Part shown: positions 1 through 64,000 of the stretch, in pieces
Position numbering within the stretch: the first letter of the stretch is position 1
How the letters are laid out: every line of letters starts with the position of its first letter
From: Ostreococcus lucimarinus
Lineage: Eukaryota
Reading direction: 5' to 3' (one strand)
Assembly: GCA_000092065.1 (NCBI GenBank)
Contig: CP000583.1
Length of the DNA: 64,000 bases
Notes under the pieces: generated by a model
What the model saw: only the letters and a program-made list of their open reading frames with translations
Database searches by the model: none
What the model was told of the DNA's origin: nothing
Position numbers and translations under genes: made by a program

Positions 1-3000
1 TCGGTTGTCGCTAAACGGATATTTCAGATCTGGTAAATTTATCGCGTATGCCCAGCCTTCCGAATCGGTGTTTTCACCGACGTGCACTTCCCACTGGCCG
101 TCCCACTTGAAATCTGCAGGCAGCAGTCTTGTAGTGAACTCGTCGATTGAGTTCGTGCTGTTAGCTCCTTGACCGTTTGACCACGCTTTGCGTTCGGTGG
201 GAATCAAATGTTTTGACGAAAAACCAGCGAGGGGTATTCTGCGCTGATTCTCGAAAACTTCTTCGTAGATGCGTTTTGGTCGTTTCTTCGTCGACGCACG
301 ACCTGGTTTGTCATCGGGATGCATTCCCGCCGGACAAATACAAACTTCAATGTCATTTGACGTAGTGTTTATGAACGTGGCCATCGGTTTGAACGTGCAA
401 ACGCTCGGACCAGAGGATTTTGCGATGCACCGGGAAGACTTTCCATCAATAATTTGTGCCGCATTCCACACGCGAGCGTCAATCGATTTCCATGGACCGT
501 GAGGTGCAAAAGCTATGCAAACTTCAGAATCACCTTGATTCGAATCATCATTGCTCGCATGCTCACGCTTGCTGTCTAATTCTACAAACTCGACTCGCAC
601 CTTCACTTCGAGCGAACCGTCGTCGTCCACGAGCGGAACTTTAATGACGCCTTCACCAATGTGAGAACGCTCTCCCGACACCGTCAGATTGCTGAAGAAA
701 GACGCTAAAGTCATAGATTTTGTGGCGACACCATTCTCTGAGGATTCGATGTTGTGATCATCAGCAATGACCAATGTCACTAACACATCTTTCGCGTACT
801 CTCGCCAGTGCGTCTTTGATGCGCGCGTGACGCGCGGAATGATTTGAAATTCTTCATTCCAATTGATGCGTGAATTTTGTGAATTCGACGTGATAGCGCG
901 AGTTGTCACCTTGGTAGAGCCAAGACCGTCTGGAAACTCGAATATCATGCTCGCAACGATTTGCGACATTTCATCGTCAGTAGGGACATCGGCGGAAATC
1001 AGATGAATGTTTGCGGACCATTTCGCTCGCACCGGCATCTTTTCACTATTCTGCGATGATGTCAAAGGCGACGACGTGTCGTCTATCGGCAACGCGTATG
1101 ATTCAACATGTCGATTTGCTGTTCGAATCTCGCGTGATTCTCCAGGCTTGAGACAGACAGCCTCCGACGAGCCAACCCGCAAATACACGTCTTGATTCAC
1201 AAGGTGATTGTCGTAACGAATAGAGTCTTCATCGGCTGCCCGAAGTTCTGACACACCACTGGCGACCATAGTTGTCTGGTCTTGCCACTCACTCCAACGC
1301 AACATCGATGCTACGAATCTCTGCGAAACTGTCATGCAAAGAGGCGTGACGGTCTTTACTTGCACCGCCGTTCCTGCTGGCGCGGATTCATCGCCTGTAT
1401 CGCTGTACGAGAATTTCAAATAAGAATTCGTCGCATCAATGACGGGTTCCCAAACGTTGCGAGAACTGTTATAAGAGGAAACTGCTACGTTGAACATGGT
1501 GTTTCCATCCATACGCGTAGATGTACCGTTAACAACGAACGCAGTGTCTGACAAAGTGGCGCAGATGAGCGGGTATGAAAACGCCTCTCGCTCGAGTAGT
1601 ACAAGACTCACTCGCGGCATTGAAATCTTGAGAGAAACGTTCGGATCTTTGCCTTTTGACTTGTTCGCCCTGGCTCGAACGTAATCTAAAACAGATTGCC
1701 GCGGACGGAACTGTCGTGGAGCGATTGCTTTGTCTAGCTTCGAGAAATGAAATAACCCCCACCGCGGAAGCTGATCGAGAGGTGCATCCGGATCCGAACT
1801 CCACAACTGACAGTGCGAACTATGCGCGCTCCAGAGCGCGTCTTGAACGAATATCGCGTCATGCGCCAACTGAGTTGGGTCAGTACATATCCCCTTTCTC
1901 GAAACTTCAATAGCCAAGTCTTGACGTAAGCACGCGCAAGTGGTCAGTTGCGGTGGGTTTTTAGTGTCATTTGTTACGACGTCGCCACAGGAAACGTAAC
2001 CTTGCGGATTAATTGGACGCCACACGGCGTGCGTTCCGCTATCGCCTTGGCGTATGGACCCAACCAATACGAATCCGATCGGCGAAGCGATAATGTCGCT
2101 ATCTTCTGCCACTGCGAGCACACCTGCAGTCGGCGGTTCTGGCCCAGCGATGAGACAGTCGCCGAGCGATACGTATCCTTGCGGCGGTCGGGGGCGCCAA
2201 ATCGACGCCTGGCGACTTCCTTCCGGTTTTTCGTCTGACCATAAAATTTTGAAGTCATACGTCGTCACTGTTTGTAGCATATCTGTACTGTCCATCGAAA
2301 TATTATCTTCTAAAATCTGCTCGGCGTCTGCGATGAGTGGAAACGGTTCGGGTAGCAAGGGCGACGACAAGTCCGCCGCCGTCATGGGATCGAAACCGTC
2401 TGCAAATGCCTGAAAAGTTCGTGGTCCGTTTTTAACTTGTCTTAGATACGCGGATGACGTCTTGTGCGAAATGCACGCACTGTAGTACGCCTCGTTGACA
2501 ACCTCAGCGCGCATGCATCGCATCACATCGAGAGGTGGTGGCTCTTCGTCGGAGGTCACAACGCATCCGAGCGAACAGTACCCGTCCGGAGGAATTGGGC
2601 GCCAAACCACCGACTTTTGCGTTTCACCTTCAAACGCACACATGCGGTGAAACTCTACCGGAGCTTTCGTCAAACCATCAGCGTCTGTGATGACTACGAC
2701 TGGTCGCGTGGGCGGCGTTTCGTCGAGAGTCACGCAGTCGCCTAAGAGCGTAAATCCGGGCGGCGGAACAGGACGCCAGAAAAATGCACCACCTTCTCCT
2801 CCACCTACGCGTACGAAAGTTGAGCATGAGACAGTTTGGTTATACAAACCAGTTGACTGAAGCGTTGCCGTGAACCCTTTGGAGAGCGAAGTAAGTCGCT
2901 CGATAGACTGTGCGTCGAGGACAAAATCAGCGTCTGTGGCTCGCATCATCATTTCCATATCGTCCGCCGTCGCCTGCATGCGTCCGTCTATGTCGATCGG

Positions 3001-6000
3001 TCTTAGCACGATACTGGAGTCGAACATGTTTCCTTTTGAGCTCCATTCACTCACCGCGACCTGGAACTGCGTGAACGCAAACGCGGCATCTTGCTTGCTC
3101 TCGGCGGAGGTATATTGAAATTCTGCGTCGGTGCGCATGCGCAACACATAATCCGCTGCTCCGCTTGAGGTATCTAAGAAAATAAGCTCAACTCCAGGCA
3201 TCGACGCCTTGACGTTGTAATCGAACGAAGAAGTTCCCGCGGTAGCGAGGGAGTTCTCACTTCCGCGCCGCGACTTGGTACGATTTTCGTGTACAATGAC
3301 GACACCATCCACCTCTTCCGCGCTCAATTGAGAATCCGCCTCCAACTGCACGAAGTCACTCAGCTCGGAGCCGATCGGGATGATGATTCGCACATTCGTC
3401 AGCTTGAGGTGCCTCGCCGCAGCAATATATATCAACGGCGTGTTTGAAACGTGGAAGACGAGCTCGCGCCCATTGCCATTCAACTCCACTTCTTTGGCTC
3501 CCTCGGGTGCGTTGCAAAGGATGCGCGTCGACGAGCTCAAGTCGAAGTCTTCCTCGAGCGTCAAGGACGCCCGTGTTCCGAAATTCAAGTCTTGCCTCAA
3601 GCGAGCGTTCACAAGTCCTGATTCAGATTCGTCTTCTGATGTATTCGAGAAGAAGTTGTAGATTGCCAAGCCGAATTGCGGATCGTACATCATTCTGCAA
3701 TCTTGGAAAAAGACGTCGCAGTCGTAAGACGTTGACGATTGCTTTGCGTCGACGCGAAACAAAGTCTTGGTAGAAGTCGAGCCATGACTCGACCCAAACA
3801 CTTGTTGGGCTCTCGTCGGAATCCCGACTCTTAAATCATTCAGCGCTAAGTCCGGGCAGATCACTGAAACAGACATCTCGCCGTCTTTGTCCTTCCTGTA
3901 GCCGACGTGCATATTGTCAATTTGAAACGCCGCGAGGGGTTTATTTCGTTTCGGTTTGGCCGAAGCAAATGTCACCATTCGCATTTTATTCACGTTCATC
4001 GACATCAGCATGTATGGTGCGCCGAACTTATCGTTTAAATTGCCCGACTCGACGGAAACAATTTCAGCAATTTGGTATAAAGGCTGCGGGACGGGGACAA
4101 CTTCTGCAAAATTTTCCACGGAAAGTGCTGTGAGGACCCGATATTCAAAATCGGACATTTCGACTTTCGTTTCGTTCAAAAAATCAACGACAATCTCGTA
4201 GCTCGGCGATCGACTTTTCGGGTCCCATTTCGGGCTACGAACATAGACATCGAGCGCCATGTCGCGCTCCGGAATCATGGACGTCGTCTTTTTAAATTTG
4301 TCCCACACACAAGCCGAGCAACGAAAAAATGAAACGTTCGTTGAATCCAAGAGCACGGCTCCCACATCTAAATGCGACTTACCTCCTTCCCATTTTAGTT
4401 TATTGTTAACCCTTATGCACTCGGCATCCATAGAAAACGCTTGATCGGAGGTGCTGCTTCGTGGAAAGATGAGTTCAGGCCTCTCCATTTCGACGGCGTA
4501 AATCATCGTGAAAGGCCTCGGGTCGCCTCGCCGCAACAGCTCTGCATTTCTCTCCGACTCTGGAAGTGCACTTACAGGGAGTGGTGGTGGTGTAAACATA
4601 GACGTATATCCCATCAGTTTCTGGATGAATGCATACATGACAATCATCTTGACATCATGGAATTTGACGCGAACGTCGTATTCGTATCCTGGGAAGTTTG
4701 ACGCAAGATGGTTGTACATGAAGACATCAATCTGCGTGCGACTGGTATTTGATGCATCAGATGAATTCAAGTCGATGAATTGTCGATACGCATTGTCTTT
4801 CGGCGCAGTCTGATCACCCACGCGAAGGTTTCCGAGCGACATAGAAACTTCTTGCACGGCGGCTTTCGAGTTCATCTCCAACTGCAAATCATCCATGCAG
4901 CAATCAAACAGAGGTTGAAGACTCGACGCTTCTTCTTCTTTTTCGAGATATGCCATGATGACGGTGGAATGAAAATGAAGTAACATTTGGAAACTGATTC
5001 GATCCGAATCCTCGTCGATGAGGCCGCCGAAGGACGCTACTTTTGTAATTGCCTCAGTGTCTGTCGATGAAAACGCCGCCAAGATGACCTTGATTTCCTC
5101 TTGCATGCGATACAGTGAACCGATGGTCGGTCTGTGAAGCGCGAAGCTGATATTCTCGGTATCCAAGCACATTGTTGTACTGATGTTGTTGTATTCTGGT
5201 GAACTTTCGCTTAATTCCTTGTATTTGAGTCGAACTTTCACGTCATCGCGCGCGTGCGCACTCATAAGACGCATGGTTTCGGTTGTACCGCAAAGCTTGT
5301 CCACGATATCCATGCTCGATACCTCCATGACAAACTCTCGGCTATGTTCTTTCGTTTGAACGCTGATCAAAGCCGATGTAGAGCTGAGCTCTGCGACAGG
5401 GATTTCCGTGGATTCTGCCAAGTTGCGATCCAACAGCCTCGCCACACCACCATTTTCTAAACCATCACACTTCGCTCCGGGAATACCCATTGGCTGGCCA
5501 GAAAGATGCACGGACACGCTTCCTAGCTCCATTGTGAGCACAGAGTCTACGACATCTTCCTCGTCGAAGTCCCGATTAAGATTTTCAGAAGTTTCTTCCT
5601 CGACAATAGCTTTCGTAGATGATTGTACCGCTCTCGTGGCCACAGCGACTTCATTCATATCCTGAAGCCATCGCTGCCACTTTGAATGCTCTTGTTCGTC
5701 AGCAAAACGGAATAGCCAAGTATTGTTCGTATCACGCGCGCGTGATTTCGGCGTTTTCGAATCGTGGATCGCCAAAATTAAATTCTGCTTTTCTCCGTCT
5801 TCCTCGTCTTCCAAAACGGTTACTCTAACGCTGTAGCCGATGCGAACGAAATCAATGTAACCCGCCGCATCGGGTTTTTCTAAAATGTACAAGTACGGAC
5901 CTTGAATACACAACCAGCGACTGTGGTAACCGCTCGCGCCACCAACTAGACCCACTTTCTTCGCAGAGGCGGCACCGCTGATGAGCGCATCTGACCAAGG

Positions 6001-8469
6001 TTTCGCATCAATTGCGGCGGTGCTGCCGGCATCCTCAGATAATGCCATGGAACTTTGCTTTGCGGACGATGTCATCTGCATGGTCGCGTATACCCGTGCC
6101 ATTTTCGACGGCGACATGTACATCTGAAAAGCACTTAAAGATATTTGCACTTTTGAACGAGGTCCAACTTCAGGTGTCCATCCGGCGCCTTGCATCGCAA
6201 AACGCATTTTGGCGTCACACGGGGCAAGGAGTGTTTCGCAGACTTGATCGAGCGACGTCGACACCGAGTTCCCCCAATCGAAATCCGACGGCGCGAGAAA
6301 CACGGCCGTATCCCTACTGGCGACGGCAAACGTCTGGTACACTGGCGCGCCAGTTTTGCGATCAAAACTCACCGATGGATCAAGTGGATCGGCCACCATG
6401 GTAAAATGACCGAAATCCACCAACGTTTGGAACGCCACTCGACCTCGTCGGCGAACTGGAATTGTCACCTTTGGCGCGTGAATGTCGAACGTCATGGCAA
6501 CTTTATTCAACGCTTCAGTGGTTGATTCTTTTGCTTCTTCAAGCTTAATCATCGCCTCATCCACTTGGAGCGCAAAATTTGTTTGGACTAATTCTTTTGA
6601 GCTAAAAAAGTTGCGCAGTTGGTCGACGGTTTGTCCATCAAAGACAATGTACACCGGAGAAAGCTTGACATCCACGTTGGCATCGAGATCGTGTTCGAGT
6701 GGGTAGGCGTTGTGCTTGACTTCGAGCGCGTGTTTACGCAACGACGCTCCTACTCCGCTCGACAATATTCGATCATTCGTAGTCTCGCACGTCCAACTGT
6801 TAATGGTGAAATACGTGTTTGATTGATCCTTGTACGTCTTCGTCAAGATCTTCGCGCCAATCATACTTGAATTCAAAACGAGACGCTCTTTATTGTGATC
6901 ATCGTGATCGGTGAGCTCCATGGAAAGCTTTTTCATCGATCCTCTGAATTCCATGCCGAGTTCCTTTGGGTCGAAATCCTCTTCCTCCACGCCGCCGCGC
7001 ATGAGCTCTTCCAGCTTGCTCCAGTCGTCGTTTGACATTTCCAGCGACTTAGCCGTCAACTCCGTCGACGATTGCCACATCCACGAAAAATAGCCCGATT
7101 TTTCCGATTCTTCTTCTTTCAACATAAGAATAACATCGCCTCTAGCTTTTGAGGCGAGAGAAGGCGGTCGTCCGTCGGTGCTCGCGGCTTTCGATTTGCT
7201 ATGAGCGATGCAGCGCCAGGCGAGCGCGACTTCAAAGTCGATGTTGCGCTCTATCTCGTGTACTCGATTGATAAACTCAGCGTTTGATGCGCTACCCTCC
7301 GCTATGTATATGGAAAGATATTCACGCCTTAACGCTCCGGTCTCTTGGATATTGCGCCATTCGAAAGTCCCTAAAACGTTCTTCTTTCTCGCCGAGACGG
7401 CGCACTTGGCGTACGTCCACCACGCGCGCGGTTGAGCTTTGACGCTCACCATCGGGCGAAACTCGGCGTGCGGCAATCGCAAGCGATACTGATTGAAGGC
7501 CTCTAGCAAGCGGACCGTACTGCGGTATTGATTACGACTCAACGCCATGCGCGCGTCTTGAAACTTCAAGTCACACATTTGCCTCGGTTCACCCGCCTCG
7601 GTTTGTTCTTTTCGTCCTTTGCGGTGATAAAACAGTTCCACCGTCACCGGGTACAACATGTAGTTTCGCACATCGCTCGGCGCTTCTCCGACCAACCCTA
7701 CGCCAAATAGTGCCCACCACGCCTCTGTGTCTTCCACTTTCGGCGGCGTCCATCCCGCGTGCGTTTTCCACGGTCGATACACCGCCCCCGAGTCGAGATA
7801 CATTGAAAAGTTTTCCAACGCCACGCGCTTGTGAATGCGTTCCAGCGACCCTCCCGCGACGAACGTCGGCTCCCCAAAATCATCCACCGTGATCGCGCTC
7901 AACTTTCCTATCGTCATTCCGCACGAAAACGTGTGCCCAGGCGTCGTGATTTCATCCTCGTACCGCACGTGTACGTTTTGCACCGTTATTTGTAAATTTC
8001 CCAGCACCGTGTTTAACGTCTTCCAAAACCAACTATCCGATCTCTCCGCCTCCTCCCGCATCGTCTTCGTCATCTTCCCCATCGCCGTCCTCAACCAATC
8101 TCGCTCTCCCTCATCGATTCGTTTCTTCTTCTCCGCCGCGTCTTCCTCCTCGTCTCGCGTCTCGTCCGCCGTCGCCGCCGCCTCCTCCATCGTCACCCTC
8201 GACGCCAGCACGAACACTCGATCGATCTCCACCACCACCGGTTCGCGTCCGAGGTTCATCCACGGCACCTTCAACCGCAGCGACCCGACGCATCCCGCGT
8301 CGACCGTCACCGGCGCGCGCAGCGTCGACAGCGCCGTTTTTTTCAGACGAACGTTTCGCAATTCGACGTCGCCGTTCCACGCGGACACGCGCAGTTTCTC
8401 GCCGTCGATGCCGTCGCAGTACGCGCCGAGCGCCTTATTCAGGGCGTCGGCGAGGTACTGCTCGAACAT
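1..8469 (-). CDS. VPS13: VPS13-like bulk lipid-transfer protein (chorein-N family), partial: the N-terminal ~2800 codons. The ATG is at 8469-8467 on the minus strand. The reading frame appears open to the window edge, so the 3' end lies outside the window.
   Basis: Reverse-complement translation from the ATG at 8469 gives MFEQYLADALNKALGAYCDGIDGEKLRVSAWNGDVELRNVRLKK. This matches the VPS13 chorein-N start (yeast [21 protein letters not shown]...IWSGDV.LKNL.L). The ORF track shows no long stop-bounded ORF in any frame across 1-8469, consistent with one very long open frame leaving the window. The frame contains tandem 'WRP.PP.GY..LGDC' (PxGY) repeats. Local GC is lower (~48%) than in neighbouring genes. 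The translation was done by eye and its continuity is not fully verified. Confidence 0.6.
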   Translation of the reverse strand, partial: MFEQYLADALNKALGAYCDGIDGEKLRVSAWNGDVELRNVRLKKTALSTLRAPVTVDAGCVGSLRLKVPWMNLGREPVVVEIDRVFVLASRVTMEEAAATADETRDEEEDAAEKKKRIDEGERDWLRTAMGKMTKTMREEAERSDSWFWKTLNTVLGNLQITVQNVHVRYEDEITTPGHTFSCGMTIGKLSAITVDDFGEPTFVAGGSLERIHKRVALENFSMYLDSGAVYRPWKTHAGWTPPKVEDTEAWWALFGVGLVGEAPSDVRNYMLYPVTVELFYHRKGRKEQTEAGEPRQMCDLKFQDARMALSRNQYRSTVRLLEAFNQYRLRLPHAEFRPMVSVKAQPRAWWTYAKCAVSARKKNVLGTFEWRNIQETGALRREYLSIYIAEGSASNAEFINRVHEIERNIDFEVALAWRCIAHSKSKAASTDGRPPSLASKARGDVILMLKEEESEKSGYFSWMWQSSTELTAKSLEMSNDDWSKLEELMRGGVEEEDFDPKELGMEFRGSMKKLSMELTDHDDHNKERLVLNSSMIGAKILTKTYKDQSNTYFTINSWTCETTNDRILSSGVGASLRKHALEVKHNAYPLEHDLDANVDVKLSPVYIVFDGQTVDQLRNFFSSKELVQTNFALQVDEAMIKLEEAKESTTEALNKVAMTFDIHAPKVTIPVRRRGRVAFQTLVDFGHFTMVADPLDPSVSFDRKTGAPVYQTFAVASRDTAVFLAPSDFDWGNSVSTSLDQVCETLLAPCDAKMRFAMQGAGWTPEVGPRSKVQISLSAFQMYMSPSKMARVYATMQMTSSAKQSSMALSEDAGSTAAIDAKPWSDALISGAASAKKVGLVGGASGYHSRWLCIQGPYLYILEKPDAAGYIDFVRIGYSVRVTVLEDEEDGEKQNLILAIHDSKTPKSRARDTNNTWLFRFADEQEHSKWQRWLQDMNEVAVATRAVQSSTKAIVEEETSENLNRDFDEEDVVDSVLTMELGSVSVHLSGQPMGIPGAKCDGLENGGVARLLDRNLAESTEIPVAELSSTSALISVQTKEHSREFVMEVSSMDIVDKLCGTTETMRLMSAHARDDVKVRLKYKELSESSPEYNNISTTMCLDTENISFALHRPTIGSLYRMQEEIKVILAAFSSTDTEAITKVASFGGLIDEDSDRISFQMLLHFHSTVIMAYLEKEEEASSLQPLFDCCMDDLQLEMNSKAAVQEVSMSLGNLRVGDQTAPKDNAYRQFIDLNSSDASNTSRTQIDVFMYNHLASNFPGYEYDVRVKFHDVKMIVMYAFIQKLMGYTSMFTPPPLPVSALPESERNAELLRRGDPRPFTMIYAVEMERPELIFPRSSTSDQAFSMDAECIRVNNKLKWEGGKSHLDVGAVLLDSTNVSFFRCSACVWDKFKKTTSMIPERDMALDVYVRSPKWDPKSRSPSYEIVVDFLNETKVEMSDFEYRVLTALSVENFAEVVPVPQPLYQIAEIVSVESGNLNDKFGAPYMLMSMNVNKMRMVTFASAKPKRNKPLAAFQIDNMHVGYRKDKDGEMSVSVICPDLALNDLRVGIPTRAQQVFGSSHGSTSTKTLFRVDAKQSSTSYDCDVFFQDCRMMYDPQFGLAIYNFFSNTSEDESESGLVNARLRQDLNFGTRASLTLEEDFDLSSSTRILCNAPEGAKEVELNGNGRELVFHVSNTPLIYIAAARHLKLTNVRIIIPIGSELSDFVQLEADSQLSAEEVDGVVIVHENRTKSRRGSENSLATAGTSSFDYNVKASMPGVELIFLDTSSGAADYVLRMRTDAEFQYTSAESKQDAAFAFTQFQVAVSEWSSKGNMFDSSIVLRPIDIDGRMQATADDMEMMMRATDADFVLDAQSIERLTSLSKGFTATLQSTGLYNQTVSCSTFVRVGGGEGGAFFWRPVPPPGFTLLGDCVTLDETPPTRPVVVITDADGLTKAPVEFHRMCAFEGETQKSVVWRPIPPDGYCSLGCVVTSDEEPPPLDVMRCMRAEVVNEAYYSACISHKTSSAYLRQVKNGPRTFQAFADGFDPMTAADLSSPLLPEPFPLIADAEQILEDNISMDSTDMLQTVTTYDFKILWSDEKPEGSRQASIWRPRPPQGYVSLGDCLIAGPEPPTAGVLAVAEDSDIIASPIGFVLVGSIRQGDSGTHAVWRPINPQGYVSCGDVVTNDTKNPPQLTTCACLRQDLAIEVSRKGICTDPTQLAHDAIFVQDALWSAHSSHCQLWSSDPDAPLDQLPRWGLFHFSKLDKAIAPRQFRPRQSVLDYVRARANKSKGKDPNVSLKISMPRVSLVLLEREAFSYPLICATLSDTAFVVNGTSTRMDGNTMFNVAVSSYNSSRNVWEPVIDATNSYLKFSYSDTGDESAPAGTAVQVKTVTPLCMTVSQRFVASMLRWSEWQDQTTMVASGVSELRAADEDSIRYDNHLVNQDVYLRVGSSEAVCLKPGESREIRTANRHVESYALPIDDTSSPLTSSQNSEKMPVRAKWSANIHLISADVPTDDEMSQIVASMIFEFPDGLGSTKVTTRAITSNSQNSRINWNEEFQIIPRVTRASKTHWREYAKDVLVTLVIADDHNIESSENGVATKSMTLASFFSNLTVSGERSHIGEGVIKVPLVDDDGSLEVKVRVEFVELDSKREHASNDDSNQGDSEVCIAFAPHGPWKSIDARVWNAAQIIDGKSSRCIAKSSGPSVCTFKPMATFINTTSNDIEVCICPAGMHPDDKPGRASTKKRPKRIYEEVFENQRRIPLAGFSSKHLIPTERKAWSNGQGANSTNSIDEFTTRLLPADFKWDGQWEVHVGENTDSEGWAYAINLPDLKYPFSDNR

Positions 8470-8657
8470 CGTCGCCCGAGCCGTCGCGCGCGCGCGACGG
8501 TCTGAGACGCCAGGGTGGATTAATGCGGGCAGACGGTTACAGCGGTCGGTCGGTCGGTCGGACAGCGCTGGACGGGCGCGACGCGACGCGACGCGACGCG
8601 GACGCGCGATGGAGCGCGGCGGCGGCGACGAATGCGATGTTATCTCACCGTGCTATC

Positions 8658-9431
8658 TCACTGGAGTCCCATGTCGCGCTTCAACTCGGCGAGCATGTCG
8701 TCCACGGTTTGCGACGTGACGCTCGGCGCGGGCGACGGTTTCTTCGGTTTGGGTTTCGGCGGCGGCGCGGCGCGACTAAACTCCGTCTCCGACGTGGGCT
8801 TCGGTTTCGGCGCGGCGTCCTCGAGGAAATCCACGAACTCCTCGCCGATTTCGTAGAGCTCTTCCCAGAGGGATTTCGGGGCGGCGCCGGCGGGGCGCGC
8901 GGCGTCTCGCGCGGCGAGCTCCTTCTCCAAGTCGCGGAAAAAGTCGCCAAAACCATAAAATTCTTCCTCCTCTCGCGCGCCCGCCGCGCGCGCACCGGAC
9001 GACGACGGCGACGCGCGTGACGACGACGCGCGCGGTGCTCGAGCGCCGCTCGTCGCGCGCGTCCACGCATCGCTCCAATCCGTCGCCGTCGCGCGTCCCC
9101 GGGACGTCGCCGCCGCGTCGTACGCCTCCCGCCTCGCCGGGTCCACGAGCACGTTATACGCCTCTTTCACCTCGTTGAACCGCGCCGACGCGTCGGGCGC
9201 TTTGTTCACGTCCGGGTGCAGCTCGAGCGCGCGCCTGCGGTAGGCGGATTTGATCTCCTTCGTCGTCGCTTTCGGGGACACGCCCAGGAGATTGTACAGG
9301 TGCCGCGCCGAGTCACCGCCGCGTGACGTCGACGCGGCGGCGTGCGTGGCGCGACGCGCGCGTCGCGCGGTGACGCTCGCGCGTCTCGGCGCGACGTCGA
9401 GGGCGACGGCGCGAGCGCACGCGCGCGACAT
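8658..9431 (-). CDS. DnaJ/J-domain protein with an Arg/Ala-rich N-terminal presequence (probably organelle-targeted) and an acidic C-terminal region.
   Basis: 257-aa ATG-initiated ORF. J-domain signature: YNLLGVSPKATTKEIKSAYRRRALELHPDVNKAPDASARFNEVKEAYNVLVDPARREAYD, containing the HPD motif. Confidence 0.7.
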   Translation of the reverse strand: MSRACARAVALDVAPRRASVTARRARRATHAAASTSRGGDSARHLYNLLGVSPKATTKEIKSAYRRRALELHPDVNKAPDASARFNEVKEAYNVLVDPARREAYDAAATSRGRATATDWSDAWTRATSGARAPRASSSRASPSSSGARAAGAREEEEFYGFGDFFRDLEKELAARDAARPAGAAPKSLWEELYEIGEEFVDFLEDAAPKPKPTSETEFSRAAPPPKPKPKKPSPAPSVTSQTVDDMLAELKRDMGLQ

Positions 9432-9517
9432 CTCGGCGGGGCGAGGCGCGCTGAGAGGCGACGCGACGCGTCGACTGAGATTTTACGCGTCGTGACAAAA
9501 CGAGGAAAAAGTACTAT

Positions 9518-9889
9518 TTAGGCCGCCGGATCGCTCGCGCGAATGTCTCGCTCGGCGCTCGCGATGGCGTCGCGCAGCGCGCTCACGGGTGCCTTGGCGA
9601 ACAGACTCGCCGGGTACACCGCGCTGCCCCACGTCGGATGCAAAACCACCTTGCAGCACCCGCTGTTGGTGGTTTGATAATTCAAAAGCGTCACCAACGC
9701 GTCCACCTCGCCGTACACGTGTTGCGAATCGCGATTGATCATCGACAACCCGCTGCACGGATCGATGTAATCGCACCAATACCCACCCGCGCGAAGCGCG
9801 TCCGTCACGCGTTTCGCAAAGTCGACGAAGCGCTCGAGACAGAAATCCTTTTCGATGTCCACGTTTTCCCCGGTCTGCACCAAATCCAT
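9518..9889 (-). CDS. MMADHC: MMADHC-like (methylmalonic aciduria and homocystinuria type D, cobalamin trafficking) C-terminal domain protein. It may be a C-terminal exon or a truncated gene.
   Basis: 123-aa ORF. ALRAGGYWCDYIDPCSGL and GCCKVVLHPTWGSAVY match the remembered human MMADHC C-terminal motifs (ALRAEGYWADFIDPSSGL, LGCCKVIRHSLWGTHVV). An in-frame stop lies 3 codons upstream of the ATG, so the N-terminal half of the domain is not in this ORF. Confidence 0.5.
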   Translation of the reverse strand: MDLVQTGENVDIEKDFCLERFVDFAKRVTDALRAGGYWCDYIDPCSGLSMINRDSQHVYGEVDALVTLLNYQTTNSGCCKVVLHPTWGSAVYPASLFAKAPVSALRDAIASAERDIRASDPAA

Positions 9890-10327
9890 CTTCGTCCGCT
9901 ATCGATCGCGCGATTACCACGCGTGGTCCATCGTCAGTCGTCGTCGTCGCGCGCGTCGTCGTCGCGCGCGTCGTCGTTCGCCCGCGCACCTGACGCGTCG
10001 GCACGACCAACATGTCCCCGACGTCCACCCCCGGGAACATCGCCTCCGCCTCCATCTTGTGCCGCTTCGGGCACGCTGCGTCGCGCGATCGCGCCGCGTT
10101 CGTCGTCGTCAGTCCGCGTCTCTCTCCCGTCTCTCTCGCGCGCGTCGTTCGCGTCGTTCGCGCGACCGTTTCGAGAATTCCACGCCGCGCGTTCGCGGCG
10201 CCTCGCGCGTCTTCCTCGCGCGTCGCGCGCGCACCGTGCGCGGAGTACTCCATGCCCCACACCGTCTTCGTCGTCTCGATCGCCGGCGGCGTCGCGCCCA
10301 TGTCTCGCGCCGTCGTCGCGTCGCGCG

Positions 10328-13300
10328 ATGGCGTCGTCGGCAGTGATGCGCGCGCGCAGTCTCGCGCGTCGCGCGCGAGTCGTCGCCGCGAGCGCGTGCG
10401 AAGCGGCGTCGCTCGCGTCTCGCGCGCGCGCGTCCGGCGCGTCGCGCGCGTCGCGCGTCGCGCGCGGCGGCGCGGCGACAGCTCGACGCGCGATGGCGAC
10501 GACGACGACGGCGACGACGACGGCGGCGCGCGCGCGCGCGACGCCGCGATGGCGATGCGCGACGACGACGGCGACGGCGAGACGCGCGATGCGCGCGATG
10601 CGCGCGGAGACGGACGAGACGACGGCGCGCGCGAGCGACGACGCGCGCGCGGTGTCGTATTGGCGAGAACAGATTCAAAACTACGACGCGAGCGCGAAGG
10701 CGTCGACGCGAGGGATGATCGCGAGACTCGATCGAGACGATCCGCTGGGCGTGGATCTGACGCTGCGAGGGGCGTCGACGCGGCATGGGGCGGGGAAACG
10801 GATGACGCTGTATGATTACGCGAGGACGGTGAAGGCGGCGCATCCGCGGAAAATATCGTTGATTCGAGTGGGAGATTTTTACGAGTGCTTGGGATACGAC
10901 GCGGTGATGCTGGTGATGCACGCGGGGTTGAATCCGATGGGGATTTCGGGGGTGCCCAAGGCGGGGTGCCCGGTGGTGAAGATTCAGGAGACGCTCGATC
11001 GGTTGACGTCGAGAGGGTACTCGTGCGTCGTTTGCGAAGAGGTGCCGCAGATGAATAGATACGGCCAACCGACGCCGCCTAAGGATCGGTACATCGCCGC
11101 GATCGTGACGCCGGCGTCGCCGAATTACGTCAAAGGCGCGGCATCGCAGGGCGAAGACGTCGATTTCGGGGATGGGAGCGCGCCACCGGTGATTGGGCTC
11201 GCGAGCAGCGCGCTCGGGTACACCGTAGTCACCGTCGAACCGGATCTGCGTCGAGTATCCGTCCTCGAGGGATTGACGGCGGAAGCCGCCGCGGCGAAGC
11301 TGTCGGCGGGCGGCATCGCGCCGCCGCTTTACAGGCACGCAAGTCTGGGAAGTGGTCACGCACAGAGCGGTCGGCACGCGGCCGGCACGAGCGCGCCGAG
11401 TCGGCGTTTACGCTGGGAGGTGCAATCGATTTTGAGCGCCGCCGAAGGCGTCGACGCGGTGAAATACAACGGCGACGTCGTGGAGAAGCTCCTAGATCTC
11501 GTGCGTTTGGATCACGGACTCGGGCCCGAAGATGCTTTCCATCGCGTGACTGTGCCTAACAAAGGCCGCCCAGCGCCGCTCTCACTCGCGACCGCGCAAC
11601 AGCTCGGAATCTTGCCGTCGCGATCCGTGCCTCCGCTCTTGACGCATCTGTTGCCCGAGAGGTCGGCACCGGCGGCGTGTCGCTCGTACTTACAAGAGCT
11701 ATTGCTTCATCCACCGCCACCTCAAACTGCGCTCGCGATTCAAGAGGCTTCGGTGCTTTTCACGAAGTCGACGTCGGCCATGCCGCAACTCGAAGTCCTG
11801 CCGCCGAGCAAAGTGGCGAAACTTTTGGCCCAACGCGAGGCGAGCCATACATTTTTCGCCGATCTCGCGTCCATGGCGCGCGGTGTCGAGGCACTGCTAA
11901 CGAACAGCAGCGCGGACATTCGTCGTGCCGGACATTTGTTGATCGATCCCACGTCTTTGAAGCTCGGCGCCAAGCTGAACGGCGACGCGCTCGCCAAGGT
12001 GTGCTCGGAGGCGAGCGCGATGATCGAAAACGTGGTGAGCGAAGACGTTCTGAATGGAATCGCAGTTGTTCGTCAGAAGAGCGATGAAGACGAAAGCGAC
12101 GACGAGGATGAGCGCGATGACGCATCTTTCGTCATGGACGGTTTAGATCAACCACTCAAGCTCCTCAACATACCGAACAGATTTATGTTTGAAAACGAGC
12201 GTTGGCGAGGCAGAGTTCGTCGCGAGCACATTCCCGAAGCGATCGATCGGGTTGAATCCGCCGCACGCGCGCTTGAAACGGCAGTGAACGAAGATTTCAT
12301 GCCAATCATCGAAAAAGCCGCGGCCGAAAAGAAGACAAAAGCGAGGAAATGTGAGTTGGAACACGACATGCGAAACAACGCGCTTTGGATGCGTCACGCT
12401 CCAAAAGATGCGATGAAAATGGACGATTTTATTCATCCGCGCGATAGATTCGGAAAAGAGGTCGCAGATAGATGGACGACGGCACGAGTCGAGCTTGCTT
12501 TGGACGATTACAGAGTTGCGACGCAAAAAGCCGCGGTCGCAGTCTCTGACACTCTCATCAACCTCGCCGACGATTTGCAGGAGCACATATCGTCGCTCGT
12601 GGGCGCGGCGACTCTTTCAACGGTGACGATTGCGATTCTCGCCCACGCAAGCAACGCCATCAACAAACGTTGGACGCCGCCAACGCTTCTTCCCGAAGGC
12701 GACACGGCGAGTCCGCTTGCGGTCGAGGGCTTGGTACCGTTTTGGATGCGACTTGATGGCGCGGAGACGGTGCCGAATAGCTTTGACATCGATGGTTTGG
12801 TTTTACTCACCGGTCCAAATATGGCGGGAAAGAGTACGGTTTTACGCTCAGTGGCCGCGCTAGCGCTTCTTGCGCAGTGTGGACTACACGCACCCGCGAT
12901 TTCCGCCCAAGTACCTCGCTTAGACTCGCTCATAGTTCGAATGGCGAGCACGGATTCCCCAGTCGAAGGTTTGAGCTCGTTTGCGGTTGAGATGCTCGAA
13001 ATTAAATCCATGCTTAGCTCTTGCACCGCTGGTAGTCTGATCATGGTTGACGAACTTGGTCGAGGCACGGAGGCTTCGCACGGCACTGCAATAGGCGGCG
13101 CAGTTGTCGAGGCGCTCGATGAGTGCGGCGCGCGTGGAATTTTCGCCACGCACCTGCACGGCATTCTGGATTTGCCGTTGCGCGTCTCGCCGTGGACGCG
13201 TCGAGCGCGCATGGAGACGGCAAAGTCGGATGATGGAAGCACGCGCCCGACGTGGAGAATGGTCCCAGGCGAATGCCGTGAGTCACTCGCGCTCCAAACC

Positions 13301-13831
13301 GCCCTTGATTGCGGTATTTCACACGCCATCGTCGCTCGAGCCAATGCATTGCTCGAGGAACAAACGAGCATCCCGCTCGTAAAGTTGAGCGACTCAGAGC
13401 AGGCGACGTTGATCGAGAAGCAAGACACCAGCCCGGAAAGACCGCGTGTCGATGGTGAATATTTGAAACTTCTCCTCGCTGAATCAACTGCGCGAGCGCT
13501 TCAACTTGAAAATGCGCAAGTGATTCACGTGGGTCCGAATCAAACGCCGCCGATTGGCTCCGCCGGACAAACGTGCGTGTACATTCTTCGCCGCGGAGAC
13601 GGCTGGTGCTATTGCGGCGAGAGCGACCATCTTCCTACGCGACTCGCGACGCATCGTCAAAGTTCCCAGCGTCTCATCGAGCTAGTGTACGTCGCGGTGC
13701 CGAAAGAAGCGGGAGGAAAGAGCGCCGCGCGCGCCCTCGAGAGCCGCGTCATCCAAGCGTTACAGCGAGCGCGCGTGCCGTTGTGGTCGGATCAAGACGC
13801 CGCACACAAACATTTTGGCGCCGCAGGGTGA
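10328..13831 (+). CDS. MSH1: MSH1-type organellar MutS homolog with a C-terminal GIY-YIG endonuclease domain.
   Basis: MutS domain I: LIRVGDFYECLGYDAVML. MutS ATPase Walker A: LLTGPNMAGKSTVLRSVAALALLAQCG. Extreme C-terminus: CVYILRRGDGWCYCGESDHLPTRLATHRQ, GIY-YIG-like. The track ORF 9638-13831 has about 230 low-complexity codons upstream that overlap the MMADHC gene on the other strand. I placed the start at ATG 10328 (MASSAVMRARSLARRARVV, a mitochondrial-type presequence). ATG 10492 is an alternative start. Confidence 0.7.
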   Translation: MASSAVMRARSLARRARVVAASACEAASLASRARASGASRASRVARGGAATARRAMATTTTATTTAARARATPRWRCATTTATARRAMRAMRAETDETTARASDDARAVSYWREQIQNYDASAKASTRGMIARLDRDDPLGVDLTLRGASTRHGAGKRMTLYDYARTVKAAHPRKISLIRVGDFYECLGYDAVMLVMHAGLNPMGISGVPKAGCPVVKIQETLDRLTSRGYSCVVCEEVPQMNRYGQPTPPKDRYIAAIVTPASPNYVKGAASQGEDVDFGDGSAPPVIGLASSALGYTVVTVEPDLRRVSVLEGLTAEAAAAKLSAGGIAPPLYRHASLGSGHAQSGRHAAGTSAPSRRLRWEVQSILSAAEGVDAVKYNGDVVEKLLDLVRLDHGLGPEDAFHRVTVPNKGRPAPLSLATAQQLGILPSRSVPPLLTHLLPERSAPAACRSYLQELLLHPPPPQTALAIQEASVLFTKSTSAMPQLEVLPPSKVAKLLAQREASHTFFADLASMARGVEALLTNSSADIRRAGHLLIDPTSLKLGAKLNGDALAKVCSEASAMIENVVSEDVLNGIAVVRQKSDEDESDDEDERDDASFVMDGLDQPLKLLNIPNRFMFENERWRGRVRREHIPEAIDRVESAARALETAVNEDFMPIIEKAAAEKKTKARKCELEHDMRNNALWMRHAPKDAMKMDDFIHPRDRFGKEVADRWTTARVELALDDYRVATQKAAVAVSDTLINLADDLQEHISSLVGAATLSTVTIAILAHASNAINKRWTPPTLLPEGDTASPLAVEGLVPFWMRLDGAETVPNSFDIDGLVLLTGPNMAGKSTVLRSVAALALLAQCGLHAPAISAQVPRLDSLIVRMASTDSPVEGLSSFAVEMLEIKSMLSSCTAGSLIMVDELGRGTEASHGTAIGGAVVEALDECGARGIFATHLHGILDLPLRVSPWTRRARMETAKSDDGSTRPTWRMVPGECRESLALQTALDCGISHAIVARANALLEEQTSIPLVKLSDSEQATLIEKQDTSPERPRVDGEYLKLLLAESTARALQLENAQVIHVGPNQTPPIGSAGQTCVYILRRGDGWCYCGESDHLPTRLATHRQSSQRLIELVYVAVPKEAGGKSAARALESRVIQALQRARVPLWSDQDAAHKHFGAAG

Positions 13832-13871
13832 GTTAGAGAAATTGAAATAGCAGTGATATGGGTTCGTTTCA

Positions 13872-13877
13872 TTTATT
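13872..13877 (-). terminator. AATAAA on the minus strand, 30 nt after the stop of the 13908-15044 hypothetical gene.
   Basis: The plus strand reads catTTATTcatg. This is in the 76-bp AT-rich convergent gap with MSH1. Confidence 0.3.
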
Positions 13878-13907
13878 CATGAAAATACATTGTGTGTGTA
13901 GATGCGG

Positions 13908-15044
13908 CTAAACGCTCAGACCGGATCCCAAAACGAAACGCTCGATGCGTTTGTCCAAGGGAAACGTCGGCGCGACTTTGAATCCCGTCACCGACTTGAA
14001 GCGCGCGTTGAGCCAAGAACCGAGGCGACGCAGTAAATCGCCTCTACGATGCATCATCAAATCCGCGACGTCGCCTCCATGGCCTTGTTGATACTGAACA
14101 CGCAACGAATCGTGTGTGTTTTGCGATCCCGTGGAGCGCGTCGGCCTCGCGCCGCGGGATGATTGACCCACGCTTTGCGCCGCGTTTCTCCGCTCGTTCG
14201 TAAATCTATCCAGCTCTTTCGACACGTACGCGGCGTTAGATACAGCTTGAAACCGCTGTCTCGCCAACTGTGAAGCGCGCAGCGCGTCCTCTGACGCCCG
14301 CGCCGCCGGCAGCGCGCCCGCGGGAGTCGCGTCGACAGTCACTGGCACGGGCATTTCGCCCACTATCTTACCGCCCGCCTCACCACCCTCGACTGAGTTT
14401 TCTTGACTCGAGTCTCGCACCGCCGAGTCGTCGTCCGACCGCCGCGTGGACGCCGCGCGGTACTGCGCGATCGCGCGCGCCACCGATCCATCACCTCCCC
14501 GACTCGCACCAGCGGATCCACCGTAACTCGGAATCCCGCCCCCGGGCTTACTTCCGCCTCCCCGACTCGCCGCGTACGAAACCGAACTCTCTCGTTCAAC
14601 CACCGCTTTGCTCCACGGCGCCGCGCGCGTCTCCGTCGCCGCCGTCGTCGCCATCGCGGGCGATCCGCTGTCACCGACGATAGAATTCTCGTTCGCATTA
14701 AATCGCACGACCTTGCTCGCGCTCGCCTTGGTCTTCGTCTCCTCTCGTCCGATCATCACGAATTCATACTCTGGCGCCGTTCTCTTCGCCCCCCCCGTCG
14801 CCGTCGGCTTCGCGTTCTCATCCATCTCATCCCTCGCCGCGTCGCGCGCCGTCTCGTAGGCGCTTCGCTTCGCCACCGGTTTCGCCTCCAACCGCGTGTT
14901 CCCCGACGTCGTCCGCTTCAGGTCGTACTGCTCGCCCAGCAGCGCCAACAGCGACGTCGCGTCGAATTTCCCCTCGTTCGCTCCCTTCGCCCCCGTCGTC
15001 CCTCTCGCCGCGCCCGACGCCCCGGATTCGTACGCTGGATTCAT
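13908..15044 (-). CDS. Hypothetical protein with no recognised domain. The start is uncertain: ATG 15044 or ATG 15290.
   Basis: The lower part of the 755-aa minus ORF (13908-16175) has non-repetitive composition (...EYEFVMIGREETKTKASASKVVRFNANENSIVGDSG...LRVQYQQGHGGDVADLMMHRRGDLLRRLGSWLNARFKSVTGFKVAPTFPLDKRIERFVLGSGLSV*). It fills the 1.5-kb gap between MSH1 and the ABCF gene. The part above ~15300 is antisense to the ABCF N-terminus and is low-complexity. An AATAAA motif lies on the minus strand 30 nt after the stop. Confidence 0.3.
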   Translation of the reverse strand: MNPAYESGASGAARGTTGAKGANEGKFDATSLLALLGEQYDLKRTTSGNTRLEAKPVAKRSAYETARDAARDEMDENAKPTATGGAKRTAPEYEFVMIGREETKTKASASKVVRFNANENSIVGDSGSPAMATTAATETRAAPWSKAVVERESSVSYAASRGGGSKPGGGIPSYGGSAGASRGGDGSVARAIAQYRAASTRRSDDDSAVRDSSQENSVEGGEAGGKIVGEMPVPVTVDATPAGALPAARASEDALRASQLARQRFQAVSNAAYVSKELDRFTNERRNAAQSVGQSSRGARPTRSTGSQNTHDSLRVQYQQGHGGDVADLMMHRRGDLLRRLGSWLNARFKSVTGFKVAPTFPLDKRIERFVLGSGLSV

Positions 15045-15366
15045 CCGCGCGTCGCGCTCGCGCGTTCGTCCCCCCCGCGTCCCGCGCGCGTCCTCGTCAT
15101 CGCCCGTTTCATTCAGAATTCTAAAATTTCCGTTCGATCGCCGTTCGCGCGAATTCGACCCCGTCCTCGCGTCGTACGCCAGCACGTCGCTCACGTCCTC
15201 GAACCGCCGCGTCGAGCGCGTCTCGAGCGACGATCCCTCGCTGTTCGGCGCGCGGTCACCGCGTCGGCGTCGATGCGTCGTCGTCGTCATCGAATCCAAT
15301 CGAATTCGCGCGTCGATTACTGACGCGACGCCGCGACACCGCGACGCCGCGACGCGCGCGCGCGCG

Positions 15367-15494
15367 ATGCGCGCGGCGGACGCGCGCGCGGACGCGCTCG
15401 TGCGCGCGCTCGGCGGCGACGACGCCGTCGCGGCGTTTCGCGCGCACTTTGACGACGACACGCGGCGGTTCGTCGAGGACGCGCTCGGCGACGT

Positions 15495-15532
<38 letters not shown>

Positions 15533-15659
15533 TCGACGCGCTGGTGGAGATTTTGCTGCCGTTCGCGGCGGAGGCGATGGGATTGGACGCCGAGGACGAG
15601 GGCGTGGCGCGGCGCGCGCGAGTCGCGTGGGCGCGGCGCGACGGCGGCGGCGACGGCGA

Positions 15660-15693
<34 letters not shown>

Positions 15694-18243
15694 CCGGCGG
15701 TTCCGACGACGACGACGAGGAATGAAAAAGAAAATGATGCGGACGCGTCGACGGCGAGGGACGGGGATCGAGGCGGCGCGGACGCGTCGACGGCGACGGA
15801 TTGGATGGCGAACGCGTCGACGCTGATGCGAGCCGAATTCGAGGCGTCGACGGCGGAACGAGCGGTTCGAAGACGGCCGAGGGACGAGAAAACAGTCAAA
15901 GCGTGCGTCGAGCGCGCGTTCGGGGTCGGTGCGTTCGCGAACGACGAGGACGCGCTCGAATACGTCGCGAGTTTGGTCGCGGCGGACGTGGACGAGGCGG
16001 AGGAGACGCTCGAGGACGCGCTGTCCGCAGTGATAGACGCGTACGATTTGAAGATTTCTGGTTCGGTCGAGGAGGTCTGTCGTCGCTTGCGCGAGCTTTT
16101 GGACGAACGCGCGGAGTTGGAGATTTGTAAGACGAAGCGCGGGGTGACGCCGGACGCGGCGACCGGGGTTCGCAAGCTCGCGAACGTCGTTAAGATGGGC
16201 GACGACGCCTCTCGCCGAGGACGAAAAGGTCAAAGCGTGGACGCCGCGGCGGGACTCATCGGTGGGAGCGCGTTTTGGGAGCAAGAGCAACGAAAGCAAC
16301 AGCTGGAAGAGGAAGAGCGCATGACGGCGCTGGCGAAAGCGAACGCGGAGGCGGTCGAGCAGAAGCGTCGGCGACGAGACGAAAAAGCGGCCAAGGCCAA
16401 GGCCAAGGCGCGCGAACGACAGCTCGAGGAAGAGATTCAAAACATGGAGCAGCTCGCCATCAACGCCGTGTACTCCAAAGGCGCGTCCAGTCGACTTGGT
16501 TCGCGCGATATATCTGTCTCCGAATTTAGTATGCCGCATCCTCGCGGTGGCGACGACTTGCTCGAAGGGACGACGCTGAGTTTGATGCACGGTCATCGGT
16601 ACGGCTTGTGCGGGCGAAACGGATGCGGGAAGTCCACGCTCCTTCGTTTGCTCGCTCAAAAGCGCGTACCAGGGATTCCCGCGGACTTGCGTATTATGTA
16701 TGTCGCGCAAGACTCGAGCGATGATCTCGCCTCGTGCGAGTTGACTCCGATCGAAGTCTTGGTGAAGTCGGACACGCGTCGCGAACTTTTGTCCAAGCAA
16801 CTCAAGGAGTTGCAAGATCACGAGGACGCGGCGGTGGATGTGGCCATCGACAAACGCATTCGGGAAATTTGCGATGAACTGAAAGCTATCGGGGCCTCAG
16901 ACGCGCACGAGCGCGCGAGAAAAGTTTTGCGCGGTCTTCAGTTTGACGCCGAACAGACTAGACGGCCGGTGGCATCGTTGAGCGGCGGCTGGCGCGTGCG
17001 CGTATCGCTCGCTCGCGCTTTGTACGTCAATCCAGATTGTTTATTGCTCGATGAGCCCACGAATCACTTGGACTTGGAAGCGTGTTTATGGCTCGAGCAG
17101 TACATTTGCAACGCGTTCGATGGGCGCACGCTCGTCGTGGTCTCGCACGACCGCTCATTCCTGAACGCTGTATGTACCGACGTCCTAGCGGTGTCGAATA
17201 AGAAGCTCACCGCGTACGCGGGCGATTACGCCACGTATGAAGCCGTGCGAGACGAGCAAAATGCGCGCCAGCAAAAAATGTACGACGAGCAGCAGGCTAA
17301 AAAGAAGCAAATGCAAAAGTTTGTCGATAAACATTTGCACAAAGGTTCGTCGTCCATGTTTGACGACGGAAACGCCAAAAAAGCAAAAGAGTTGGCAAAA
17401 AAAATGGAACGCATGGGTGCCATGGGACACGACGGAAAGAAGTGGAAACTCTCGTACGACGGCGCGCAGAAAGAGCTGACAGCGCCTGAAGTGGAGACCG
17501 GAAGTTTTAAATTTAGCTTTCCAGATCCTGGTCCGCTCCCGTCTAGCGAAAGCGTCCAGCTGCGCGAGATTGCGTTCAAATACGCCGCCGACGAGCCGGC
17601 GATGTTTGATCAGTTTTCGCACCCATTCGACTTGACCACGCGGATTGCGCTCGTGGGTAGAAACGGCGCGGGTAAGTCCACACTCATGAAACTCATCACG
17701 GGCGCGTTAAAGCCAACGCGAGGTGAGATTTTCAAAAGCGGCAAGATGAGAATCGCTCACATCACGCAGCATCACGTCGAACAGCTCGACATGACTATGA
17801 CGCCGCTGGAGTTTGTGTTGCACGTCTCCGGCATCGAACTCAGCGCGTCGACCTCACCCGAGCACGAGCAAGACGCCCGTCGTCGACTCGGTCGATTCGG
17901 TATTTCCGGCTCGCTCCAAACGCAAACCATCGCGCTGTTGTCCGGAGGGCAAAAATCGAGAGTCGCCTGGGCCGTCGCCACGTGGGACGAGCCACACATC
18001 CTCCTCCTCGACGAGCCCACCAATCATTTGGATTACGAAAGCGTCAACGCATTAATCGACGCCATCAACGCTTTCGACGGCGGCGTCGTTTTCGTCTCCC
18101 ACGACGAATTCTTCGTCCAATCCATTCACGGCGCCCGCGTGTTGGAGATCACCGGCGACGGCGCGCCGGGCGCGGTGTCCTTCGACGACGATTTCGACGC
18201 CTACAAGCGCAAAGCCCTGAGAGCCCTCAAACGATGGACGTGA
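15367..18243 (+). CDS. ABCF: ABC-F family ATPase (GCN20/ABCF3-like) with two ABC cassettes and a ~370-aa acidic N-terminal extension.
   Basis: Two Walker A motifs (GLCGRNGCGKSTLLRLL and ALVGRNGAGKSTLMKLI), two ABC signature motifs (LSGGWRVRVSLARAL and LSGGQKSRVAWAVATW), and two Walker B motifs (LLLDEPTNHLD twice). There are no transmembrane domains, so this is ABCF type. I placed the start at ATG 15367 (MRAADARAD...). The track ORF starts at 14896 and overlaps the upstream minus-strand gene. The N-terminal extension has poly-D and poly-T runs. Confidence 0.7.
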
Positions 18244-18308
18244 CTCTCGCGCATTCCTCCGTTCCACGCCTCGCGCCTCGATCGCGCGTCGCGAATGTAG
18301 TCTAAACG

Positions 18309-18336
18309 TAGTTCGTAGTTCGTAGTTCGCGGTTCG
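18309..18336. repeat. Heptamer microsatellite (GTAGTTC)x3 plus GCGGTTC, in the ABCF-CysRS intergenic region.
   Basis: gtagttcgtagttcgtagttcgcggttc. Confidence 0.5.
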
Positions 18337-18458
18337 CGTCCCGAAGCCCCGCGCGGCGAGGTCAACTCTGCCCCGCGCGATGCGTTCGCCGCACACCGCA
18401 TCGCGTCGCGACGCGACCGCAATCGACGCGCGCGCGCGAACGAACGTCCACCGCGGGC

Positions 18459-20699
18459 ATGCCGGTCGACGCGCGCGTGCGCGAGGGTTACTTTTTCGGG
18501 CGCGCGTGCGCGTGCGCGCCGCCCACGAGCTGGTGGCGCGATGACGCCGAACGCGCCGCGCGCGACGCCGCGGACGCGCGTCGACGCGCGCCGGCGCTGC
18601 TGAACACGTTCACGAAGACCAAAGTACCGTTTAAACCGCTGAGCGGGAACTCGGTGGGGTGGTACATCTGCGGACCGACGGTGTACGACTCGGCGCACGT
18701 GGGACACGCGCGCAACTACGTCAACTTTGACGTCTTGCGCAGGGTGATGATGGAGTACTTTGGCTACGACGTGCGGTTCGTGATGAACGTGACGGACATA
18801 GATGATAAAATTATCATGCGCGCGCACACGAGACGGGCGGAGGCGGTGGTGAAGGCGGCGAGGGAAACGGGCGAGACGAGACTCGGAGCGGAGACGCTGG
18901 CGGTGGAAAAGTTGTTGGCGGAGGGTGGGAAACCGTTAGGGGCGCTCGATAGCGCCACGCGGACGCTGGCGAACGCGGTGAAGGCGGCGATAGGAAGCGG
19001 GATCGATGCCGAGCACTGTTGCGCGAAAGATTGGACGATTCAGGATGGATACCTGACGCTCGCGCACCAATTCGAAGCCGAGTTCATGGAGGATATGAAA
19101 TCCTTGGGCGTGGCGCGACCGGACATGCTGACGCGGGTTTCGGAGTACGTGGATAAGGTGATTTTGTACATTCAAGTCATCATTAACAAAGGATTCGCGT
19201 ACGAGTCCAACGGCAGCGTGTACTTTGACGTCAAGGCTTTCGAGGCGGCGGAGAACCACAAGTACGGCAAGCTGAATCAAAACGCCATGGAAAACATCAC
19301 GGAAGCCATGGATGGAGAGGGCGCACTCGAGGCGGAAAAGAGCGAAAAGAAGTGCGATTTTGACTTTGTGCTTTGGAAGATGAGCAAAGACGGTGAGCCG
19401 TGCTGGAGCTCGCCCTGGGGTATGGGTCGCCCGGGGTGGCACATCGAGTGCTCCGCGATGTGCAGCGACATTCTCGGTCAATCCGTCGATATCAACGGTG
19501 GCGGGATCGATTTGAACTTTCCTCATCACGAAAATCAGCTCGCGCAGTCGGAGGCGCATTACGATACCGAACAATGGGTGAACTTTTTCATCCACACCGG
19601 TCACTTGCACATCGACGGGTTGAAGATGAGCAAGAGTTTGAAGAATTTCATCACCATTCGCGCGGCGCTCAAGATGTACTCGGCGAGACAAATTCGGTTC
19701 TTATTCCTGCTTAACCAGTGGTGCGATCCGATGGAACTCACCCCAGTCGCTGCGCCTGATGGATCTGGCGTCATCGGCTTTAAGCAGATGGATCTCGCGC
19801 TGAGCATCGAACGCTTGTTTGTGGAATTTTTCCACTCCATCAAGGGCGTGTTCCGCACCTCTGGAAGTTACCACGTCGACAAGCAGCAGACTTGGAACGA
19901 GCGCGAGCGCGAACTTAGTGATGCGCTCGACACGTCTCAAGCCGCCGTGCACGAAGCACTCATCGACAATATCAACACCCCCAACACCCTTCTTGCACTG
20001 CAAGATCTCGTCAAGGCGACGAATAAGTACCTCGCGGAGACAGGCAGCGTTGATGTTCGACCACTTCTCCTCGAACGCGTGGGCAAGTTTGTCACGAAGA
20101 TCCTTAACTGCTTGGGCGTGTGCTTAGACACCGGCGCGGTCGGGTTCCCGGAGTCTTCGGAGGGTTCGTCCGAAGGTCGTGAAGAAACGCTTTCACCGTT
20201 TCTTGATTTGATGACGAAATTCAGAGACGACATTCGCAAGCTCGCCCAAGGCGGGGCGTCCGCGAAGGAACTTCTCACCGCGTGCGACAACCTGCGAGAC
20301 GTCGGGTTACCAGAGCTCGGCGTGAAGCTCGACGACAAGGAGGGCGGTGCGTTGTGGAAGCTTTACGACGCGGACGAGTTGAAGAAAGAAATTGCGCGCG
20401 AGCACGAAGCCAAGGAGGAGAAGGAAAGAGCGAAGCGCGCAGCCAAGGAGGAAGCGGCGCGCAAGGCGGCGGAAAAAGAAGCCAGGGCTAAGGTTCCACC
20501 GAGTGAAATGTTCAAGACGTTCAGTGAATACGAAGGATTGTACTCCAAGTACGACGACGACGGAGTGCCGACGCACGACGCCGCGGGCGAGGCTTTGGCG
20601 AAGAGCGCGGCAAAGAAACTGCTCAAGTCGCGCCAACAGCAAGAGAAGGCTCACGAAACGTACCTCGCCAAGGCGGGCATGGAAAAGCTCGCAGTCTAA
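18459..20699 (+). CDS. CARS: Cysteinyl-tRNA synthetase (class I), eukaryotic type, with a C-terminal Lys/Glu-rich extension.
   Basis: HIGH-type motif: ICGPTVYDSAHVGHARNYV. KMSKS motif: KMSKSLKNF. Zinc-binding context: WHIECSAM. 746 aa from ATG 18459. AATAAA at 20731, 32 nt after the stop. Confidence 0.8.
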   Translation: MPVDARVREGYFFGRACACAPPTSWWRDDAERAARDAADARRRAPALLNTFTKTKVPFKPLSGNSVGWYICGPTVYDSAHVGHARNYVNFDVLRRVMMEYFGYDVRFVMNVTDIDDKIIMRAHTRRAEAVVKAARETGETRLGAETLAVEKLLAEGGKPLGALDSATRTLANAVKAAIGSGIDAEHCCAKDWTIQDGYLTLAHQFEAEFMEDMKSLGVARPDMLTRVSEYVDKVILYIQVIINKGFAYESNGSVYFDVKAFEAAENHKYGKLNQNAMENITEAMDGEGALEAEKSEKKCDFDFVLWKMSKDGEPCWSSPWGMGRPGWHIECSAMCSDILGQSVDINGGGIDLNFPHHENQLAQSEAHYDTEQWVNFFIHTGHLHIDGLKMSKSLKNFITIRAALKMYSARQIRFLFLLNQWCDPMELTPVAAPDGSGVIGFKQMDLALSIERLFVEFFHSIKGVFRTSGSYHVDKQQTWNERERELSDALDTSQAAVHEALIDNINTPNTLLALQDLVKATNKYLAETGSVDVRPLLLERVGKFVTKILNCLGVCLDTGAVGFPESSEGSSEGREETLSPFLDLMTKFRDDIRKLAQGGASAKELLTACDNLRDVGLPELGVKLDDKEGGALWKLYDADELKKEIAREHEAKEEKERAKRAAKEEAARKAAEKEARAKVPPSEMFKTFSEYEGLYSKYDDDGVPTHDAAGEALAKSAAKKLLKSRQQQEKAHETYLAKAGMEKLAV

Positions 20700-20730
20700 C
20701 GTCTCAGTCATCCTCATTAGCGAGTTGTCG

Positions 20731-20736
20731 AATAAA
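20731..20736 (+). terminator. AATAAA polyadenylation-signal-like motif, 32 nt after the CysRS stop.
   Basis: gagttgtcgAATAAAcgaaagtg in the 80-bp convergent gap between CysRS and the M3 peptidase. Confidence 0.4.
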
Positions 20737-20778
20737 CGAAAGTGAATTTAAAAATTGTGCTTACATTTTTCACGCGCT

Positions 20779-22779
20779 CTACGAAGAGTATCCGAGCTTC
20801 TTGGACAACTCTTCAGCCTCGGCCATAAGACCACCGAGGTGGGCATGCAACGCGTCGCTCCAGAACGTCGCCGATTTCGGGTCCAAACCAAACGGTTCGA
20901 CCGCCTCGACGAAGTCCTTCGTGCCGCCGGCTCGCAAGAGATCGAGAAGCTTCGCTTCAAAGCCCTCCGGTTGCTTCATGTACGCGCCGTACAACGAGCC
21001 GACCAAGAGATCACCGAATGCATAAGCGTAGACGTAGAAGGCGACGTTGTGGAAGTGCGAGACGTACGCGTAAAGGTGAGAAGTGTCTTCGAGAGAGTCG
21101 AAGATTTCACCCTCCTTGCCGTAATACTCTTCCGTGCACTCGCGCCACGCCTTGGACATTTCCTCCGGCGTCACCGTACCCTTGGCGCGCATGGTGTGCA
21201 CCTTTTCTTCAAATTTATCAAAAGAGCATTGACGCACGACGGAGTTGATGATGTCGTCCACCTTGGACATGATCATCGCCAAACGATCTTCATCGCTCGG
21301 AGTCTTCTCCAACAAGTCACGGAACACAATCATTTCTCCAAAGATGCTCGCGGTTTCCGCGAGCGTGAGCGGCGGGTGGAATTGCAAGATGCCTTGCGGG
21401 TAACTCAACTCAAAATGGACTGCGTGCCCAGACTCGTGCGCCAGCGTGGCGACGTCACGCGCGGAGTGGGTAAAGTTGAGAAGCTGGAACGGGCCGGAGC
21501 CGTACGCCGAAGAGCAGTATGCGCCGCCTCTTTTCCCATCTTGCGCCGGCACGTCGATGCGCTTTTCGTCGACGAACTTCGTGAACATGTCCGCCATAGT
21601 GGGAGAAAACTTGTTGTAGCCCTTGTGCACGAGTTCCACCGCTTGTTCCCACGAGTAGTTGTCCTCGCCCGAACCGATGTCGATGGAAGCGTTGCGATCG
21701 GCCCAAGTGAAGGTTTCAAGTCCTTGCGTCGACTTCAAGATTTGTTTCTTCAACGTGTAGTACTTCTTGCAGTAATCCACACCTGTGGTCGCCACGGCGG
21801 CCAAGAGCGAGTCGACGACGTCGTCGGGCAAGTTGTTGCTCAGGTTGCGCGACGAACGCAAATTCTTAAACCCGCGCTCCTTGTTTTCGATTGCCCAGGA
21901 CCCGGCAGCCATATTGAGCGAAAGCGCGCAGATTCTCTCAAAATCCTTCAATCCATCGTTGAGCGTCTTCATGCACTGGCGACGCACCATCGTGTCCTTG
22001 CTGCTCGTCATCTTCGCCAGCAAAACTTCCATGTTGACCTTTTTGCCGTCGAGGTCGAACTGCAACCGAGAGAGCTCGTTGCCGTAGAATTCAATAACCT
22101 TGCCCTTGCCCGTGAACGAGCTGCGCACGGTCAACGCCCGCTCGACTTCTTTGGACAAGTTATACGGCGCCGATCGACGCACCTCATCGATGTACGGCTT
22201 GTAATTCTTCAACTTTGCGTCCTTTGCGTACTGCGCCTCCAACGCGCTCTCCGCCATATCCGCCAACTCGAGTCCGAACCACGTCAAATAATTCCCGCTC
22301 GCCTGTCCGTACTGCTGCATCAGCGCCCCTTTTCTTTGCTGCACCGCATCATCCATCAACCGCGTGTCCGCGCTCAACGACATGTAGCTCAGCACCGTCG
22401 TCAGCGTTTGCTCGATGCCCTCGTACGTTTCGATCGCCGCGAGCAGCGACGTGTCGAGCGTCCCCTCGTACGTCGCCTTGAATCCTTCGCACGCCTTCTC
22501 CACCGCCGACATCGCCTCATCGATCGCGGAGTCGTTCGTTCCCGCGTATCCAAAGTGTTTTTCCAGATCCCATCGCGGTTCCGTCGTCGTTTGCGCGTCG
22601 ACGGCGACGGCGTTCGTCGTCATGCGTCGCGATGACGTCGCGCGCGCGGTCGACGTCGCGCGCGGTTTCGCGGCGACGCGCGCGGTCGCGAGGCGCGCGC
22701 GGGGGGACGAGGACGCGCAGACGTTGGCGTATCGACGGAGCGCGCGCGTGACGAGGGTGACGCGTCCGAGGGCAGACAT
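20779..22779 (-). CDS. M3-family oligoendopeptidase F-like zinc metallopeptidase with an organelle-type presequence.
   Basis: 666 aa from ATG 22779. HEXXH motif: LAHESGHAVHFELS. Overall PepF/M3B-like arrangement. N-terminal presequence: MSALGRVTLVTRALRRYANVCASSSPRARLATARVAAKPRATS. Confidence 0.7.
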   Translation of the reverse strand: MSALGRVTLVTRALRRYANVCASSSPRARLATARVAAKPRATSTARATSSRRMTTNAVAVDAQTTTEPRWDLEKHFGYAGTNDSAIDEAMSAVEKACEGFKATYEGTLDTSLLAAIETYEGIEQTLTTVLSYMSLSADTRLMDDAVQQRKGALMQQYGQASGNYLTWFGLELADMAESALEAQYAKDAKLKNYKPYIDEVRRSAPYNLSKEVERALTVRSSFTGKGKVIEFYGNELSRLQFDLDGKKVNMEVLLAKMTSSKDTMVRRQCMKTLNDGLKDFERICALSLNMAAGSWAIENKERGFKNLRSSRNLSNNLPDDVVDSLLAAVATTGVDYCKKYYTLKKQILKSTQGLETFTWADRNASIDIGSGEDNYSWEQAVELVHKGYNKFSPTMADMFTKFVDEKRIDVPAQDGKRGGAYCSSAYGSGPFQLLNFTHSARDVATLAHESGHAVHFELSYPQGILQFHPPLTLAETASIFGEMIVFRDLLEKTPSDEDRLAMIMSKVDDIINSVVRQCSFDKFEEKVHTMRAKGTVTPEEMSKAWRECTEEYYGKEGEIFDSLEDTSHLYAYVSHFHNVAFYVYAYAFGDLLVGSLYGAYMKQPEGFEAKLLDLLRAGGTKDFVEAVEPFGLDPKSATFWSDALHAHLGGLMAEAEELSKKLGYSS

Positions 22780-22939
22780 CGACGGGGCGATGAGTGCGGC
22801 GGATTAGTGTGGCGAAGACGAAGCGCGAGAACGCCTCCTCGGCGGCGCGAACGCGCGCGAGAGAACGCCTCCGTGGCGACCGACTGCGTACGACTACGAC
22901 TATTTCGCTAAGTATAAAAATATGGGTCGACGCACGCGG

Positions 22940-24790
22940 CTAAATTTCGACGCACACGGCGGCGGTGCGACGCCGGACGTAGGACATGGACGCGAGCTCT
23001 TCCCACGCGCGCTCGCGAATGTGATAGGCGAACGCGCGACCGGTCCATCGACCGTCGACGATGCCTCCGATGGCGTATAACACACCGTCGTGCGCGCACG
23101 CGGTGAAACCGAACCATTGTTTGAGCGGGAGCGCGCCGAGATCTTCGTACCTATCGCTGGCGGTGTCGTAGCGATAAAAACCGCCCGAGGACGCGACGGA
23201 TTTCGCGCGTTTGGTGGCGTCGCTCGTGCCCCAGGCGAAGACGAAGCAATCCGATCCCTCGGCGCACGCCGTGGCGCACGCGGGCGATGGTAACGGCGCG
23301 ATCGGGGTCCAACTGTCCGTGACTGGGTCGTAGCGCTCGGCGAGATCGGTTTCGATGCCTTTGCGAAGCATGCCGCCGAAGACGAAGACGTTGGCATCCG
23401 TGGCGCAGACGCCGTGCAAACGCCTCGCGTGCGAAATTTCAGCGCCCGCGCGCCAGGTTTTCGTCGCACAATCGTACACATCGTTCGTCGCCAACGCCTC
23501 GCTCCCGTTGAACCACCCGCCAACGGTGTAAATCTTTCCGTCTTTCGTCGCCGCCGAGCCCATGGCGTGTCGAGGTCGAACGACGTCTTCGACGAGCGTC
23601 CAAGCCGCGTCGTTCGCCGCGTCCAAGGTTTCCATGGACGACAGATTCGACTTTATGCCACCGCCAGAGACGACGTAAATCGTCGAATTCACCGCACACG
23701 CGCCGTGCGACCCGCGCGGCTCGACGAGCGTCGGCGCGCGCTCCCATCTATTTTTCAGCACGTCGTATCGCTCGACGACGCCCACCGTTAAGCCGCGATT
23801 TCTTCCGCCCAACACGTACACGTACGGCTGCGTCGTCGTCGCTCGCGCACGCTTCAAGCGTTCGCGATAATCCTCGTGCGTCGTCTTCACGCGCGTGTCC
23901 TTGACGCTCGGCTTCAAACGCACCCGAGTTTCGCGCTCGTGCTCGGCGAGTCGTTCGCAATCGTACGCGCGATGCCCGTCTTCGCCGCAATACGCGCACT
24001 CGTCGTGATTCAGCGCGCACGCGCCGCCGCCTCGCGCCACCGCCTCGCACCCCCCTCGCGCGTAGTTGTGAAACTTACACACCCCCTCGCGCGCTTCGAA
24101 ATCATTCGGCCACGCGTTTCCGAAGAGCGCCTCCGCCGACGCTTCGTCCTCTACCCCGCGCGTCTCCTCTCGCGTCACCATCTCTCGCAAGATCGCCCCG
24201 TCCCGCGTCGTTCCGTCTTCATCGACGTCCCCACCTTTTTCTCGCGCGTACGCGCACGCCAACGGCGACCGCACGAACACGATTCGTTCGCCGTCCGCGC
24301 GTTCCATCGCCGCCGCGACTCGCGCCGTCGCCTCCGCGCCGTCCTCCCCATCCTCCACGTCCACCACGCACGCGTCCGCGCGCCGCGCGCGCGCGATCGT
24401 CGCTCGCATCGCGCGCGTCGCGTCCAACCTCCGCGCGCGCGCGTCCGTCCCCGCGCCGTCGCGCTCGAGCTCAAGCGCCAACCGTCGCGCGTCTCGCGTC
24501 GTCGCCGTCGCCGCGTCGCGCGTCTTCGCGAGCTTCCCGATCGCGCGCGTCGCGTCGAGCGCCGCGGAAGCGCTCGACGCGACGACGAAGGCGCGCGCCC
24601 GTCGCGGCGCGCGCGCGTCGGCGTCGTCGCGGCGCGCGCGCGCGACGGCGCGCGCGAGCGCCGCGCGCGTCGGACACCAGACGAAACGGACGCGCGCGTC
24701 GGCGTCGTCGCGCGCCGACGCGGCGTCGTCGCGGCGCGGCGCGACGGACGCGGCGTCGGCGTCGGCGCGCGCGTCGGCGTCGCGCGGCAT
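22940..24790 (-). CDS. Kelch-repeat beta-propeller protein with upstream CCCH-type and CCHC zinc-knuckle motifs and an Arg/Ala/Asp-rich N-terminal region.
   Basis: 616 aa from ATG 24790. CCCH-like: CKFHNYARGGCEAVARGGGACALNH. CCHC knuckle: CAYCGEDGHRAYDC. Six or more Kelch-like blades: YVYVLGGRN...VERYDVLKNRWERAPTL, IYVVSGGG, IYTVGGW...YDCATKTWRAG, VFVFGGM...YDPVTDSWTPIAPLP, LYAIGG. The true start may be an internal Met. Confidence 0.55.
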   Translation of the reverse strand: MPRDADARADADAASVAPRRDDAASARDDADARVRFVWCPTRAALARAVARARRDDADARAPRRARAFVVASSASAALDATRAIGKLAKTRDAATATTRDARRLALELERDGAGTDARARRLDATRAMRATIARARRADACVVDVEDGEDGAEATARVAAAMERADGERIVFVRSPLACAYAREKGGDVDEDGTTRDGAILREMVTREETRGVEDEASAEALFGNAWPNDFEAREGVCKFHNYARGGCEAVARGGGACALNHDECAYCGEDGHRAYDCERLAEHERETRVRLKPSVKDTRVKTTHEDYRERLKRARATTTQPYVYVLGGRNRGLTVGVVERYDVLKNRWERAPTLVEPRGSHGACAVNSTIYVVSGGGIKSNLSSMETLDAANDAAWTLVEDVVRPRHAMGSAATKDGKIYTVGGWFNGSEALATNDVYDCATKTWRAGAEISHARRLHGVCATDANVFVFGGMLRKGIETDLAERYDPVTDSWTPIAPLPSPACATACAEGSDCFVFAWGTSDATKRAKSVASSGGFYRYDTASDRYEDLGALPLKQWFGFTACAHDGVLYAIGGIVDGRWTGRAFAYHIRERAWEELASMSYVRRRTAAVCVEI

Positions 24791-24852
24791 CGCGCGCGCG
24801 GCGCGCGAGGACGCGACGTCGCTCGCGTCACTCTCTGACGCGACATCGATCG

Positions 24853-26148
24853 ATGGATGCGATGCGCGCCGTCGCGGCGCCGCGCGCGAGCGCCGCGAGA
24901 CCCGCGCGCGCGGCGCGCGACGCGCCGACGCGCCGACGCGTCGTCGCCGGCGCGTCGCGGTACGCGCTGTGCGCGCACGGGGAGAATCTGCCGCATCCGG
25001 ACAAGACGGCGAAGGGCGGCGAAGACGCGTGGTTCGCGCGCGTCTCGGCGGCGAACGGCGGCGGCGCGCTCGGCGTCGCGGACGGCGTCGGTGGGTTCAA
25101 CGATCAGGGCGTCGATCCGGGGCTGTACGCGCGCGTGCTGAGCTACGAGGGACTGCGGGCGTGCGACGGCGGCGACGGCGGATTCTTCGGGTCGAGCGCG
25201 AAGATCGACCCGAGGGCGATCGCGATCGAGGCGCAGGCGAAAACGATGCTGCCGGGCGCGGCGACGATGTGCGTGGTGGCGCTGGATGGGAAAAAGCTGA
25301 CGTGCGCGAACGTGGGGGACTCTGGGTTCCGAGTGGTGCGACGCGGGGGGGTGACGTACGGGTCGACGGCGGGGCAGCATTATTTTAATTGCCCGTATCA
25401 GTTGGCGTACGAGGCGCTGGCGAAGGATTGCGACAGCGCGAGAGACGCGGATGTGTACAGTTTCGACGTCGAGGCTGGGGACGTGGTCGTGGCGGGGAGC
25501 GACGGGTTGTTTGATAACGTGTTCGACGAGGAAATCGCGAGCGTGGTAAACGCGGCGTACGCGAGCGCCGGGGACGCGGCGTCGGCGGCGGAATCGGCGG
25601 CGAAGGCGCTAGTGAAGGTGGCGAGAAAGCACGCGGAGGATAAAAAGTACGACTCGCCGTACGCGCGCGAAATGGCGAAGAGCGAAACCGACAAGGGCGG
25701 CGCGCCGAAAGCCGTGGGATTGTTTGGGGGATTTCAGCAAATGCTCGGCGGTGGCAACTTGGGCGGGAAGATGGACGATATCACCGTCGTTGTTGCCACC
25801 GTCGTCGACACGGCGTCGTCGCAGCGCGAGCTCGCGCGATCCGAAGCTGTGTGCGACGCCAACACCAAGGCGCTGACCAAGGCGCGCGGTTTGGCGTCAA
25901 TCGAAGAGACCAAAGTCGCTCGTACGGTGGCGCTCCGTAAGGAAATGGACGACGCGTTCAACGAAAAAGTCGCCGAAGTAAACAAGAGAGAGAAAGCCGT
26001 GGCGAACGCCAAGTCGGAATTCACTCGCGCGCAAATCGATTCGATGGACGCGCCCACGGTGCGCAAGCTCTTACAAGAGCGCGGACTTCCCACGAGCGGC
26101 AAGATCGATCGATTACGCGATCGCTTAGCCGAAGTTAAGGCGCTTTAA
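24853..26148 (+). CDS. PP2C-family protein phosphatase (PPTC7/SpoIIE-like) with a C-terminal SAP motif.
   Basis: 431 aa from ATG 24853. Motifs: GEDAWF, GVADGVGG, ANVGDSGFRVVR, VVVAGSDGLFDNV, DDITVVVA. C-terminus: TVRKLLQERGLPTSGKIDRLRDRLAE, SAP-like. N-terminal presequence. This gene is head-to-head with the Kelch gene, 62 bp apart. Confidence 0.7.
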   Translation: MDAMRAVAAPRASAARPARAARDAPTRRRVVAGASRYALCAHGENLPHPDKTAKGGEDAWFARVSAANGGGALGVADGVGGFNDQGVDPGLYARVLSYEGLRACDGGDGGFFGSSAKIDPRAIAIEAQAKTMLPGAATMCVVALDGKKLTCANVGDSGFRVVRRGGVTYGSTAGQHYFNCPYQLAYEALAKDCDSARDADVYSFDVEAGDVVVAGSDGLFDNVFDEEIASVVNAAYASAGDAASAAESAAKALVKVARKHAEDKKYDSPYAREMAKSETDKGGAPKAVGLFGGFQQMLGGGNLGGKMDDITVVVATVVDTASSQRELARSEAVCDANTKALTKARGLASIEETKVARTVALRKEMDDAFNEKVAEVNKREKAVANAKSEFTRAQIDSMDAPTVRKLLQERGLPTSGKIDRLRDRLAEVKAL

Positions 26149-26172
26149 TGAATTATTACCTGCATATTCATT

Positions 26173-27841
26173 TTAAATTACAGTGATCGACCCGCCGTTG
26201 AGTGCGATCTGCTCGAGGAAAATGAGCGAAACGGCGACTGCGTACGTTCCGCTCACCGCGCCCAGAGGTTCGTAGTCGTAGTCCACGTAGTCGCTCGCTC
26301 GCGCCTCACCGCCGGCGTCTTCGTATTCGTCGTAGTCTGCCGCCCCGTTTGTGGACGTGTTCTTGCCGAGGCTTGTGAAATGCGTCGCTCGAGCGGTGTC
26401 CACGCCTCGAGGACCTTCGACAGCGGTGTCGTTCGACAACGGACGGATCCATCGCTTGACGCGCTCGGTTAACGTCATGTTGGCGTCGTCTCCACCACCC
26501 TGCGCGGAAACCTCGCCGTTGGCATCGGCCTCGCGAGACGCGATATCACTCTCGACGATGGAATTGACTTCGTTCACGATGCTCGTGACCGCATCGATGA
26601 TTTTCGTCGCGTCGTCGATGGCGTTGGCCACGGCGATGCCTTTTGAAATACTTCCGGCGATGGCCACCGCGGGATCGATTGCCGATGCGAAATCGATAGC
26701 GGCGTCGTAGCCGTGAAATACGATTTGGTTTGAAATCGTGTTCTCCGCCGCCGCTTCGTAGGTCGTGATCCCGACGCCTGGCGTCGCGACGCCGACCAAA
26801 GCCACCGTGATGTCCAAACTGATACGAATTTGGGGATCGACGACGTATTCTTCGAGTAAAGCGATGAATCGGTCGCGAATAGCGAGTGGTAGCGTCGCGG
26901 GAAAAGACTCGAACCAATTCGTCGTGAAAAGCTCAACGTCGTCGTACGTGACGTCCACGATTTCAGATAGATGACGTCTTTCGATCGATTCCGTCGACGT
27001 ACCGTTTCTTCGCTGAAGTGCGCGTTTTGCCGCAGCGCGCAAGTCGACTGGATGTTGAACTTGCGTTATGACCTCCGCACCTTCCGGGAGTTTTCGCGCC
27101 CTGGCTTCAGAAGCGCTTAATAATCGCCGTCGGCGTCTATTGGGCGCGCCTTCGATGGATTCCGCCGCATACTCGTACTCGTACTCGTATTCAGTGTCCT
27201 TGGGTTGTAATGCCTGTTGGATCGCCATCGCGGCTAATCCACTGACCTCGAAGCCAAATCCATAGAATTGTTCGACTAGTTCGCACACACCGTCAGTCGT
27301 CGAAATCGCATCGTCGCATCGCATACTCACCGCCGAACGCGCCGCCCGCAAAGAATTCGCTGAACACGGTGTTATCGAGCGTCGAAGATCCATCGATGAC
27401 CCACTCTTGCGCGAGTACGGTGTCCGTGGTGACACCAGAGCTGAAATCCTGAATCACCCCCGACGCGAAGCTCGCGAACACGTTGGTGAATTTGGTGAAA
27501 CCCAGATCAGTCGTCAAGATCATTTGCAGAAATTCCTCCACCATTCCACCGTTATTGTTCACCGAGTTGCGAAGAATGAGCAGTGCGACGCGTAAGAAGG
27601 TCGTTGGCTGAATGATAGCGTTAAGAATCACTCCTGCGGGACCGACAGGGGCGGTCAAGAGTTTCCTCGATGAAGCGGCTGTCCCTGAGGCGACGGATGA
27701 AGCGGCTGTCCCCGAGGCGACGGTGTCGCCAACCGCGGTGTCGCCAACCGCGGAAGCGCGAGGAATATAAATCGTCGTCGTCGCAATAACGAGCGCACAC
27801 GCGCACGCCACGGCCAACACGAATTTTAGAGTACGATTCAT
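26173..27841 (-). CDS. Secreted hypothetical protein, predicted in two exons. Exon 1 is 27841-27331 and exon 2 is 27275-26173 on the minus strand. A 55-nt GT-AG intron (27330-27276) joins two overlapping track ORFs.
   Basis: Signal-peptide-like start: MNRTLKFVLAVACACALVIATTTIYIPRASA, from ATG 27841 (an alternative ATG is at 27856). ORF 27293-27949 ends shortly after a GGTGAGTATGCG donor. ORF 26173-27435 is offset by one base. Splicing GTGAGT...CTAG joins ...FFAGGAFG to VEQFYGFGFEVSG... in frame. There is an internal EYEYEY repeat. No domain recognised. Confidence 0.45.
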
Positions 27842-28015
27842 GTTATTTCTTCGCATGCGTGCGCCGAGATTCGCGCGCGCGCGTGAAAGTGTCCGCGAGC
27901 ACGCGCTTCGCCTCGATGTCGTCGCCGTTCTCGATTGTGCCAAAGACATGTTGTTACAGCGTTTTCCTTCGTATCAAATCATTCAAAGTCTTGCTCACGC
28001 GTGTTCCCGCGCTCA

Positions 28016-29233
28016 TCACGCGACCACCATTTTGTCGCGCTGCTTTGCAACCTCTTCGGTGGACATTCCCATTTGCGCAATGACTGCAAGGACGTCCGCG
28101 AGCGCGATGACGCCTGTCGGCACGCCGGCGTCGTCGACGACCCACACTCTATGCACCGCGTTCACGTCCATTTTCGTCAAAACGTCCGTGAGTGTATCCG
28201 ATGGCCTGCACGAGACCACCAATCTCTCGCGATGCCGCATCAACGCGGCGGCAAACGCGCTGGTGTTTGGGTTGTACAGCCCACCCGATTGTTGCGCGGG
28301 CGTGGACACCGACAGTTTGTGCGCGTGCAGAAGGAACTCCGCGACGGGTAGAGCCAACGCGGCAAACGAAGCGCCTCCTCGTAAATGCGTCAAATCAGAC
28401 TCACTCAATGTCCCAATCAGCGTCCGCGTGGCTTCGTCTACGATTGGCACCGCCCCGACGCGGTGACGCTCCATTTCGCGAAACGCCTCGATCGTCGGTG
28501 TCGACGCGCCGACGAAGGCGATCCCCGGCGTGCTCGCCAACCCAAGCTCATTCACGGTGGCTTCAGTAAACAGTGGCGTGAGAATGTCGCGATTGGTGTG
28601 CAAGTACATCACGATGTCCGATTGCGAAACGATGTGTTCAATCGCGTTGTCTGAATTCATGACGGCGAAGCGATGCGGAAGCGCGCGCAAACGAACATCA
28701 CCCGGCTTTTCGCTCGGCGAGATATACAGGCATCGCTCCAAACACTCGGCCAGAGATTGTGTCGCCGTAGCGCTCTTCCATATCACAGTCCCATCCCACT
28801 TCGTTCTCGCTTGCTTCAGCGGCAGACTTTCGATCTCGAGTCCGATCGTCGCCATTCGTCCCATGAGACCGAGAACGTCGTCGTCCCGCGCGTTCAATTC
28901 GGCTTTGTCGCACGCCTCGATCAGCGTCGTCACGAGATCACCGTTCGATAGAAAGCACAGCGCGTCGTATGCACCGACATCTCGACTCGCACCAGACTTG
29001 TACCGCACTAACGGCATCGAAGAGACGCGGAACCGGTTCATACTGCTCAACGCTTCCTGAAACGAAGAGTCGCTAGACAAAACCAGCGTACATTTGCCGC
29101 GAAGCGATTCAGGTTGGTCACCGCACGTCTTTCCCGCGAGTGCATGTCTCTCAGTGAGATACTTTGCCAAGTTGGTGCGGCTAAGCACGCTGAGAGGTGT
29201 TTCTTTCATCGCCTTCGTGTCGGTGGATGCCAT
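28016..29233 (-). CDS. CBS-domain pair protein (SNF4/AMPK-gamma-like arrangement of CBS motifs).
   Basis: 405 aa from ATG 29233. Repeated CBS-like segments (...RVGAVPIVDEATRTLIGTLSESDL..., ...AVHRVWVVDDAGVPTGVIALADVLAVI...). Only 25 bp separate its ATG from the stop of the upstream LRR gene on the same strand. Confidence 0.55.
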   Translation of the reverse strand: MASTDTKAMKETPLSVLSRTNLAKYLTERHALAGKTCGDQPESLRGKCTLVLSSDSSFQEALSSMNRFRVSSMPLVRYKSGASRDVGAYDALCFLSNGDLVTTLIEACDKAELNARDDDVLGLMGRMATIGLEIESLPLKQARTKWDGTVIWKSATATQSLAECLERCLYISPSEKPGDVRLRALPHRFAVMNSDNAIEHIVSQSDIVMYLHTNRDILTPLFTEATVNELGLASTPGIAFVGASTPTIEAFREMERHRVGAVPIVDEATRTLIGTLSESDLTHLRGGASFAALALPVAEFLLHAHKLSVSTPAQQSGGLYNPNTSAFAAALMRHRERLVVSCRPSDTLTDVLTKMDVNAVHRVWVVDDAGVPTGVIALADVLAVIAQMGMSTEEVAKQRDKMVVA

Positions 29234-29258
29234 CCAGAGTCGCGTTGTGCTGACGAGG

Positions 29259-31133
29259 CTACGACGCGGATTGGGAAAACTCGCCGGCGCGAACGCGATC
29301 GCGCTTGACCCTCGCCAACATCTGTTCGATTTTGGATTGAGCTTTAAGCAGACGCTGCGGCGTGCCTAAACCATCCTGTGCGAGCGCTAAGTCGTTCACC
29401 ATGGATTTCAACTCGGCGCGTAAGTTCGACGCGCTGGCGGATCGCGACGCCGAGGCGGAAATCCCGCTCGAGTCTTCGTCGCCGGTGAGGATGAACGATC
29501 GAAGCGAGGCTTCATCGTCGTCTTGCAACGATCCGAACTCGTCGTCATCGCCGTCATCGACAAGAATAGACTCACTGTCGTCCGTGAACGCGAAACTCCT
29601 TCGATTCACCGTCGACGGCGGCGGACGCAAATCTGGAGAATTGTCAAAGGAGTCGTCGATACCGCGGTGGCTTTGCTCGTCGTGGCGAGTGGCCGCGCGC
29701 ACGAGCCGCACGTTTGACCAATGCGATGGCTTTCGCGACGATGTCGTCTCCGGCGTTTTCGATTTGGATGTCGACCCAAATACTTCTCTTGGCGAATGGA
29801 AATCATCGTCTTCGTCGGCGGAGGACGCGCCGGCGTTTGCGTCGTCGGCGTCGTCGCTCACGGCGTCTCGAGTGGGACGCGATTTCGTTGCCGATCGAAT
29901 CGGTGAAATCATGCGCAGCGCGTCCATGGAAATATCATAATTCGTGGATCGAACGCGACCACTGGGCGAGGGTCTGCCGATGTCGTCGCCGTCGTCGCCA
30001 TCGCTTTCTGAACTCACGTCGCGCGATAACCAATGCTCGGTGCGATCGAGCGGCGGGTCCTCTGGATACAGTCGCGCGCCTTCGACCATGAACGACGCGT
30101 CAACGTCGTCTTCACTATCTAAACTACTGGTCGTGTCATCACCGTTTTCGCGACGCGCGTTGACTGGAACGAACGAAGATACCGAAAACATCGAGCAGCT
30201 TTGCTCGTCGCCCGCAGAGGAGCGCCGCCGAGCGTCAAATCCGCCACCAAGCATAGAATCCGTTGGTGCGCAAACGCTATGCAAATACTCCCCAAGGACC
30301 CACGGCGGCGCTTGTTCTTTCAGCATCGACAGCAAAGGTTCGCTCAACTCGCCCGCGTCGTTTCGAAACAACCGGCTCGCGGCGAGAGCCCACGACGAGC
30401 CGAGCGCCGCGGCGCCGTCGCACGTCCGCAACGAAGGCGCGCAAAATTTCGCTACCGCCCGCGCGTCGTATCCATAATGATGCGCGCGCGCATCGATTGG
30501 ATTACCCCTAAATCTCAAATTCGCTAACCGAGGAAAGTACCTCAAAAATCGAAGCTCTTGCACGTCGGCGAAGTCGTTGCCGCCGACGTCCAAATCCGTA
30601 ATCGTGGCCGGCGTCAACCGCTCGATCCCCTCCAACGACGCGATCGCATTCTCCCTATAAACCACCACTCGCAACCCGACGCACGACGAGCAATCCACCA
30701 TCGCCATCAAGCAATTATCCGACAGATCCAGCATGCGCAGCGCGGGAAATCCATCCACGCGCGCGTCCGCGAACGCGTTCGACTTGAGCGAAAGCGTCCG
30801 CAGCCGCGTCATCGCCCTCCCCAGCCCCTTCACGCTCGAGATCGCGTTCCCATCCGCGACGACCACTCGCAGCGTCGACCCACACGCCCGTAATTCGTCC
30901 AGCGTCGTCAACCGATTCTCCGACACGTCTATCGCGCGCAATCGCTCGCAACTCTCGACGCCCTTGAGCGTCGTTAAACCGTTCGCTCGCAAATCCAACC
31001 GCGTCAACGACGCCCACGACGCCTCCGCGCGCGCCGCGCCGATCGATGTCGTCGCCAACCATCGCGCGCGATCGCCAGACGCCTCCGCGCGCGCGTCGTC
31101 GTCGTCGTCGTCGCTGAAAACGCTTCGGGACAT
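29259..31133 (-). CDS. Leucine-rich-repeat protein (SDS22/LRRC-like LRRs) with a long Ser/Asp-rich disordered C-terminal half.
   Basis: LRR units: LTRLDLRANGLTTLKGVESCERLRAIDVSENRLTTLDEL...LRTLSLKSNAF...LRMLDLSDNCL...LDVGGNDFADVQELRFL. I placed the start at ATG 31133 (MSRSVFSDDDDDD). The track ORF extends to 31247 and would overlap the COA5 gene on the other strand. Confidence 0.5.
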   Translation of the reverse strand: MSRSVFSDDDDDDARAEASGDRARWLATTSIGAARAEASWASLTRLDLRANGLTTLKGVESCERLRAIDVSENRLTTLDELRACGSTLRVVVADGNAISSVKGLGRAMTRLRTLSLKSNAFADARVDGFPALRMLDLSDNCLMAMVDCSSCVGLRVVVYRENAIASLEGIERLTPATITDLDVGGNDFADVQELRFLRYFPRLANLRFRGNPIDARAHHYGYDARAVAKFCAPSLRTCDGAAALGSSWALAASRLFRNDAGELSEPLLSMLKEQAPPWVLGEYLHSVCAPTDSMLGGGFDARRRSSAGDEQSCSMFSVSSFVPVNARRENGDDTTSSLDSEDDVDASFMVEGARLYPEDPPLDRTEHWLSRDVSSESDGDDGDDIGRPSPSGRVRSTNYDISMDALRMISPIRSATKSRPTRDAVSDDADDANAGASSADEDDDFHSPREVFGSTSKSKTPETTSSRKPSHWSNVRLVRAATRHDEQSHRGIDDSFDNSPDLRPPPSTVNRRSFAFTDDSESILVDDGDDDEFGSLQDDDEASLRSFILTGDEDSSGISASASRSASASNLRAELKSMVNDLALAQDGLGTPQRLLKAQSKIEQMLARVKRDRVRAGEFSQSAS

Positions 31134-31164
31134 CGCGCTTCGGGACAACACAGCGCGACGCCGA

Positions 31165-31383
31165 ATGTCGAAGAGCTGCTCTGGCATGCTCGCCGAGTTC
31201 CTCGATTGCGTCGAGTCGTCGGCGTGCGTCAAAAAGCACGGACACACGCTGAAGCAGTGCGCGTCGCCGACGTGGACAGAGCACGCGCCGAGCGAGTGCG
31301 AGGTGAAGCGTTCGAATTACTTTGCCTGTCGAAAGGGACAACTCGACATGCGCGCGCGATTGCGCGGGAATAAGGGATATTGA
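31165..31383 (+). CDS. COA5: COA5/PET191-like twin-Cx9C cytochrome c oxidase assembly factor (72 aa).
   Basis: MSKSCSGMLAEFLDCVESSACVKKHGHTLKQCASPTWTEHAPSECEVKRSNYFACRKGQLDMRARLRGNKGY*. The terminal LDMRARLRGNKGY matches the remembered COA5 terminus LDNRARFRGRKGY. The Cys spacing is conserved. In the track it is hidden as the tail of a 216-aa ORF (30733-31383) that lies antisense to the LRR gene. Confidence 0.6.
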   Translation: MSKSCSGMLAEFLDCVESSACVKKHGHTLKQCASPTWTEHAPSECEVKRSNYFACRKGQLDMRARLRGNKGY

Positions 31384-31410
31384 AACGCGCGCGCCGGAAA
31401 GAGAACGGTG

Positions 31411-32400
31411 ATGGAGGCGCGACGCGCGATGGCGCGCGCGCGACGCGCGTCGGGATGGCGCGGTGGTGGAAGCGCTCGAGCGTCGAGACGACGCCGAAAC
31501 GCGAAAGCGCGCCGCGCGGCGAATCGCGACGACGCGGTGACGTACGAGTGCGTGGATGGTGAGACGTATTGCGATGGACGTCACGCGCGCGCGCTCGGGC
31601 GCGCGTGCGCGGCGCTTCGAACGAGGTGTTTTTATGAGTTTGAGCGCGAGGAGACTTTTACGTACGATTTTTCGTACGACGAGGACGACGATTCGGCGGC
31701 GTACCTCAGAGCGCGGTTACGATGGTGGGAGGATCGAATCGCGAGCGAGACGTTGCGAGAACCGATGATGCGTCAGGCTGGCGTGCGCTCGCTGCGTACG
31801 TTCGCAGTGTTGGCGAGAACGGACGCCTCCGGTCGACGAGCGGGATTCGAAGAGAGTTCGACGACGGGCGAGACGCCAGCAGACGCAGAGGCTTTGCGTC
31901 GCTGGAGTATTGTGCACGAAGGTGCCGATGCAAACGCAGACACTAGCGTTGCGGAATCGCATCTCGCCGTCGTGGGTACGCTTGACGTGCATCTGGGGGC
32001 GAAATTGCCCGGGGAAATACTCGTCGGTCGACGACCGTTCGCCGACGCGTCCGCCGACGCGTCCGCCGACGCCGCCAACGATCAATACGGCTTTGACCCG
32101 CTCGCCGTCGTTGACCCTCCACGAGCGTACGTCTTCAACGTCTGTGTCGCTCCCGAATTCCGCGGTCGCGGCGTCGCGGAAGCCATGCTGCGCGTCTCCT
32201 ACGAATATCTCGCGTCTCGCACGCGCGCCGCAGTCGTCTACATTCACGTCGAGCGCGACAACGTCAGCGCTCGACGCGCGTACGAAAAGGCTCTCTTTTC
32301 CATCGAGAGCGAAGAGACGCCCGAGCAGAGCGCGAGCGCCGCGCACGAGCCTCGTATTTTGCTTTATCGAGAAATTCTTCGCGCGTCGCCGGCCTTTTGA
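31411..32400 (+). CDS. GNAT-family N-acetyltransferase.
   Basis: Acetyl-CoA binding motif: YVFNVCVAPEFRGRGVAEAML...VVYIHVERDNVSARRAYEKALF. The track start at 31408 is GTG. The first ATG is at 31411. Confidence 0.55.
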   Translation: MEARRAMARARRASGWRGGGSARASRRRRNAKARRAANRDDAVTYECVDGETYCDGRHARALGRACAALRTRCFYEFEREETFTYDFSYDEDDDSAAYLRARLRWWEDRIASETLREPMMRQAGVRSLRTFAVLARTDASGRRAGFEESSTTGETPADAEALRRWSIVHEGADANADTSVAESHLAVVGTLDVHLGAKLPGEILVGRRPFADASADASADAANDQYGFDPLAVVDPPRAYVFNVCVAPEFRGRGVAEAMLRVSYEYLASRTRAAVVYIHVERDNVSARRAYEKALFSIESEETPEQSASAAHEPRILLYREILRASPAF

Positions 32401-32502
32401 ACTTTCAACAAAGATCAGTTGTACAGTAATCAACCGTCTTCAGTACGGGCCTCGCCCCGTCGCCAACGTCAACGCGCGCGCGGTCATCAACAAGAACACG
32501 CG

Positions 32503-33948
32503 ATGGCGTCGATCGTGCTCGCCGGCGGTGCCGCCGCGGCGTTCTTCCGCCAGAAATCCGCGACGAAATCGCAGCTTCAAAAGACAACGGTCGAGAATGA
32601 GTCACAGCTTCAAAGCGTCCATCGCGCGCGTATCGACGCCGAATGCGAGCTGGCGCTCATGCACGCCGATCACGAAGACGCGCTTGAACGACTGCGCGAA
32701 AGCGAGGCGCGAAACGCGGCGTTGGAGGCGACGATGAAAGAAATGGAGGAACAGCGGGAGGAGACGGCGTCAAAGGTGAGGGCGGAAAAGGAACAGACGA
32801 CGAAACTTCGGTTCTCGTTGACTGTGGCGAATGGCAGGATCGATAAAATGCGCAAAGAAATCGATGCGCTCAAGGCGCAGGTAAGCGAGGAGGGGAAACT
32901 GTCGGAGGAGAACAAGAGATGGAAAGAACGGGCCAACGACGCGTCGAAAAATTTGGAGACGACGAGGGGACGCGTGCGAGAATTGACGGAGAAGAATGGG
33001 GAGTTGGTGAAGGAAAAGTCTAGGCTTGAGCACGAGCTCGAGGATGCTAAGGCAGCAGAAGCAAAACTGGAGACGGCGCGTGCGCGAAACGTGCAGTTGA
33101 CCGATGAATTAGACGCGAAAAACCAAGAGTTGGCGGCGTCGACGCACGCTTTGCAAGATGCAGAGGTCAATTTTCGACACTCTGAGAGTCAAAATGTGCA
33201 ACTTGGGATCGAGGTAGAAGAATTGCGGGAACAAGTCGTCGCACTACGCGCTCAGGAGATTGAGTTACAAGCCGAGTTGAAAGAAATGCTCGAAACATTG
33301 AATATGGTGACGTCGAACGAGCACGAGGGCGAATTCGAGCGTGACGCCGAAATCGAGCGCATGATGGAAAAGTTGAGCACCCCATTGTCCGAACGTCAGG
33401 GATCTAGTATGGCGAGTGGTGATATGCAGGATGTCAGCCATAGAATGGCCGTCCTGATGGCTCGTGTGGAGGAGTGCAAGACGCCGATGGGGATTTCGAA
33501 AGCGATAGCGGAGTTGGATGAGCTTCAAGTCAAGCTCAGAGATCTTCAGGGCGACGAAGACGACGATATCACTCCGCCTGACGTGAACTCACCGGACGCT
33601 TGGCCCATCTCGCCTCCGTCACCGGTGACGACGTCTAAGAATATATCCGATGATGTTAACATCGGTGAGATTACGCCGCAACGAAGCTTGAACTTTGGCG
33701 ACACGTCGCCGCCGCCGAAAGGCGCCGCGAAGGATGGCATGTGCGCCAAGTGTGGTATCATCCCCATCGCCGATGGATGCGACGGTCGATGCGCGCTCTG
33801 CCATGCGAAAAAGCAGCAAAAGCTCGCGGCTTCGCCGTTACAGCGTGGACTTGCAAGTTTCAAGGACGTCTTTTCGCCATCGAAAGAGAAGAAGGAGGCA
33901 CGATCGGCCAAAAAGTCGAACAAGAAGAAAGGGAACAAGAAAAAGTAA
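32503..33948 (+). CDS. Coiled-coil protein with a C-terminal Cys cluster (possible zinc ribbon) and a Lys-rich tail.
   Basis: Long heptad-rich region: ...LEATMKEMEEQREETASKVRAEKEQTTKLRF...ELEDAKAAEAKLETARARNVQLTDELDAKNQEL... C-terminus: CAKCGIIPIADGCDGRCALCHAKKQQK...SAKKSNKKKGNKKK*. The track start at 32419 is TTG. The first ATG is at 32503. Confidence 0.45.
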   Translation: MASIVLAGGAAAAFFRQKSATKSQLQKTTVENESQLQSVHRARIDAECELALMHADHEDALERLRESEARNAALEATMKEMEEQREETASKVRAEKEQTTKLRFSLTVANGRIDKMRKEIDALKAQVSEEGKLSEENKRWKERANDASKNLETTRGRVRELTEKNGELVKEKSRLEHELEDAKAAEAKLETARARNVQLTDELDAKNQELAASTHALQDAEVNFRHSESQNVQLGIEVEELREQVVALRAQEIELQAELKEMLETLNMVTSNEHEGEFERDAEIERMMEKLSTPLSERQGSSMASGDMQDVSHRMAVLMARVEECKTPMGISKAIAELDELQVKLRDLQGDEDDDITPPDVNSPDAWPISPPSPVTTSKNISDDVNIGEITPQRSLNFGDTSPPPKGAAKDGMCAKCGIIPIADGCDGRCALCHAKKQQKLAASPLQRGLASFKDVFSPSKEKKEARSAKKSNKKKGNKKK

Positions 33949-33977
33949 TTCGCCTATTACACATGTATGACAACGGT

Positions 33978-35483
33978 TTACATCCTTGCCTTGGTAAATA
34001 TCCCTTTCCCGTCGAACACTATCGTCGTCGCGCGTCTTCGGTCTTGCGCTATCCGCACTACTTCCATCGCGGCGATGTGTGCGGCGACGCATGCCGTCGG
34101 CGCATCCATCCATCCCGAGAACGACGCACGCGTGAAGGACGAGTCCGTGCCTAAACTAACATCCACAACACACGACCCCACGCTCGTACTCGTAATTTCA
34201 ATCACCGGCGATTTTGCCTCTCTCGCGATGGCGACGACTTCGTCGGCGGTGGCGCACGCGCTCGTGCGAACCACGACGTGGTATTTGTACGTTTCTAAAT
34301 CGTCTAAATCGCACAAATCGTCCACTTCGCAATCGTGCCGAACAAATACTTTTGATCCACTCGCCCCGTATACGTCGACGTTACCGACGCCGACGGCGGC
34401 AAGCGCGCAGACGCACGCGTCGTTGGCGAGCGAATCCGTGCCGCACACAAGGACGTACATCTCTCTCAGCTTAGCCAACGCGTCGTAGCCGAAAAGTCTC
34501 GCGTGCGTATCGAAACCCTCGCGATCTTCATCACCGTCTTGCGCGTCGTCGGCATCCATATCGTCCCCGCTCGGAAGAACCTCGTATTCGGACGCGTTTG
34601 GCACGGGCGCCGAGTCCGGGCGATCGGGCTTGTACAACGCCAACGCCTCCACGTGCGTCCACTGATCGCACTCGCGCGCCACTGCGACGGCTTCACTCGC
34701 GTCCAAATAACTCAATATCTTACTCGCCACGACCGCGGCGACGACGCCACACATAGACGCCGTCTCCGGCGCCTCGTCGTCGTCGCCGTTTCCCGGTAAT
34801 CCTTTCCTCGCGTCCGCGCCCGTGATCCCCAACAACGGCCGCGTCTCGGGATGCGCGCGCAAAAACTCCCAGTGCAATCCCGCCTGCAGTTCATCTCGCG
34901 CCTTCGCGTCCGCGTCCACGCCCGCGCTCGACGCCGACAGCGTCTCCGCTAATCTCGCCGTGGCGCTCGGTCGCAGCGCCTCGTACAGCGTCTTCGATCC
35001 CGCGCCGCCGTCGTCCACGAACACGCACCCCGTCGTCGCCTTCGCGCGCGCGTACGCGAACGCGCACGCGCCACTCCCGAGTCCATCTTCGTCGTCGCGC
35101 GTTCTTTTGCACGCCTCCGCCATCGCGCACGCCTCGCTCAGCGCCCCCGGGCCGCACCGCACCGCGACGCGCGCCCCCGTCGCTCGAATCTTCTCCGCGT
35201 CCAGCGCTTCGCCCTCGCGCGTCGACGCGCGCGCGACCGCTCGACCGCACTGACGGTTGATGGTATCAACGCACGCGTCGACGGCGTCGCGTCCGACGTC
35301 GCCGAGCGTCAGCGCGCCGCCCGCGGCTTCGTAATCTTCGAGCGAGACGCGGCGATGTCGACGCGCGTCGTGCACGATGAGCGTCGGATGCGTCGGCGCG
35401 CGGGCGAGAACCGCGGCGAGGGCGTGCGCGACGCCGCCGGACACGCCGGAGATGAGGATCGCGGGAGGATCGGCGCCGCGCAT
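33978..35483 (-). CDS. Hypothetical protein with a Rossmann-type NAD(P)-binding N-terminus. A ThiF/E1-like segment is tentative.
   Basis: 501 aa from ATG 35483. N-terminus: ILISGVSGGVAHALAAVLARAP (GxxGGxA). Internal segment: YVLVCGTDSLANDACVCALAAVGVGNVDVYG, weakly ThiF-like. Function not established. Confidence 0.4.
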   Translation of the reverse strand: MRGADPPAILISGVSGGVAHALAAVLARAPTHPTLIVHDARRHRRVSLEDYEAAGGALTLGDVGRDAVDACVDTINRQCGRAVARASTREGEALDAEKIRATGARVAVRCGPGALSEACAMAEACKRTRDDEDGLGSGACAFAYARAKATTGCVFVDDGGAGSKTLYEALRPSATARLAETLSASSAGVDADAKARDELQAGLHWEFLRAHPETRPLLGITGADARKGLPGNGDDDEAPETASMCGVVAAVVASKILSYLDASEAVAVARECDQWTHVEALALYKPDRPDSAPVPNASEYEVLPSGDDMDADDAQDGDEDREGFDTHARLFGYDALAKLREMYVLVCGTDSLANDACVCALAAVGVGNVDVYGASGSKVFVRHDCEVDDLCDLDDLETYKYHVVVRTSACATADEVVAIAREAKSPVIEITSTSVGSCVVDVSLGTDSSFTRASFSGWMDAPTACVAAHIAAMEVVRIAQDRRRATTIVFDGKGIFTKARM

Positions 35484-35621
35484 GATCGCGGCGGAGTGGG
35501 GACGGGCGCGCGGACGCCGCGGGGCGTCGGTTCGTCGACGCGCGACGCGTAATCGTACCGGACGTCGTGAAACGGACGGCGTGAGACCGCAGCGCGGGTG
35601 CTATGATGAAGGTAATACATA

Positions 35622-37235
35622 TTAATCTTGTTCGAGCGCGGCGAGGCGCCCGAGGAGCTTGGCGTTTTCGAGGGAGAGGGCGTCTTTTTGCGCCTCGCAC
35701 TCGACGATTTCGTTTTGCAGCGCCGCGCACTCGGCGACGATGGTGTCTTTGACGGCCATCATTTCGCGCCCGATTGCGGCCAATTTTTCAAGGTTTCGAA
35801 TCTTTGCTTCTTGTTTGGATAAGGTGGCTTCAAAGTCCGCCTTCATCGCTTCCACGTCCTCGATGGGTGCGCCGACGGAGTTTAACAGCGTTTCCTCGAC
35901 GACGCCTTCGAGCGCGGAGATTTTAGCCTCCAAAGCGACGCGTTCTTGTGAGTGCGATTCGATCGCCGAGCGAAGCGCTTCGTCCCCCGCTAACTCCGCG
36001 CTTCGCACCGCTTCTGCGAGTTCGTCGACTCGGGATTCCAACTCTTCGACGGCGGCGGCGGCGGTTCGCGCCTCATCGCGCGCTCGCTCGAGATCGTCCC
36101 GCAACGTCTGCACGACGCTTTCACTGGAATCGAGCGTTGACTGTGCTTCACGATATGAGGCTTCGAGACGCTCGATTTGCGCGGTCGAAGCCGTCGCATT
36201 TTGCTCGTACTCTTGGCGCTCAGACTTTCGCCGTTGGGCTTCGTCGGAGAGACGGCTCTCCAACTCATCGCGAGCCGACTCTAGCGATGCGATGCGCTCG
36301 AGAAGTTCTACACCTCGATTGACTTCTATGCTGTGCGCGGATTGCGCGTGCGTCAACTTCTCTTCCACCTCGCGAAGTTGTTCGGCCATCTTTTGCTCCT
36401 TCTCCGCGAGCGCGCCCTCAAGTCCCGCCCTGACGCGTCCGAGCTCGTTCGCTTCGGCTCGCGCCTCCTCGAGCGCTACGTTCGATTGGTCCACGGCATC
36501 GACTGCAAGACTCAAGCGTGACTCTATGTCGCTCATCGCCTCAATCGTCTCCTTTTCGAATTCCTCCAGCGTGAGCTCGAGTAAAGTGGCTCGGCGTTCG
36601 GCGGCGGCGCGAGCCGAATCGCCCGATCCGCTCGCGCTCAGAGCTCCTATGCGTTCAGCTGCGCGCAATCGCTCACGCATTTCGCTTTCTAACGCCTCAA
36701 GTCGCGCCTCCTCCTTCTCCGTCGCGCGCTGTAATTCCTCTTCAAGCTCTCTATTCTTCGCCTCACTCTCCTCGAGCATGTGTTGCATCGCGTCCGTCAC
36801 CGCCTGCGCCGTGTCCCGCTCGCGATCGATTCCAGCCTCCTTCGCCGTCTCCAACTCACGCTCGAACGCCGCGCGCATCGCAATCATCTCATGCGCGTGT
36901 GCGTCCTCCATTTCCGTCACCGCGCTCGCATCGCCCGACCTCGACGCCCACCCCTCCTCGAGCGCCGTCAACTCCTCGCGCAGGTGCGCGTTTTCGTTGT
37001 GCGCGTCCCGCAGCTCTTCCCGCAGCCGCGCCACGATCGTCGCGTTCGGCGCCGCGCCGCCGTTCGCGTCGACGTCGTCGGGCGACACGCCGCTGTCTCC
37101 GCGCACGACCGCGCGCGCCGTCGTCGTCGTCGTCGTCGCGCGTCGGGACCGCCTTATCCGCATCGCGCGCGCGCGCGCGTCGTCGCGTTCGCGGCGCGCC
37201 GTCGCGCTCGGCGCGACGGCGAGCGCGCGCGACAT
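35622..37235 (-). CDS. Coiled-coil protein (hypothetical).
   Basis: 537 aa from ATG 37235. Extensive Glu/Ala/Leu/Arg heptad-like sequence (...LEEARAEANELGRVRAGLEGALAEKEQKMAEQLREVEEKL...). The N-terminal ~50 aa is Arg/Thr-rich. Confidence 0.45.
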   Translation of the reverse strand: MSRALAVAPSATARRERDDARARAMRIRRSRRATTTTTTARAVVRGDSGVSPDDVDANGGAAPNATIVARLREELRDAHNENAHLREELTALEEGWASRSGDASAVTEMEDAHAHEMIAMRAAFERELETAKEAGIDRERDTAQAVTDAMQHMLEESEAKNRELEEELQRATEKEEARLEALESEMRERLRAAERIGALSASGSGDSARAAAERRATLLELTLEEFEKETIEAMSDIESRLSLAVDAVDQSNVALEEARAEANELGRVRAGLEGALAEKEQKMAEQLREVEEKLTHAQSAHSIEVNRGVELLERIASLESARDELESRLSDEAQRRKSERQEYEQNATASTAQIERLEASYREAQSTLDSSESVVQTLRDDLERARDEARTAAAAVEELESRVDELAEAVRSAELAGDEALRSAIESHSQERVALEAKISALEGVVEETLLNSVGAPIEDVEAMKADFEATLSKQEAKIRNLEKLAAIGREMMAVKDTIVAECAALQNEIVECEAQKDALSLENAKLLGRLAALEQD

Positions 37236-37301
37236 CGTCGTCGTCGTCCTCGCGCGCGGACGCGCCGTCCCGCGCGCGTTGCGCGGCGAAGTGTCGTCAC
37301 A

Positions 37302-38252
37302 ATGACGCGCTTCGCGGCGGTCGAGCTCGCGCGCGGCGCGCGTTTCCGCGTCGCGTCTCGCGAGCGCGGCGCGCGACTCCGCCGTCGCGCGACGCCGACG
37401 CGCCTGACGCCGTTCCCGCGCGACTACGCCGAGCTCGAGCGACAGGCGCGCGAGAGCGTGAAACGATGCGCGAAAGATGGCGTCGAGCTCGTCGAGCTTC
37501 AGTTTCCACCCGGTGGATTGGAACTCGCGAGCGGGGATTTAGAGGGAAACGTCGAGTGTAATCTCACCACCGAGCGGCTGAGAGGGATATGCGATGCGTT
37601 CGTGGCGAACGGGACGGCGAGCACGACGCGCGTGCTGTTTCCGGATCCCACGGAGATGCGGTTGGCGACGACGGGGGCGAACGCGGCGCCGGACGGGATT
37701 CGAGCGCCGGAACAGAGCGACACGCGCGGGTGGTTCGCGGATTGGAAAGGAACGCTAGATTACGTGGATGATCCTAGTTTCATGTCGGTGAGTGGATTCG
37801 ATAAGATATTCGGTGGGAAGAAGAATATTTCAGAGCGGATGAGAGGAGACGAGACGGCGTACGTCGTCGCGTATCCGAGCGCAAATATTTCCGAGTTGGC
37901 GAATACGCGAGATTTGTACGAAGGGTGCGTGCGAGGAACGGGAAAGTCGCTCGTGGTGTGTAACGGCGAGTTGGAACGCACGCGGTCGAATTATTATCCG
38001 CCGTTTTGGAACGCCGGGGAGATGGGACCGTTGCGATCGTTTTGTCGAAAATTTGAAGGCGCGTACGTAATCTATAATTTCAAGGGATCCAATCCCGCCG
38101 TGCTGTTTCGCGTGTACCCGGAGCCGTGGCAGGTATTTCGTCGACGCAAGGGCGGCCGCGACGGGTTGGAGACGCTCGAGCGTGTGTGCACGTTTGAGAA
38201 GTTTGAATCCGTGAAATCCGTGGCGCTGGACGTCTTGCCGCGATACCCGTGA
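37302..38252 (+). CDS. Hypothetical conserved-looking protein of ~316 aa, possibly organelle-targeted.
   Basis: The track ORF 36780-38252 is antisense low-complexity sequence for its first 174 codons. I placed the start at ATG 37302 (MTRFAAVELARGARFRVASRER...), 66 bp from the divergent coiled-coil gene. Body: ...GWFADWKGTLDYVDDPSFMSVSGFDKIFGG...YYPPFWNAGEMGPLRSFCRKFEGAYVIYNFKGSNPAVLFRVYPEPWQVFRR... Confidence 0.45.
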   Translation: MTRFAAVELARGARFRVASRERGARLRRRATPTRLTPFPRDYAELERQARESVKRCAKDGVELVELQFPPGGLELASGDLEGNVECNLTTERLRGICDAFVANGTASTTRVLFPDPTEMRLATTGANAAPDGIRAPEQSDTRGWFADWKGTLDYVDDPSFMSVSGFDKIFGGKKNISERMRGDETAYVVAYPSANISELANTRDLYEGCVRGTGKSLVVCNGELERTRSNYYPPFWNAGEMGPLRSFCRKFEGAYVIYNFKGSNPAVLFRVYPEPWQVFRRRKGGRDGLETLERVCTFEKFESVKSVALDVLPRYP

Positions 38253-38390
38253 TAGCGCGTTGTAGTCTTACTGTCTTACTGAAATGATTCGTGAAACCGT
38301 TCGTGTTAGACGTCTCGGCGTCACGGTGCTCGGCGTCACGGTGCTCGTCGTTGTTGTCTATGTAGCTGTGATATCACACGAGGGAGGTGT

Positions 38391-39926
38391 CTAGTGCCTG
38401 TCGATGTCTTCCAAAATCACCTGGGTCGACGGCGCGAGACGACGAAGATATTTGAACACCCAGAATTTAAATAATACGTCCACGGAGACCGGCACGAAGG
38501 CAACGAAGAGCGAAATGAGTTCTTCTTGTTCCTTCACGCCGTAGTGACCGCCAATGCTACGCAAAAGCGTTTGCCACGCGTCGGCGGAGTGATAGCCGAC
38601 GAGGACGTCCGAGGAGAGCAATAAAATGAAAGCTTGTTGCGCGGGCTCGAGGCTAAAGAATGCGTTCTTCGTCCCAGTGACGACGACTTTGGCTTGATCA
38701 GAGTATACGACAACCATGATCAAGAAAGCAGAGATAAAAACCAAGTCTCCGTACCGGTTGCCTCCGACTTGGATGAAGTGATTGATTTCCTCATCCTCCA
38801 GACGTTGCGCCTCGTGTCGAATCTTTTCCTCCTTTTGAATCGACGTGAGCGGTGCCTCACGACCCATAAGGATGTCAAACTCCATGCGTTGTTGGTAACG
38901 GGTAAGCTTACCGAGAATCTCCGCCTCTTGATCGTCGCGCAGCTCTATCGTGGTCCTGTCCTCGCCCGCTAATTTCAGTTCTTGGCTCACGATGGGATCG
39001 ATGATGGTGAACGTGACAACTTTGGAGATCAAGCTCGGAATGACAAAGAAATTGAACATCCACTTCGCGGCTTCGGATTGCGCAAATTCTTTGACGGCTT
39101 CCGCGAACGATTGACTAAAGTTCGTCTCTTCCTGTTGCTCCGCATCGCCCCCTTCGTCGAATTCGTCTTCCCATTCGCCGGAGAAAAACGCGCTTCCCTT
39201 CTTCTTCGCCTCGACTCGCGCTTGCTGAAGAGCTTTGCGTTTTTCTTGCTCTAGTACGCGCTCTCGCTTCTTGCGCCTTCGCTCGAGCTCTTTTGCGATC
39301 CGTTTCGCGCGACGTTGGCGCTCCAGCGTCTCGAGCTCGTCCACATCGATCGCCGTCTGTCCTAGAATGGCGTCGAATAAATCCGGCGTTCTCGCCTTCA
39401 TCCCATCCAGCGCCGTGCCGTCCAAACGCGAGCTATCCCACGACATACTATCGCCCCATTCTCTCATCACCTTGTCCGCGTCCGTGACCTTGATTTTCGA
39501 CGAACTTTCCTCCTTCTTCTTCCGCTTCGTAAACGTCGCCAACGCGCCGCCGACGTCCACCCCCGTCCACTTCTTCGCCATCTTATTCGACCCGTCCTCC
39601 GCCGCCCGCCCGCTCGACGTCCCGCCGCTCGCATCGCTCTCCTCGCGCGCTAACTCGATCGCGTCTTCCCAATTCCGGTCCGACGCGTCCGCGTCCGCGT
39701 CCGCGTTCGCGCCCCCCTCCGCGGCGGCTTCCGCGTCGTCCCTCTGCGCGATCGCCCGCGGCGCCCTCGTCCCCATCCTCGCGCGCCACGACTCCCGTCG
39801 CGCGCGCGTCCCCGGCGTCACTCCATCGGCGTCCGTTCCGCGCCCTCGCGCGTCGCGCCTCCCGCCGCGCGTCGCCGTTCGAAGCGTCGTCGTCGTCGCC
39901 GACGTGGCCGTCCCTACCCGCGGCAT
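38391..39926 (-). CDS. CemA-like proton-extrusion family protein (nuclear DLDG1/FLAP1-type) with a transit-peptide-like N-terminus.
   Basis: C-terminal membrane region: ...FISAFLIMVVVYSDQ...LVGYHSADAWQTLLRSIGGHYGV..., resembling the CemA motif (GFHS..GWE). The track start at 40088 is GTG. The first ATG is at 39926 (MPRVGTATSATTTTLRTATRGGRRD...). Assignment rests on remembered family motifs. Confidence 0.5.
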   Translation of the reverse strand: MPRVGTATSATTTTLRTATRGGRRDARGRGTDADGVTPGTRARRESWRARMGTRAPRAIAQRDDAEAAAEGGANADADADASDRNWEDAIELAREESDASGGTSSGRAAEDGSNKMAKKWTGVDVGGALATFTKRKKKEESSSKIKVTDADKVMREWGDSMSWDSSRLDGTALDGMKARTPDLFDAILGQTAIDVDELETLERQRRAKRIAKELERRRKKRERVLEQEKRKALQQARVEAKKKGSAFFSGEWEDEFDEGGDAEQQEETNFSQSFAEAVKEFAQSEAAKWMFNFFVIPSLISKVVTFTIIDPIVSQELKLAGEDRTTIELRDDQEAEILGKLTRYQQRMEFDILMGREAPLTSIQKEEKIRHEAQRLEDEEINHFIQVGGNRYGDLVFISAFLIMVVVYSDQAKVVVTGTKNAFFSLEPAQQAFILLLSSDVLVGYHSADAWQTLLRSIGGHYGVKEQEELISLFVAFVPVSVDVLFKFWVFKYLRRLAPSTQVILEDIDRH

Positions 39927-40567
39927 CTTTCGCGCCTGTCGCTCGCGCTCGCGCGCGCGCGCGCTCGCGCGCGTCCGGTTCGACGGGCAAAGACGCGTTC
40001 GCGTCGCTCGCGCGGTCGCGGTGCGCGCGTCGCGCCGCGCGCGTCGCGGTGTGCGCGGGCGCGCGCGCGGTCGACGCGGGACGCACACCCGCGTGCGGTG
40101 CCAGTGAGAAAACGAGGCGCATTCGCGCGCGCTTTGGTGGCCGCAGAGCGCGCCTCGCGACGCGCGGGACGCTCGAGGGCGCGCGCGCGCGAAGAAAAAA
40201 ATCCCATCATGGTGCGACCGCGCGCCGCGGACGACGCGCGACGTCGCGAAGCGCCGCGCGAGACGCGTCGACTCGAAGACGCGCGCGGACTGACGACGAC
40301 GCGATCGACGCGCGAAATCGCGGTGTAGGTGGTGCTGTCGGCGGCGATCGTCACCAAGGGCGGTAAAGGTGCGTGGAGAAGATAACGATGCGTCGAACGG
40401 GACGCGCGGGGAGGCGCGGATGCGGTCGCGACGCGCGCGAGGGTGGGATTTCGAGACGAGGGCGGAACGGTCGAGATCAAAGCGAAAGAAGCTCGGTGAC
40501 GGAAGACTGACGGTGGTGACGCGCGTGCGATGATGATGTAGCGCTGGTGTCGAGGCAGTACGTGCAG

Positions 40568-42250
40568 ATGACGCGCGTGCGCGTCGAAGGGTTGCTCGCG
40601 GCGTTTCCGAAACTCGTCGGAAGCGGGAAGCAACACACGTACGTGGAGACGGAAAACGTGCGGTACGTGTATCAGCCGCTCGAGTGCGGGACGATGTACT
40701 TGCTGCTGGTGACGACGAAGGGCAGTAATATCTTAGAGGATTTGGACGTGTTGCGGTTGCTGGCGAAGACGCTGCCGGAGTACACGCAAGGGCAGGTGGA
40801 TGAAGAGGGTGTGTCGTTCGCGGCGTTCGATTTGATCTTCGCGTTTGACGAGATCATCTCGCTCGGGTACAAGGAAAACGTAACGATGGCGCAGGTGAAG
40901 ACTTTCACAGAGATGAACTCGCACGAAGAAAAGCTGCACAAGATGATGATCCAGAGTAAGATCAACGACACGAAGGATGTCATGCGTCGCAAGGCTACGG
41001 AGATCGACAAGGTCAAGCACGAGATGCAGCAATCAGCGATGCAACGAAGCGGAGGTTACGGCGGCCCGAGCCGCGGATTCGGGGCGCGAGATTCGTTCGA
41101 TGCGCGCGGTGGTTTTGGTGGGCAAAGTGGCGGTTTCGGTGGCCAGCAGGGAGGTGGTTTTGGTGGGCAAGGCGGGTTCGGCGACGGCTCGAGCGGCAGC
41201 TTCGACGACGGACGCAACGACGAGTTTGGATACCTCGGCCGCGGCGGCGGCGGAAGTGGCTCGTTCGGTGACGACCACCCGACGAGTGGCGGGTTCAGAA
41301 CCAGGTACAGCGATGACGTGGGCGGATACGGTCAACAGAGCTCCCCGGGTATGCCCCAAAAGTCTCTCGCCGGGCCGAAGAAGGGCATGCAACTCGGTGG
41401 CAAGCCGAAGACGAACCAGTTCCTGGAGAGTTTGCGTGCCGAAGGCGAATCTGTGGACGCAGATTTCGGCATCGAACCTTCTCGACCTGAAATGCCCGTT
41501 GCGGCGGCGCCTGCGGCGGCGCCGACGGAGAGCGTGAGTCTGGTTGTGGAAGAAAAACTCAACGTCACCTTGAACCGCAACGGCGGATTGGAGCAAATGG
41601 ATTTGCAAGGCAACATGCTTCTCGAAGTGCGCAACGAAGACGACGCTCTCATTCGTGTCGTGACCAAGGCGGGTGAGAACGCTGGGTTTCAGTTCAAGAC
41701 GCACCCGAACATTGACAAGGCTCTGCACGCAAACGAGAAAATTTTAGGCTTGAAGGACCCCAACCGTCCGTTTCCGTGCGGCTCGGCGCTCGGCGTGTTG
41801 AAGTGGCGATTCTCCACTAAGGATGAATCTGCGCTGCCTCTCAGCATCAACTGCTGGCCGACGATCAACGGCGGAGAAACCGCGGTGAGCATCGAATACG
41901 AGGCGTCGGATGCGATGGATTTACAAAACGTCGTCATTTCCATCCCGTGCCCGCCGTGCCGAGACCCGCCCGCGGTGAACTCGTGCGACGGCGAATTCCG
42001 ATTCGACGCGCGCAACGGCGTCATGGAGTGGAATATCGAGCTCATCGACGACAGCAATCGAAACGGAAGCATGGAATTCGTCATTCCTGTGGCCGACACA
42101 GAAGCGTTCTTCCCCATCGACGTCCACTTTTCTTCCGCGAAGACGTTCTGCGATATCGAAGTCGCGAGCATCTCTCGCACGACGGATGGCGCCCCCGTGA
42201 CGTTTGGCGGTAGAACGATGATGCTCGTGGACTCGTACCAAGTCGTATAG
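40568..42250 (+). CDS. ARCN1: Coatomer subunit delta (delta-COP), with a longin-like N-terminus and a mu-homology C-terminus.
   Basis: [46 protein letters not shown]...[28 protein letters not shown] aligns to the delta-COP N-terminus ([26 protein letters not shown]...). The track start at 40547 is GTG. The first in-frame ATG is at 40568. About 14 N-terminal residues found in orthologues are not accounted for, so an upstream micro-exon is possible. AATAAA at 42271. Confidence 0.75.
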   Translation: [560 protein letters not shown]

Positions 42251-42270
42251 ACGTGCGTTGTAATTGCATG

Positions 42271-42276
42271 AATAAA
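42271..42276 (+). terminator. AATAAA polyadenylation-signal-like motif, 21 nt after the delta-COP stop.
   Basis: taattgcatgAATAAAtgaaagaatcgc. Confidence 0.4.
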
Positions 42277-42325
42277 TGAAAGAATCGCTACGCAGTATCT
42301 CTATGATTCTATTTGTCTACTGTAC

Positions 42326-43279
42326 CTACTTTCTAGAGTCCGCCCAAATCGCAGCCGCTACCAATCCGACGACGACGTTTTCCATTTCGCGCTTTCGATT
42401 GAGAAAATTCAAGACGAACATCATCGCCGCAGCGTGCGGTTCCACCGCCGTTCGCAACACGGGAACCACCGCCGACGTCGAGATCAACATCAACGCCTGA
42501 TTGAGCACCAGCATCGTCCGTTGTCGCAAATACTTACGTTTGACGAGCGTTTGCAGGAAGAATTCGAGCACGTACGCCGCATTGAGCAAGAACCAAAACG
42601 CGCGCCACTCAAACAGGCTGATCAAATCCACCGGACGCATCGCCAGACTGACGTTTAATCCGTGCAAAAGCACCGTCTTATACAGCACATACTGCCACTT
42701 CTTCACGCGATACATGCAGCTCTCGAAATCTCGCATCCCGTCCCGATAATTGTTAGAGAACGAATTGATCGGAAAACGACTGCGCGCCGTCCACGCCGAA
42801 GTCGCCAGCAAGCACGCCGTCGCGCGCGTCTCCGCCGAACTTCTCACGAACCACGGCTGAGCGACGCAGTGCACGTACGCAATCTGAAATCCATTCACCA
42901 CGTGGTAAAACGCGTGCTCGAGCATCTCCGCCCCCGTCACCGCCGTCTTCGCGTGCAGCACGCCGCTCCGCACGCCGAGCTGTCGCCGCTCCGCGTGCTC
43001 GTGCGCCTTTGCAAAGTCCCAATGCGCCGTCAGCGTCAGCACGAGCCCACTGACGAACAACATCGCGTCCATCGTCGCCGCGTCGAGGTTCGTCTTTCGA
43101 TGCGCGACGACGTGCGCGCAATATAACGTGAGCACGCCGAGGTGCAGGCTTCCCGAAATTCTGTGTCGACGACCGAATTTACCCAAAAACGCGCGTCTCG
43201 AGCGCGCCGAGACGAGAAGAACGACGGCGAAGTACGACGCGATACACAGAGACGCGCATTCGCGCGCGTCGACGCGCAT
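42326..43279 (-). CDS. Multi-pass transmembrane protein (hypothetical).
   Basis: Hydrophobic segments: ASLCIASYFAVVLLVS, AMLFVSGLVLTLTAHW, VLLHGLNVSLAM, WFLLNAAYVLEFFL, LMLISTSAVVPVL, AMMFVLNFL. The track start at 43363 is GTG. The first ATG is at 43279. Confidence 0.45.
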   Translation of the reverse strand: MRVDARECASLCIASYFAVVLLVSARSRRAFLGKFGRRHRISGSLHLGVLTLYCAHVVAHRKTNLDAATMDAMLFVSGLVLTLTAHWDFAKAHEHAERRQLGVRSGVLHAKTAVTGAEMLEHAFYHVVNGFQIAYVHCVAQPWFVRSSAETRATACLLATSAWTARSRFPINSFSNNYRDGMRDFESCMYRVKKWQYVLYKTVLLHGLNVSLAMRPVDLISLFEWRAFWFLLNAAYVLEFFLQTLVKRKYLRQRTMLVLNQALMLISTSAVVPVLRTAVEPHAAAMMFVLNFLNRKREMENVVVGLVAAAIWADSRK

Positions 43280-43439
43280 GCGCGCGTCGCCGCGCGCGTC
43301 GAAGCGCGGCGAAGTCTGCGGAAGCGGCGCTGCGTCCGCAGCGCTGCGTCGCGAATGCGCCACTCAACGACGCGTGCGGGTGCGCGCTCGAAAGGCGAGT
43401 CGAGTGAGACAGCGCGCGCACGCATCGCGATCGCTCGTC

Positions 43440-44330
43440 ATGGCGGGGTCGTCCAAACGCAAGGCGTCGGTGCTGGAGAAGACGCTGAATAAGTACCGCT
43501 CTGGGCAAAAGGCGGCATCGAAGATCATGACCGCGGCGGCGCGCGATCGCGCGGCGCTGGACGCGCGATCGGAGGCGCAGTACGCGCGCATGAAAGCCGC
43601 GGCGGAGGCGCAGAAGCTCGCGGAGGCGGCGGCGATCGCGGCGATGGAGGCGGAGGCGAAACCCGTGGAGCCGGTCAAGGTGGTGGCGACGAATCTGCTG
43701 GCGAAGCAGAAACACGCGATCGATACGCTCTTCGCGCAGCGACGACCGATGTCGAACGATGATTTGAGAGTTTTCTTGGGCTTTGATTGCAACGTCGGAC
43801 CGCTGTTCGAGTCGCTGAAGAATCACGAGAAGGTTCGATACGACGCGGCGAAGGGGCTGTTCGAGTACAGGGCGAAGCACGACGTGTTGTGCAAGGAGGA
43901 CGTGTTGGAGCTGGTGAATTCGACGCCCGATGGATTAGCGATCGATGAAATCGTCGATGCGTACGTCAAGGCAAAGGATGATGCGATCGCACTCGCGGAA
44001 GAAGACGATGCGGTGATCATGTTGACGAACACGGAGACGAAGAAGAAGGTTTTGTTTAGAAAGCAGCCCGAGTACGAAGTCGACTTGAGTGAAGATTTCG
44101 TCGGATCCTTTCACGACATAGAGATCCCCGAGTACGACGTGGACTTCGATAAGGCGTTGCGCAGAGAGGGGATCGAACCGACACCGCGTCCAGTGTACGA
44201 CTTGGGCCCAGCGCCTGAGGTGGAAAAGAAGAAGAAGAAACGCGCGGTGAACTTTGAGCGCATGAACGTCACCAACGCGCACATGCCCGAGTTGTTCAAG
44301 GCGGCGCAAGTCGACCGATTGGACGGCTAA
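43440..44330 (+). CDS. GTF2E2: General transcription factor IIE beta subunit (TFIIE-beta/Tfa2)-like.
   Basis: From ATG 43440 (MAGSSKRKASVLEKT...). Winged-helix-like core. C-terminal basic motif: KKKKKRAVNFERMNVTNAHMPELFK, resembling the TFIIE-beta K-rich...N.HL terminus. The track ORF starts at 43128 in Arg-rich antisense sequence. Confidence 0.55.
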   Translation: MAGSSKRKASVLEKTLNKYRSGQKAASKIMTAAARDRAALDARSEAQYARMKAAAEAQKLAEAAAIAAMEAEAKPVEPVKVVATNLLAKQKHAIDTLFAQRRPMSNDDLRVFLGFDCNVGPLFESLKNHEKVRYDAAKGLFEYRAKHDVLCKEDVLELVNSTPDGLAIDEIVDAYVKAKDDAIALAEEDDAVIMLTNTETKKKVLFRKQPEYEVDLSEDFVGSFHDIEIPEYDVDFDKALRREGIEPTPRPVYDLGPAPEVEKKKKKRAVNFERMNVTNAHMPELFKAAQVDRLDG

Positions 44331-44482
44331 GTGAGTATTAGCGAGGGACAGTGTAATATGAGTAGATGCTGAAACAGAGTAAAACTTGAATTGAAATCAT
44401 CAAGAGGCGCCGCGTTTTCGTGAGTCGTAAAACAAAGTAAAAGTAATCATCAGGGCGGCTTTGGGCTGCTTAAAGCGTCAAT

Positions 44483-44881
44483 TCAAGACTGACGCATGCA
44501 TTCGTTCGAGATGCCACATTTTCCGAGTGCTTTAACTTCGTCGGACTCGAAGCCATCGTACTTCTTGAGGCAATCGAGAGCGCACTCTCGACCTTCGTCG
44601 CGGCAGTCGCGAAGGCAGCGCGTCGTCATGCGGCACGTCGAATCGTGCGCGCAGTCCTTCAATTCTCGACCACAATTATGAAGGAGGCATCGTAAAACGG
44701 CTCGATTGTCATCGCTGACTTTCTTTCCTTCGCGCACGCGCGCCCACCACCCGTCCGAGCACGGTTTCCACATGTGCTTCTTGTGGTGCTTCCACCCAGC
44801 CTCAGCTGGTTGTGCCACAGCGGCAATCAAGGCGACGATGACGAGCAAGAACGCCCGAGCGCTGAGTTTCGTGTTGAACAT
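44483..44881 (-). CDS. Small secreted Cys-rich protein (132 aa) with a signal peptide.
   Basis: MFNTKLSARAFLLVIVALIAAVAQPAEA, followed by about 13 Cys residues (CSDGWW...CLLHNCGRELKDCAHDSTCRMTTRCLRDCRDEGRECALDCL...CGISNEC). ATG verified at 44881. Confidence 0.45.
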   Translation of the reverse strand: MFNTKLSARAFLLVIVALIAAVAQPAEAGWKHHKKHMWKPCSDGWWARVREGKKVSDDNRAVLRCLLHNCGRELKDCAHDSTCRMTTRCLRDCRDEGRECALDCLKKYDGFESDEVKALGKCGISNECMRQS

Positions 44882-45197
44882 TGAAAATGTAAAGTTCGTT
44901 TTCTTTCGCGACGCGCGTCCGTGCGTTGAAGTGAAGTGACTACGAACGAGGGGGCTTCACATGGCATTAAACGAGGCACATGAGTGGCTGTGATTCTCTC
45001 GGCGAGTGTGAGAGCCTCGTTGGGCTTGTTGATTTATAAATCGTCGCCGATCGCCGCGTGACGTCAACAGACGTGGGCTTTAACGATGCAATCCGAGGTC
45101 CGAGAAGCGTTGCAGATCGCGAGAGGATCGACATCGACAGTAAACCATGTGTTATTCGGTATACAAAAATGCCAAGCGCGGGCTATGATGTAAAGCT

Positions 45198-47315
45198 TTA
45201 CGGCGGAGAGATGAACGCGTGACGCATCGGCTTCACCGCGCCCAGAGGAGTTTCCGGTGGTAAATGAGAAGCGTCGATGTTCCCACTCGCCACGGCATCG
45301 GCCATAATGGCGATAGATTTGATTCCACGCGGTGCTGTTCCTTGACGCTTCGGTGTTTGCACGGTGGCGCCGTACTTGACGTTTCCTTCGGAGTGCATGA
45401 AAGCGGGCGCAGGAGCCGCCTTGACGACTGGAGCCGGTGGTACCATCTCCGCGATAGGTGCCTCGGTCGGCATGACGATTGAAGCGTTCGCAGCGTACGC
45501 TGCTTTTTCTAAATTACGCTGAGCTGTCTTCACATACTGAGTTCGCCAAATCTCTTCGTCACACGTCGCCTCGGCGGCAGCATAAGCAGCGAGACTCGTC
45601 TCGGCGCGGAGTAAAGCCTTGTTGGTCACCAAATGAGCAGCCATTTCACTGCGAAGTAATTCTTCAATCACCGAGCGTGGTGCTGATTGGTCGCACATCA
45701 AATCGAAACGCGACGTCAGCGACGACAGACTTTGTTGCATCCCGATGAGTTTATGCGCCAAAATCGCGCTCCCTTGAATGACGCGATCGTTTTCCGTGCC
45801 GTGCGACGTACCCTCGCCCTTCATCTTTGCCATTTGAATTTGCAGCTGATGCATCGCCGTCTCAGAGTTGCTCAACAGTTGCTCGAGTCGGCCGACTAAC
45901 ACTTTGTATTCCGCTGCCTCTCTCTCAGCCTTGTGCTGACAAAGTTGTGCCGCCGCAGCCGTCATGTGCAGTTCGCACGATCTTGTGATGGCACCGTGAA
46001 GCTCGTCTCGTAGGGAACCATCCGGAATCTGATCAATACTCTCGCGAGTTGCTTGCGCGATTTGTTCCTGCGCGAGCGCCGTGTCCTCATTAATTGCCCC
46101 GAGATCGAGCTCGACTTGACGAATCCCTCGAATTGGTCGAGAAGGAGACATCACTGGCGCTTGAGGCTTGGTCGTCATTCGCGAAGGCTTCACCGGCGAC
46201 ATGGGAATACCACCAACCGAAGTGAGGGCGTCGAGGAGAACACCCATGCCGGCGTGCTGGTCGTCGTCCGACGTGTGCTCGGGCGTCATTTCTCCGTGTA
46301 CACTCGACAGCGACTGACGGGCCTTCTTCCGGCTTCGATCTTTCGCGGCAAGCGTGGACTTGGGAATCGCCGTCGACATCTGCGACGGTAGCACGAAAGC
46401 TGGGACCGTCCAGTGGTTGGACAACCCCTTGCGGTTGCTTCCGCACCCGCATTCAAGCTTGTCCGCGGTGAGAAGAACGTCGTCGCAGTTGCCCTTGGTA
46501 CCGATGATCTGCACCTGGGCGAGCAGTGGGCAAAGCTCGAGCGCTTGTAGGTTGAATCGAGTGACAGTCCACAAATAGTTATCGTCGTTGCCATACCTGT
46601 TCCTGTCGAGGTTTGTTGAGTACTCGTTGCCTTCCGCGTCGGACAACTGATGACGCCTAAGTTCTTCTGGCACTCTGTGCGTACCCGAGTTCAGCGCCAC
46701 AACCTTGGTACGGCGAGTGTTGACGCTGAGTAATTGCAGAATGTTACGAGCACCATCCGTACGTTGGCTTTCAGCCATATCCAAAGCGCGGAGCGTCTGC
46801 AGAAAAGCGCTCGTCACCGATGGACACGCCTCTGTCATCTTTGGCAACTGCTTTTTAACAATCGCCGGAATAGCGTGCTCGTAGTGTTCCCAATGAAAAT
46901 TGATACGATATAAAAGTTGGTTGTTCGTCGGACGTTGCCTCGGCGTCGTCGCGTCCCTCGCCGCGTTGGGGGATTTCATCGTCGCCGGGCTCAACTTTTT
47001 ACCGCCGCTCGCGTGCGAGCCAGCGTTGGACGATTTCCCTACGCTTCTTTGCTGCGTCGACGCCGACGCCTTGAATCCCAAACCCGACTCAATCTTCATA
47101 CGTTTCGCCCCCGTCGCGCCGTTAACGTAACGCCCACCGTCATTCTCCGCATTCGAAGACCTCGACCCGCTCCTCGACATCGTCGACGTCGACGCCTCTG
47201 CCCGCGCTTCCTCCTCCTGCGTCCTCGGCCGCGTTCTCGCCACAAAATCTCCACCCTGAAGTCGGTTCATCGTCGGTTCATACTGCATTTGCCAAAAACC
47301 GTCGTCAGTCGCCAT
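45198..47315 (-). CDS. Hypothetical protein (705 aa) with no confidently recognised domain.
   Basis: ATG at 47315. Non-repetitive middle: ...YRINFHWEHYEHAIPAIVKKQLPKMTEACPSVTSAFLQTLRALDMAESQ...LECGCGSNRKGLSNHWTVPAF... The C-terminal half is coiled-coil-like. Confidence 0.4.
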   Translation of the reverse strand: MATDDGFWQMQYEPTMNRLQGGDFVARTRPRTQEEEARAEASTSTMSRSGSRSSNAENDGGRYVNGATGAKRMKIESGLGFKASASTQQRSVGKSSNAGSHASGGKKLSPATMKSPNAARDATTPRQRPTNNQLLYRINFHWEHYEHAIPAIVKKQLPKMTEACPSVTSAFLQTLRALDMAESQRTDGARNILQLLSVNTRRTKVVALNSGTHRVPEELRRHQLSDAEGNEYSTNLDRNRYGNDDNYLWTVTRFNLQALELCPLLAQVQIIGTKGNCDDVLLTADKLECGCGSNRKGLSNHWTVPAFVLPSQMSTAIPKSTLAAKDRSRKKARQSLSSVHGEMTPEHTSDDDQHAGMGVLLDALTSVGGIPMSPVKPSRMTTKPQAPVMSPSRPIRGIRQVELDLGAINEDTALAQEQIAQATRESIDQIPDGSLRDELHGAITRSCELHMTAAAAQLCQHKAEREAAEYKVLVGRLEQLLSNSETAMHQLQIQMAKMKGEGTSHGTENDRVIQGSAILAHKLIGMQQSLSSLTSRFDLMCDQSAPRSVIEELLRSEMAAHLVTNKALLRAETSLAAYAAAEATCDEEIWRTQYVKTAQRNLEKAAYAANASIVMPTEAPIAEMVPPAPVVKAAPAPAFMHSEGNVKYGATVQTPKRQGTAPRGIKSIAIMADAVASGNIDASHLPPETPLGAVKPMRHAFISPP

Positions 47316-47862
47316 CTACACGCGACGATGATCGCCGTCGCCGTCGTCCGGCGGTTACGCCGCCGGCGTCGATCGCGGATCGTCATCACGCCCATCTTCT
47401 TCCCCACCACCGCCCACATTCCCTTCCGTTTCGCGCGCGTTTACGAGATCACACCACCACGCACCTTCACCGGCGGTTTCCTCGCGCGAATCTCCCGCAT
47501 CACGCGCTCGCAGGGCGTCGTTCGCTCGATCGGAGTCGTCGTTTCGACACGTCGGTCGTCGTCGCGCGATGATGCCGTCGCCGTCGCGCGGTTCCGGACG
47601 CGTTTCGCGCGCGCGGGTGCGGCGCGTTCGTCTCACGACTTTCTGCTCGATTCGCGCGCGGGCGAGCGCGTTGGCGTCGTCGAGGACGTCGGGCGCGTCG
47701 TCGATTGCCGCCGACCGCCAATGCCGGAACGAAAAATTTGAATTTTGGCGGCAAAAGTGCAGAAGTGGTCAATTCGGCGGCGATCGATCGAGCGGTGCGA
47801 CGAAGGGCGAATGACGCACGCGCGACGAATGATTGACGTAGAATACAAAACGGTGAAGATGA

Positions 47863-49140
47863 CTAGGAAGCGCCGCGGTCGCCGGCGGCGACGAGGGCGC
47901 GGAGCTCGGAGATGCGCTGTTTCGACTTCTCAGCGGCAACCATGAGTTCGATTTCCTTCTCGCCACGGGCGCCGGGTTCGTATTTCATCACCGCCTTGGC
48001 CTTCTTGCGCTCGATCTTGCGGCGAGGCTCGATGATCTCGCGACGCTCGTACGATTTGAGGCGATCGCCAAGGAGAGAGACGCCTGGCTTGAGGGTGCGG
48101 AGGGAACCGCCGTCGAGCTCGTCGGCGAAACGGACGTCGGCGTCGGCTTCTTTGTGACGAAGCTTGCCAAGACGTGAAGGCTGAGACGCGCGACGTTCGG
48201 CGCGAACGGCGTTGCGACGCGCCAGGTTTGCCTTCCTTTCCTCTTCCTCGGCTTCGATCTCTTTGTTCAAAGCCTTGAGGTTGCTCAGGTCTCGTCTGAG
48301 CTGCTTCGCCTTCTTGTTCGCCTGTTCGATCGCCTCCGCCTCCGCGCGTCGCTTGAGCTTGTTTCGCTTCGTTCTAGTGTACTTATCCGCGTTTACCGCG
48401 GGATTGATGCTGAGCTTACCGTCGCCATCGCCGTCTTCGTCGTCCGTCTCGTCTTCCCCGAATCCGCTCTCGAAATACAACTCGTTGACCAAATTCGCCT
48501 CCGCCACGACGTTCGACACGGGCACCGTCACCGGATCTAAATACCTCGCCTGCTTCGCCTTAAACTCCTTCGCGAGCGCAACCGCGACGACGTCTTCGCG
48601 CGCATCTTTCGGGGGATTAAACGAACACCCCGGATGTTCGGGCGCCACCGCCTTCGCGTTCGTCGTCGGCGCGGTGAGTTTCCTCGCCAATTTATTCACC
48701 CCTCTCGCCCGCGGTGCCTTACTCGCCCACACATCGAACACGCCGTCCGCTTTCTTTCCTTTCGAGCCCGCGCCCTTCACCACCGGCTTCGCTTTCCCCT
48801 TGACCCGCACCGCCTCGAGCGCTCGACTCGGCGGCGGGTTACACATCTTCCCCGCCCGCAGCTTCACCGGCGTCGGGTACGCGCGCGCCGCCGGCGCCTT
48901 CTCACACGCCGCATCAATCTTCAGCGCGCGCTGTCGCGCGCGCTCGCGCTTCGTTCCCGCGTTGTCGCGCCCGCGCGCGCCGTTCGAGTCGCCGCCGCCG
49001 CCGCCGGCGCGGTCGACGTAAAACAGCGCGTCGTTCGTCTTCGTCGCCGCGTCCTCGCGCGCGCTCGGCGCGCGGACGGCGTCGGCGACGTCATCCGCGA
49101 GCGCGCGCCAGGCGGCTTTGCTGTTTCGTCGCTTGGGCAT
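47863..49140 (-). CDS. NOP53: Nop53/GLTSCR2 ribosome biogenesis protein.
   Basis: From ATG 49140 (MPKRRNSKAAWRALADDV...). Internal HPGCSFNPPKDAREDVV. C-terminal RLGKLRHKEADADVRFADELDGGSLRTLKPGVSLLGDRLKSYERREIIEPRRKIERKKAKAVMKYE matches the Nop53 C-terminal signature. The track ORF extends 411 further codons upstream, antisense to MnmE. Confidence 0.65.
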   Translation of the reverse strand: MPKRRNSKAAWRALADDVADAVRAPSAREDAATKTNDALFYVDRAGGGGGDSNGARGRDNAGTKRERARQRALKIDAACEKAPAARAYPTPVKLRAGKMCNPPPSRALEAVRVKGKAKPVVKGAGSKGKKADGVFDVWASKAPRARGVNKLARKLTAPTTNAKAVAPEHPGCSFNPPKDAREDVVAVALAKEFKAKQARYLDPVTVPVSNVVAEANLVNELYFESGFGEDETDDEDGDGDGKLSINPAVNADKYTRTKRNKLKRRAEAEAIEQANKKAKQLRRDLSNLKALNKEIEAEEEERKANLARRNAVRAERRASQPSRLGKLRHKEADADVRFADELDGGSLRTLKPGVSLLGDRLKSYERREIIEPRRKIERKKAKAVMKYEPGARGEKEIELMVAAEKSKQRISELRALVAAGDRGAS

Positions 49141-49165
49141 CGCGCGGCGGCGCCGCGACGTCGCG

Positions 49166-50794
49166 ATGTGGCGTCTCGGCGTCTCGGCGGCGTCACTTCG
49201 CGCGCCTCGCGCGCGCGACGCGACGCGATTCGAGCGCCTCGAGCGCGCGGCGCGGCGCGATTCGCGCGGCATGCGTCGCGCGGCGCGAGAGACGATATAC
49301 GCCCTCGCCACCGCGCGCGGGCGCGCGGGCGTGAGCGTCGTGCGCGTGAGCGGGCCGAACGCGCGCGACGCGCTGCGGCTGACGAGACCGCCGGGAGGCG
49401 CGAATTCGAGCGACGGCGCGTCGTCGACGAACGCCGCGGACGCGCGCGCGCGGTCGCGGGCGGCGGAGACGAGCGCGACGGCCGCGGAGCACGGACGGTT
49501 GCGGTTGGTTGAGTTCGCGCGAGGCGACGCGGCGCGCGACGAACCGCCCATCGATGTGGGATTTGTCGCGGTGTTCGCGTCGCCGAGGTCGTTCACGGGA
49601 GAAGATGTGGTAGAATTACACGCGCACGGTTCGGCCGCGGTGCAGCGCGCGCTCATGGACGCGCTGGGGACGTTGGATAATTTTCGCGTCGCCGAAGCCG
49701 GGGAGTTTTCGAGGCGAGCGTTTAGAAACGGGAAGATGGATTTGACGCAGGCTGAGGGGTTGGCGGATCTCTTGGACGCGGATACGGAGGCGCAGAGACG
49801 ACAAGCGATGATGTTGTCGCGGAACGCGGCGCAGAGATCGATGTATGAGACTTGGAGGAAAGAGTTGTTGACGTGCGCCGCGTATTGCGAGGCGGCTTTA
49901 GATTTCGGCGAGGAGGAGGATATAGCGAGCGACGTGGTGGAGAGGAAAGTGCGCGAACGCGTCAAGGCGCTTCGCGATACGTTACAAAAGTATTTAGACG
50001 CACCCGCGCGTGGGGAGCTGATTCGTCGGGGCGTGCGCGTCGCCCTCGTGGGCTCGCCTAACGTGGGCAAGAGTTCGATGCTCAACGCGCTCGCCGGCCG
50101 CGACGCCGCCATCGTTTCGCCGCACGCGGGGACGACTAGAGACGTCCTAGAGGTGTCTCTCGAGCTCGGTGGGTACAAGGTCATCGTCAGCGATACTGCC
50201 GGTCTTCGTGAGACCGAAGACGACGTGGAAAAGCTTGGCATCGCTCGAGCGCTCGAGCGAGCCGAAGACGCCGACGTCGTCGTCGCCCTCGCGGACGCCA
50301 CTAACGACGCATCCAACATCGATCTCAAGGCGCTCAATTTATCGAAAAAGACAATCGTTAACGTATGGAACAAATCCGACGCGCTGAGTGACGGACAAAC
50401 GCGCGAGTTGATGGAGATTGAAAACGAAACCGCCGCGGATGGCTACGAAACCGCCGTCGTGAGCTGCCTCACCGGCGCCGGTCTCGACGGTTTCATCTCG
50501 ACTCTCACGCGCATCGTCGCTCAAAAGTGCACGATCGGCGATGACGCATCCGACGCCAACGATTCCACCCTCGCCATCACGCGTTCGCGCCATCGAGTCA
50601 ACCTCGCTCGGTGCGTCGCTTCGCTCGACGCCGCCGTCGCGCGCGCTCGCGCGTCCTCCGCCTCCGCCTCCGCGCTCGAGCTCGAGGCCGAGGAGTTAAA
50701 GCTCGCGGCGCGCGCCCTCGGTCGCGTCACCGGCGCGTACGACGTGGAAGACGTCTTAGACGTCGTCTTTCGCGATTTCTGTGTAGGAAAGTAG
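49166..50794 (+). CDS. mnmE: tRNA modification GTPase MnmE/TrmE (mitochondrial GTPBP3/MSS1-type).
   Basis: G-domain: ALVGSPNVGKSSMLNALAGRDAAIVSPHAGTTRDV...DTAGLRE...NKSD. C-terminal ...VFRDFCVGK* (the FC[IV]GK end typical of MnmE). N-terminal presequence. The track start at 49118 is TTG. The first ATG is at 49166, only 25 bp from the divergent Nop53 ATG. Confidence 0.75.
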   Translation: MWRLGVSAASLRAPRARDATRFERLERAARRDSRGMRRAARETIYALATARGRAGVSVVRVSGPNARDALRLTRPPGGANSSDGASSTNAADARARSRAAETSATAAEHGRLRLVEFARGDAARDEPPIDVGFVAVFASPRSFTGEDVVELHAHGSAAVQRALMDALGTLDNFRVAEAGEFSRRAFRNGKMDLTQAEGLADLLDADTEAQRRQAMMLSRNAAQRSMYETWRKELLTCAAYCEAALDFGEEEDIASDVVERKVRERVKALRDTLQKYLDAPARGELIRRGVRVALVGSPNVGKSSMLNALAGRDAAIVSPHAGTTRDVLEVSLELGGYKVIVSDTAGLRETEDDVEKLGIARALERAEDADVVVALADATNDASNIDLKALNLSKKTIVNVWNKSDALSDGQTRELMEIENETAADGYETAVVSCLTGAGLDGFISTLTRIVAQKCTIGDDASDANDSTLAITRSRHRVNLARCVASLDAAVARARASSASASALELEAEELKLAARALGRVTGAYDVEDVLDVVFRDFCVGK

Positions 50795-51201
50795 CCCCCC
50801 TCGCCCGCCTCGCCTCCGAGTCGCGCCGCCGCTCGTCGCGCGCGCGAAATCTGGAAATCGTCCGCGCGGCGACCCCGCGCGACGTCGCATCGCGTCGCGT
50901 CGTGCGCGTTCGCGACGACCTCGCGCGTCACCGCGCCGCGACGACCGGCGCGCGCGGCGAAACGCACGAATCATGGTGCGACGCGCGCGCGATCGATCCA
51001 AGCCTCGCGCGCGCGACGCGACCGCGCGCCGACGACGCGACCGGTGTCGAAAGATGAAGATCGAAGATCTCGACGAACGCGCGGTGATGACGAACGACTG
51101 ACGCGGTGTGACGCGACGCGAACGCCGAGCAGGGGTTCGGAGACGCGCAAGAAGACGTCACGGACGCCGAGGGAGCGCTGTTTCCGATATTCGTCGTGAG
51201 C

Positions 51202-53355
51202 ATGCTCGGGACGTTTTTGATTCCGGCGACGATCGCGCGACTGGCGAGCGCGGCGACGAAGACGGAACGCGGGAGCGGAGAGGGGAAGGGTGACGCGGCG
51301 AGCTCGAAGAAGCAGACGCAGACGATATCGACGGAGATTAGTGACGTAGAGAGTGAATGGGGAAAGGCGGCGATGGCGTCGATGAAACGGCGTAAGATGA
51401 CGACTGGGAGGCGCGTGGGCGGATTGTTTCGAGGGACCAATTTGTGGTACACGCTCGGGTGGATCGTGATGATCGCGCTGTCCGTGTACATCACGAGAAC
51501 GCCGTTACAGGAGAAACGGTTCGATCCGTACGATATCTTGGACCTGCGCGTGGGGGCGAGCACGAAGGAAATTAAGAGCGCGTACAGAAAGTTGTCGCTC
51601 AAGTATCACCCAGACAAGAACCCGGATCCCGCGGCGGCGGTTTATTTCGCCGAGTCCATCGCGCCGGCGTACAAGACGCTGACGGACGATGTCGCGCGAG
51701 AGAACTACGAAAAGTACGGTCATCCTGATGGTAAACAGAGCACCAAGCTCGGCATCGCGTTGCCCGAGCAACTTTTTGGAAAGGGTGGCATGGCGCCGGT
51801 GATGCTCATCGTGCTCGTTGTCGGAGGTATCATGCTTCCGCTTTTCATCGCTATGTGTTCGATCCGTAAAATGAACAAATTTGGTGGAAACAACGTGCTC
51901 AAGCAGACACAGGTTAATTACGCGCGCATGTTAAAGCCGGTGCTCGCGCTCTCAAAGGTTCCGGAGACGCTCGCCGTGGCGCACGAATTCATCGAGACGC
52001 CGTTCCTCGATGGACAAGATGCGGCCGTAAGCCAGCTTCTCAAAGATTACAAGAACGAGTACGAATCGAAAGATCAAAAGCTCATGAAGCGGTTGCCGAC
52101 CATCATCAAAGCACACATGTTGATCCTTACTCAGACGTCCCGGCGTGCGGCTTCGCTTCCACCTGTGCTCTCCGCGGATGCTAAAAAATTGGTGCTCACC
52201 CTGCCTCGATTGATCGAAGAGTTGCTCAAGATCGCAGCGATGCCAATCAACCGCGCCGGTCATTCGTACGCGCGACCGCAGATCAGCGTCATGGAGTTTT
52301 ACCAATGCTTCACTCAAGGCGTGCCTCTTTCTTCGCGAAAGCGAGATGAAGACGGAAACGCGAGTTTGCTTCAGCTCCCACATTTCTCCACGGAAAACCT
52401 CAACGGTGTTGCAAAAAAGTGCAAATCCCTGCACGCGCTGATGAAATTATCGAGCGAGGATCGCAAAAAGCTGTTGATTGGCGCAAGATTTTCTGAGGCC
52501 GCGACGAAGGATGTCGAGCGTCAGCTCGCGGTGATCCCACGTGTGACGACTTTTGAGGCGAAAATATCTGTCGACGACGACGACGACACCATCATGGAAG
52601 GAGATTTTGTCACCGCGAAGCTCAAGATTAAAATTGGACGATCTGGTGGACCGCTAGGTGGCGCGTTGCCTCCGTTACCGTTTTGCGCCGCTGATCGTAC
52701 AGAGGGTTGGCGCGTGTTCGTGTACGATCAATCCACGAACACCCTCTTAGCTAGCTCGACGTTAAAGCAGCGCGATGTAGAGAAGGCTGAGCGCGGGGAT
52801 GAACCTTTGGATTTGTCTGTCCAGTTCGTCGGCTTGCCGAGCGGTATGTACAACGTGGGCGTGTCGCTGATGAGCGACTATTGGATTGGTGTCGACGCCA
52901 AGGTTTCGTGCATGATGAAGGTGCTGAAGCCCACCGCGACGAACGTGGCAGCGCGCGAAGCCAAGTCCGCATCGCGTTCGGACGTCACGAAACCGAACGC
53001 TGAAGTGGAGGAGGAAGAATCGAGCGAATCGGACTATAGCGATGACGACGAGGACGATTACAGCGATGAGGACTATCCTTCGGATGAAACGGGAACGTCG
53101 GAATCCGATGATGAAGCCCGGGCTAGAATTGACGCGATGCGACGTCCTGAACAGACCAAAAACACAGTAAAGGAAGGTGCGACCGCTGCAAAACCGGCGT
53201 CAGTGCCGCAGCGAAAGACATCGACATTTGGACAGAAGGCGGCAGCGGCACGTCCCTCGATTCCAGGGCAAGCGGTTGTCCAGCAGACGCCGGCCACGGA
53301 AAAACCGGTCGTCGCCGAGGAAGTAAAGCCGGATACTGTTGATAACGTAGACTAA
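51202..53355 (+). CDS. SEC63: Sec63 translocation protein (J-domain plus Sec63/Brl domain).
   Basis: N-terminal TM segment: FLIPATIARLA (cf. human GLIVIPATYYL). Luminal J-domain: DPYDILDLRVGASTKEIKSAYRKLSLKYHPDKNPD. Sec63-like region follows, then an acidic Ser/Asp/Glu tail. The track start at 51196 is GTG. The first ATG is at 51202, so the N-terminus may be incomplete. Confidence 0.7.
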   Translation: MLGTFLIPATIARLASAATKTERGSGEGKGDAASSKKQTQTISTEISDVESEWGKAAMASMKRRKMTTGRRVGGLFRGTNLWYTLGWIVMIALSVYITRTPLQEKRFDPYDILDLRVGASTKEIKSAYRKLSLKYHPDKNPDPAAAVYFAESIAPAYKTLTDDVARENYEKYGHPDGKQSTKLGIALPEQLFGKGGMAPVMLIVLVVGGIMLPLFIAMCSIRKMNKFGGNNVLKQTQVNYARMLKPVLALSKVPETLAVAHEFIETPFLDGQDAAVSQLLKDYKNEYESKDQKLMKRLPTIIKAHMLILTQTSRRAASLPPVLSADAKKLVLTLPRLIEELLKIAAMPINRAGHSYARPQISVMEFYQCFTQGVPLSSRKRDEDGNASLLQLPHFSTENLNGVAKKCKSLHALMKLSSEDRKKLLIGARFSEAATKDVERQLAVIPRVTTFEAKISVDDDDDTIMEGDFVTAKLKIKIGRSGGPLGGALPPLPFCAADRTEGWRVFVYDQSTNTLLASSTLKQRDVEKAERGDEPLDLSVQFVGLPSGMYNVGVSLMSDYWIGVDAKVSCMMKVLKPTATNVAAREAKSASRSDVTKPNAEVEEEESSESDYSDDDEDDYSDEDYPSDETGTSESDDEARARIDAMRRPEQTKNTVKEGATAAKPASVPQRKTSTFGQKAAAARPSIPGQAVVQQTPATEKPVVAEEVKPDTVDNVD

Positions 53356-53426
53356 AACACTACACATTGTTCAATGCAACTGGAGCTAAGAACTAAAGAT
53401 CCTACGTTGTTTGGGAGCCTCTCCCT

Positions 53427-54293
53427 TCACGAATGATACCAACGACCCATTCCGGATCCGCGCGCCGGGAACCACACGCCAGCGATGTTTTCGACGTATG
53501 GGTCCCAAATTAGCGCACAATCACATGACTGCACGAGCTTCAACCGCGACAGCGGACGTCGCTCGCACTCCACTCGCAACGCGTCCCAATACTTTTTCGG
53601 ATCGCTCGCCCGCGAGCGCTGCGCCGAAGAGAAATCAACCAAATTCCCGAGCACGACGACGACGACCCCTTTCGCCGCGGCGTAGTCCATCGCGAGCTTG
53701 AAATCATTATCGGACGTCACTATCAACACCACACGATCGCGACCGCGAACGATGGCTTCTATTTGCTCCTCCCGGACGTCCCAGCCCGTCGGCAGCGCCG
53801 CTCTCGCCTCGCGCGCGGCGTCCGCCCAAAACGTCGCCTCCTCGATCGCCGACGCGCGCTCTGTCGCCATCTCGGCGTTCACCCCGCTTTCATCGACCAT
53901 CAACCGTTTTTTCCCGCTGAACACGGGCGCGTCTTCGCCACCGACCGCGCGCGTCAACGCGTCGCCGAGCGCGTCGTCCGCCGCCTCCGAGCTCGACGCG
54001 CACGCCGTCACCTCAACCACCCCTTCCAGCCACTCCCCGTCCTCGGCCAACCTCGCCAGCGTCTGATCGTTCGCGTACGCGCGCACCGGGTGGTTCACGC
54101 GCCCGAACGCGGCGCCCGCGGCGAGCACGCGCTCGAACACGACCGCGGCGGTCGCGCTCTTCGGGCATAGATTATCCAAGTCCCAGTACACGTCCACCGT
54201 GCGCGTCGACGCGGCGCGCGCGAATCTCGGGCGACGCGCGCGTCCGCGCCGCGTCCTCGCGGGCGCCGCGCGCGCGCGCGCGCGCGTCGCCAT
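53427..54293 (-). CDS. NYN-domain (PIN-like RNase) protein. The start is taken at ATG 54293, with ATG 54659 as an alternative.
   Basis: ...TVDVYWDLDNLCPKSATAAVVFERVLAAGAAFGRVNHPVRAYAN...RVVLIVTSDNDFKLAMDYAAAKGVVVVVLGNL... resembles NYN/limkain-type domains. The upstream 120 codons of the track ORF are Arg-rich low complexity. Confidence 0.5.
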   Translation of the reverse strand: MATRARARAAPARTRRGRARRPRFARAASTRTVDVYWDLDNLCPKSATAAVVFERVLAAGAAFGRVNHPVRAYANDQTLARLAEDGEWLEGVVEVTACASSSEAADDALGDALTRAVGGEDAPVFSGKKRLMVDESGVNAEMATERASAIEEATFWADAAREARAALPTGWDVREEQIEAIVRGRDRVVLIVTSDNDFKLAMDYAAAKGVVVVVLGNLVDFSSAQRSRASDPKKYWDALRVECERRPLSRLKLVQSCDCALIWDPYVENIAGVWFPARGSGMGRWYHS

Positions 54294-54825
54294 GTGCGTA
54301 GAATGTACGGACTGTTTACACATACGACCGGGACATTCGGACATTTGGTCACGTTCCGTGTGTACGCTCGTCACGACACCTCGCGCGCGCGCGTCGCCCG
54401 CGCCGTCTTTACGACGCGCGACGACAGGTGCGCCGGCGACGACGACCCGACGCGACGCGCGCGCGGCGAAGACGACGCGCATCGATCGTTCGACCGCGCT
54501 TCGACGGCCCGCGACGTCGCGCGCGACGCCGAGACGCGGTCGAACGCGCGCGCGGTCGATCGCGCGCGGGCGCGCGCGACGATCGCGTCGGACGGCTCGC
54601 GTGACGCGCGCGATCGCCGCGCGATGACGCGCGCGCGATGATGCTGTCGGGAAAATCATCGTTCGCGCGCGGTCGACGCGCGGGCGGTCGATCGCGCGCG
54701 GGTGATGGGTGAAGCGCGCGCGATGGGGAGGCGCGCAAAGCCCTAGTGAGAAGAGGGTTGACGCGACGGAGGCGGGAAGGGCGAGGGACTGACGAATGAC
54801 GCGCGCGTTCGAAAATCACAGAAAG

Positions 54826-55326
54826 ATGCCGCCTAAGTTCGACCCGAACTCCGTTTTGGAGATTTTCATGCGCGCCACCGGCGGTGAAGTCGGCGCTGCG
54901 TCTTCGCTCGCGCCGAAGATCGGTCCGCTCGGTTTGTCGCCGAAGAAGGTCGGGGAAGACATCGCGAAGGAAACCGCCAAGGACTGGAAGGGTTTGCGCG
55001 TGACGGTGAAGCTCACCGTGCAAAACCGTCAAGCGAAGGTGTCTGTCGTGCCGACGGCCTCCGCCTTAGTCATTAAAGCGCTCAAGGAGCCGTTCCAAGA
55101 CCGCAAAAAGGTCAAGGGTATCTTGCACACGGGCAACTGCTCTTTGGACGACATCATCGAAGTCGCGCGCACTATGCGCCCGAGGTCTTGCGCCAAGTCG
55201 CTCGCCGGTACCGTCAAAGAAATTCTCGGTACGGCCAAGTCTGTGGGCTGCACCGTCGAGGGCGAAGACCCGTCGGACGTGCAAGAATCGATCGATTCCG
55301 GGGACATTGAAATTCCGGAAAAGTAG
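54826..55326 (+). CDS. RPL12: 60S ribosomal protein L12 (uL11).
   Basis: [89 protein letters not shown] is the canonical eukaryotic RPL12. I placed the start at the 11th codon of track ORF 54796-55326. AATAAA lies about 146 nt downstream. Confidence 0.8.
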
Positions 55327-55509
55327 ATTTCGCGTTTTGCGTTCGTTAGCCGGAGTGTTATGGAAAAGAGTGATTCCACATTATATCGTCGTCCGCTCGT
55401 CTCGTCGCACGAATTCTCGTCAAGTGCTTGCGTTGTGTTCAATGTCTAATGCGGCTATTATGCGGCGCTACAATAAATCGATTTTGGGATCTTGTTGCGG
55501 GCGGTGGTG

Positions 55510-57702
55510 CTATGTGTCGCTTTCGTTCGCGTCGACCAAGGACGACGACGACGACGACGAACCGTTCTTCTTCGAACCGTTCTTCTTTCCGTTCGTTTTA
55601 AAGAAGGCACCAATACTTCCATTCTTCTTCGAGCCATTCTTCTTCCGGCTTTCGGTGGTCTCTTGCGGCGTGAACGTAGTGGAAATATTCTTTTGTTGCG
55701 CCTCGAGCTCTTGCTGTTGAGCGAGAAGCCGCGACTCCATCTCTGCCATTTCTTCGATGACTGCGTTCATTTCATTTTGAATGGCTTCCATGCGAAGCCG
55801 AATGGCCTCAGAGTCTTCTTCTTTCGCCGGAGTTTGCTTGGAAATTCTAGCGAGCATGGACGACACCTTGTCCTTTGTGTTCTCGACCGTCTTTCTCATC
55901 GCCGGCGCCTTCGGAGTCGTCTTTTCTTCTCGCTCAACGTTTTCTGAAACTTGTCTTTCTTCGTCTTCGGCATCTGGCGCGTTAGGGCGAATCGCGCGCA
56001 AAAGCGTGTTCATGCCTTCATCGAAGCTCTTTCTCGTGTCCTGAGCGGCTCGGTTGACGCGATCATTGATGGACTGCATGCGTGTCTTCCCGATGCCGTT
56101 CGAGGAGAGATTCGACAGCAAGCCGTCGTACTCTTTCGACGTCTCAACGCCGCTCTCCTTGGCCGCTTTTTTCAACTCGGTCGCTGCGGAAACCATAGTC
56201 GTGCGCGCTTCGACTTCCTTGAAGCTCATGGATCGAACCAAGCCTTGTAATCCAACGCGCATCTTCTCGAGCGTCTTTTCCTCCTCTGCGATTTTCTTAG
56301 CGTCCTCACCGTCGTCTCGCATGCGCTGGATCGTCGTAGATTGTTTGGCTATGTTGACTTGCTGGCGTTGGATACGTTTTTCTAACGAAAACATATCAGT
56401 CAACATTCCAGCGGTCTCCGCTACCCAGTTATCACCGCGGCCTTCCTTCACTTCGACCTTGAGCTCGGTGGGGTCGACTTGGAAGAAGCGATGCTTGAGC
56501 GCTTGCTCTGCGCTCGGGCGCTCGCGGGCTTCTTGATCATCCTCGGCTTCGTACGGCCTCGGACGGAGTAAATCTGCCGCCAACTCCCATCCCGCGCCAT
56601 CACCAGCGTCGAGAACAGCCGTCTTCGATCGACTAAGTTGACCTTTGTTCGCTTCTCTCCACTTTTGCAAGTCGTACTTGAACTTTTTCAATCCGCGGTT
56701 GAAGCTTTGCAACCCACTGTTCGTGCGCAAGCTCGGCATGGCGAGCTGCATTAGTACGATTCCAGTGCTATACATATCGAATCGATCTGGTCTGTGTGAT
56801 AGCCATGCCGTGGTACCGGCCGCGAGCGCGACAGGTGCGAACATCTTTCGCAGATCGGGGGCGTCGTCCGTCGGAATTAAAAATTCCTCGGGAGGCGCGT
56901 ATTTCGGATCCATGATGGTTTCATCCGGGGTGAAATTCATCCCAGATCTGAAGCACGCACAAGCGCCGAGATCGATCACTTTAAATTCAGGCGTCGGCTC
57001 TCTCGCGAGCACGAGATTGTGCGGTTTCACGTCGCGATGAACCAACCCGGCGCGATGCATCGCCATCAGACTCGACAAGAGCTGCGAAATCGCGCGTTGC
57101 GTGATCTCGAGTTCCACCGCAGCGTCGCCGCGATACACGTCATCACGATCCAGTAATGCCTTCGCGAGTCCAGTGGGATAATCTGGCTGCGCGAGATATT
57201 GCGCCAACGTGCGATCGCCCTGGTATCTCCACACCAACCACAAGCCTTCCTTGCTCAACGCGTCGTTCGTCCCGGATGCCAACCAATCGTCCCGAGTCAC
57301 GCGAAACGATCCCACGAACTCCGCGCACGCCCCCTTCGCGTCTCGACTCACTCGATCGTTCATCCAAGACTCGATCTCCTGCAACTCCGCCGCGCCCTCG
57401 ACCGTGAGCTTCGGGCGCTTGAGCACCACGGCGTCGCCTTTGCGCAACCCGCGCGCGTCGTTCACCGCCACTCGTCCCTCGTACACCACCCCGAACGACC
57501 CCTCACCGATCTGACGCTCCATCTCAAAGTCACTCTTCTTATACTTGCTCCCGTTCACGACCACCAGCCCCCGTCGTCGTCGTCCCTCGCGTCTCCGCGT
57601 CGTCGCCGCGCGCGCGTCCGCTCGCCGCCCCTCGCCCCGCCGTCCACGCCCGACGCCCGCCGCATCCCGCGCGCCCTCGCGCGCGCCGAGCGACGTCGCC
57701 AT
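55510..57702 (-). CDS. STN7: STN7/STN8 (Stt7/Stl1)-family thylakoid Ser/Thr protein kinase with a ~330-aa C-terminal coiled-coil and KNGS-repeat extension.
   Basis: FEMERQIGEGSFGVVY, ESWMNDRV, WLVWRYQGDRTLAQYL, HRDVKPHN, VIDLGACA, MDPKYAPPE and PDRFDMYSTGIVLMQLAMPSLRTNSGLQSFNRGLKKFKYDLQKWR...GWEL match Arabidopsis STN7 (EIWMNERV, WLLWKYEGESTLA, PDRFDIYSIGLIFLQMAFPSLRSDSNLIQFNRQLKRCDYDLTAWR). The track start at 57783 is TTG. The first ATG is at 57702. Confidence 0.65.
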   Translation of the reverse strand: MATSLGAREGARDAAGVGRGRRGEGRRADARAATTRRREGRRRRGLVVVNGSKYKKSDFEMERQIGEGSFGVVYEGRVAVNDARGLRKGDAVVLKRPKLTVEGAAELQEIESWMNDRVSRDAKGACAEFVGSFRVTRDDWLASGTNDALSKEGLWLVWRYQGDRTLAQYLAQPDYPTGLAKALLDRDDVYRGDAAVELEITQRAISQLLSSLMAMHRAGLVHRDVKPHNLVLAREPTPEFKVIDLGACACFRSGMNFTPDETIMDPKYAPPEEFLIPTDDAPDLRKMFAPVALAAGTTAWLSHRPDRFDMYSTGIVLMQLAMPSLRTNSGLQSFNRGLKKFKYDLQKWREANKGQLSRSKTAVLDAGDGAGWELAADLLRPRPYEAEDDQEARERPSAEQALKHRFFQVDPTELKVEVKEGRGDNWVAETAGMLTDMFSLEKRIQRQQVNIAKQSTTIQRMRDDGEDAKKIAEEEKTLEKMRVGLQGLVRSMSFKEVEARTTMVSAATELKKAAKESGVETSKEYDGLLSNLSSNGIGKTRMQSINDRVNRAAQDTRKSFDEGMNTLLRAIRPNAPDAEDEERQVSENVEREEKTTPKAPAMRKTVENTKDKVSSMLARISKQTPAKEEDSEAIRLRMEAIQNEMNAVIEEMAEMESRLLAQQQELEAQQKNISTTFTPQETTESRKKNGSKKNGSIGAFFKTNGKKNGSKKNGSSSSSSSLVDANESDT
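55541..55650. repeat. Tandem ~15-nt coding repeats (GAACCGTTCTTCTTC variants) that encode the NGSKK/KNGS repeats at the kinase C-terminus. An adjacent (GACGAC)n run lies next to them.
   Basis: gacgacgacgacgacgacgaaccgttcttcttcgaaccgttcttctttccgttcg...ccattcttcttcgagccattcttcttcc. Confidence 0.5.
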
Positions 57703-58324
57703 CCCACGCCGACGCTCGACCGCCTCCGCGCCTCTTCTTCGCGCCTCCCTCGGCGCTCGCGCGCGCCTCGCGTCTCGATTCAAATATCTTCGAGCTCGTT
57801 ATCCGACGCTTTCGGGTCGTCTTCGCGCCGCTCGCGCGCCCCTCTTCGCCGTCGCGCGCGCGTTCGCGTCGTTTTCGAATCCGCTTCCGTTTCGCGCGTC
57901 GTCGACGCGCTTCCGCGTCGACGCGCGTCCGCGTCCGCGTCGCGATGTCGCGTCGATCGCCCGCGGGATGGGTCGCCGTCCCGCGACCCCCTCGCGTGGA
58001 GTCGCGACCCGTCGATGGGTGTCACGAGACCGGTCGGTCGTCACACACGGACTAACCGCGTCGTAAGGTGCGGAATAAAGTACGGCGTTTCATACACGAT
58101 CGCGCGGTCCGCGACGTCGCGACGTCGCGGTCGCGCGCGCGAGACGCGCGCGCGCGCGCGCGACGCGCGACGCGAGAGACGCGACCGTTCTCGACGCGCG
58201 CGGATTCGCAGAGACGATCGCGGAACCGGCGCGCGACCGCGAAGAGGGAAGAAGGTCTCGAGACGAACGAACGCACGACTCGGCGTCGCGAAGAACGACG
58301 GACGACGGCGCGCGCGCGCGCGCG

Positions 58325-59650
58325 ATGGCGGACGCGCGACGGAGGCGCGATGTATGCGCGACGACGCGCGCGGGCGGGCGACGCGAACGACGCGGCGGGC
58401 GGTCAGACGGCCGGGAATGGGTCGGGACGGCGTCGGGACGACGACGCGCGACGCGCGAGGACGACGCGGAGACGCGGACGCGAACGCGAGGATGGGTGAT
58501 TCGCGACGCGCGCGCGCGTGCGACGGCGGTGACGTCGTCGACGTCGATGGGGACGGCGGGAGGGGCGGGCGCGGGCGCGGGCGGGCGGCGGTGGAGGTTT
58601 TTGGCGGCGGCGGCGACGCGCGCGGCGGCGACGAAGGCGGCGACGGGACGCGGCGCGACGCGCAAGGCGAACGGGGGGGGCGCGAAGCCGCGGCGGCGAG
58701 AGAAAAAGTTGTCGAGGAAGGAAGAGGCGGGTCGGCGGTTGGCGAGCGGGACGCTGGCGACGGTGTGCGTGCGCACGGTGCTCGCGCCGCTGGAGAGGGT
58801 GAAGATTGAGTACCTGTTGAATCGCAGCGCGCTCAAGCTCGAGGCCATGGTGGGGGGGATATTGCGCACCGAAGGCGCGCTCGGATTTTGGAAAGGGAAC
58901 ATGCTCAACATCGCGCGCACGGCGCCGTTCAAGGCGATCAACTTTTGTGCGTTCGACACGTATCGCGAAATCGTCAACCGCACTTTTCCCGAGGGCAGCG
59001 ACGCGAGGAAAATCGGCTTGGTGTGCGCTGGCGCGGGGGCGGGAATGACGGCGGTCGTCACGTGTTTTCCCATGGATGTTTTGCGCACGAGACTGCTCAC
59101 GACGGGTGGGAAGGAAAAGTACGGCTCGTTCTTCGCGTGCGTGAAGATGATGTACCGACAAGAGGGCGCGAGCACGTTTTATCGCGGCATCACGCCGGCG
59201 CTCGTGTCCATGGTTCCGAACGCGGCGGTGTATTATAGCGTCTACGACGGGTTAAAGAACCGCAGATTAGCCCAACTCAACGCAGAGCTCGCGGCGACGC
59301 GGAAGAAGAGCGGATCGAAACAAGCAGAGGAAAATTCTGTGAAAAACATCGAGCAAAAGAACATGATGCTGTACGGCGCCGTCGCGGGCGTCGCCTCGGA
59401 AGCGTCGACGTACCCATTCGAGGTCATCCGTCGGCGAATGCAAATGCAAAGCGGTCGATCGTCCACCGCCATGGTGTTCGGTCGAAAAGCGCTCCTGAGT
59501 ATGGCCACGACGCTTCGCTCCGTCGCGCGCGAATCCGGCTTGAAGAGCCTCTACGCCGGTCTCGGTCCGAGTTGCGTGCAAGTTCTCCCATCCGCCGCGC
59601 TCGGGTACTACACGTACGAGATGTTCAAGCTGCTGTTAGAAGTAGATTAA
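58325..59650 (+). CDS. Mitochondrial carrier family (SLC25) protein, Brittle1/CoA-adenine nucleotide carrier-like.
   Basis: Three carrier repeats: PLERVKIEYLL, PMDVLRTRLL, PFEVIRRRMQM. The Arg/Gly-rich N-terminal ~110 aa may be a presequence. The ATG at 58547 is an alternative start. AATAAA at 59697. Confidence 0.6.
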   Translation: MADARRRRDVCATTRAGGRRERRGGRSDGREWVGTASGRRRATREDDAETRTRTRGWVIRDARARATAVTSSTSMGTAGGAGAGAGGRRWRFLAAAATRAAATKAATGRGATRKANGGGAKPRRREKKLSRKEEAGRRLASGTLATVCVRTVLAPLERVKIEYLLNRSALKLEAMVGGILRTEGALGFWKGNMLNIARTAPFKAINFCAFDTYREIVNRTFPEGSDARKIGLVCAGAGAGMTAVVTCFPMDVLRTRLLTTGGKEKYGSFFACVKMMYRQEGASTFYRGITPALVSMVPNAAVYYSVYDGLKNRRLAQLNAELAATRKKSGSKQAEENSVKNIEQKNMMLYGAVAGVASEASTYPFEVIRRRMQMQSGRSSTAMVFGRKALLSMATTLRSVARESGLKSLYAGLGPSCVQVLPSAALGYYTYEMFKLLLEVD

Positions 59651-59696
59651 TTCGTCACAGGATCGTTCGCGCGACGATCTGACGATAGATTATTTT

Positions 59697-59702
59697 AATA
59701 AA
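59697..59702 (+). terminator. AATAAA polyadenylation-signal-like motif, 47 nt after the mitochondrial carrier stop.
   Basis: gatagattattttAATAAAaacaggcgcc. Confidence 0.4.
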
Positions 59703-59759
59703 AACAGGCGCCGAGGACGCGACCGACGGCGCCGCCCTCCACACCGCGACGCGCTCGAC

Positions 59760-60482
59760 ATGTCCGCGCAGTTCACGCGCGCGGGCGACCCGAACGATGA
59801 CCGCGGTCCGTCGATGATGGTGCGACACGCCGAGCAGCGCGCGCGCGAGGCGGCGGCGAACGCCGACCGGTACCTACGCGAGACGTTCCCGAGAGCGAAC
59901 GCGACGACGCTGGCGCTGGCGCTCAAAGAGTTCAACAACGACGTCGCGCTGGCGAAGGACGCGTTGAAGGAGTTCTTCGAAGAGGAAGACGGAGGCGGTG
60001 GGCGAGGACGGCGACGGGGACGGGGACGAGGCGGGGAGGAGGACGCGCGACGCGACGGAAAGCGACGGCGCCGCGACAAAAAGGAGAAGCGAGAGAAGGA
60101 TAGAAAGCACAAGCGCAAACACAGGCGACGCTCGCGTTCGCGTTCGCGTTCGCGTTCGCGCGAGAGATGGCGCGAGCGACGACGGGACGAAGAGGCGGCG
60201 CCGCGACGCGCGTTCGGTAACGACGAAGAGGAGCGCCGAGCCGAGCTCGCGGAGGCTCGCAAGAAAGACGAAGAGGCGAGACAGAAAGAGATCGTCGCCA
60301 GACTTCGCGCGCACGGCGACGTGAGCGTGATGCGCGAGCAAGAGATACTTCGCCAGAAGTTGCAAATCGCCCATCGCGTCGGCGACGCGAGCGAAGCGGA
60401 ACGCATCAAGGCTTTGCTGTCAGTCGACGACGCGCTCGCGAAAGCCGCGAAGAGTAACTACGGCTTTCGACCCGGAGATTGA
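59760..60482 (+). CDS. Arg/Ser-, Arg/Glu-rich protein with a CUE/UBA-like N-terminal helix bundle (hypothetical RS-domain protein).
   Basis: 240 aa from ATG 59760. N-terminus: ANADRYLRETFPRANATTLALALKEFNNDVALAKDALKEF. Middle: KRRRRDKKEKREKDRKHKRKHRRRSRSRSRSRSRERWRERRRDEE, encoded by a (CGCGTT)5 repeat at 60133-60160. Confidence 0.45.
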   Translation: MSAQFTRAGDPNDDRGPSMMVRHAEQRAREAAANADRYLRETFPRANATTLALALKEFNNDVALAKDALKEFFEEEDGGGGRGRRRGRGRGGEEDARRDGKRRRRDKKEKREKDRKHKRKHRRRSRSRSRSRSRERWRERRRDEEAAPRRAFGNDEEERRAELAEARKKDEEARQKEIVARLRAHGDVSVMREQEILRQKLQIAHRVGDASEAERIKALLSVDDALAKAAKSNYGFRPGD

Positions 60483-60540
60483 TCGCGCCGCGCGCGCGTT
60501 TTAGGAAAACTACGCTACTAGATACATTAATCACATTTCG

Positions 60541-61218
60541 CTACCGTAGTCGAGACGCCTTCGCCTTCGTCGTCGTCGCCGCGAGACGCGGATCGAGCCC
60601 CAAAACATCCCCCAAGACGACGTACGCGCACGCCGCGCACGCCCCGACGAGGTGTCCTATCTCGATCCCTCGCAACACGCTGTTCGGCCACGCGAGCCAC
60701 GCGCGCTCCCAATCCAGCGCCGTCGCGCACGCGCCGCACCACGCCCCCGCCGCGCTCCCGAGCGCCGCCGCTCGCGCGCTCGCCTCCCTCGCCGTTCGCG
60801 CGCGCCCGTCCACGAACACCCGCTTCACGTCTTCCCCGTACGTTCGCAACGCTTCCTTCACCGTCTTCTCGTCACCGTCGCCGTCGTCGCGCGCGAGCGC
60901 GAACGCCGTCGTCGTCGTCGCGCTCAGCGCGCGCGCCGCCCGCCACGTCCCGCGCGCCGTCTCCGCCGCCGCGCGCGCGCCCGCGCCGAGCGCGCTTCCC
61001 GCGAACGCCCCGGCCGCGACGAACCACGCGCACGCGCCCAGGACGTGCGCGACGCCCGCGACGACGCCCGCGACGCGCGCGTCCTCGACGCCGCGAACCG
61101 TCATCGCGCGTCCCGCGACGCGCGCCGCCATCACCGCGCGCGTCGCGTCGACGCGCGACGCGCGACGCACCGCGAGCGCCGCCGTCTCGATCGCGCACGC
61201 GACGGTCTCGCGCCGCAT
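60541..61218 (-). CDS. Small Gly/Ala-rich hydrophobic membrane protein (hypothetical, ~225 aa).
   Basis: C-terminal portion of track ORF 60541-62361, taken from the internal ATG at 61218: MRRETVACAIETAALAV...VAGVVAGVAHVLGACAWFVAAGAFAGSALGAGA...GSAAGAWCGACATALDWERAWLAWPNSVLRGIEIGHLVGACAACAYVVLGDVLGLD... The rest of that ORF is antisense to the SBNO gene. It sits head-to-head with SBNO, 81 bp apart. Confidence 0.35.
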   Translation of the reverse strand: MRRETVACAIETAALAVRRASRVDATRAVMAARVAGRAMTVRGVEDARVAGVVAGVAHVLGACAWFVAAGAFAGSALGAGARAAAETARGTWRAARALSATTTTAFALARDDGDGDEKTVKEALRTYGEDVKRVFVDGRARTAREASARAAALGSAAGAWCGACATALDWERAWLAWPNSVLRGIEIGHLVGACAACAYVVLGDVLGLDPRLAATTTKAKASRLR

Positions 61219-61299
61219 CGCGCGCGCGTCGCGCGGTGCCGCGGTGCCTCGAATTTCAAGCGTCGCGTCAAACGTCGTCGCGCGTTCGACGCGCGCGCG

Positions 61300-64000
61300 A
61301 TGCGCGCGGCGCCGGGCGACGACGAGGTGATGCGCGACTACGTCCAGCGCCTGGCGGCGCGGCAGATGGAGGCGCGACGCGAGCGGAAACCGCGCGCGCC
61401 GCGAAGAGAGCGCGCGCGCGTCGTCGACGCGGCTCGACCGCGAGACGAGGAGGACGACGCGCGACGACGCGTCGACGCGCTGGACGCGAGCGGTGCGGAC
61501 GGCGAGGGCGACGCGAGGGACGCGGAGTACGAGCGGTACGCGCCGACGCACGGAACGATCGCGGGAGGACCGCATCCGGATCCGGTGGTGGAGACGGGAA
61601 CGCTGGCCAAGGTGGCGCCGCCGAAGCCGACGTACGAACACGGGATACGGGATCTGTGCGACAGCGGTGGACTGAGCGCGCTGCAGATGGAGTGCGTGAC
61701 GTACGCGTGCATGCGACACGAGCAGAGACTGCCGGGAGAGCGAAATGAAAGGGCGGGATTTTTCTTGGGAGACGGCGCGGGCGTGGGGAAGGGACGACAG
61801 ATCGCGGGATTGGTGTACGAACACGTGCGACGGGGAGGGAGACGGGTGCTGTGGGTGAGCACGAGCGCGGATTTGAGGTACGACGCCGAGCGGGATTTGA
61901 ACGATTTGAACGCGAAACCAAAGGTTGAGGTGATTCCTAAAAATACCGCGGCGATGCCGCGCGGAGACTTGAGCGAGCACCTCGACTCGGGCGTCGTGTT
62001 TTCCACGTACTCTTTGCTCACGCAGGGCACGGCGAAAGTCAAGAAGGACAAGTATTCGAACAATGACGAGATTCTGAAGATGATCACCAAGAACAGCCGA
62101 CTGGAGCAGTTTGTGACGTGGCTCAAGGAGGATGAGCGCGGGCCGCTCATAGTTTTTGACGAATGTCACAAGGCCAAGAACTTGTACAACTCGGGTGGCA
62201 AACCGACCAAGACCGCTTTGTGTGTGGTGGCGCTGCAACTCGCGATTCCGGACGCGCGTGTGCTGTATTGCTCCGCCACCGGCGCGAGCGAACCGAGGAA
62301 TTTGGGCTACATGACGCGCCTGGGTCACTTTGGATGGGCCGACACATTCGACATGTTGCAAAAGCTCGAGAGCGCGGGTCTGGGTGCGTTGGAGATGTTC
62401 GCGTGCGGGCTCAAGGCCACGGGAAGCTATCTTTGTAGGACGCTTTCGTACGAGCAGGCGGAGTTTGAACTCGTCGATTGTCCGATTTCGGAAGAGTTGA
62501 AAATGATGTACAATCGTAGCACCGAGTTGTGGGTCTTGTTCAAAAAAGTTGACGAAGCGATTTCCAAGTTACGCGGCATGGGCGGTGAAGAGTGGGTGAC
62601 CGCGAACGAGAAGAGCGCCAAAGCGCTCAACAGATTGTTTTGGGCGACGCACCAGCGATTTTACCGTCAGATGTTGCTATGCGCAAAAGTTCCTGAACTC
62701 GCGAAGCTCGCTCGAAAAGCCGTCACGCAGGAAAACTTGGCTGTTGTGATCGGACTTCAGAGCACTGGTGAAGCCAGCCTCACGCGCATGGCTGACGAAG
62801 CGAACGATGAAGATGACGAAGACTTCGTCAGCTCTCCCGCTGAGATGCTCACGAACTATCTCAAGAACAATTTCCCCACAACTTCGTGCCGCGCGTCTGC
62901 GAACAACGCCAGACTTTGGGACACTGTTTTGGCCGATGTTGTGCGCGTCGTCAACACGTGGTGCTCGCAAGAAACCATCGTCGAAGTGCTTGGTCGTAAT
63001 CCGCTTGATGACAACGTCCCAGCTGCGAACGCGGTTGGTGCCGCGGCGAGGGATGATGACATCGAAGTCGTGCATGAGAAAGGGCTGGACGAGGTGCTCG
63101 CCGAGCGCTTAGAGGCGGCCAAACTCGCCGGCAACTTTCTAGATTTGACGGATGACGACATCGAACGACGCGCGCGAAATGGGGTCAACGAGGCTCAGAT
63201 ACGCGATCTCGAGCGCATGGAGGAAGCAAACGCTGCGAATGAGCAGGCGCGACGAGATCGTCTGATTGCTGAGGAACGTCAGCTGGCAGAGTTGAATCGT
63301 CGACGCGTTGAAGAAGCTTTGGCCGCGGCGCCGTCGCCGAGTTCGAACGATGAAAATTTGCCGCCTCCGATGAGTCCACCGCCAGAACGACAAGCGCTCG
63401 TGGAAAATCGTCAGCAGATTTCACAGTCGGGAAATAAGAGATCTTCTCGGAGCGATGATGGTTCGGATCTGCCGCCCAATCCGCGACAGAAGGTTGCCGG
63501 CGCAATTCGCGACGTCGACATCATCGAGATAGACCTTACTTCTTCAGATGATGAGTCGCGAGATGCTTTCAATTCAAGTGTGCAGAAACGTCGAGAAGAG
63601 TTCGCGCGCAACGGTCAGATACTCAGTGGTGCCGCGCATACTATGGATATTCCGGCGCCGGCTCGTCCCGACGCTCCCGTCGCTTCTGGCTCTGGGATGC
63701 ACTTTTCCCGGGCAAACGCGCCTGATCCGCCCAAACCGGCCGTGAACGCTCTTGAACGACTACGCCGTTTCGTTCCAGCAGATCACGCTCCACCGCGCGA
63801 CGCGCCTCGCGCGAATGCAGGTGTTGTCCGAGTGAAACCCGAGCCTGTTCAAGGAGATCGCCGCCGCGCCGCCGCGCCGGTGAACCTTAAGGACGAGTTC
63901 GCCAACGCAGACGCGGAAGATTCAGACAGCGACGGCGCGCGAGAAGAGCTCTCGGATATGGACGAACCATTACCTGACGATGACGTCGAAAACCAGCATC
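61300..64000 (+). CDS. SBNO: Strawberry notch (SBNO)-family helicase-like protein, partial. It runs off the window end.
   Basis: From ATG 61300 the frame is open to position 64000. GTLAKVAPPKPTYEHGIRDLCDSGGLSALQMECVTYACMRHEQRLPGERNERAGFFLGDGAGVGKGRQIAGLV...VLWVSTSADLRYDAERDLNDL...LIVFDECHKAKN...VLYCSATGASEPRNLGYMTRLGHFG matches the SBNO N-terminal AAA/helicase region. The C-terminal part is acidic and low-complexity. Confidence 0.7.
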   Translation, partial: MRAAPGDDEVMRDYVQRLAARQMEARRERKPRAPRRERARVVDAARPRDEEDDARRRVDALDASGADGEGDARDAEYERYAPTHGTIAGGPHPDPVVETGTLAKVAPPKPTYEHGIRDLCDSGGLSALQMECVTYACMRHEQRLPGERNERAGFFLGDGAGVGKGRQIAGLVYEHVRRGGRRVLWVSTSADLRYDAERDLNDLNAKPKVEVIPKNTAAMPRGDLSEHLDSGVVFSTYSLLTQGTAKVKKDKYSNNDEILKMITKNSRLEQFVTWLKEDERGPLIVFDECHKAKNLYNSGGKPTKTALCVVALQLAIPDARVLYCSATGASEPRNLGYMTRLGHFGWADTFDMLQKLESAGLGALEMFACGLKATGSYLCRTLSYEQAEFELVDCPISEELKMMYNRSTELWVLFKKVDEAISKLRGMGGEEWVTANEKSAKALNRLFWATHQRFYRQMLLCAKVPELAKLARKAVTQENLAVVIGLQSTGEASLTRMADEANDEDDEDFVSSPAEMLTNYLKNNFPTTSCRASANNARLWDTVLADVVRVVNTWCSQETIVEVLGRNPLDDNVPAANAVGAAARDDDIEVVHEKGLDEVLAERLEAAKLAGNFLDLTDDDIERRARNGVNEAQIRDLERMEEANAANEQARRDRLIAEERQLAELNRRRVEEALAAAPSPSSNDENLPPPMSPPPERQALVENRQQISQSGNKRSSRSDDGSDLPPNPRQKVAGAIRDVDIIEIDLTSSDDESRDAFNSSVQKRREEFARNGQILSGAAHTMDIPAPARPDAPVASGSGMHFSRANAPDPPKPAVNALERLRRFVPADHAPPRDAPRANAGVVRVKPEPVQGDRRRAAAPVNLKDEFANADAEDSDSDGAREELSDMDEPLPDDDVENQH

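Follow-up and report, generated by a model that had tools for sequence, protein, structure and literature searches.

The closest described systems to the gene analysed here are animal MMADHC (CblD) and the CblD proteins of green algae. In human MMADHC, the N-terminal region is needed for AdoCbl synthesis and the C-terminal domain for MeCbl (PMC7847965). Cys261, located on a β-hairpin, forms a Co-S bond through its thiolate with cobalamin bound to MMACHC, and the human complex is held by this bond rather than by its small protein interface (PMC12501144). The interface contacts contribute little relative to the Co-S bond, and Cys262 is the proposed resolving cysteine when the cofactor is transferred to methionine synthase (PMC12501144).

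According to the available text of Dorrell et al. (10.1101/2023.06.07.544158), CblC and CblD accompany METH in the green lineage, chlorophytes for the most part lack MCM, and Mamiellophyceae including Ostreococcus are without METE. As described there, the Viridiplantae CblD group accompanies METH, MTRR and CblC (10.1101/2023.06.07.544158 / PMC11439496). Ostreococcus tauri is a B12 auxotroph with metH only and no METE (PMC8399681). MMADHC homologues are widespread in green and streptophyte algae, including Chlamydomonas, Chlorella and Klebsormidium. Annotated full-length homologues from these groups are mostly 163-189 aa; CblD is about 165-190 aa in Chlorella, Chlamydomonas, Klebsormidium, Cymbomonas and Bathycoccus.

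We analysed a window of 64 kb, by which we mean the whole stretch of 64,000 nucleotides. A minus-strand ORF in this window (9518..9889, ATG to TAA) encodes 123 aa with similarity to the C-terminal part of MMADHC. Our analysis indicates that this ORF is very probably most of exon 3 of a complete nuclear three-exon MMADHC/CblD gene of Ostreococcus, with a 177-aa product. The coordinates of the gene and its neighbors are listed in the table.

Table. Features of the MMADHC locus, ordered by position in the window
Feature	Position	Strand	Description
DnaJ-domain protein, 257 aa	8658..9431	-	PF00226, E=2.5e-23; not part of the B12 pathway
Exon 3 (predicted)	9518..9898	-	Codes R52-A177 and the TAA stop (9520-9518); includes the 123-aa ORF (9889-9518)
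C132-C133 codons	9653..9658	-	Equivalent to human Cys261/Cys262 by the ungapped +129 offset; in GCCKV
Intron 2 (predicted)	9899..9989	-	91 nt, phase 0, GTGCGC donor, TAG acceptor
Exon 2 (predicted)	9990..10075	-	Codes A23-Q51 (ACPKRHKMEAEAMFPGVDVGDMLVVPTRQ); ungapped against human MMADHC and O. tauri
Arg50 codon CGT	9993..9995	-	Cys (VPTCQ) in 10/10 other full-length green-algal homologues aligned; human Thr179
Intron 1 (predicted)	10076..10234	-	159 nt, phase 1, GTGCGC donor, CAG acceptor
Exon 1 (predicted)	10235..10301	-	ATG 10301-10299; M1-H22 and first base of codon 23; from the splice model
MSH1-type MutS homologue	10329..13831	+	Pfam MutS_I and MutS_V; start ATG between 10329 and 10589

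Exon structure and conservation of the coding sequence

The initial annotation recognized C-terminal MMADHC motifs in the 123-aa ORF. Both of them, GYWCDYIDPCSGL and GCCKVVLHPTWG, are present. The profile search that it proposed gave matches to Pfam PF10229 (MMADHC) above the gathering cut-off of 27 bits, both for the ORF and for the spliced product. The ORF alone matches with an E value of 1.6e-21 and 77.7 bits, a similarity well beyond chance, and covers profile positions 169-264 of 272, in agreement with its assignment to the C-terminal part of the domain. The spliced 177-aa product matches with an E value of 9.2e-31 and 108 bits over positions 123-264, 30 bits above the ORF alone. The G+C content of the window is 60% and the window contains many spurious long ORFs, so ORF length is uninformative here. 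It is the profile match, and not the length, that marks the 123-aa ORF as a real coding sequence.

On the minus strand, a TAG at 9901-9899 is in frame with the ORF. It is followed by CGG ACG AAG and then by the ATG at 9889-9887, which places the stop three codons 5' of the ATG, as had been reported. From this stop, the domain was thought to be present only as the C-terminal ORF, with the N-terminal half either on an upstream exon or lost. The first part of this view does not hold, since the remainder of the domain is encoded by two upstream exons. Of the two outcomes offered, the upstream exon is the one that stands. The region singled out for a search, 9890-10330, contains the N-terminal part of the domain on two exons, with GT...AG introns. 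The in-frame TAG is the predicted 3' splice acceptor of intron 2, and the truncated look of the gene is an effect of two short spliceosomal introns. The initial annotation also considered that the ORF could be the 3' part of a differently framed larger gene. This applies in a trivial sense only: exon 2 is in another genomic frame because the 91-nt length of intron 2 is not divisible by three, and the larger gene, too, is MMADHC.

The predicted spliced coding sequence is 534 nt long and encodes 177 aa. The N-terminus encoded by exon 1 aligns with the O. tauri protein (P0001) and with other full-length green-algal CblD proteins (TxTxxGMEYSxH). Intron 1 contains a CTGAC branch motif at 10113-10109, 34 nt before its CAG acceptor. 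Intron 2 contains an ACTGAC branch motif at 9938-9933, 35 nt before its TAG acceptor. The predicted splice junctions, 10235/10075 and 9990/9898, rest on comparative evidence. The 66 codons preceding 10301 contain no in-frame ATG, and the distance from the MMADHC start to the divergent MutS gene is 27-290 nt. A further upstream MMADHC exon is implausible for these two reasons.

A read-through ORF of 272 aa, 9483-10301(-), was also considered as a product of this region and rejected. It has no Pfam match and consists of exon 1, translated intron 1, exon 2 and out-of-frame sequence. It reads through intron 1 because the length of this intron is a multiple of three and it contains no stop codon. 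Intron 2 contains a near-duplicated CGACGACGACGCGCG motif in the region 9935-9985. The intergenic region between the DnaJ and VPS13 genes (window 8540-8600) contains short simple repeats rich in G+C, (TCGG)n and (GACGC)n. The repeats and the motif duplication look like typical Ostreococcus non-coding low-complexity filler.

The nearest annotated relative is O. tauri MMADHC, a 174-aa protein with 81% amino acid identity across 97% of the length. Just one choice of two GT..AG introns brings the O. tauri DNA (L005:3001-3727) into agreement with its protein. Like the window gene, the O. tauri gene has three exons. Its introns agree with those of the window gene in codon position and phase, have GTGCG as donor and carry a GACTGAC branch motif. 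At the DNA level, the exons are 79-84% identical between the two species (79% each for exons 2 and 3, with 0 gaps). Intron 1 measures 159 nt in the window versus 119 nt in O. tauri and is 68% identical with 40 gap columns; intron 2 measures 91 versus 83 nt and is 54% identical. Compared to its O. tauri equivalent, the window protein has three extra N-terminal residues and Arg50 in place of a Cys. The overall divergence is about 20% of amino acids, mostly in helices near residues 80-90 and 155-165. An alignment of 13 green-algal protein sequences has no indel at either exon junction.

A sister Ostreococcus sequence, L006 (JGI 3300016817, 1866 nt), encodes an uninterrupted 173-aa MMADHC (protein P0002, 82% identical). 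In blastn, L006 aligns with the window in three segments matching the three exons, with position 9990 joined to about 9898. L006 may be a transcript assembly in which overlapping 3' ends were merged, or else a rearranged genomic locus without introns. Its MMADHC adjoins a convergent asparaginase-like gene, not DnaJ. Comparisons with O. tauri and L006 gave dN/dS values of 0.21-0.28 in exons 1-2 and of 0.06-0.20 in exon 3. The values for exons 1-2 indicate that the upstream exons are under protein-level constraint, and thus translated.

The exact 177-aa product has no match in a collection of 15 billion proteins, and no full-length homologue at 90% identity or above is present among the matches listed. 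The public gene set of this Ostreococcus seems to have no model for the MMADHC gene. The exact 123-aa ORF is found on 595 marine metagenome contigs, many of them from Tara Oceans. Four of these metagenome contigs show 2-4 nt of difference to the window in the 1084 nt that span MMADHC.

Core domain, cysteine pair and residue 50

A phmmer search of the PDB with the 177-aa protein returned MMADHC chains only, with E values of 2e-28 to 1e-26. These belong to human MMADHC (NP_056517; 5CUZ, 5CV0, 6X8Z, 9MRS) and mouse MMADHC (5A4R). The algal protein shares the Pfam family and the nitroreductase-like core with them, at about 33-36% identity to the human protein. Residues 17-155 align with human residues 146-284 at an offset of +129, ungapped across both exon junctions (E=2e-28, 5CUZ).

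In an AlphaFold2 (AF2) model of the 177-aa protein, the mean pLDDT is 79.4 and the pTM is 0.77. Exons 1-2 supply three β-strands and one helix to the fold. The confidence of the model is lowest, with block means of 59-70, at residues 101-140, which include the Cys-Cys hairpin. A Foldseek search of the PDB with the model gave eight significant matches, all of them MMADHC (E=5e-10 to 1.4e-8); the next match has an E value of 0.15. The target-normalised TM scores are 0.66-0.74 with an rmsd of about 4 Å, which is agreement at the level of the fold and not of the detail.

The predicted 177-aa product consists of the nitroreductase-like core domain only, equivalent to about residues 130-296 of human MMADHC, and has no N-terminal extension or leader. 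Its start is close to that of the mouse crystallisation construct 5A4R. The human stretch from residue 1 to about 129, which comprises a mitochondrial leader (1-12) and a disordered region (PMC7847965), has no counterpart in the algal protein. Dual-branch MMADHC in animals is extended N-terminally by about 110-130 residues, including a mitochondrial leader; the algal protein has no such extension. The conserved core begins at about residue 8 of 177. Because of this early start, the lack of an upstream ATG in 66 codons and the MutS gene 27-290 nt away, the algal protein, itself a member of the MMADHC family, is placed outside the dual-branch type of animals.

The GCCKV hairpin of human MMADHC is conserved in the alga. 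G131, C132 and C133 are invariant across 13 green-algal sequences. The human residues contacting MMACHC, M186, E194, R197 and E244, are L57, D65, K68 and E115 in the alga. These are conservative substitutions (E194 to D65 and R197 to K68 among them) or identities (E244 to E115). In view of the small contribution of these contacts in the human complex, the correspondence says little for or against family membership. Residue 50 is different. The Arg50 codon is identical in four independent metagenome contigs, so it is not a sequencing error, and Arg50 is a fixed trait of the species.

Exon 3 holds the Cys-Cys hairpin and most of the CblC-contact residues, and ATG 9889 is kept as a Met in most Mamiellophyceae homologues (RTKMDL). 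These two features would fit a stand-alone 123-aa minimal CblD, translated from ATG 9889 after transcription from an internal promoter or with intron 2 retained. This is very improbable, because exons 1-2 contribute three strands and one helix to the core in the AF2 model, and these exons, with dN/dS of 0.2-0.3, are translated. In addition, initiation downstream of Met116 yields no productive proteoforms in human cells, and N-terminally truncated nitroreductase-like domains were judged by the authors to be likely non-functional (PMC7847965).

Genomic neighborhood and fragments in sequence collections

The DnaJ gene is located downstream of MMADHC on the same strand, 86 nt past the stop codon. 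Its protein is 100% identical to XP_001417070.1 from Ostreococcus lucimarinus CCE9901, a partial sequence of 60 aa. The contrast between the complete 257-aa ORF and this 60-aa 'predicted protein, partial' suggests that the reference annotation of the stretch is poor. On the other side of MMADHC is the divergent MutS homologue. Its C-terminus has a weak match to GIY-YIG (E=6.7e-4, 20.3 bits, below the cut-off of 22.6 bits). The combination of MutS_I, MutS_V and GIY-YIG is what we take to be the plant MSH1-type organellar architecture. The gene order, with MutS diverging from MMADHC and MMADHC followed by DnaJ and VPS13, is shared with O. tauri, and the metagenome contigs also have the divergent MutS gene. 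Together with the DnaJ identity and the near-identical metagenome contigs, this order marks the window as nuclear DNA of O. lucimarinus or of a strain almost identical to it.

The other large ORFs in the window encode unrelated housekeeping proteins, including an ABCF-type ATPase, a Cys-tRNA synthetase and an M3 peptidase. The window also codes for Kelch, CBS, LRR and GNAT proteins, a DUF1995 protein, a CemA-like protein, an AP mu subunit, TFIIE-beta, Nop53, MnmE, Sec63, a kinase, a mitochondrial carrier and an AAA_34 protein. The ABCF-type ATPase is carried by a stop-to-stop ORF at 14860-18240 (+). The 5' part of this ORF is overlapped in antisense, over about 1.4 kb, by a 773-aa ORF at 13911-16229 (-) that has no Pfam match.

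Loss of the N-terminal part, with only the C-terminal 123 codons surviving in a truncated relic or pseudogene, would account for a profile match that spans positions 169-264 of 272 in the ORF alone, and for the in-frame stop three codons upstream. It would also fit the output of prokaryote-style gene callers, which call the 123-aa ORF alone on hundreds of contigs from metagenomes. However, the upstream exons are intact and conserved, with canonical splice signals that restore the frame, and exons 1-2 are under purifying selection. The spliced protein gains 30 bits in Pfam, and O. tauri is annotated with a full gene of the same structure. We consider a relic even less probable than the stand-alone protein described above.

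An origin in a bacterium or another contaminant, which the 'Candidatus Dependentiae bacterium' label at NCBI of one homologue with 76% identity (P0026) might suggest, has next to no probability, because that homologue is an algal fragment that was binned wrongly, the window gene lies amid eukaryotic genes (VPS13, the MSH1-type MutS, Sec63, TFIIE-beta and Nop53), it is syntenic with O. tauri chromosome 3, and it contains spliceosomal introns. All three alternatives were thus rejected in favor of the complete three-exon gene.

Two database entries illustrate how such fragments arise. P0026 (134 aa) corresponds to window 9518-9920(-) and reads MPACVRS|QRTKMDLV, a translated intron tail followed by Mamiellophyceae MMADHC exon 3. 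This entry almost certainly comes from a picoalgal contig that was wrongly binned into a bacterial MAG. P0143 (182 aa) is a relative of window 9518-10040 (-) in the same 90% identity cluster, with an intron 2 that is in frame and stop-free. We considered whether P0143 represents a spliced transcript and rejected this; it is a read-through that runs from exon 2 across the translated intron into exon 3. A recurring artefact in compact GC-rich picoalgal genomes is that genuine genes seem truncated because of their short introns. In the present case, the 123-aa fragment has been deposited hundreds of times through prokaryote-style callers, in one instance with a bacterial name.

Proposed role in B12 handling

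By homology with the human system, CblC/MMACHC would bind incoming cobalamin and take off its upper ligand. The β-hairpin of CblD carrying C132 would then insert into CblC and ligate the cobalt via a Co-S bond. The CblC-CblD complex would pass the cofactor to the B12-dependent methionine synthase (METH), and disulfide formation by C133 would resolve the Co-S bond. We infer the partner proteins, localisation and biochemical activity of algal CblD from this analogy. Most likely, it would be a cytosolic chaperone that acts with CblC to load B12 onto METH, and would serve the methylcobalamin branch only. The restriction to METH is suggested by the absence of the N-terminal AdoCbl-linked region from the algal protein and the general absence of MCM from chlorophytes. 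A Pfam scan of 29 large ORFs of the 64-kb window found no MMACHC, METH, MCM or MTRR among them. For MMACHC in Ostreococcus or Micromonas, the only paper that a literature search returned was Dorrell et al. (10.1101/2023.06.07.544158).

The window gene belongs to the vertically inherited Viridiplantae group in the green-lineage CblD set, as far as this set is given in the available text of Dorrell et al. (10.1101/2023.06.07.544158 / PMC11439496). Nothing of substance in the window gene differs from that set. The MMADHC gene is an ordinary orthologue of a known gene, and both CblD in green algae and the B12 auxotrophy of Ostreococcus have already been described.

Several green-algal lineages with MMADHC also carry METE. 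The initial annotation took the gene to bear on whether the alga depends on B12. This does not follow, since homologues are widespread in green algae and dependence is set by the absence of METE. The presence of MMADHC shows B12 use, not B12 dependence.

The three-exon model supplies a complete CblD for Ostreococcus, and its importance beyond annotation hygiene is small. Mildly useful are the corrected model itself, the core-only form of the green CblD, and Arg50 at a position that is otherwise Cys (10 other homologues). A broader reading would treat green-lineage CblD as a natural core-only form, equivalent to the human M116/Δ1-128 proteoform, in a lineage without MCM. The ancestral job of CblD would then be METH loading, and the N-terminal extension that routes B12 to mitochondria would have been added later in MCM-bearing lineages. 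Taken together with a species gene that appears to be absent from public proteins and its Arg50, this reading seems to us evenly balanced between holding and failing. The core-only CblD fits the missing mitochondrial MCM branch in chlorophytes and the need of Ostreococcus for exogenous B12 for METH.

Follow-up and report, generated by a model that had tools for sequence, protein, structure and literature searches.

The spliceosomal introns of Ostreococcus lucimarinus, a marine green picoalga with a compact genome, are well described. EST-confirmed introns, those in the outlier half of chromosome 2 excepted, have the donor GTGCGTG, and 87% of them carry the branch core ACTGAC, often extended to GACTGACG, with a branch-to-AG distance that peaks at 20-35 nt (PMC2483917). 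Mean intron length in this species is ~187 nt, and chromosome 2 has many introns of 40-65 nt (PMC2367439). In the related literature on Micromonas RCC299, the short introner elements of the IE-C class, ~67 nt in length, likewise contain GACTGACG (Verhelst et al. 2013, PMC3879977). That the O. lucimarinus genome carries short spliceosomal introns, as a first-pass annotation of the DNA studied here had concluded, is correct, and was already well established for the species.

The present analysis concerns a stretch of 64,000 nt from O. lucimarinus (CP000583.1), hereafter the window. Two ORFs on its minus strand overlap by 143 nt in different frames, and we conclude, with very little room for doubt, that one protein-coding gene spans both of them and that positions 27330..27276 form a U2-type GT-AG spliceosomal intron, at which the U2 spliceosome presumably acts. 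Neighboring ORFs match proteins of strain CCE9901: a CBS-domain protein is identical to XP_001417077.1 and a cysteinyl-tRNA synthetase to XP_001416778.1, while a PTC7-type phosphatase falls into the same 90% cluster as XP_001416779.1 and, if started at its second ATG, would have the 428 aa of that entry. The synthetase is a single 746-aa ORF in the window and in other contigs; in metagenome contig L001 (3605..5654) it was called as two overlapping ORFs (299 + 399 aa), probably the result of an assembly indel in L001. The window probably belongs to chromosome 3 and not to chromosome 2, because an offset of 295 between the protein accessions of adjacent opposite-strand genes fits the 589 genes predicted on chromosome 3. 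The coordinates of the locus are collected in Table 1.

Table 1. Features of the split gene in the window, with the loci of related contigs that carry an intron at the upstream site; a slash marks a splice site.
Feature	Position	Strand	Remarks
ORF 1	27293..27949	minus	218 aa; frame differs from ORF 2
ORF 2	26173..27435	minus	420 aa; frame differs from ORF 1
Exon 1, coding part	27331..27949	minus	619 nt; phase 1, with 1 nt of the split codon
ATGs of exon 1	27949; alternatives 27856 (M32), 27841 (M37)	minus	
Candidate signal-peptide-like segment (MNRTLKFVLAVACACALVIATTTIYIPRASA)	27749..27841	minus	if translation starts at M37
Two in-frame tandem repeats, exon 1	27669..27753	minus	27-nt and 15-nt units
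Intron	27276..27330	minus	55 nt, GT-AG, phase 1, 54.5% GC
5' splice site GTGAGT (G/GTGAGTA)	27325..27330	minus	preserved in 62-nt and 58-nt variants
Branch-point motif GACTGACG	27291..27298	minus	identical to extended O. lucimarinus branch consensus (PMC2483917)
3' splice site CTAG/	27276..27279 (AG = 27277..27276)	minus	first AG past the branch motif
Exon 2, coding part	26173..27275	minus	1,103 nt; stop codon 26175..26173 included
ABO95369.1 / XP_001417076.1 / A4RV48	27293..27856	minus	187 aa; ORF 1 from second ATG
ABO95368.1 / XP_001417075.1 / A4RV47	26173..27228	minus	351 aa; ORF 2 from an internal Met
93-nt intron loci (L008-L010, L029-L033)	~3,850-3,950 in L008		
49-nt intron loci (L011-L013, L039)	~3,900-3,950 in L011		

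Removal of 27330..27276 joins the ORF segments 27949..27331 and 27275..26173 into a product of 573 aa, with the junction ...SEFFAGGAFG/VEQFYGFGFE..., also written FFAGGAFG/VEQFYGFGFEVSG; on the minus strand the locus reads ...GCGTTCGGCG/GTGAGTATGCGATGCGACGATGCGATTTCGACGACTGACGGTGTGTGCGAACTAG/TCGAACAATTC..., and translation straight through the unspliced intron gives GGEYAMRRCDFDD. The first-pass annotation had described both ORFs with the right coordinates, had placed the donor GG/GTGAGTATGCG at 27330 and the acceptor CTAG/TCGAACAATTC at 27276, with 55 nt in between, and had predicted the restored frame (...FFAGGAFG-VEQFYGFGFEVSG...) exactly as we obtained it. Restoration of the frame by itself is weak evidence, not beyond chance, because 84 GT..AG pairs spaced 20-300 nt apart could formally join ORF 1 to ORF 2. 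What singles out the pair 27330..27276 is its GTRAGT donor and GACTGACG branch motif, together with the external evidence described below. The motif lies 15 nt before the acceptor, so that 17 nt is the distance of its branch A to the intron's 3' end, and the stop codon of unspliced ORF 1, TGA at 27295..27293, is situated inside it. According to the proposed mechanism, the pre-mRNA would be spliced at G/GTGAGT ... GACTGACG ... CTAG/, so as to join the 619-nt first coding exon to the 1,103-nt second exon; the product would be ~537-573 aa long, depending on which of the three ATGs starts translation, and without splicing translation would end at the TGA within the branch motif. A self-splicing (group I or II) intron or another structured RNA was considered and rejected: 55 nt is far too short, the intron region has no Rfam match at E <= 1, and the intron is no better folded than its shuffles (z = +1.33).

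A search for orthologues with the spliced product recovered many single continuous ORFs of 500-660 aa. The continuity of orthologues across the junction, which the first-pass annotation had put forward as a check, was borne out by about 18 of them (P0002-P0011, P0014-P0021), which align there without a gap; P0004, whose junction is FFAGGAFGVEQFFGFGFE, is identical to the spliced product over FFAGGAFGVEQF. Members of the aligned clusters are, among others, O. tauri XP_022838631.1 (518 aa) and Micromonas pusilla CCMP1545 XP_003054860.1 (659 aa), and the conserved C-terminal half, encoded by exon 2, aligns in all homologues. In addition, a complete 557-aa ORF derived from an MMETSP transcript (P0134), which belongs to the 90% cluster of ORF 2, begins with MSLAQSRTATT, the same start as the exon 1 ORF (ATG 27949), and reads the junction as ...FFAGGAFGVEQFYGFGFEVSG..., also ...SEFFAGGAFGVEQFYGFGFEVSG..., that is, GGAFGVEQFYG. 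If metagenome contig L003 is spliced conceptually, its product and P0134 are the same but for 2 residues. P0134 is the translated ORF of a strain near-identical to, but distinct from, CCE9901, and it indicates indirectly that the intron is absent from the mature mRNA.

Metagenome contigs extend this picture to wild relatives. The identical 55 nt occur in 14 independent contigs from different studies, and two variants occupy the same site: a 62-nt intron in three contigs (L026-L028) with 98% protein identity, which represents a 7-nt duplication of GACTGAC plus a few substitutions, and a 58-nt intron in one contig with 93% protein identity, which is set apart by three indels (1, 7 and 3 nt). GTGAGT, GACTGACG and TAG are preserved in both, the terminal TAG/ thus being common to all three variants of this lineage, which we call clade A. 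In L026-L028 (~3,080-3,140 in L026) the duplication doubles the branch motif (GACTGACGACTGACG) and creates two candidate branch points. When the window is compared with L040, of the 93% lineage, the 181 nt that precede the donor differ at 0/0/15 sites of codon position 1/2/3, and the 302 nt that follow the acceptor at 8/1/44. Each exon has thus been under purifying selection in its own frame, up to the splice sites. The intron behaves like non-coding DNA, since frame-breaking indels occur within it alone. The intron has no demonstrated function, and the protein needs no intron at this place because the closest intron-less relatives do without one.

These observations bear on three other readings of the locus. 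Indel errors classically reveal themselves by ORFs that overlap in different frames, and a 1-nt frameshift in the sequencing or assembly of the reference, with no intron at all, would account for the two seen here; an indel of this kind, merging the two ORFs on resequencing, was also what the first-pass annotation had named as speaking against its model. This reading is refuted by the 14 independent contigs with their identical 55 nt. Furthermore, a 1-nt correction leaves ~18 extra residues without a counterpart in any orthologue, whereas excision of exactly 55 nt yields a gap-free alignment, and the extra residues are missing from the transcript ORF too, making an error in the reference extremely improbable. 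Programmed ribosomal frameshifting, or another form of recoding on an unspliced mRNA, could exploit the 143 nt over which the frames overlap, but its product would retain residues from 27330-27276 or the overlap that neither the orthologues nor the transcript ORF possess. The 7-, 1- and 3-nt indels that relatives carry in this interval would break the register, no stable structure (z = +1.3) or Rfam element is found there, and we consider the probability of recoding negligible.

The remaining alternative, two separate genes or a pseudogene broken by a 55-nt insertion, has the databases on its side, since GenBank and UniProt hold exactly these two models (A4RV48 and A4RV47). Against it, each orthologue free of the insertion is one continuous ORF over both parts, the single transcript ORF P0134 covers both, purifying selection acts on the two halves up to the splice sites, and the start of A4RV47 is an internal Met within a block conserved in the homologues; we therefore hold two genes or a pseudogene to be very improbable. 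In the spliced single-gene model, the last 13 residues of A4RV48, which reads through the donor, are encoded by the intron, its stop codon is the TGA of the branch motif, and A4RV47 lacks the first ~220 residues of the protein (186 if the start is M37), the signal-like N-terminus among them. The two-gene model of the locus in GenBank and UniProt is wrong, and the CCE9901 entries XP_001417076.1/A4RV48 and XP_001417075.1/A4RV47 should give way to a single gene model that contains one intron. Whichever of the three ATGs is taken as the start, the exact spliced product is absent from a collection of 15 billion proteins, and prokaryote-style gene calling on the metagenome contigs splits the gene in the same way as the reference annotation. 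Short introns with non-consensus donors can evidently escape annotation in a very compact genome, and in marine metagenomes prokaryote-style gene calling routinely splits such genes. The intron itself is ordinary; what is new here is only that it was missed and that the gene was split.

With respect to the protein, the first-pass annotation had ORF 27293-27949 begin with a signal peptide. This was not quite the case: the strongest Kyte-Doolittle peak of the protein is at roughly residues 42-60, and the signal-like segment follows the third Met (M37, 27841). Because most orthologues begin near M37 with a similar N-terminal hydrophobic segment, M37 is a plausible start, and because that segment is conserved, entry of the product into the secretory pathway appears plausible as well. 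Just after the segment, the two tandem repeats of exon 1 encode VASGTAASS and AVGDT; wild contigs differ in the number of copies, always in frame, with products of 573, 570, 569, 568 and 557 aa. No Pfam family matched the spliced protein at E <= 1. AlphaFold2, run with a 21-sequence alignment, gave a prediction too poor for a fold search because its mean pLDDT was 36.8. A profile run against 1.84 billion cluster representatives returned 72 matches only, mostly fragments, and all named members of the family that were found are Mamiellophyceae. It appears to be a small protein family of no known function, restricted to that group.

The branch motif is not peculiar to this gene, for GACTGACG occurs 11 times in the window as compared with 4.1 expected, a count reached in 0 of 100 shuffles. 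Upstream of the plus-strand ORF 40547..42250 there are two putative 5' introns, 40212..40328 (117 nt, ATG/GTGCGA...) and 40369..40541 (173 nt, GTGCGTG...), each with GACTGACG, and the ATG, a 40-nt exon and the main ORF are in frame. On the minus strand, a putative intron at 47464..47283 has a GTGCGTG donor and an acceptor in frame with ORF 45198..47315. Further GACTGACG sites in putative introns are at 9932(-), 10107(-), 51096(+) and 54787(+). It is plausible from these patterns that other genes of the window with seemingly missing N-termini have 5' introns, because the motif is enriched and several of its sites lie just upstream of long ORFs, beside GTGCG donors. A strict screen of the window for ACTGAC plus an ORF returned few introns; such a screen misses those that follow very short first exons. 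One candidate, 2480..1920, was rejected as part of a continuous giant ORF. Positions 1..8652 of the minus strand form an uninterrupted open frame of >2,880 codons that runs off the start of the window (first Met at 8469) and has an N-terminal Pfam match to VPS13_N (E = 6e-50). The GC content is 0.48-0.53 in approximately the first 8 kb of the window, as against ~0.6 elsewhere.

Eighty further loci from metagenomes were compared at the junction. In 63 intron-less loci the codons for SEF and EQF are separated by an uninterrupted 33 nt. All recovered loci at 38-46% identity are intron-less, including the cluster that contains Micromonas pusilla CCMP1545, as are the O. tauri group and several Ostreococcus-like lineages. 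Two other Ostreococcus lineages have introns at a different place: that of P0012, a sister lineage, carries a 93-nt intron, GGAG/GTGCGT...GACTGACC...CACAG/GCGCC, and the more distant one of P0013 a 49-nt intron, GGCG/GTGCGT...TCCAG/GTGCC, which contains no ACTGAC motif. Both fall within the codon for the second Gly of AGG, also in phase 1, and the O. lucimarinus site follows exactly 12 nt downstream. The nearest relatives of these upstream-intron loci (L014-L016, L035-L036 and L080) have no intron. In the gene tree, O. lucimarinus is sister to the pair formed by P0012 (with intron) and P0002 (without) at 84% bootstrap, and P0013 (with intron) is sister, with 100% support, to an intron-less group that includes another MMETSP transcript.

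A simple shift of the boundaries of the upstream intron was considered as a source of the O. lucimarinus position. Such intron sliding was ruled out, because in O. lucimarinus the 12 nt that separate the sites (GC GCG TTC GGC G) agree with the ancestral exon sequence of the outgroups: the O. tauri group has a near-identical form of GGCGGCGCGTTCGGC, and the distant locus L043, from the same clade as Micromonas pusilla, has it unchanged. Since sliding is excluded, these 12 nt must have been the scene of two insertions or more, and clade A would have gained its 55-62-nt intron between ...GGC G and TC GAA.... The sequences agree with separate origins in that no resemblance among the three classes (clade A, 93 nt and 49 nt) extends past the splice signals; alignment of clade A with the 93-nt intron gave z = 0.8 to 2.6 (p = 0.03 for the 55-nt form) and with the 49-nt intron negative z, as compared with z = 8.5 between the 55-nt and 58-nt forms. 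The upstream intron may itself have arisen twice, or it may be old and have been lost several times. Its 5' ends (GTGCGTCG, GTGCGTTG) resemble the starts of their own second exons (GCGCCGTG, GTGCCGTG), a likeness that could reflect a target-site duplication or a cryptic-donor hotspot and to which we give no weight, because the 5' ends also resemble the donor consensus of the genus. Unrelated introns 12 nt apart in relatives suggest repeated intron gain at one spot, and on balance we lean toward seeing in this short stretch of the gene a hotspot at which Ostreococcus lineages acquired introns recently and independently. The pattern of presence, absence and position in closely related wild Ostreococcus offers a small natural case of intron birth where introns are few and the population is huge.

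We asked of the clade-A intron whether it might be one copy of a mobile introner, akin to the short IE-C class of Micromonas, and not a singleton. It is lineage-specific and short (55-62 nt), and it has the GACTGACG that is present in the ~67-nt IE-C elements of RCC299 (PMC3879977). The motif is, however, the ordinary branch motif of the genus as well, and our literature search found no description of introners in Ostreococcus. Moreover, in 710 kb of Mamiellophyceae sequence, made up of 64 kb of the O. lucimarinus genome and related contigs, the intron has no other copy, matches outside the cognate locus being <=13 nt long; for the 55-, 58-, 93- and 49-nt introns together, this sequence contained chance matches of <=17 nt only, the longest in low-complexity, GC-rich sequence. 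An introner origin is unsupported because no further copy was found in the 710 kb, and we consider it unlikely.

How the intron compares with the classes described for this and related genomes may be summarized from the branch motif outward. The first-pass annotation had proposed a comparison with the intron length and donor statistics of the host; the donor and length do not conform to them, and the branch motif is that of the species. Like the canonical introns outside chromosome 2 (Irimia & Roy 2008, PMC2483917), the intron has GT-AG ends and the exact extended motif GACTGACG, and it is the single intron of a gene in an intron-poor, gene-dense region of ~60% GC. It departs from them in its donor, GTGAGTA where the canonical form is GTGCGTG (other putative introns of the window do have GTGCG donors), in its 55 nt as against the mean of ~187 nt (PMC2367439), in a distance of 17 nt between branch A and 3' end, below the canonical peak at 20-35 nt, and in its acceptor, CTAG where the preference is for CGCAG. 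With the short, BOC-type introns that Ostreococcus has in the low-GC, intron-rich outlier half of its chromosome 2 it shares a length in the 40-65 nt class and a donor that fits the reported GTRNGT form. Their branch consensus is weak or absent, whereas the full GACTGACG is present here, and the BOC1 introns of Micromonas are AT-rich (<43% GC; PMC3879977) as compared with 54.5% GC here; with its strong branch motif, this GC content, and a window of ~60% GC that holds few introns, the intron falls outside the BOC short-intron class. It resembles the IE-C elements (Verhelst et al. 2013, PMC3879977) in being short, in its conserved GACTGACG, and in occupying a site that orthologues lack, with differences in presence and absence among related lineages; it differs in that IE-C is a multi-copy family of conserved sequence in a different genus, and the 55-nt intron is single in 710 kb.

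All of these departures from the typical intron are variations within a known kind. The history of the site has a parallel farther afield, since population studies of Daphnia pulex reportedly revealed parallel or recurrent gain of introns at the same or neighboring sites. The Ostreococcus locus differs from such cases in that neither clear direct repeats at the flanks nor other traces of the insertion mechanism were evident, and it resembles recurrent gain in Daphnia pulex in its unrelated introns, situated 12 nt apart and in the same phase in sister lineages, on an intron-less background.

Follow-up and report, generated by a model that had tools for sequence, protein, structure and literature searches.

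A conserved 72-residue orthologue of COA5/Pet191 upstream of a GNAT-family gene in Ostreococcus lucimarinus

COA5 in human and Pet191 in yeast are members of one protein family, and it is for yeast and human only that its mitochondrial intermembrane-space location and its requirement in complex IV assembly are known (PMC7909247, PMC11711468). The motif of the family has been described as CX10C-CX9C and not as a true twin CX9C (Gladyck et al., PMC7909247), and in yeast Pet191 the cysteines C5, C15, C32, C46 and C56 are needed, fully or partly, for respiratory growth (PMC7909247). The other described systems to which the present locus can be compared are the bicistronic loci of green algae, known from Chlamydomonas, Chromochloris and Auxenochlorella (Gallaher et al. 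2021, PMC7896298; Duenas et al. 2025, PMC11892635). Their first ORF has a median length of 291–357 nt and their inter-ORF distance a median of 40–183 nt, and in Auxenochlorella they include loci of the small COX assembly factors COA4-like and COA6 (PMC11892635). In this algal polycistron work colinearity was regarded as "suggestive, but not dispositive" (Gallaher et al.). Here we describe a COA5 gene in a 64,000-nt stretch of Ostreococcus lucimarinus DNA (assembly GCA_000092065.1, contig CP000583.1), hereafter called the window, compare it with its relatives, and consider how it may be expressed together with the gene that follows it. The features of the locus are as follows.

29259–31133, minus strand: LRR-protein gene, divergent from COA5; 624-aa model, or 642 aa from the alternative ATG at 31187; Pfam LRR_4 and LRR_8.
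30733–31164, plus strand: spurious 144-codon extension of the COA5 frame, judged non-coding on this strand; antisense to the LRR CDS and unconserved.
31134–31164, no strand: 31-bp spacer between the divergent start codons of LRR and COA5; the same 31-bp spacing is seen at loci L004–L006.
31165–31383, plus strand: COA5/Pet191 CDS of 72 codons plus TGA stop, intron-less; full-length match to Pfam PF10203.
31384–31410, no strand: 27-bp spacer from the COA5 stop to the GNAT ATG, free of ATGs and of further in-frame stops.
31411–32400, plus strand: gene for a GNAT-family acetyltransferase of 329 aa; alternative start at 31429; Pfam Acetyltransf_1, E 1.4e-10.

Translation of 31165–31383 on the plus strand gives MSKSCSGMLAEFLDCVESSACVKKHGHTLKQCASPTWTEHAPSECEVKRSNYFACRKGQLDMRARLRGNKGY, followed by TGA. 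This 72-aa peptide matches Pfam PF10203 (Pet191_N) with an E-value of 7.7e-23 and 81 bits, against a curated gathering cut-off of 24.4 bits, and the match spans profile positions 1–67 of 67; with such a value and such coverage the level of chance resemblance is far exceeded. The next-ranked Pfam families, CHCH with 15 bits and NDUF_B7 with 12 bits, both fall below their own cut-offs. The peptide is a small stand-alone protein that carries the N-terminal domain, and its 72 aa lie within the range of about 70–110 aa used for COA5/Pet191. It has cysteines at positions 5, 15, 21, 32, 45 and 55, spaced as C5-x9-C15, C21-x10-C32 and C45-x9-C55, and its C-terminus carries LDMRARLRGNKGY. An earlier note, made from the letters of the window, had proposed a COA5/PET191 gene on the basis of the cysteine pattern and a conserved terminus, and had suggested a Pet191_N profile search and a look for orthologues in related algae. 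Pattern and terminus are both present, the profile search is significant, and the identification is borne out. Its wording "twin-Cx9C" stands only in part: it is literally true of the sequence (5–15 and 45–55), but the family motif in the literature is CX10C-CX9C and not a true twin CX9C (PMC7909247).

The protein shares with the COA5/Pet191 family both the full-length profile match and the CX10C-CX9C motif. Compared with yeast Pet191, cysteines 5, 15, 32, 45 and 55 of the window protein correspond to C5, C15, C32, C46 and C56 to within one residue, and the MSKSC N-terminus places the first Cx9C at 5–15 as in yeast. Human COA5 (C2orf64), at about 74 aa, is similar in size to the 72 aa of the window protein; its loop between the Cx10C and the last Cx9C has about 5 residues, and the window protein has a longer one of 12. 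The algal and the plant-type relatives have in common a conserved basic C-terminus whose last residues form a GNKG[YF]-type motif.

A search of 80 metagenome loci and a large protein collection recovered 27 distinct algal orthologues of COA5. Twenty-six of the 27 are 68–72 aa long, the remaining one reaches 81 aa by an internal insertion, and all of them start with MSKSC and end with GNKG[YF]. Neither of the alignments made (A1 and A2) shows variation at C15, C21, C32, C45 or C55, and C5 is invariant in A1 and missing from two N-truncated sequences of A2. Among six Ostreococcus-type lineages the pairwise dN/dS of the 72 codons is 0.12–0.44. In a library-wide phmmer search with COA5 (E <= 1e-3), 211 representative clusters were found, which are mostly 64–120 aa long and match at their N-terminal part, and plant-type sequences of the form MAKSC...RIRGNK are among them. 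The orthologues of L068, L056 and L082 also score above the PF10203 cut-off. In four low-GC lineages (GC 0.44–0.49; L056, L068, L086, L089 and related loci) COA5 is 47–54% identical to the window protein. Around COA5 in these four lineages long ORFs are sparse and no GNAT gene lies nearby; these relatives probably have more introns or less compact genomes.

The 72 codons are also the last part of a longer ORF (30733–31383, 216 aa), as the earlier note had said and as translation confirms. Since this ORF is uninterrupted and ATG-initiated, and since the metagenome pipelines of JGI and ENA call either the 216-aa ORF or variants of 192–260 aa, it has to be asked whether the true product is an N-terminally extended COA5. 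We give this reading next to no chance. The Pet191_N match within the 216-aa ORF is restricted to residues 146–213, and the first 144 residues have no Pfam match. These upstream 144 codons lie opposite the stretch of the minus-strand gene that encodes the LRRs, in antisense, as the earlier note had seen (the Pfam LRR matches occupy residues 42–190 of the 624-aa model, which is about 30563–31010), and the two frames share their third codon positions. The antisense frame is free of stops because the LRR gene is GC3-rich (GC3 = 0.70) and codon position 3 lies on position 3, a frame that is known to remain open in such genes. The open frame upstream of the COA5 Met extends for 168 codons in the window, versus 42, 93 and 12 in three other Ostreococcus-type lineages, where stops interrupt it, and a comparison of the upstream open stretches across Ostreococcus-type lineages found unrelated sequences with no conservation. 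The reference annotation, too, is a 72-aa and not a 216-aa model. Orthologues of 68–81 aa, the dN/dS values and the unconserved extension together mean that the short gene is real and selected at the protein level and that the long ORF is an artefact, as the earlier note had supposed. On these comparisons the 216-aa product appears effectively refuted, and the 144-codon extension is best seen as a by-product of the antisense strand of a GC3-rich LRR gene and not as a part of the protein.

It could also be argued that the 72-codon frame, which lies on the same strand only 27 bp upstream of the GNAT ATG, is merely a regulatory uORF or 5' leader belonging to the GNAT mRNA and no gene in its own right. 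This is very improbable: the amino-acid sequence is under purifying selection, the protein belongs to a family widespread in public protein collections, plant-type sequences included, and in about 30 loci of the four low-GC lineages COA5 is found without a neighbouring GNAT. Family membership, cysteine pattern, conserved start and length, purifying selection and a non-conserved extension are all established for 31165–31383. We are therefore close to certain that it is a genuine, conserved and intron-less nuclear gene, the O. lucimarinus orthologue of human COA5 and yeast Pet191, translated from the ATG at 31165 to the exclusion of the upstream 144 codons.

The gene product would be a cysteine-rich helical protein of 72 residues. 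An AlphaFold2 model built on an 8-sequence alignment has a mean pLDDT of 76.9 and places the two Cx9C pairs on helices 5–17 and 43–68. When this model was compared with the PDB by Foldseek, nothing reached significance (best E about 8), and human Coa6 and TIM9–TIM10 appeared only among the non-significant matches. The 72-aa sequence searched against solved structures met no COA5 structure and only chance matches to transthyretin (E 0.6–1.1). By homology, and from the family literature, we infer that the protein may be imported into the mitochondrial intermembrane space, where it would be stabilised by intramolecular disulfides between the Cx9C/Cx10C cysteines and would act at the inner membrane, on the side facing that space, early in the assembly of cytochrome c oxidase (complex IV). 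Nothing contradicts the identification as COA5.

The earlier note had regarded the gene as hidden, and on this point it was mistaken. The exact 72-aa protein is already present as GenBank ABO95073.1 / RefSeq XP_001416780.1 of O. lucimarinus CCE9901, where it is a "predicted protein" of the same gene, and as UniProt A4RV50 under the name COA5. The orthologue of Micromonas pusilla CCMP1545 (XP_003055401.1) is annotated as "cytochrome c oxidase assembly protein, mitochondrial". COA5 is thus an ordinary gene, already known and correctly annotated in the O. lucimarinus reference genome, and its own importance is very small, as it is an expected housekeeping orthologue. The note's warning that a naive annotation would either overlook the gene or make it too long does hold for metagenome calls: those of JGI/IMG, MetaClust and ENA are over-extended to 192–260 aa, and COA5 is left uncalled in 10 of the 10 ENA metagenome places examined (L090–L099), where the LRR protein is instead started at the 31187 ATG and given a length of 642 aa. 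Wrong COA5 calls are confined to such metagenome gene callers. The locus can serve as a worked example of how prokaryote-style callers, when applied to metagenome contigs of picoeukaryotes, over-extend or drop genes of less than 100 aa that abut GC3-rich antisense ORFs. It is likewise an example of how product names can leak onto adjacent genes, for IMG labels the neighbouring GNAT gene (31411–32400 and the homologues P0028–P0030 and P0047–P0054) as "COA5". Apparently GNAT took the name over from its neighbour, or a merged reference model was the source. A representative search of the relatives for fused COA5–GNAT proteins, as a source of this naming, found none. Two long relatives, P0123 and P0190, were considered as such fusions and rejected, being run-on gene models without GNAT. 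One of the two (421 aa) joins a plant-type COA5 to a protein that by eye looks eIF3h/MPN-type, and in the other (363 aa) COA5 is followed by apparently non-coding read-through.

Upstream, the spacing given by the earlier note is correct: the LRR gene starts head-to-head with COA5 at a distance of 31 bp, counted from the minus-strand ATG at 31133 to the COA5 ATG at 31165. The second minus-strand ATG, at 31187, would make the LRR gene overlap COA5 by 23 bp, and it is this one that the metagenome callers have chosen. It is the reverse reading of a CATG (31185–31188) at the conserved Gly7–Met8 codons of COA5. Alignments of LRR orthologues come within 5–9 residues of the Met at 31133, and the first ATGs of orthologous LRR genes lie 39–53 bp from the COA5 ATG (L029, L007, L033). 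The orthologue alignments thus favour 31133 over 31187 as the probable LRR start. In the sampled Ostreococcus-type lineages the genes follow one another in a conserved order, CBS – LRR – COA5 – GNAT – coiled-coil protein. Small gaps are found elsewhere in the window as well: in crude ORF models (29233–29259, 26148–26173, 33948–33978, 43278–43279) the LRR stop is 25 bp from the CBS ATG, convergent pairs are separated by 24 and 29 bp, and the two genes of one divergent pair have 2 bp in common. With gaps as small as these, overlapping UTRs or co-transcription must be common in the region.

Downstream, the first ATG after the COA5 stop is that of GNAT at 31411, so the 27 bp given by the earlier note are confirmed. 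The question here is whether COA5 is the first ORF of a dicistronic COA5–GNAT mRNA, on which ribosomes would pass the COA5 start and reach GNAT through leaky scanning or re-initiation. This would rival only the mechanism of expression and not the identity of COA5, and we consider it possible but doubtful. In its favour is the position of the genes: in 13 of 13 representative high-GC lineages a GNAT orthologue lies directly downstream of COA5 on the same strand, while the upstream neighbour varies. The gaps between the two genes measure 27, 40, 47, 30, 12 and 55 bp in Ostreococcus-like lineages, 14, 14, 14, 96, 105 and 105 bp in Micromonas-like ones, and 7 bp in the L082 lineage (GC 0.48); at a further locus, L061, the GNAT ORF is apparently split and the gap is about 137 bp. 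With a first ORF of 207–246 nt and this short inter-ORF distance, the pair resembles the published bicistrons (PMC11892635). Against this, the inter-ORF distance is not much shorter than that of colinear monocistronic genes. Other tandem gaps in the window are 25, 102, 109, 138 and 160 bp and upward, so that 27 bp stands at the low end and is not distinct, and since comparably small gaps separate unrelated genes of the window, the COA5–GNAT spacing is no outlier in this genome.

The start-codon contexts are similarly divided. The base at -3 is a pyrimidine at the COA5 ATG in 11 of 13 lineages and a purine at the GNAT ATG in all 13, as leaky scanning would have it, but the background of purines at -3 is only 14 of the 28 genes of the window, and the argument from a weak Kozak context at COA5 is therefore low-powered and was down-weighted. 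No out-of-frame ATG precedes GNAT in the six Ostreococcus lineages, where the ratio of observed to expected ATGs is 0.45–0.62; outside Ostreococcus there is no such depletion, the ratio being about 1 in the Micromonas-like loci and 1.57 in L082. Moreover, COA5 has two invariant in-frame Met codons (M8 and M62) with G at -3, which would capture scanning ribosomes, and in about 30 loci of the four low-GC lineages COA5 occurs without GNAT within 4 kb. On the transcript side, an MMETSP ORF of GNAT (325 aa, starting MEARRAMARA) begins at the 31411 ATG and is flagged "complete". If this flag requires an upstream in-frame stop, the transcript contig reaches at least into the COA5 stop codon. A search with GNAT for RNA-derived contigs returned ten places, all of them metagenome DNA of 10 kb or more. 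No paper that we found reports the COA5–GNAT locus as bicistronic, and a search for COA5, PET191 and GNAT in the supplementary dataset of Duenas et al. (PMC11892635) did not find the pair, the COA4-like and COA6 loci being the only ones listed.

Compared with the green-algal bicistronic loci (PMC7896298, PMC11892635), COA5 is alike in being a short first ORF for a small mitochondrial assembly factor, and the pair is alike in its very short inter-ORF distance, its colinearity kept across genera and the purine at -3 of the second ORF. It differs in that the contigs recovered here are all metagenome DNA, in that the host genomes are so compact that short gaps are common, and in that COA5 has internal in-frame AUGs in good context. 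It is conceivable, though we would not expect it, that COA5 and GNAT form a dicistronic unit kept throughout Mamiellales, in Ostreococcus, Micromonas and the L082 lineage alike. If this were true, algal polycistronic expression would gain an example from Mamiellophyceae, and nuclear polycistrons of green algae would extend to the most compact genomes of free-living eukaryotes; a complex IV assembly factor would be joined to an acetyltransferase that may be targeted to an organelle; and the engineering of Ostreococcus would have a natural compact inter-ORF element of 7–55 nt. What residual interest the locus has lies in this expression architecture, with the dicistron as its tentative and rather unlikely form, and in several annotation errors.

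In the window GNAT continues the reading frame of COA5, the two being parted only by one TGA and the 27-nt stop-free spacer (31381–31413), and read-through would therefore yield a fusion protein. As a general mechanism such read-through to a COA5–GNAT fusion was rejected, since in most other lineages the gap is not divisible by three (40, 47, 55, 14 and 7 bp).

The GNAT model itself deserves a remark. RefSeq XP_001416781.1 (210 aa, starting MRQAG at about 31774) is about 120 residues short at its N-terminus relative to the conserved sequence, and O. tauri CEF97330.1 (300 aa) shares the conserved part upstream of MRQAG, with the motif ACAALRTRCFYE; the RefSeq model thus appears to be N-terminally truncated. 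Environmental sequences of O. lucimarinus type differ from the window at two repeats. A low-complexity part of GNAT (about 32080–32110) has an indel of a 4-aa SADA repeat, which makes the protein 329 or 325 aa long, and the Asp run of LRR, read as a Ser run on the antisense strand (about 31090–31110), differs by one unit. Both differences are repeat-length polymorphism in natural populations.
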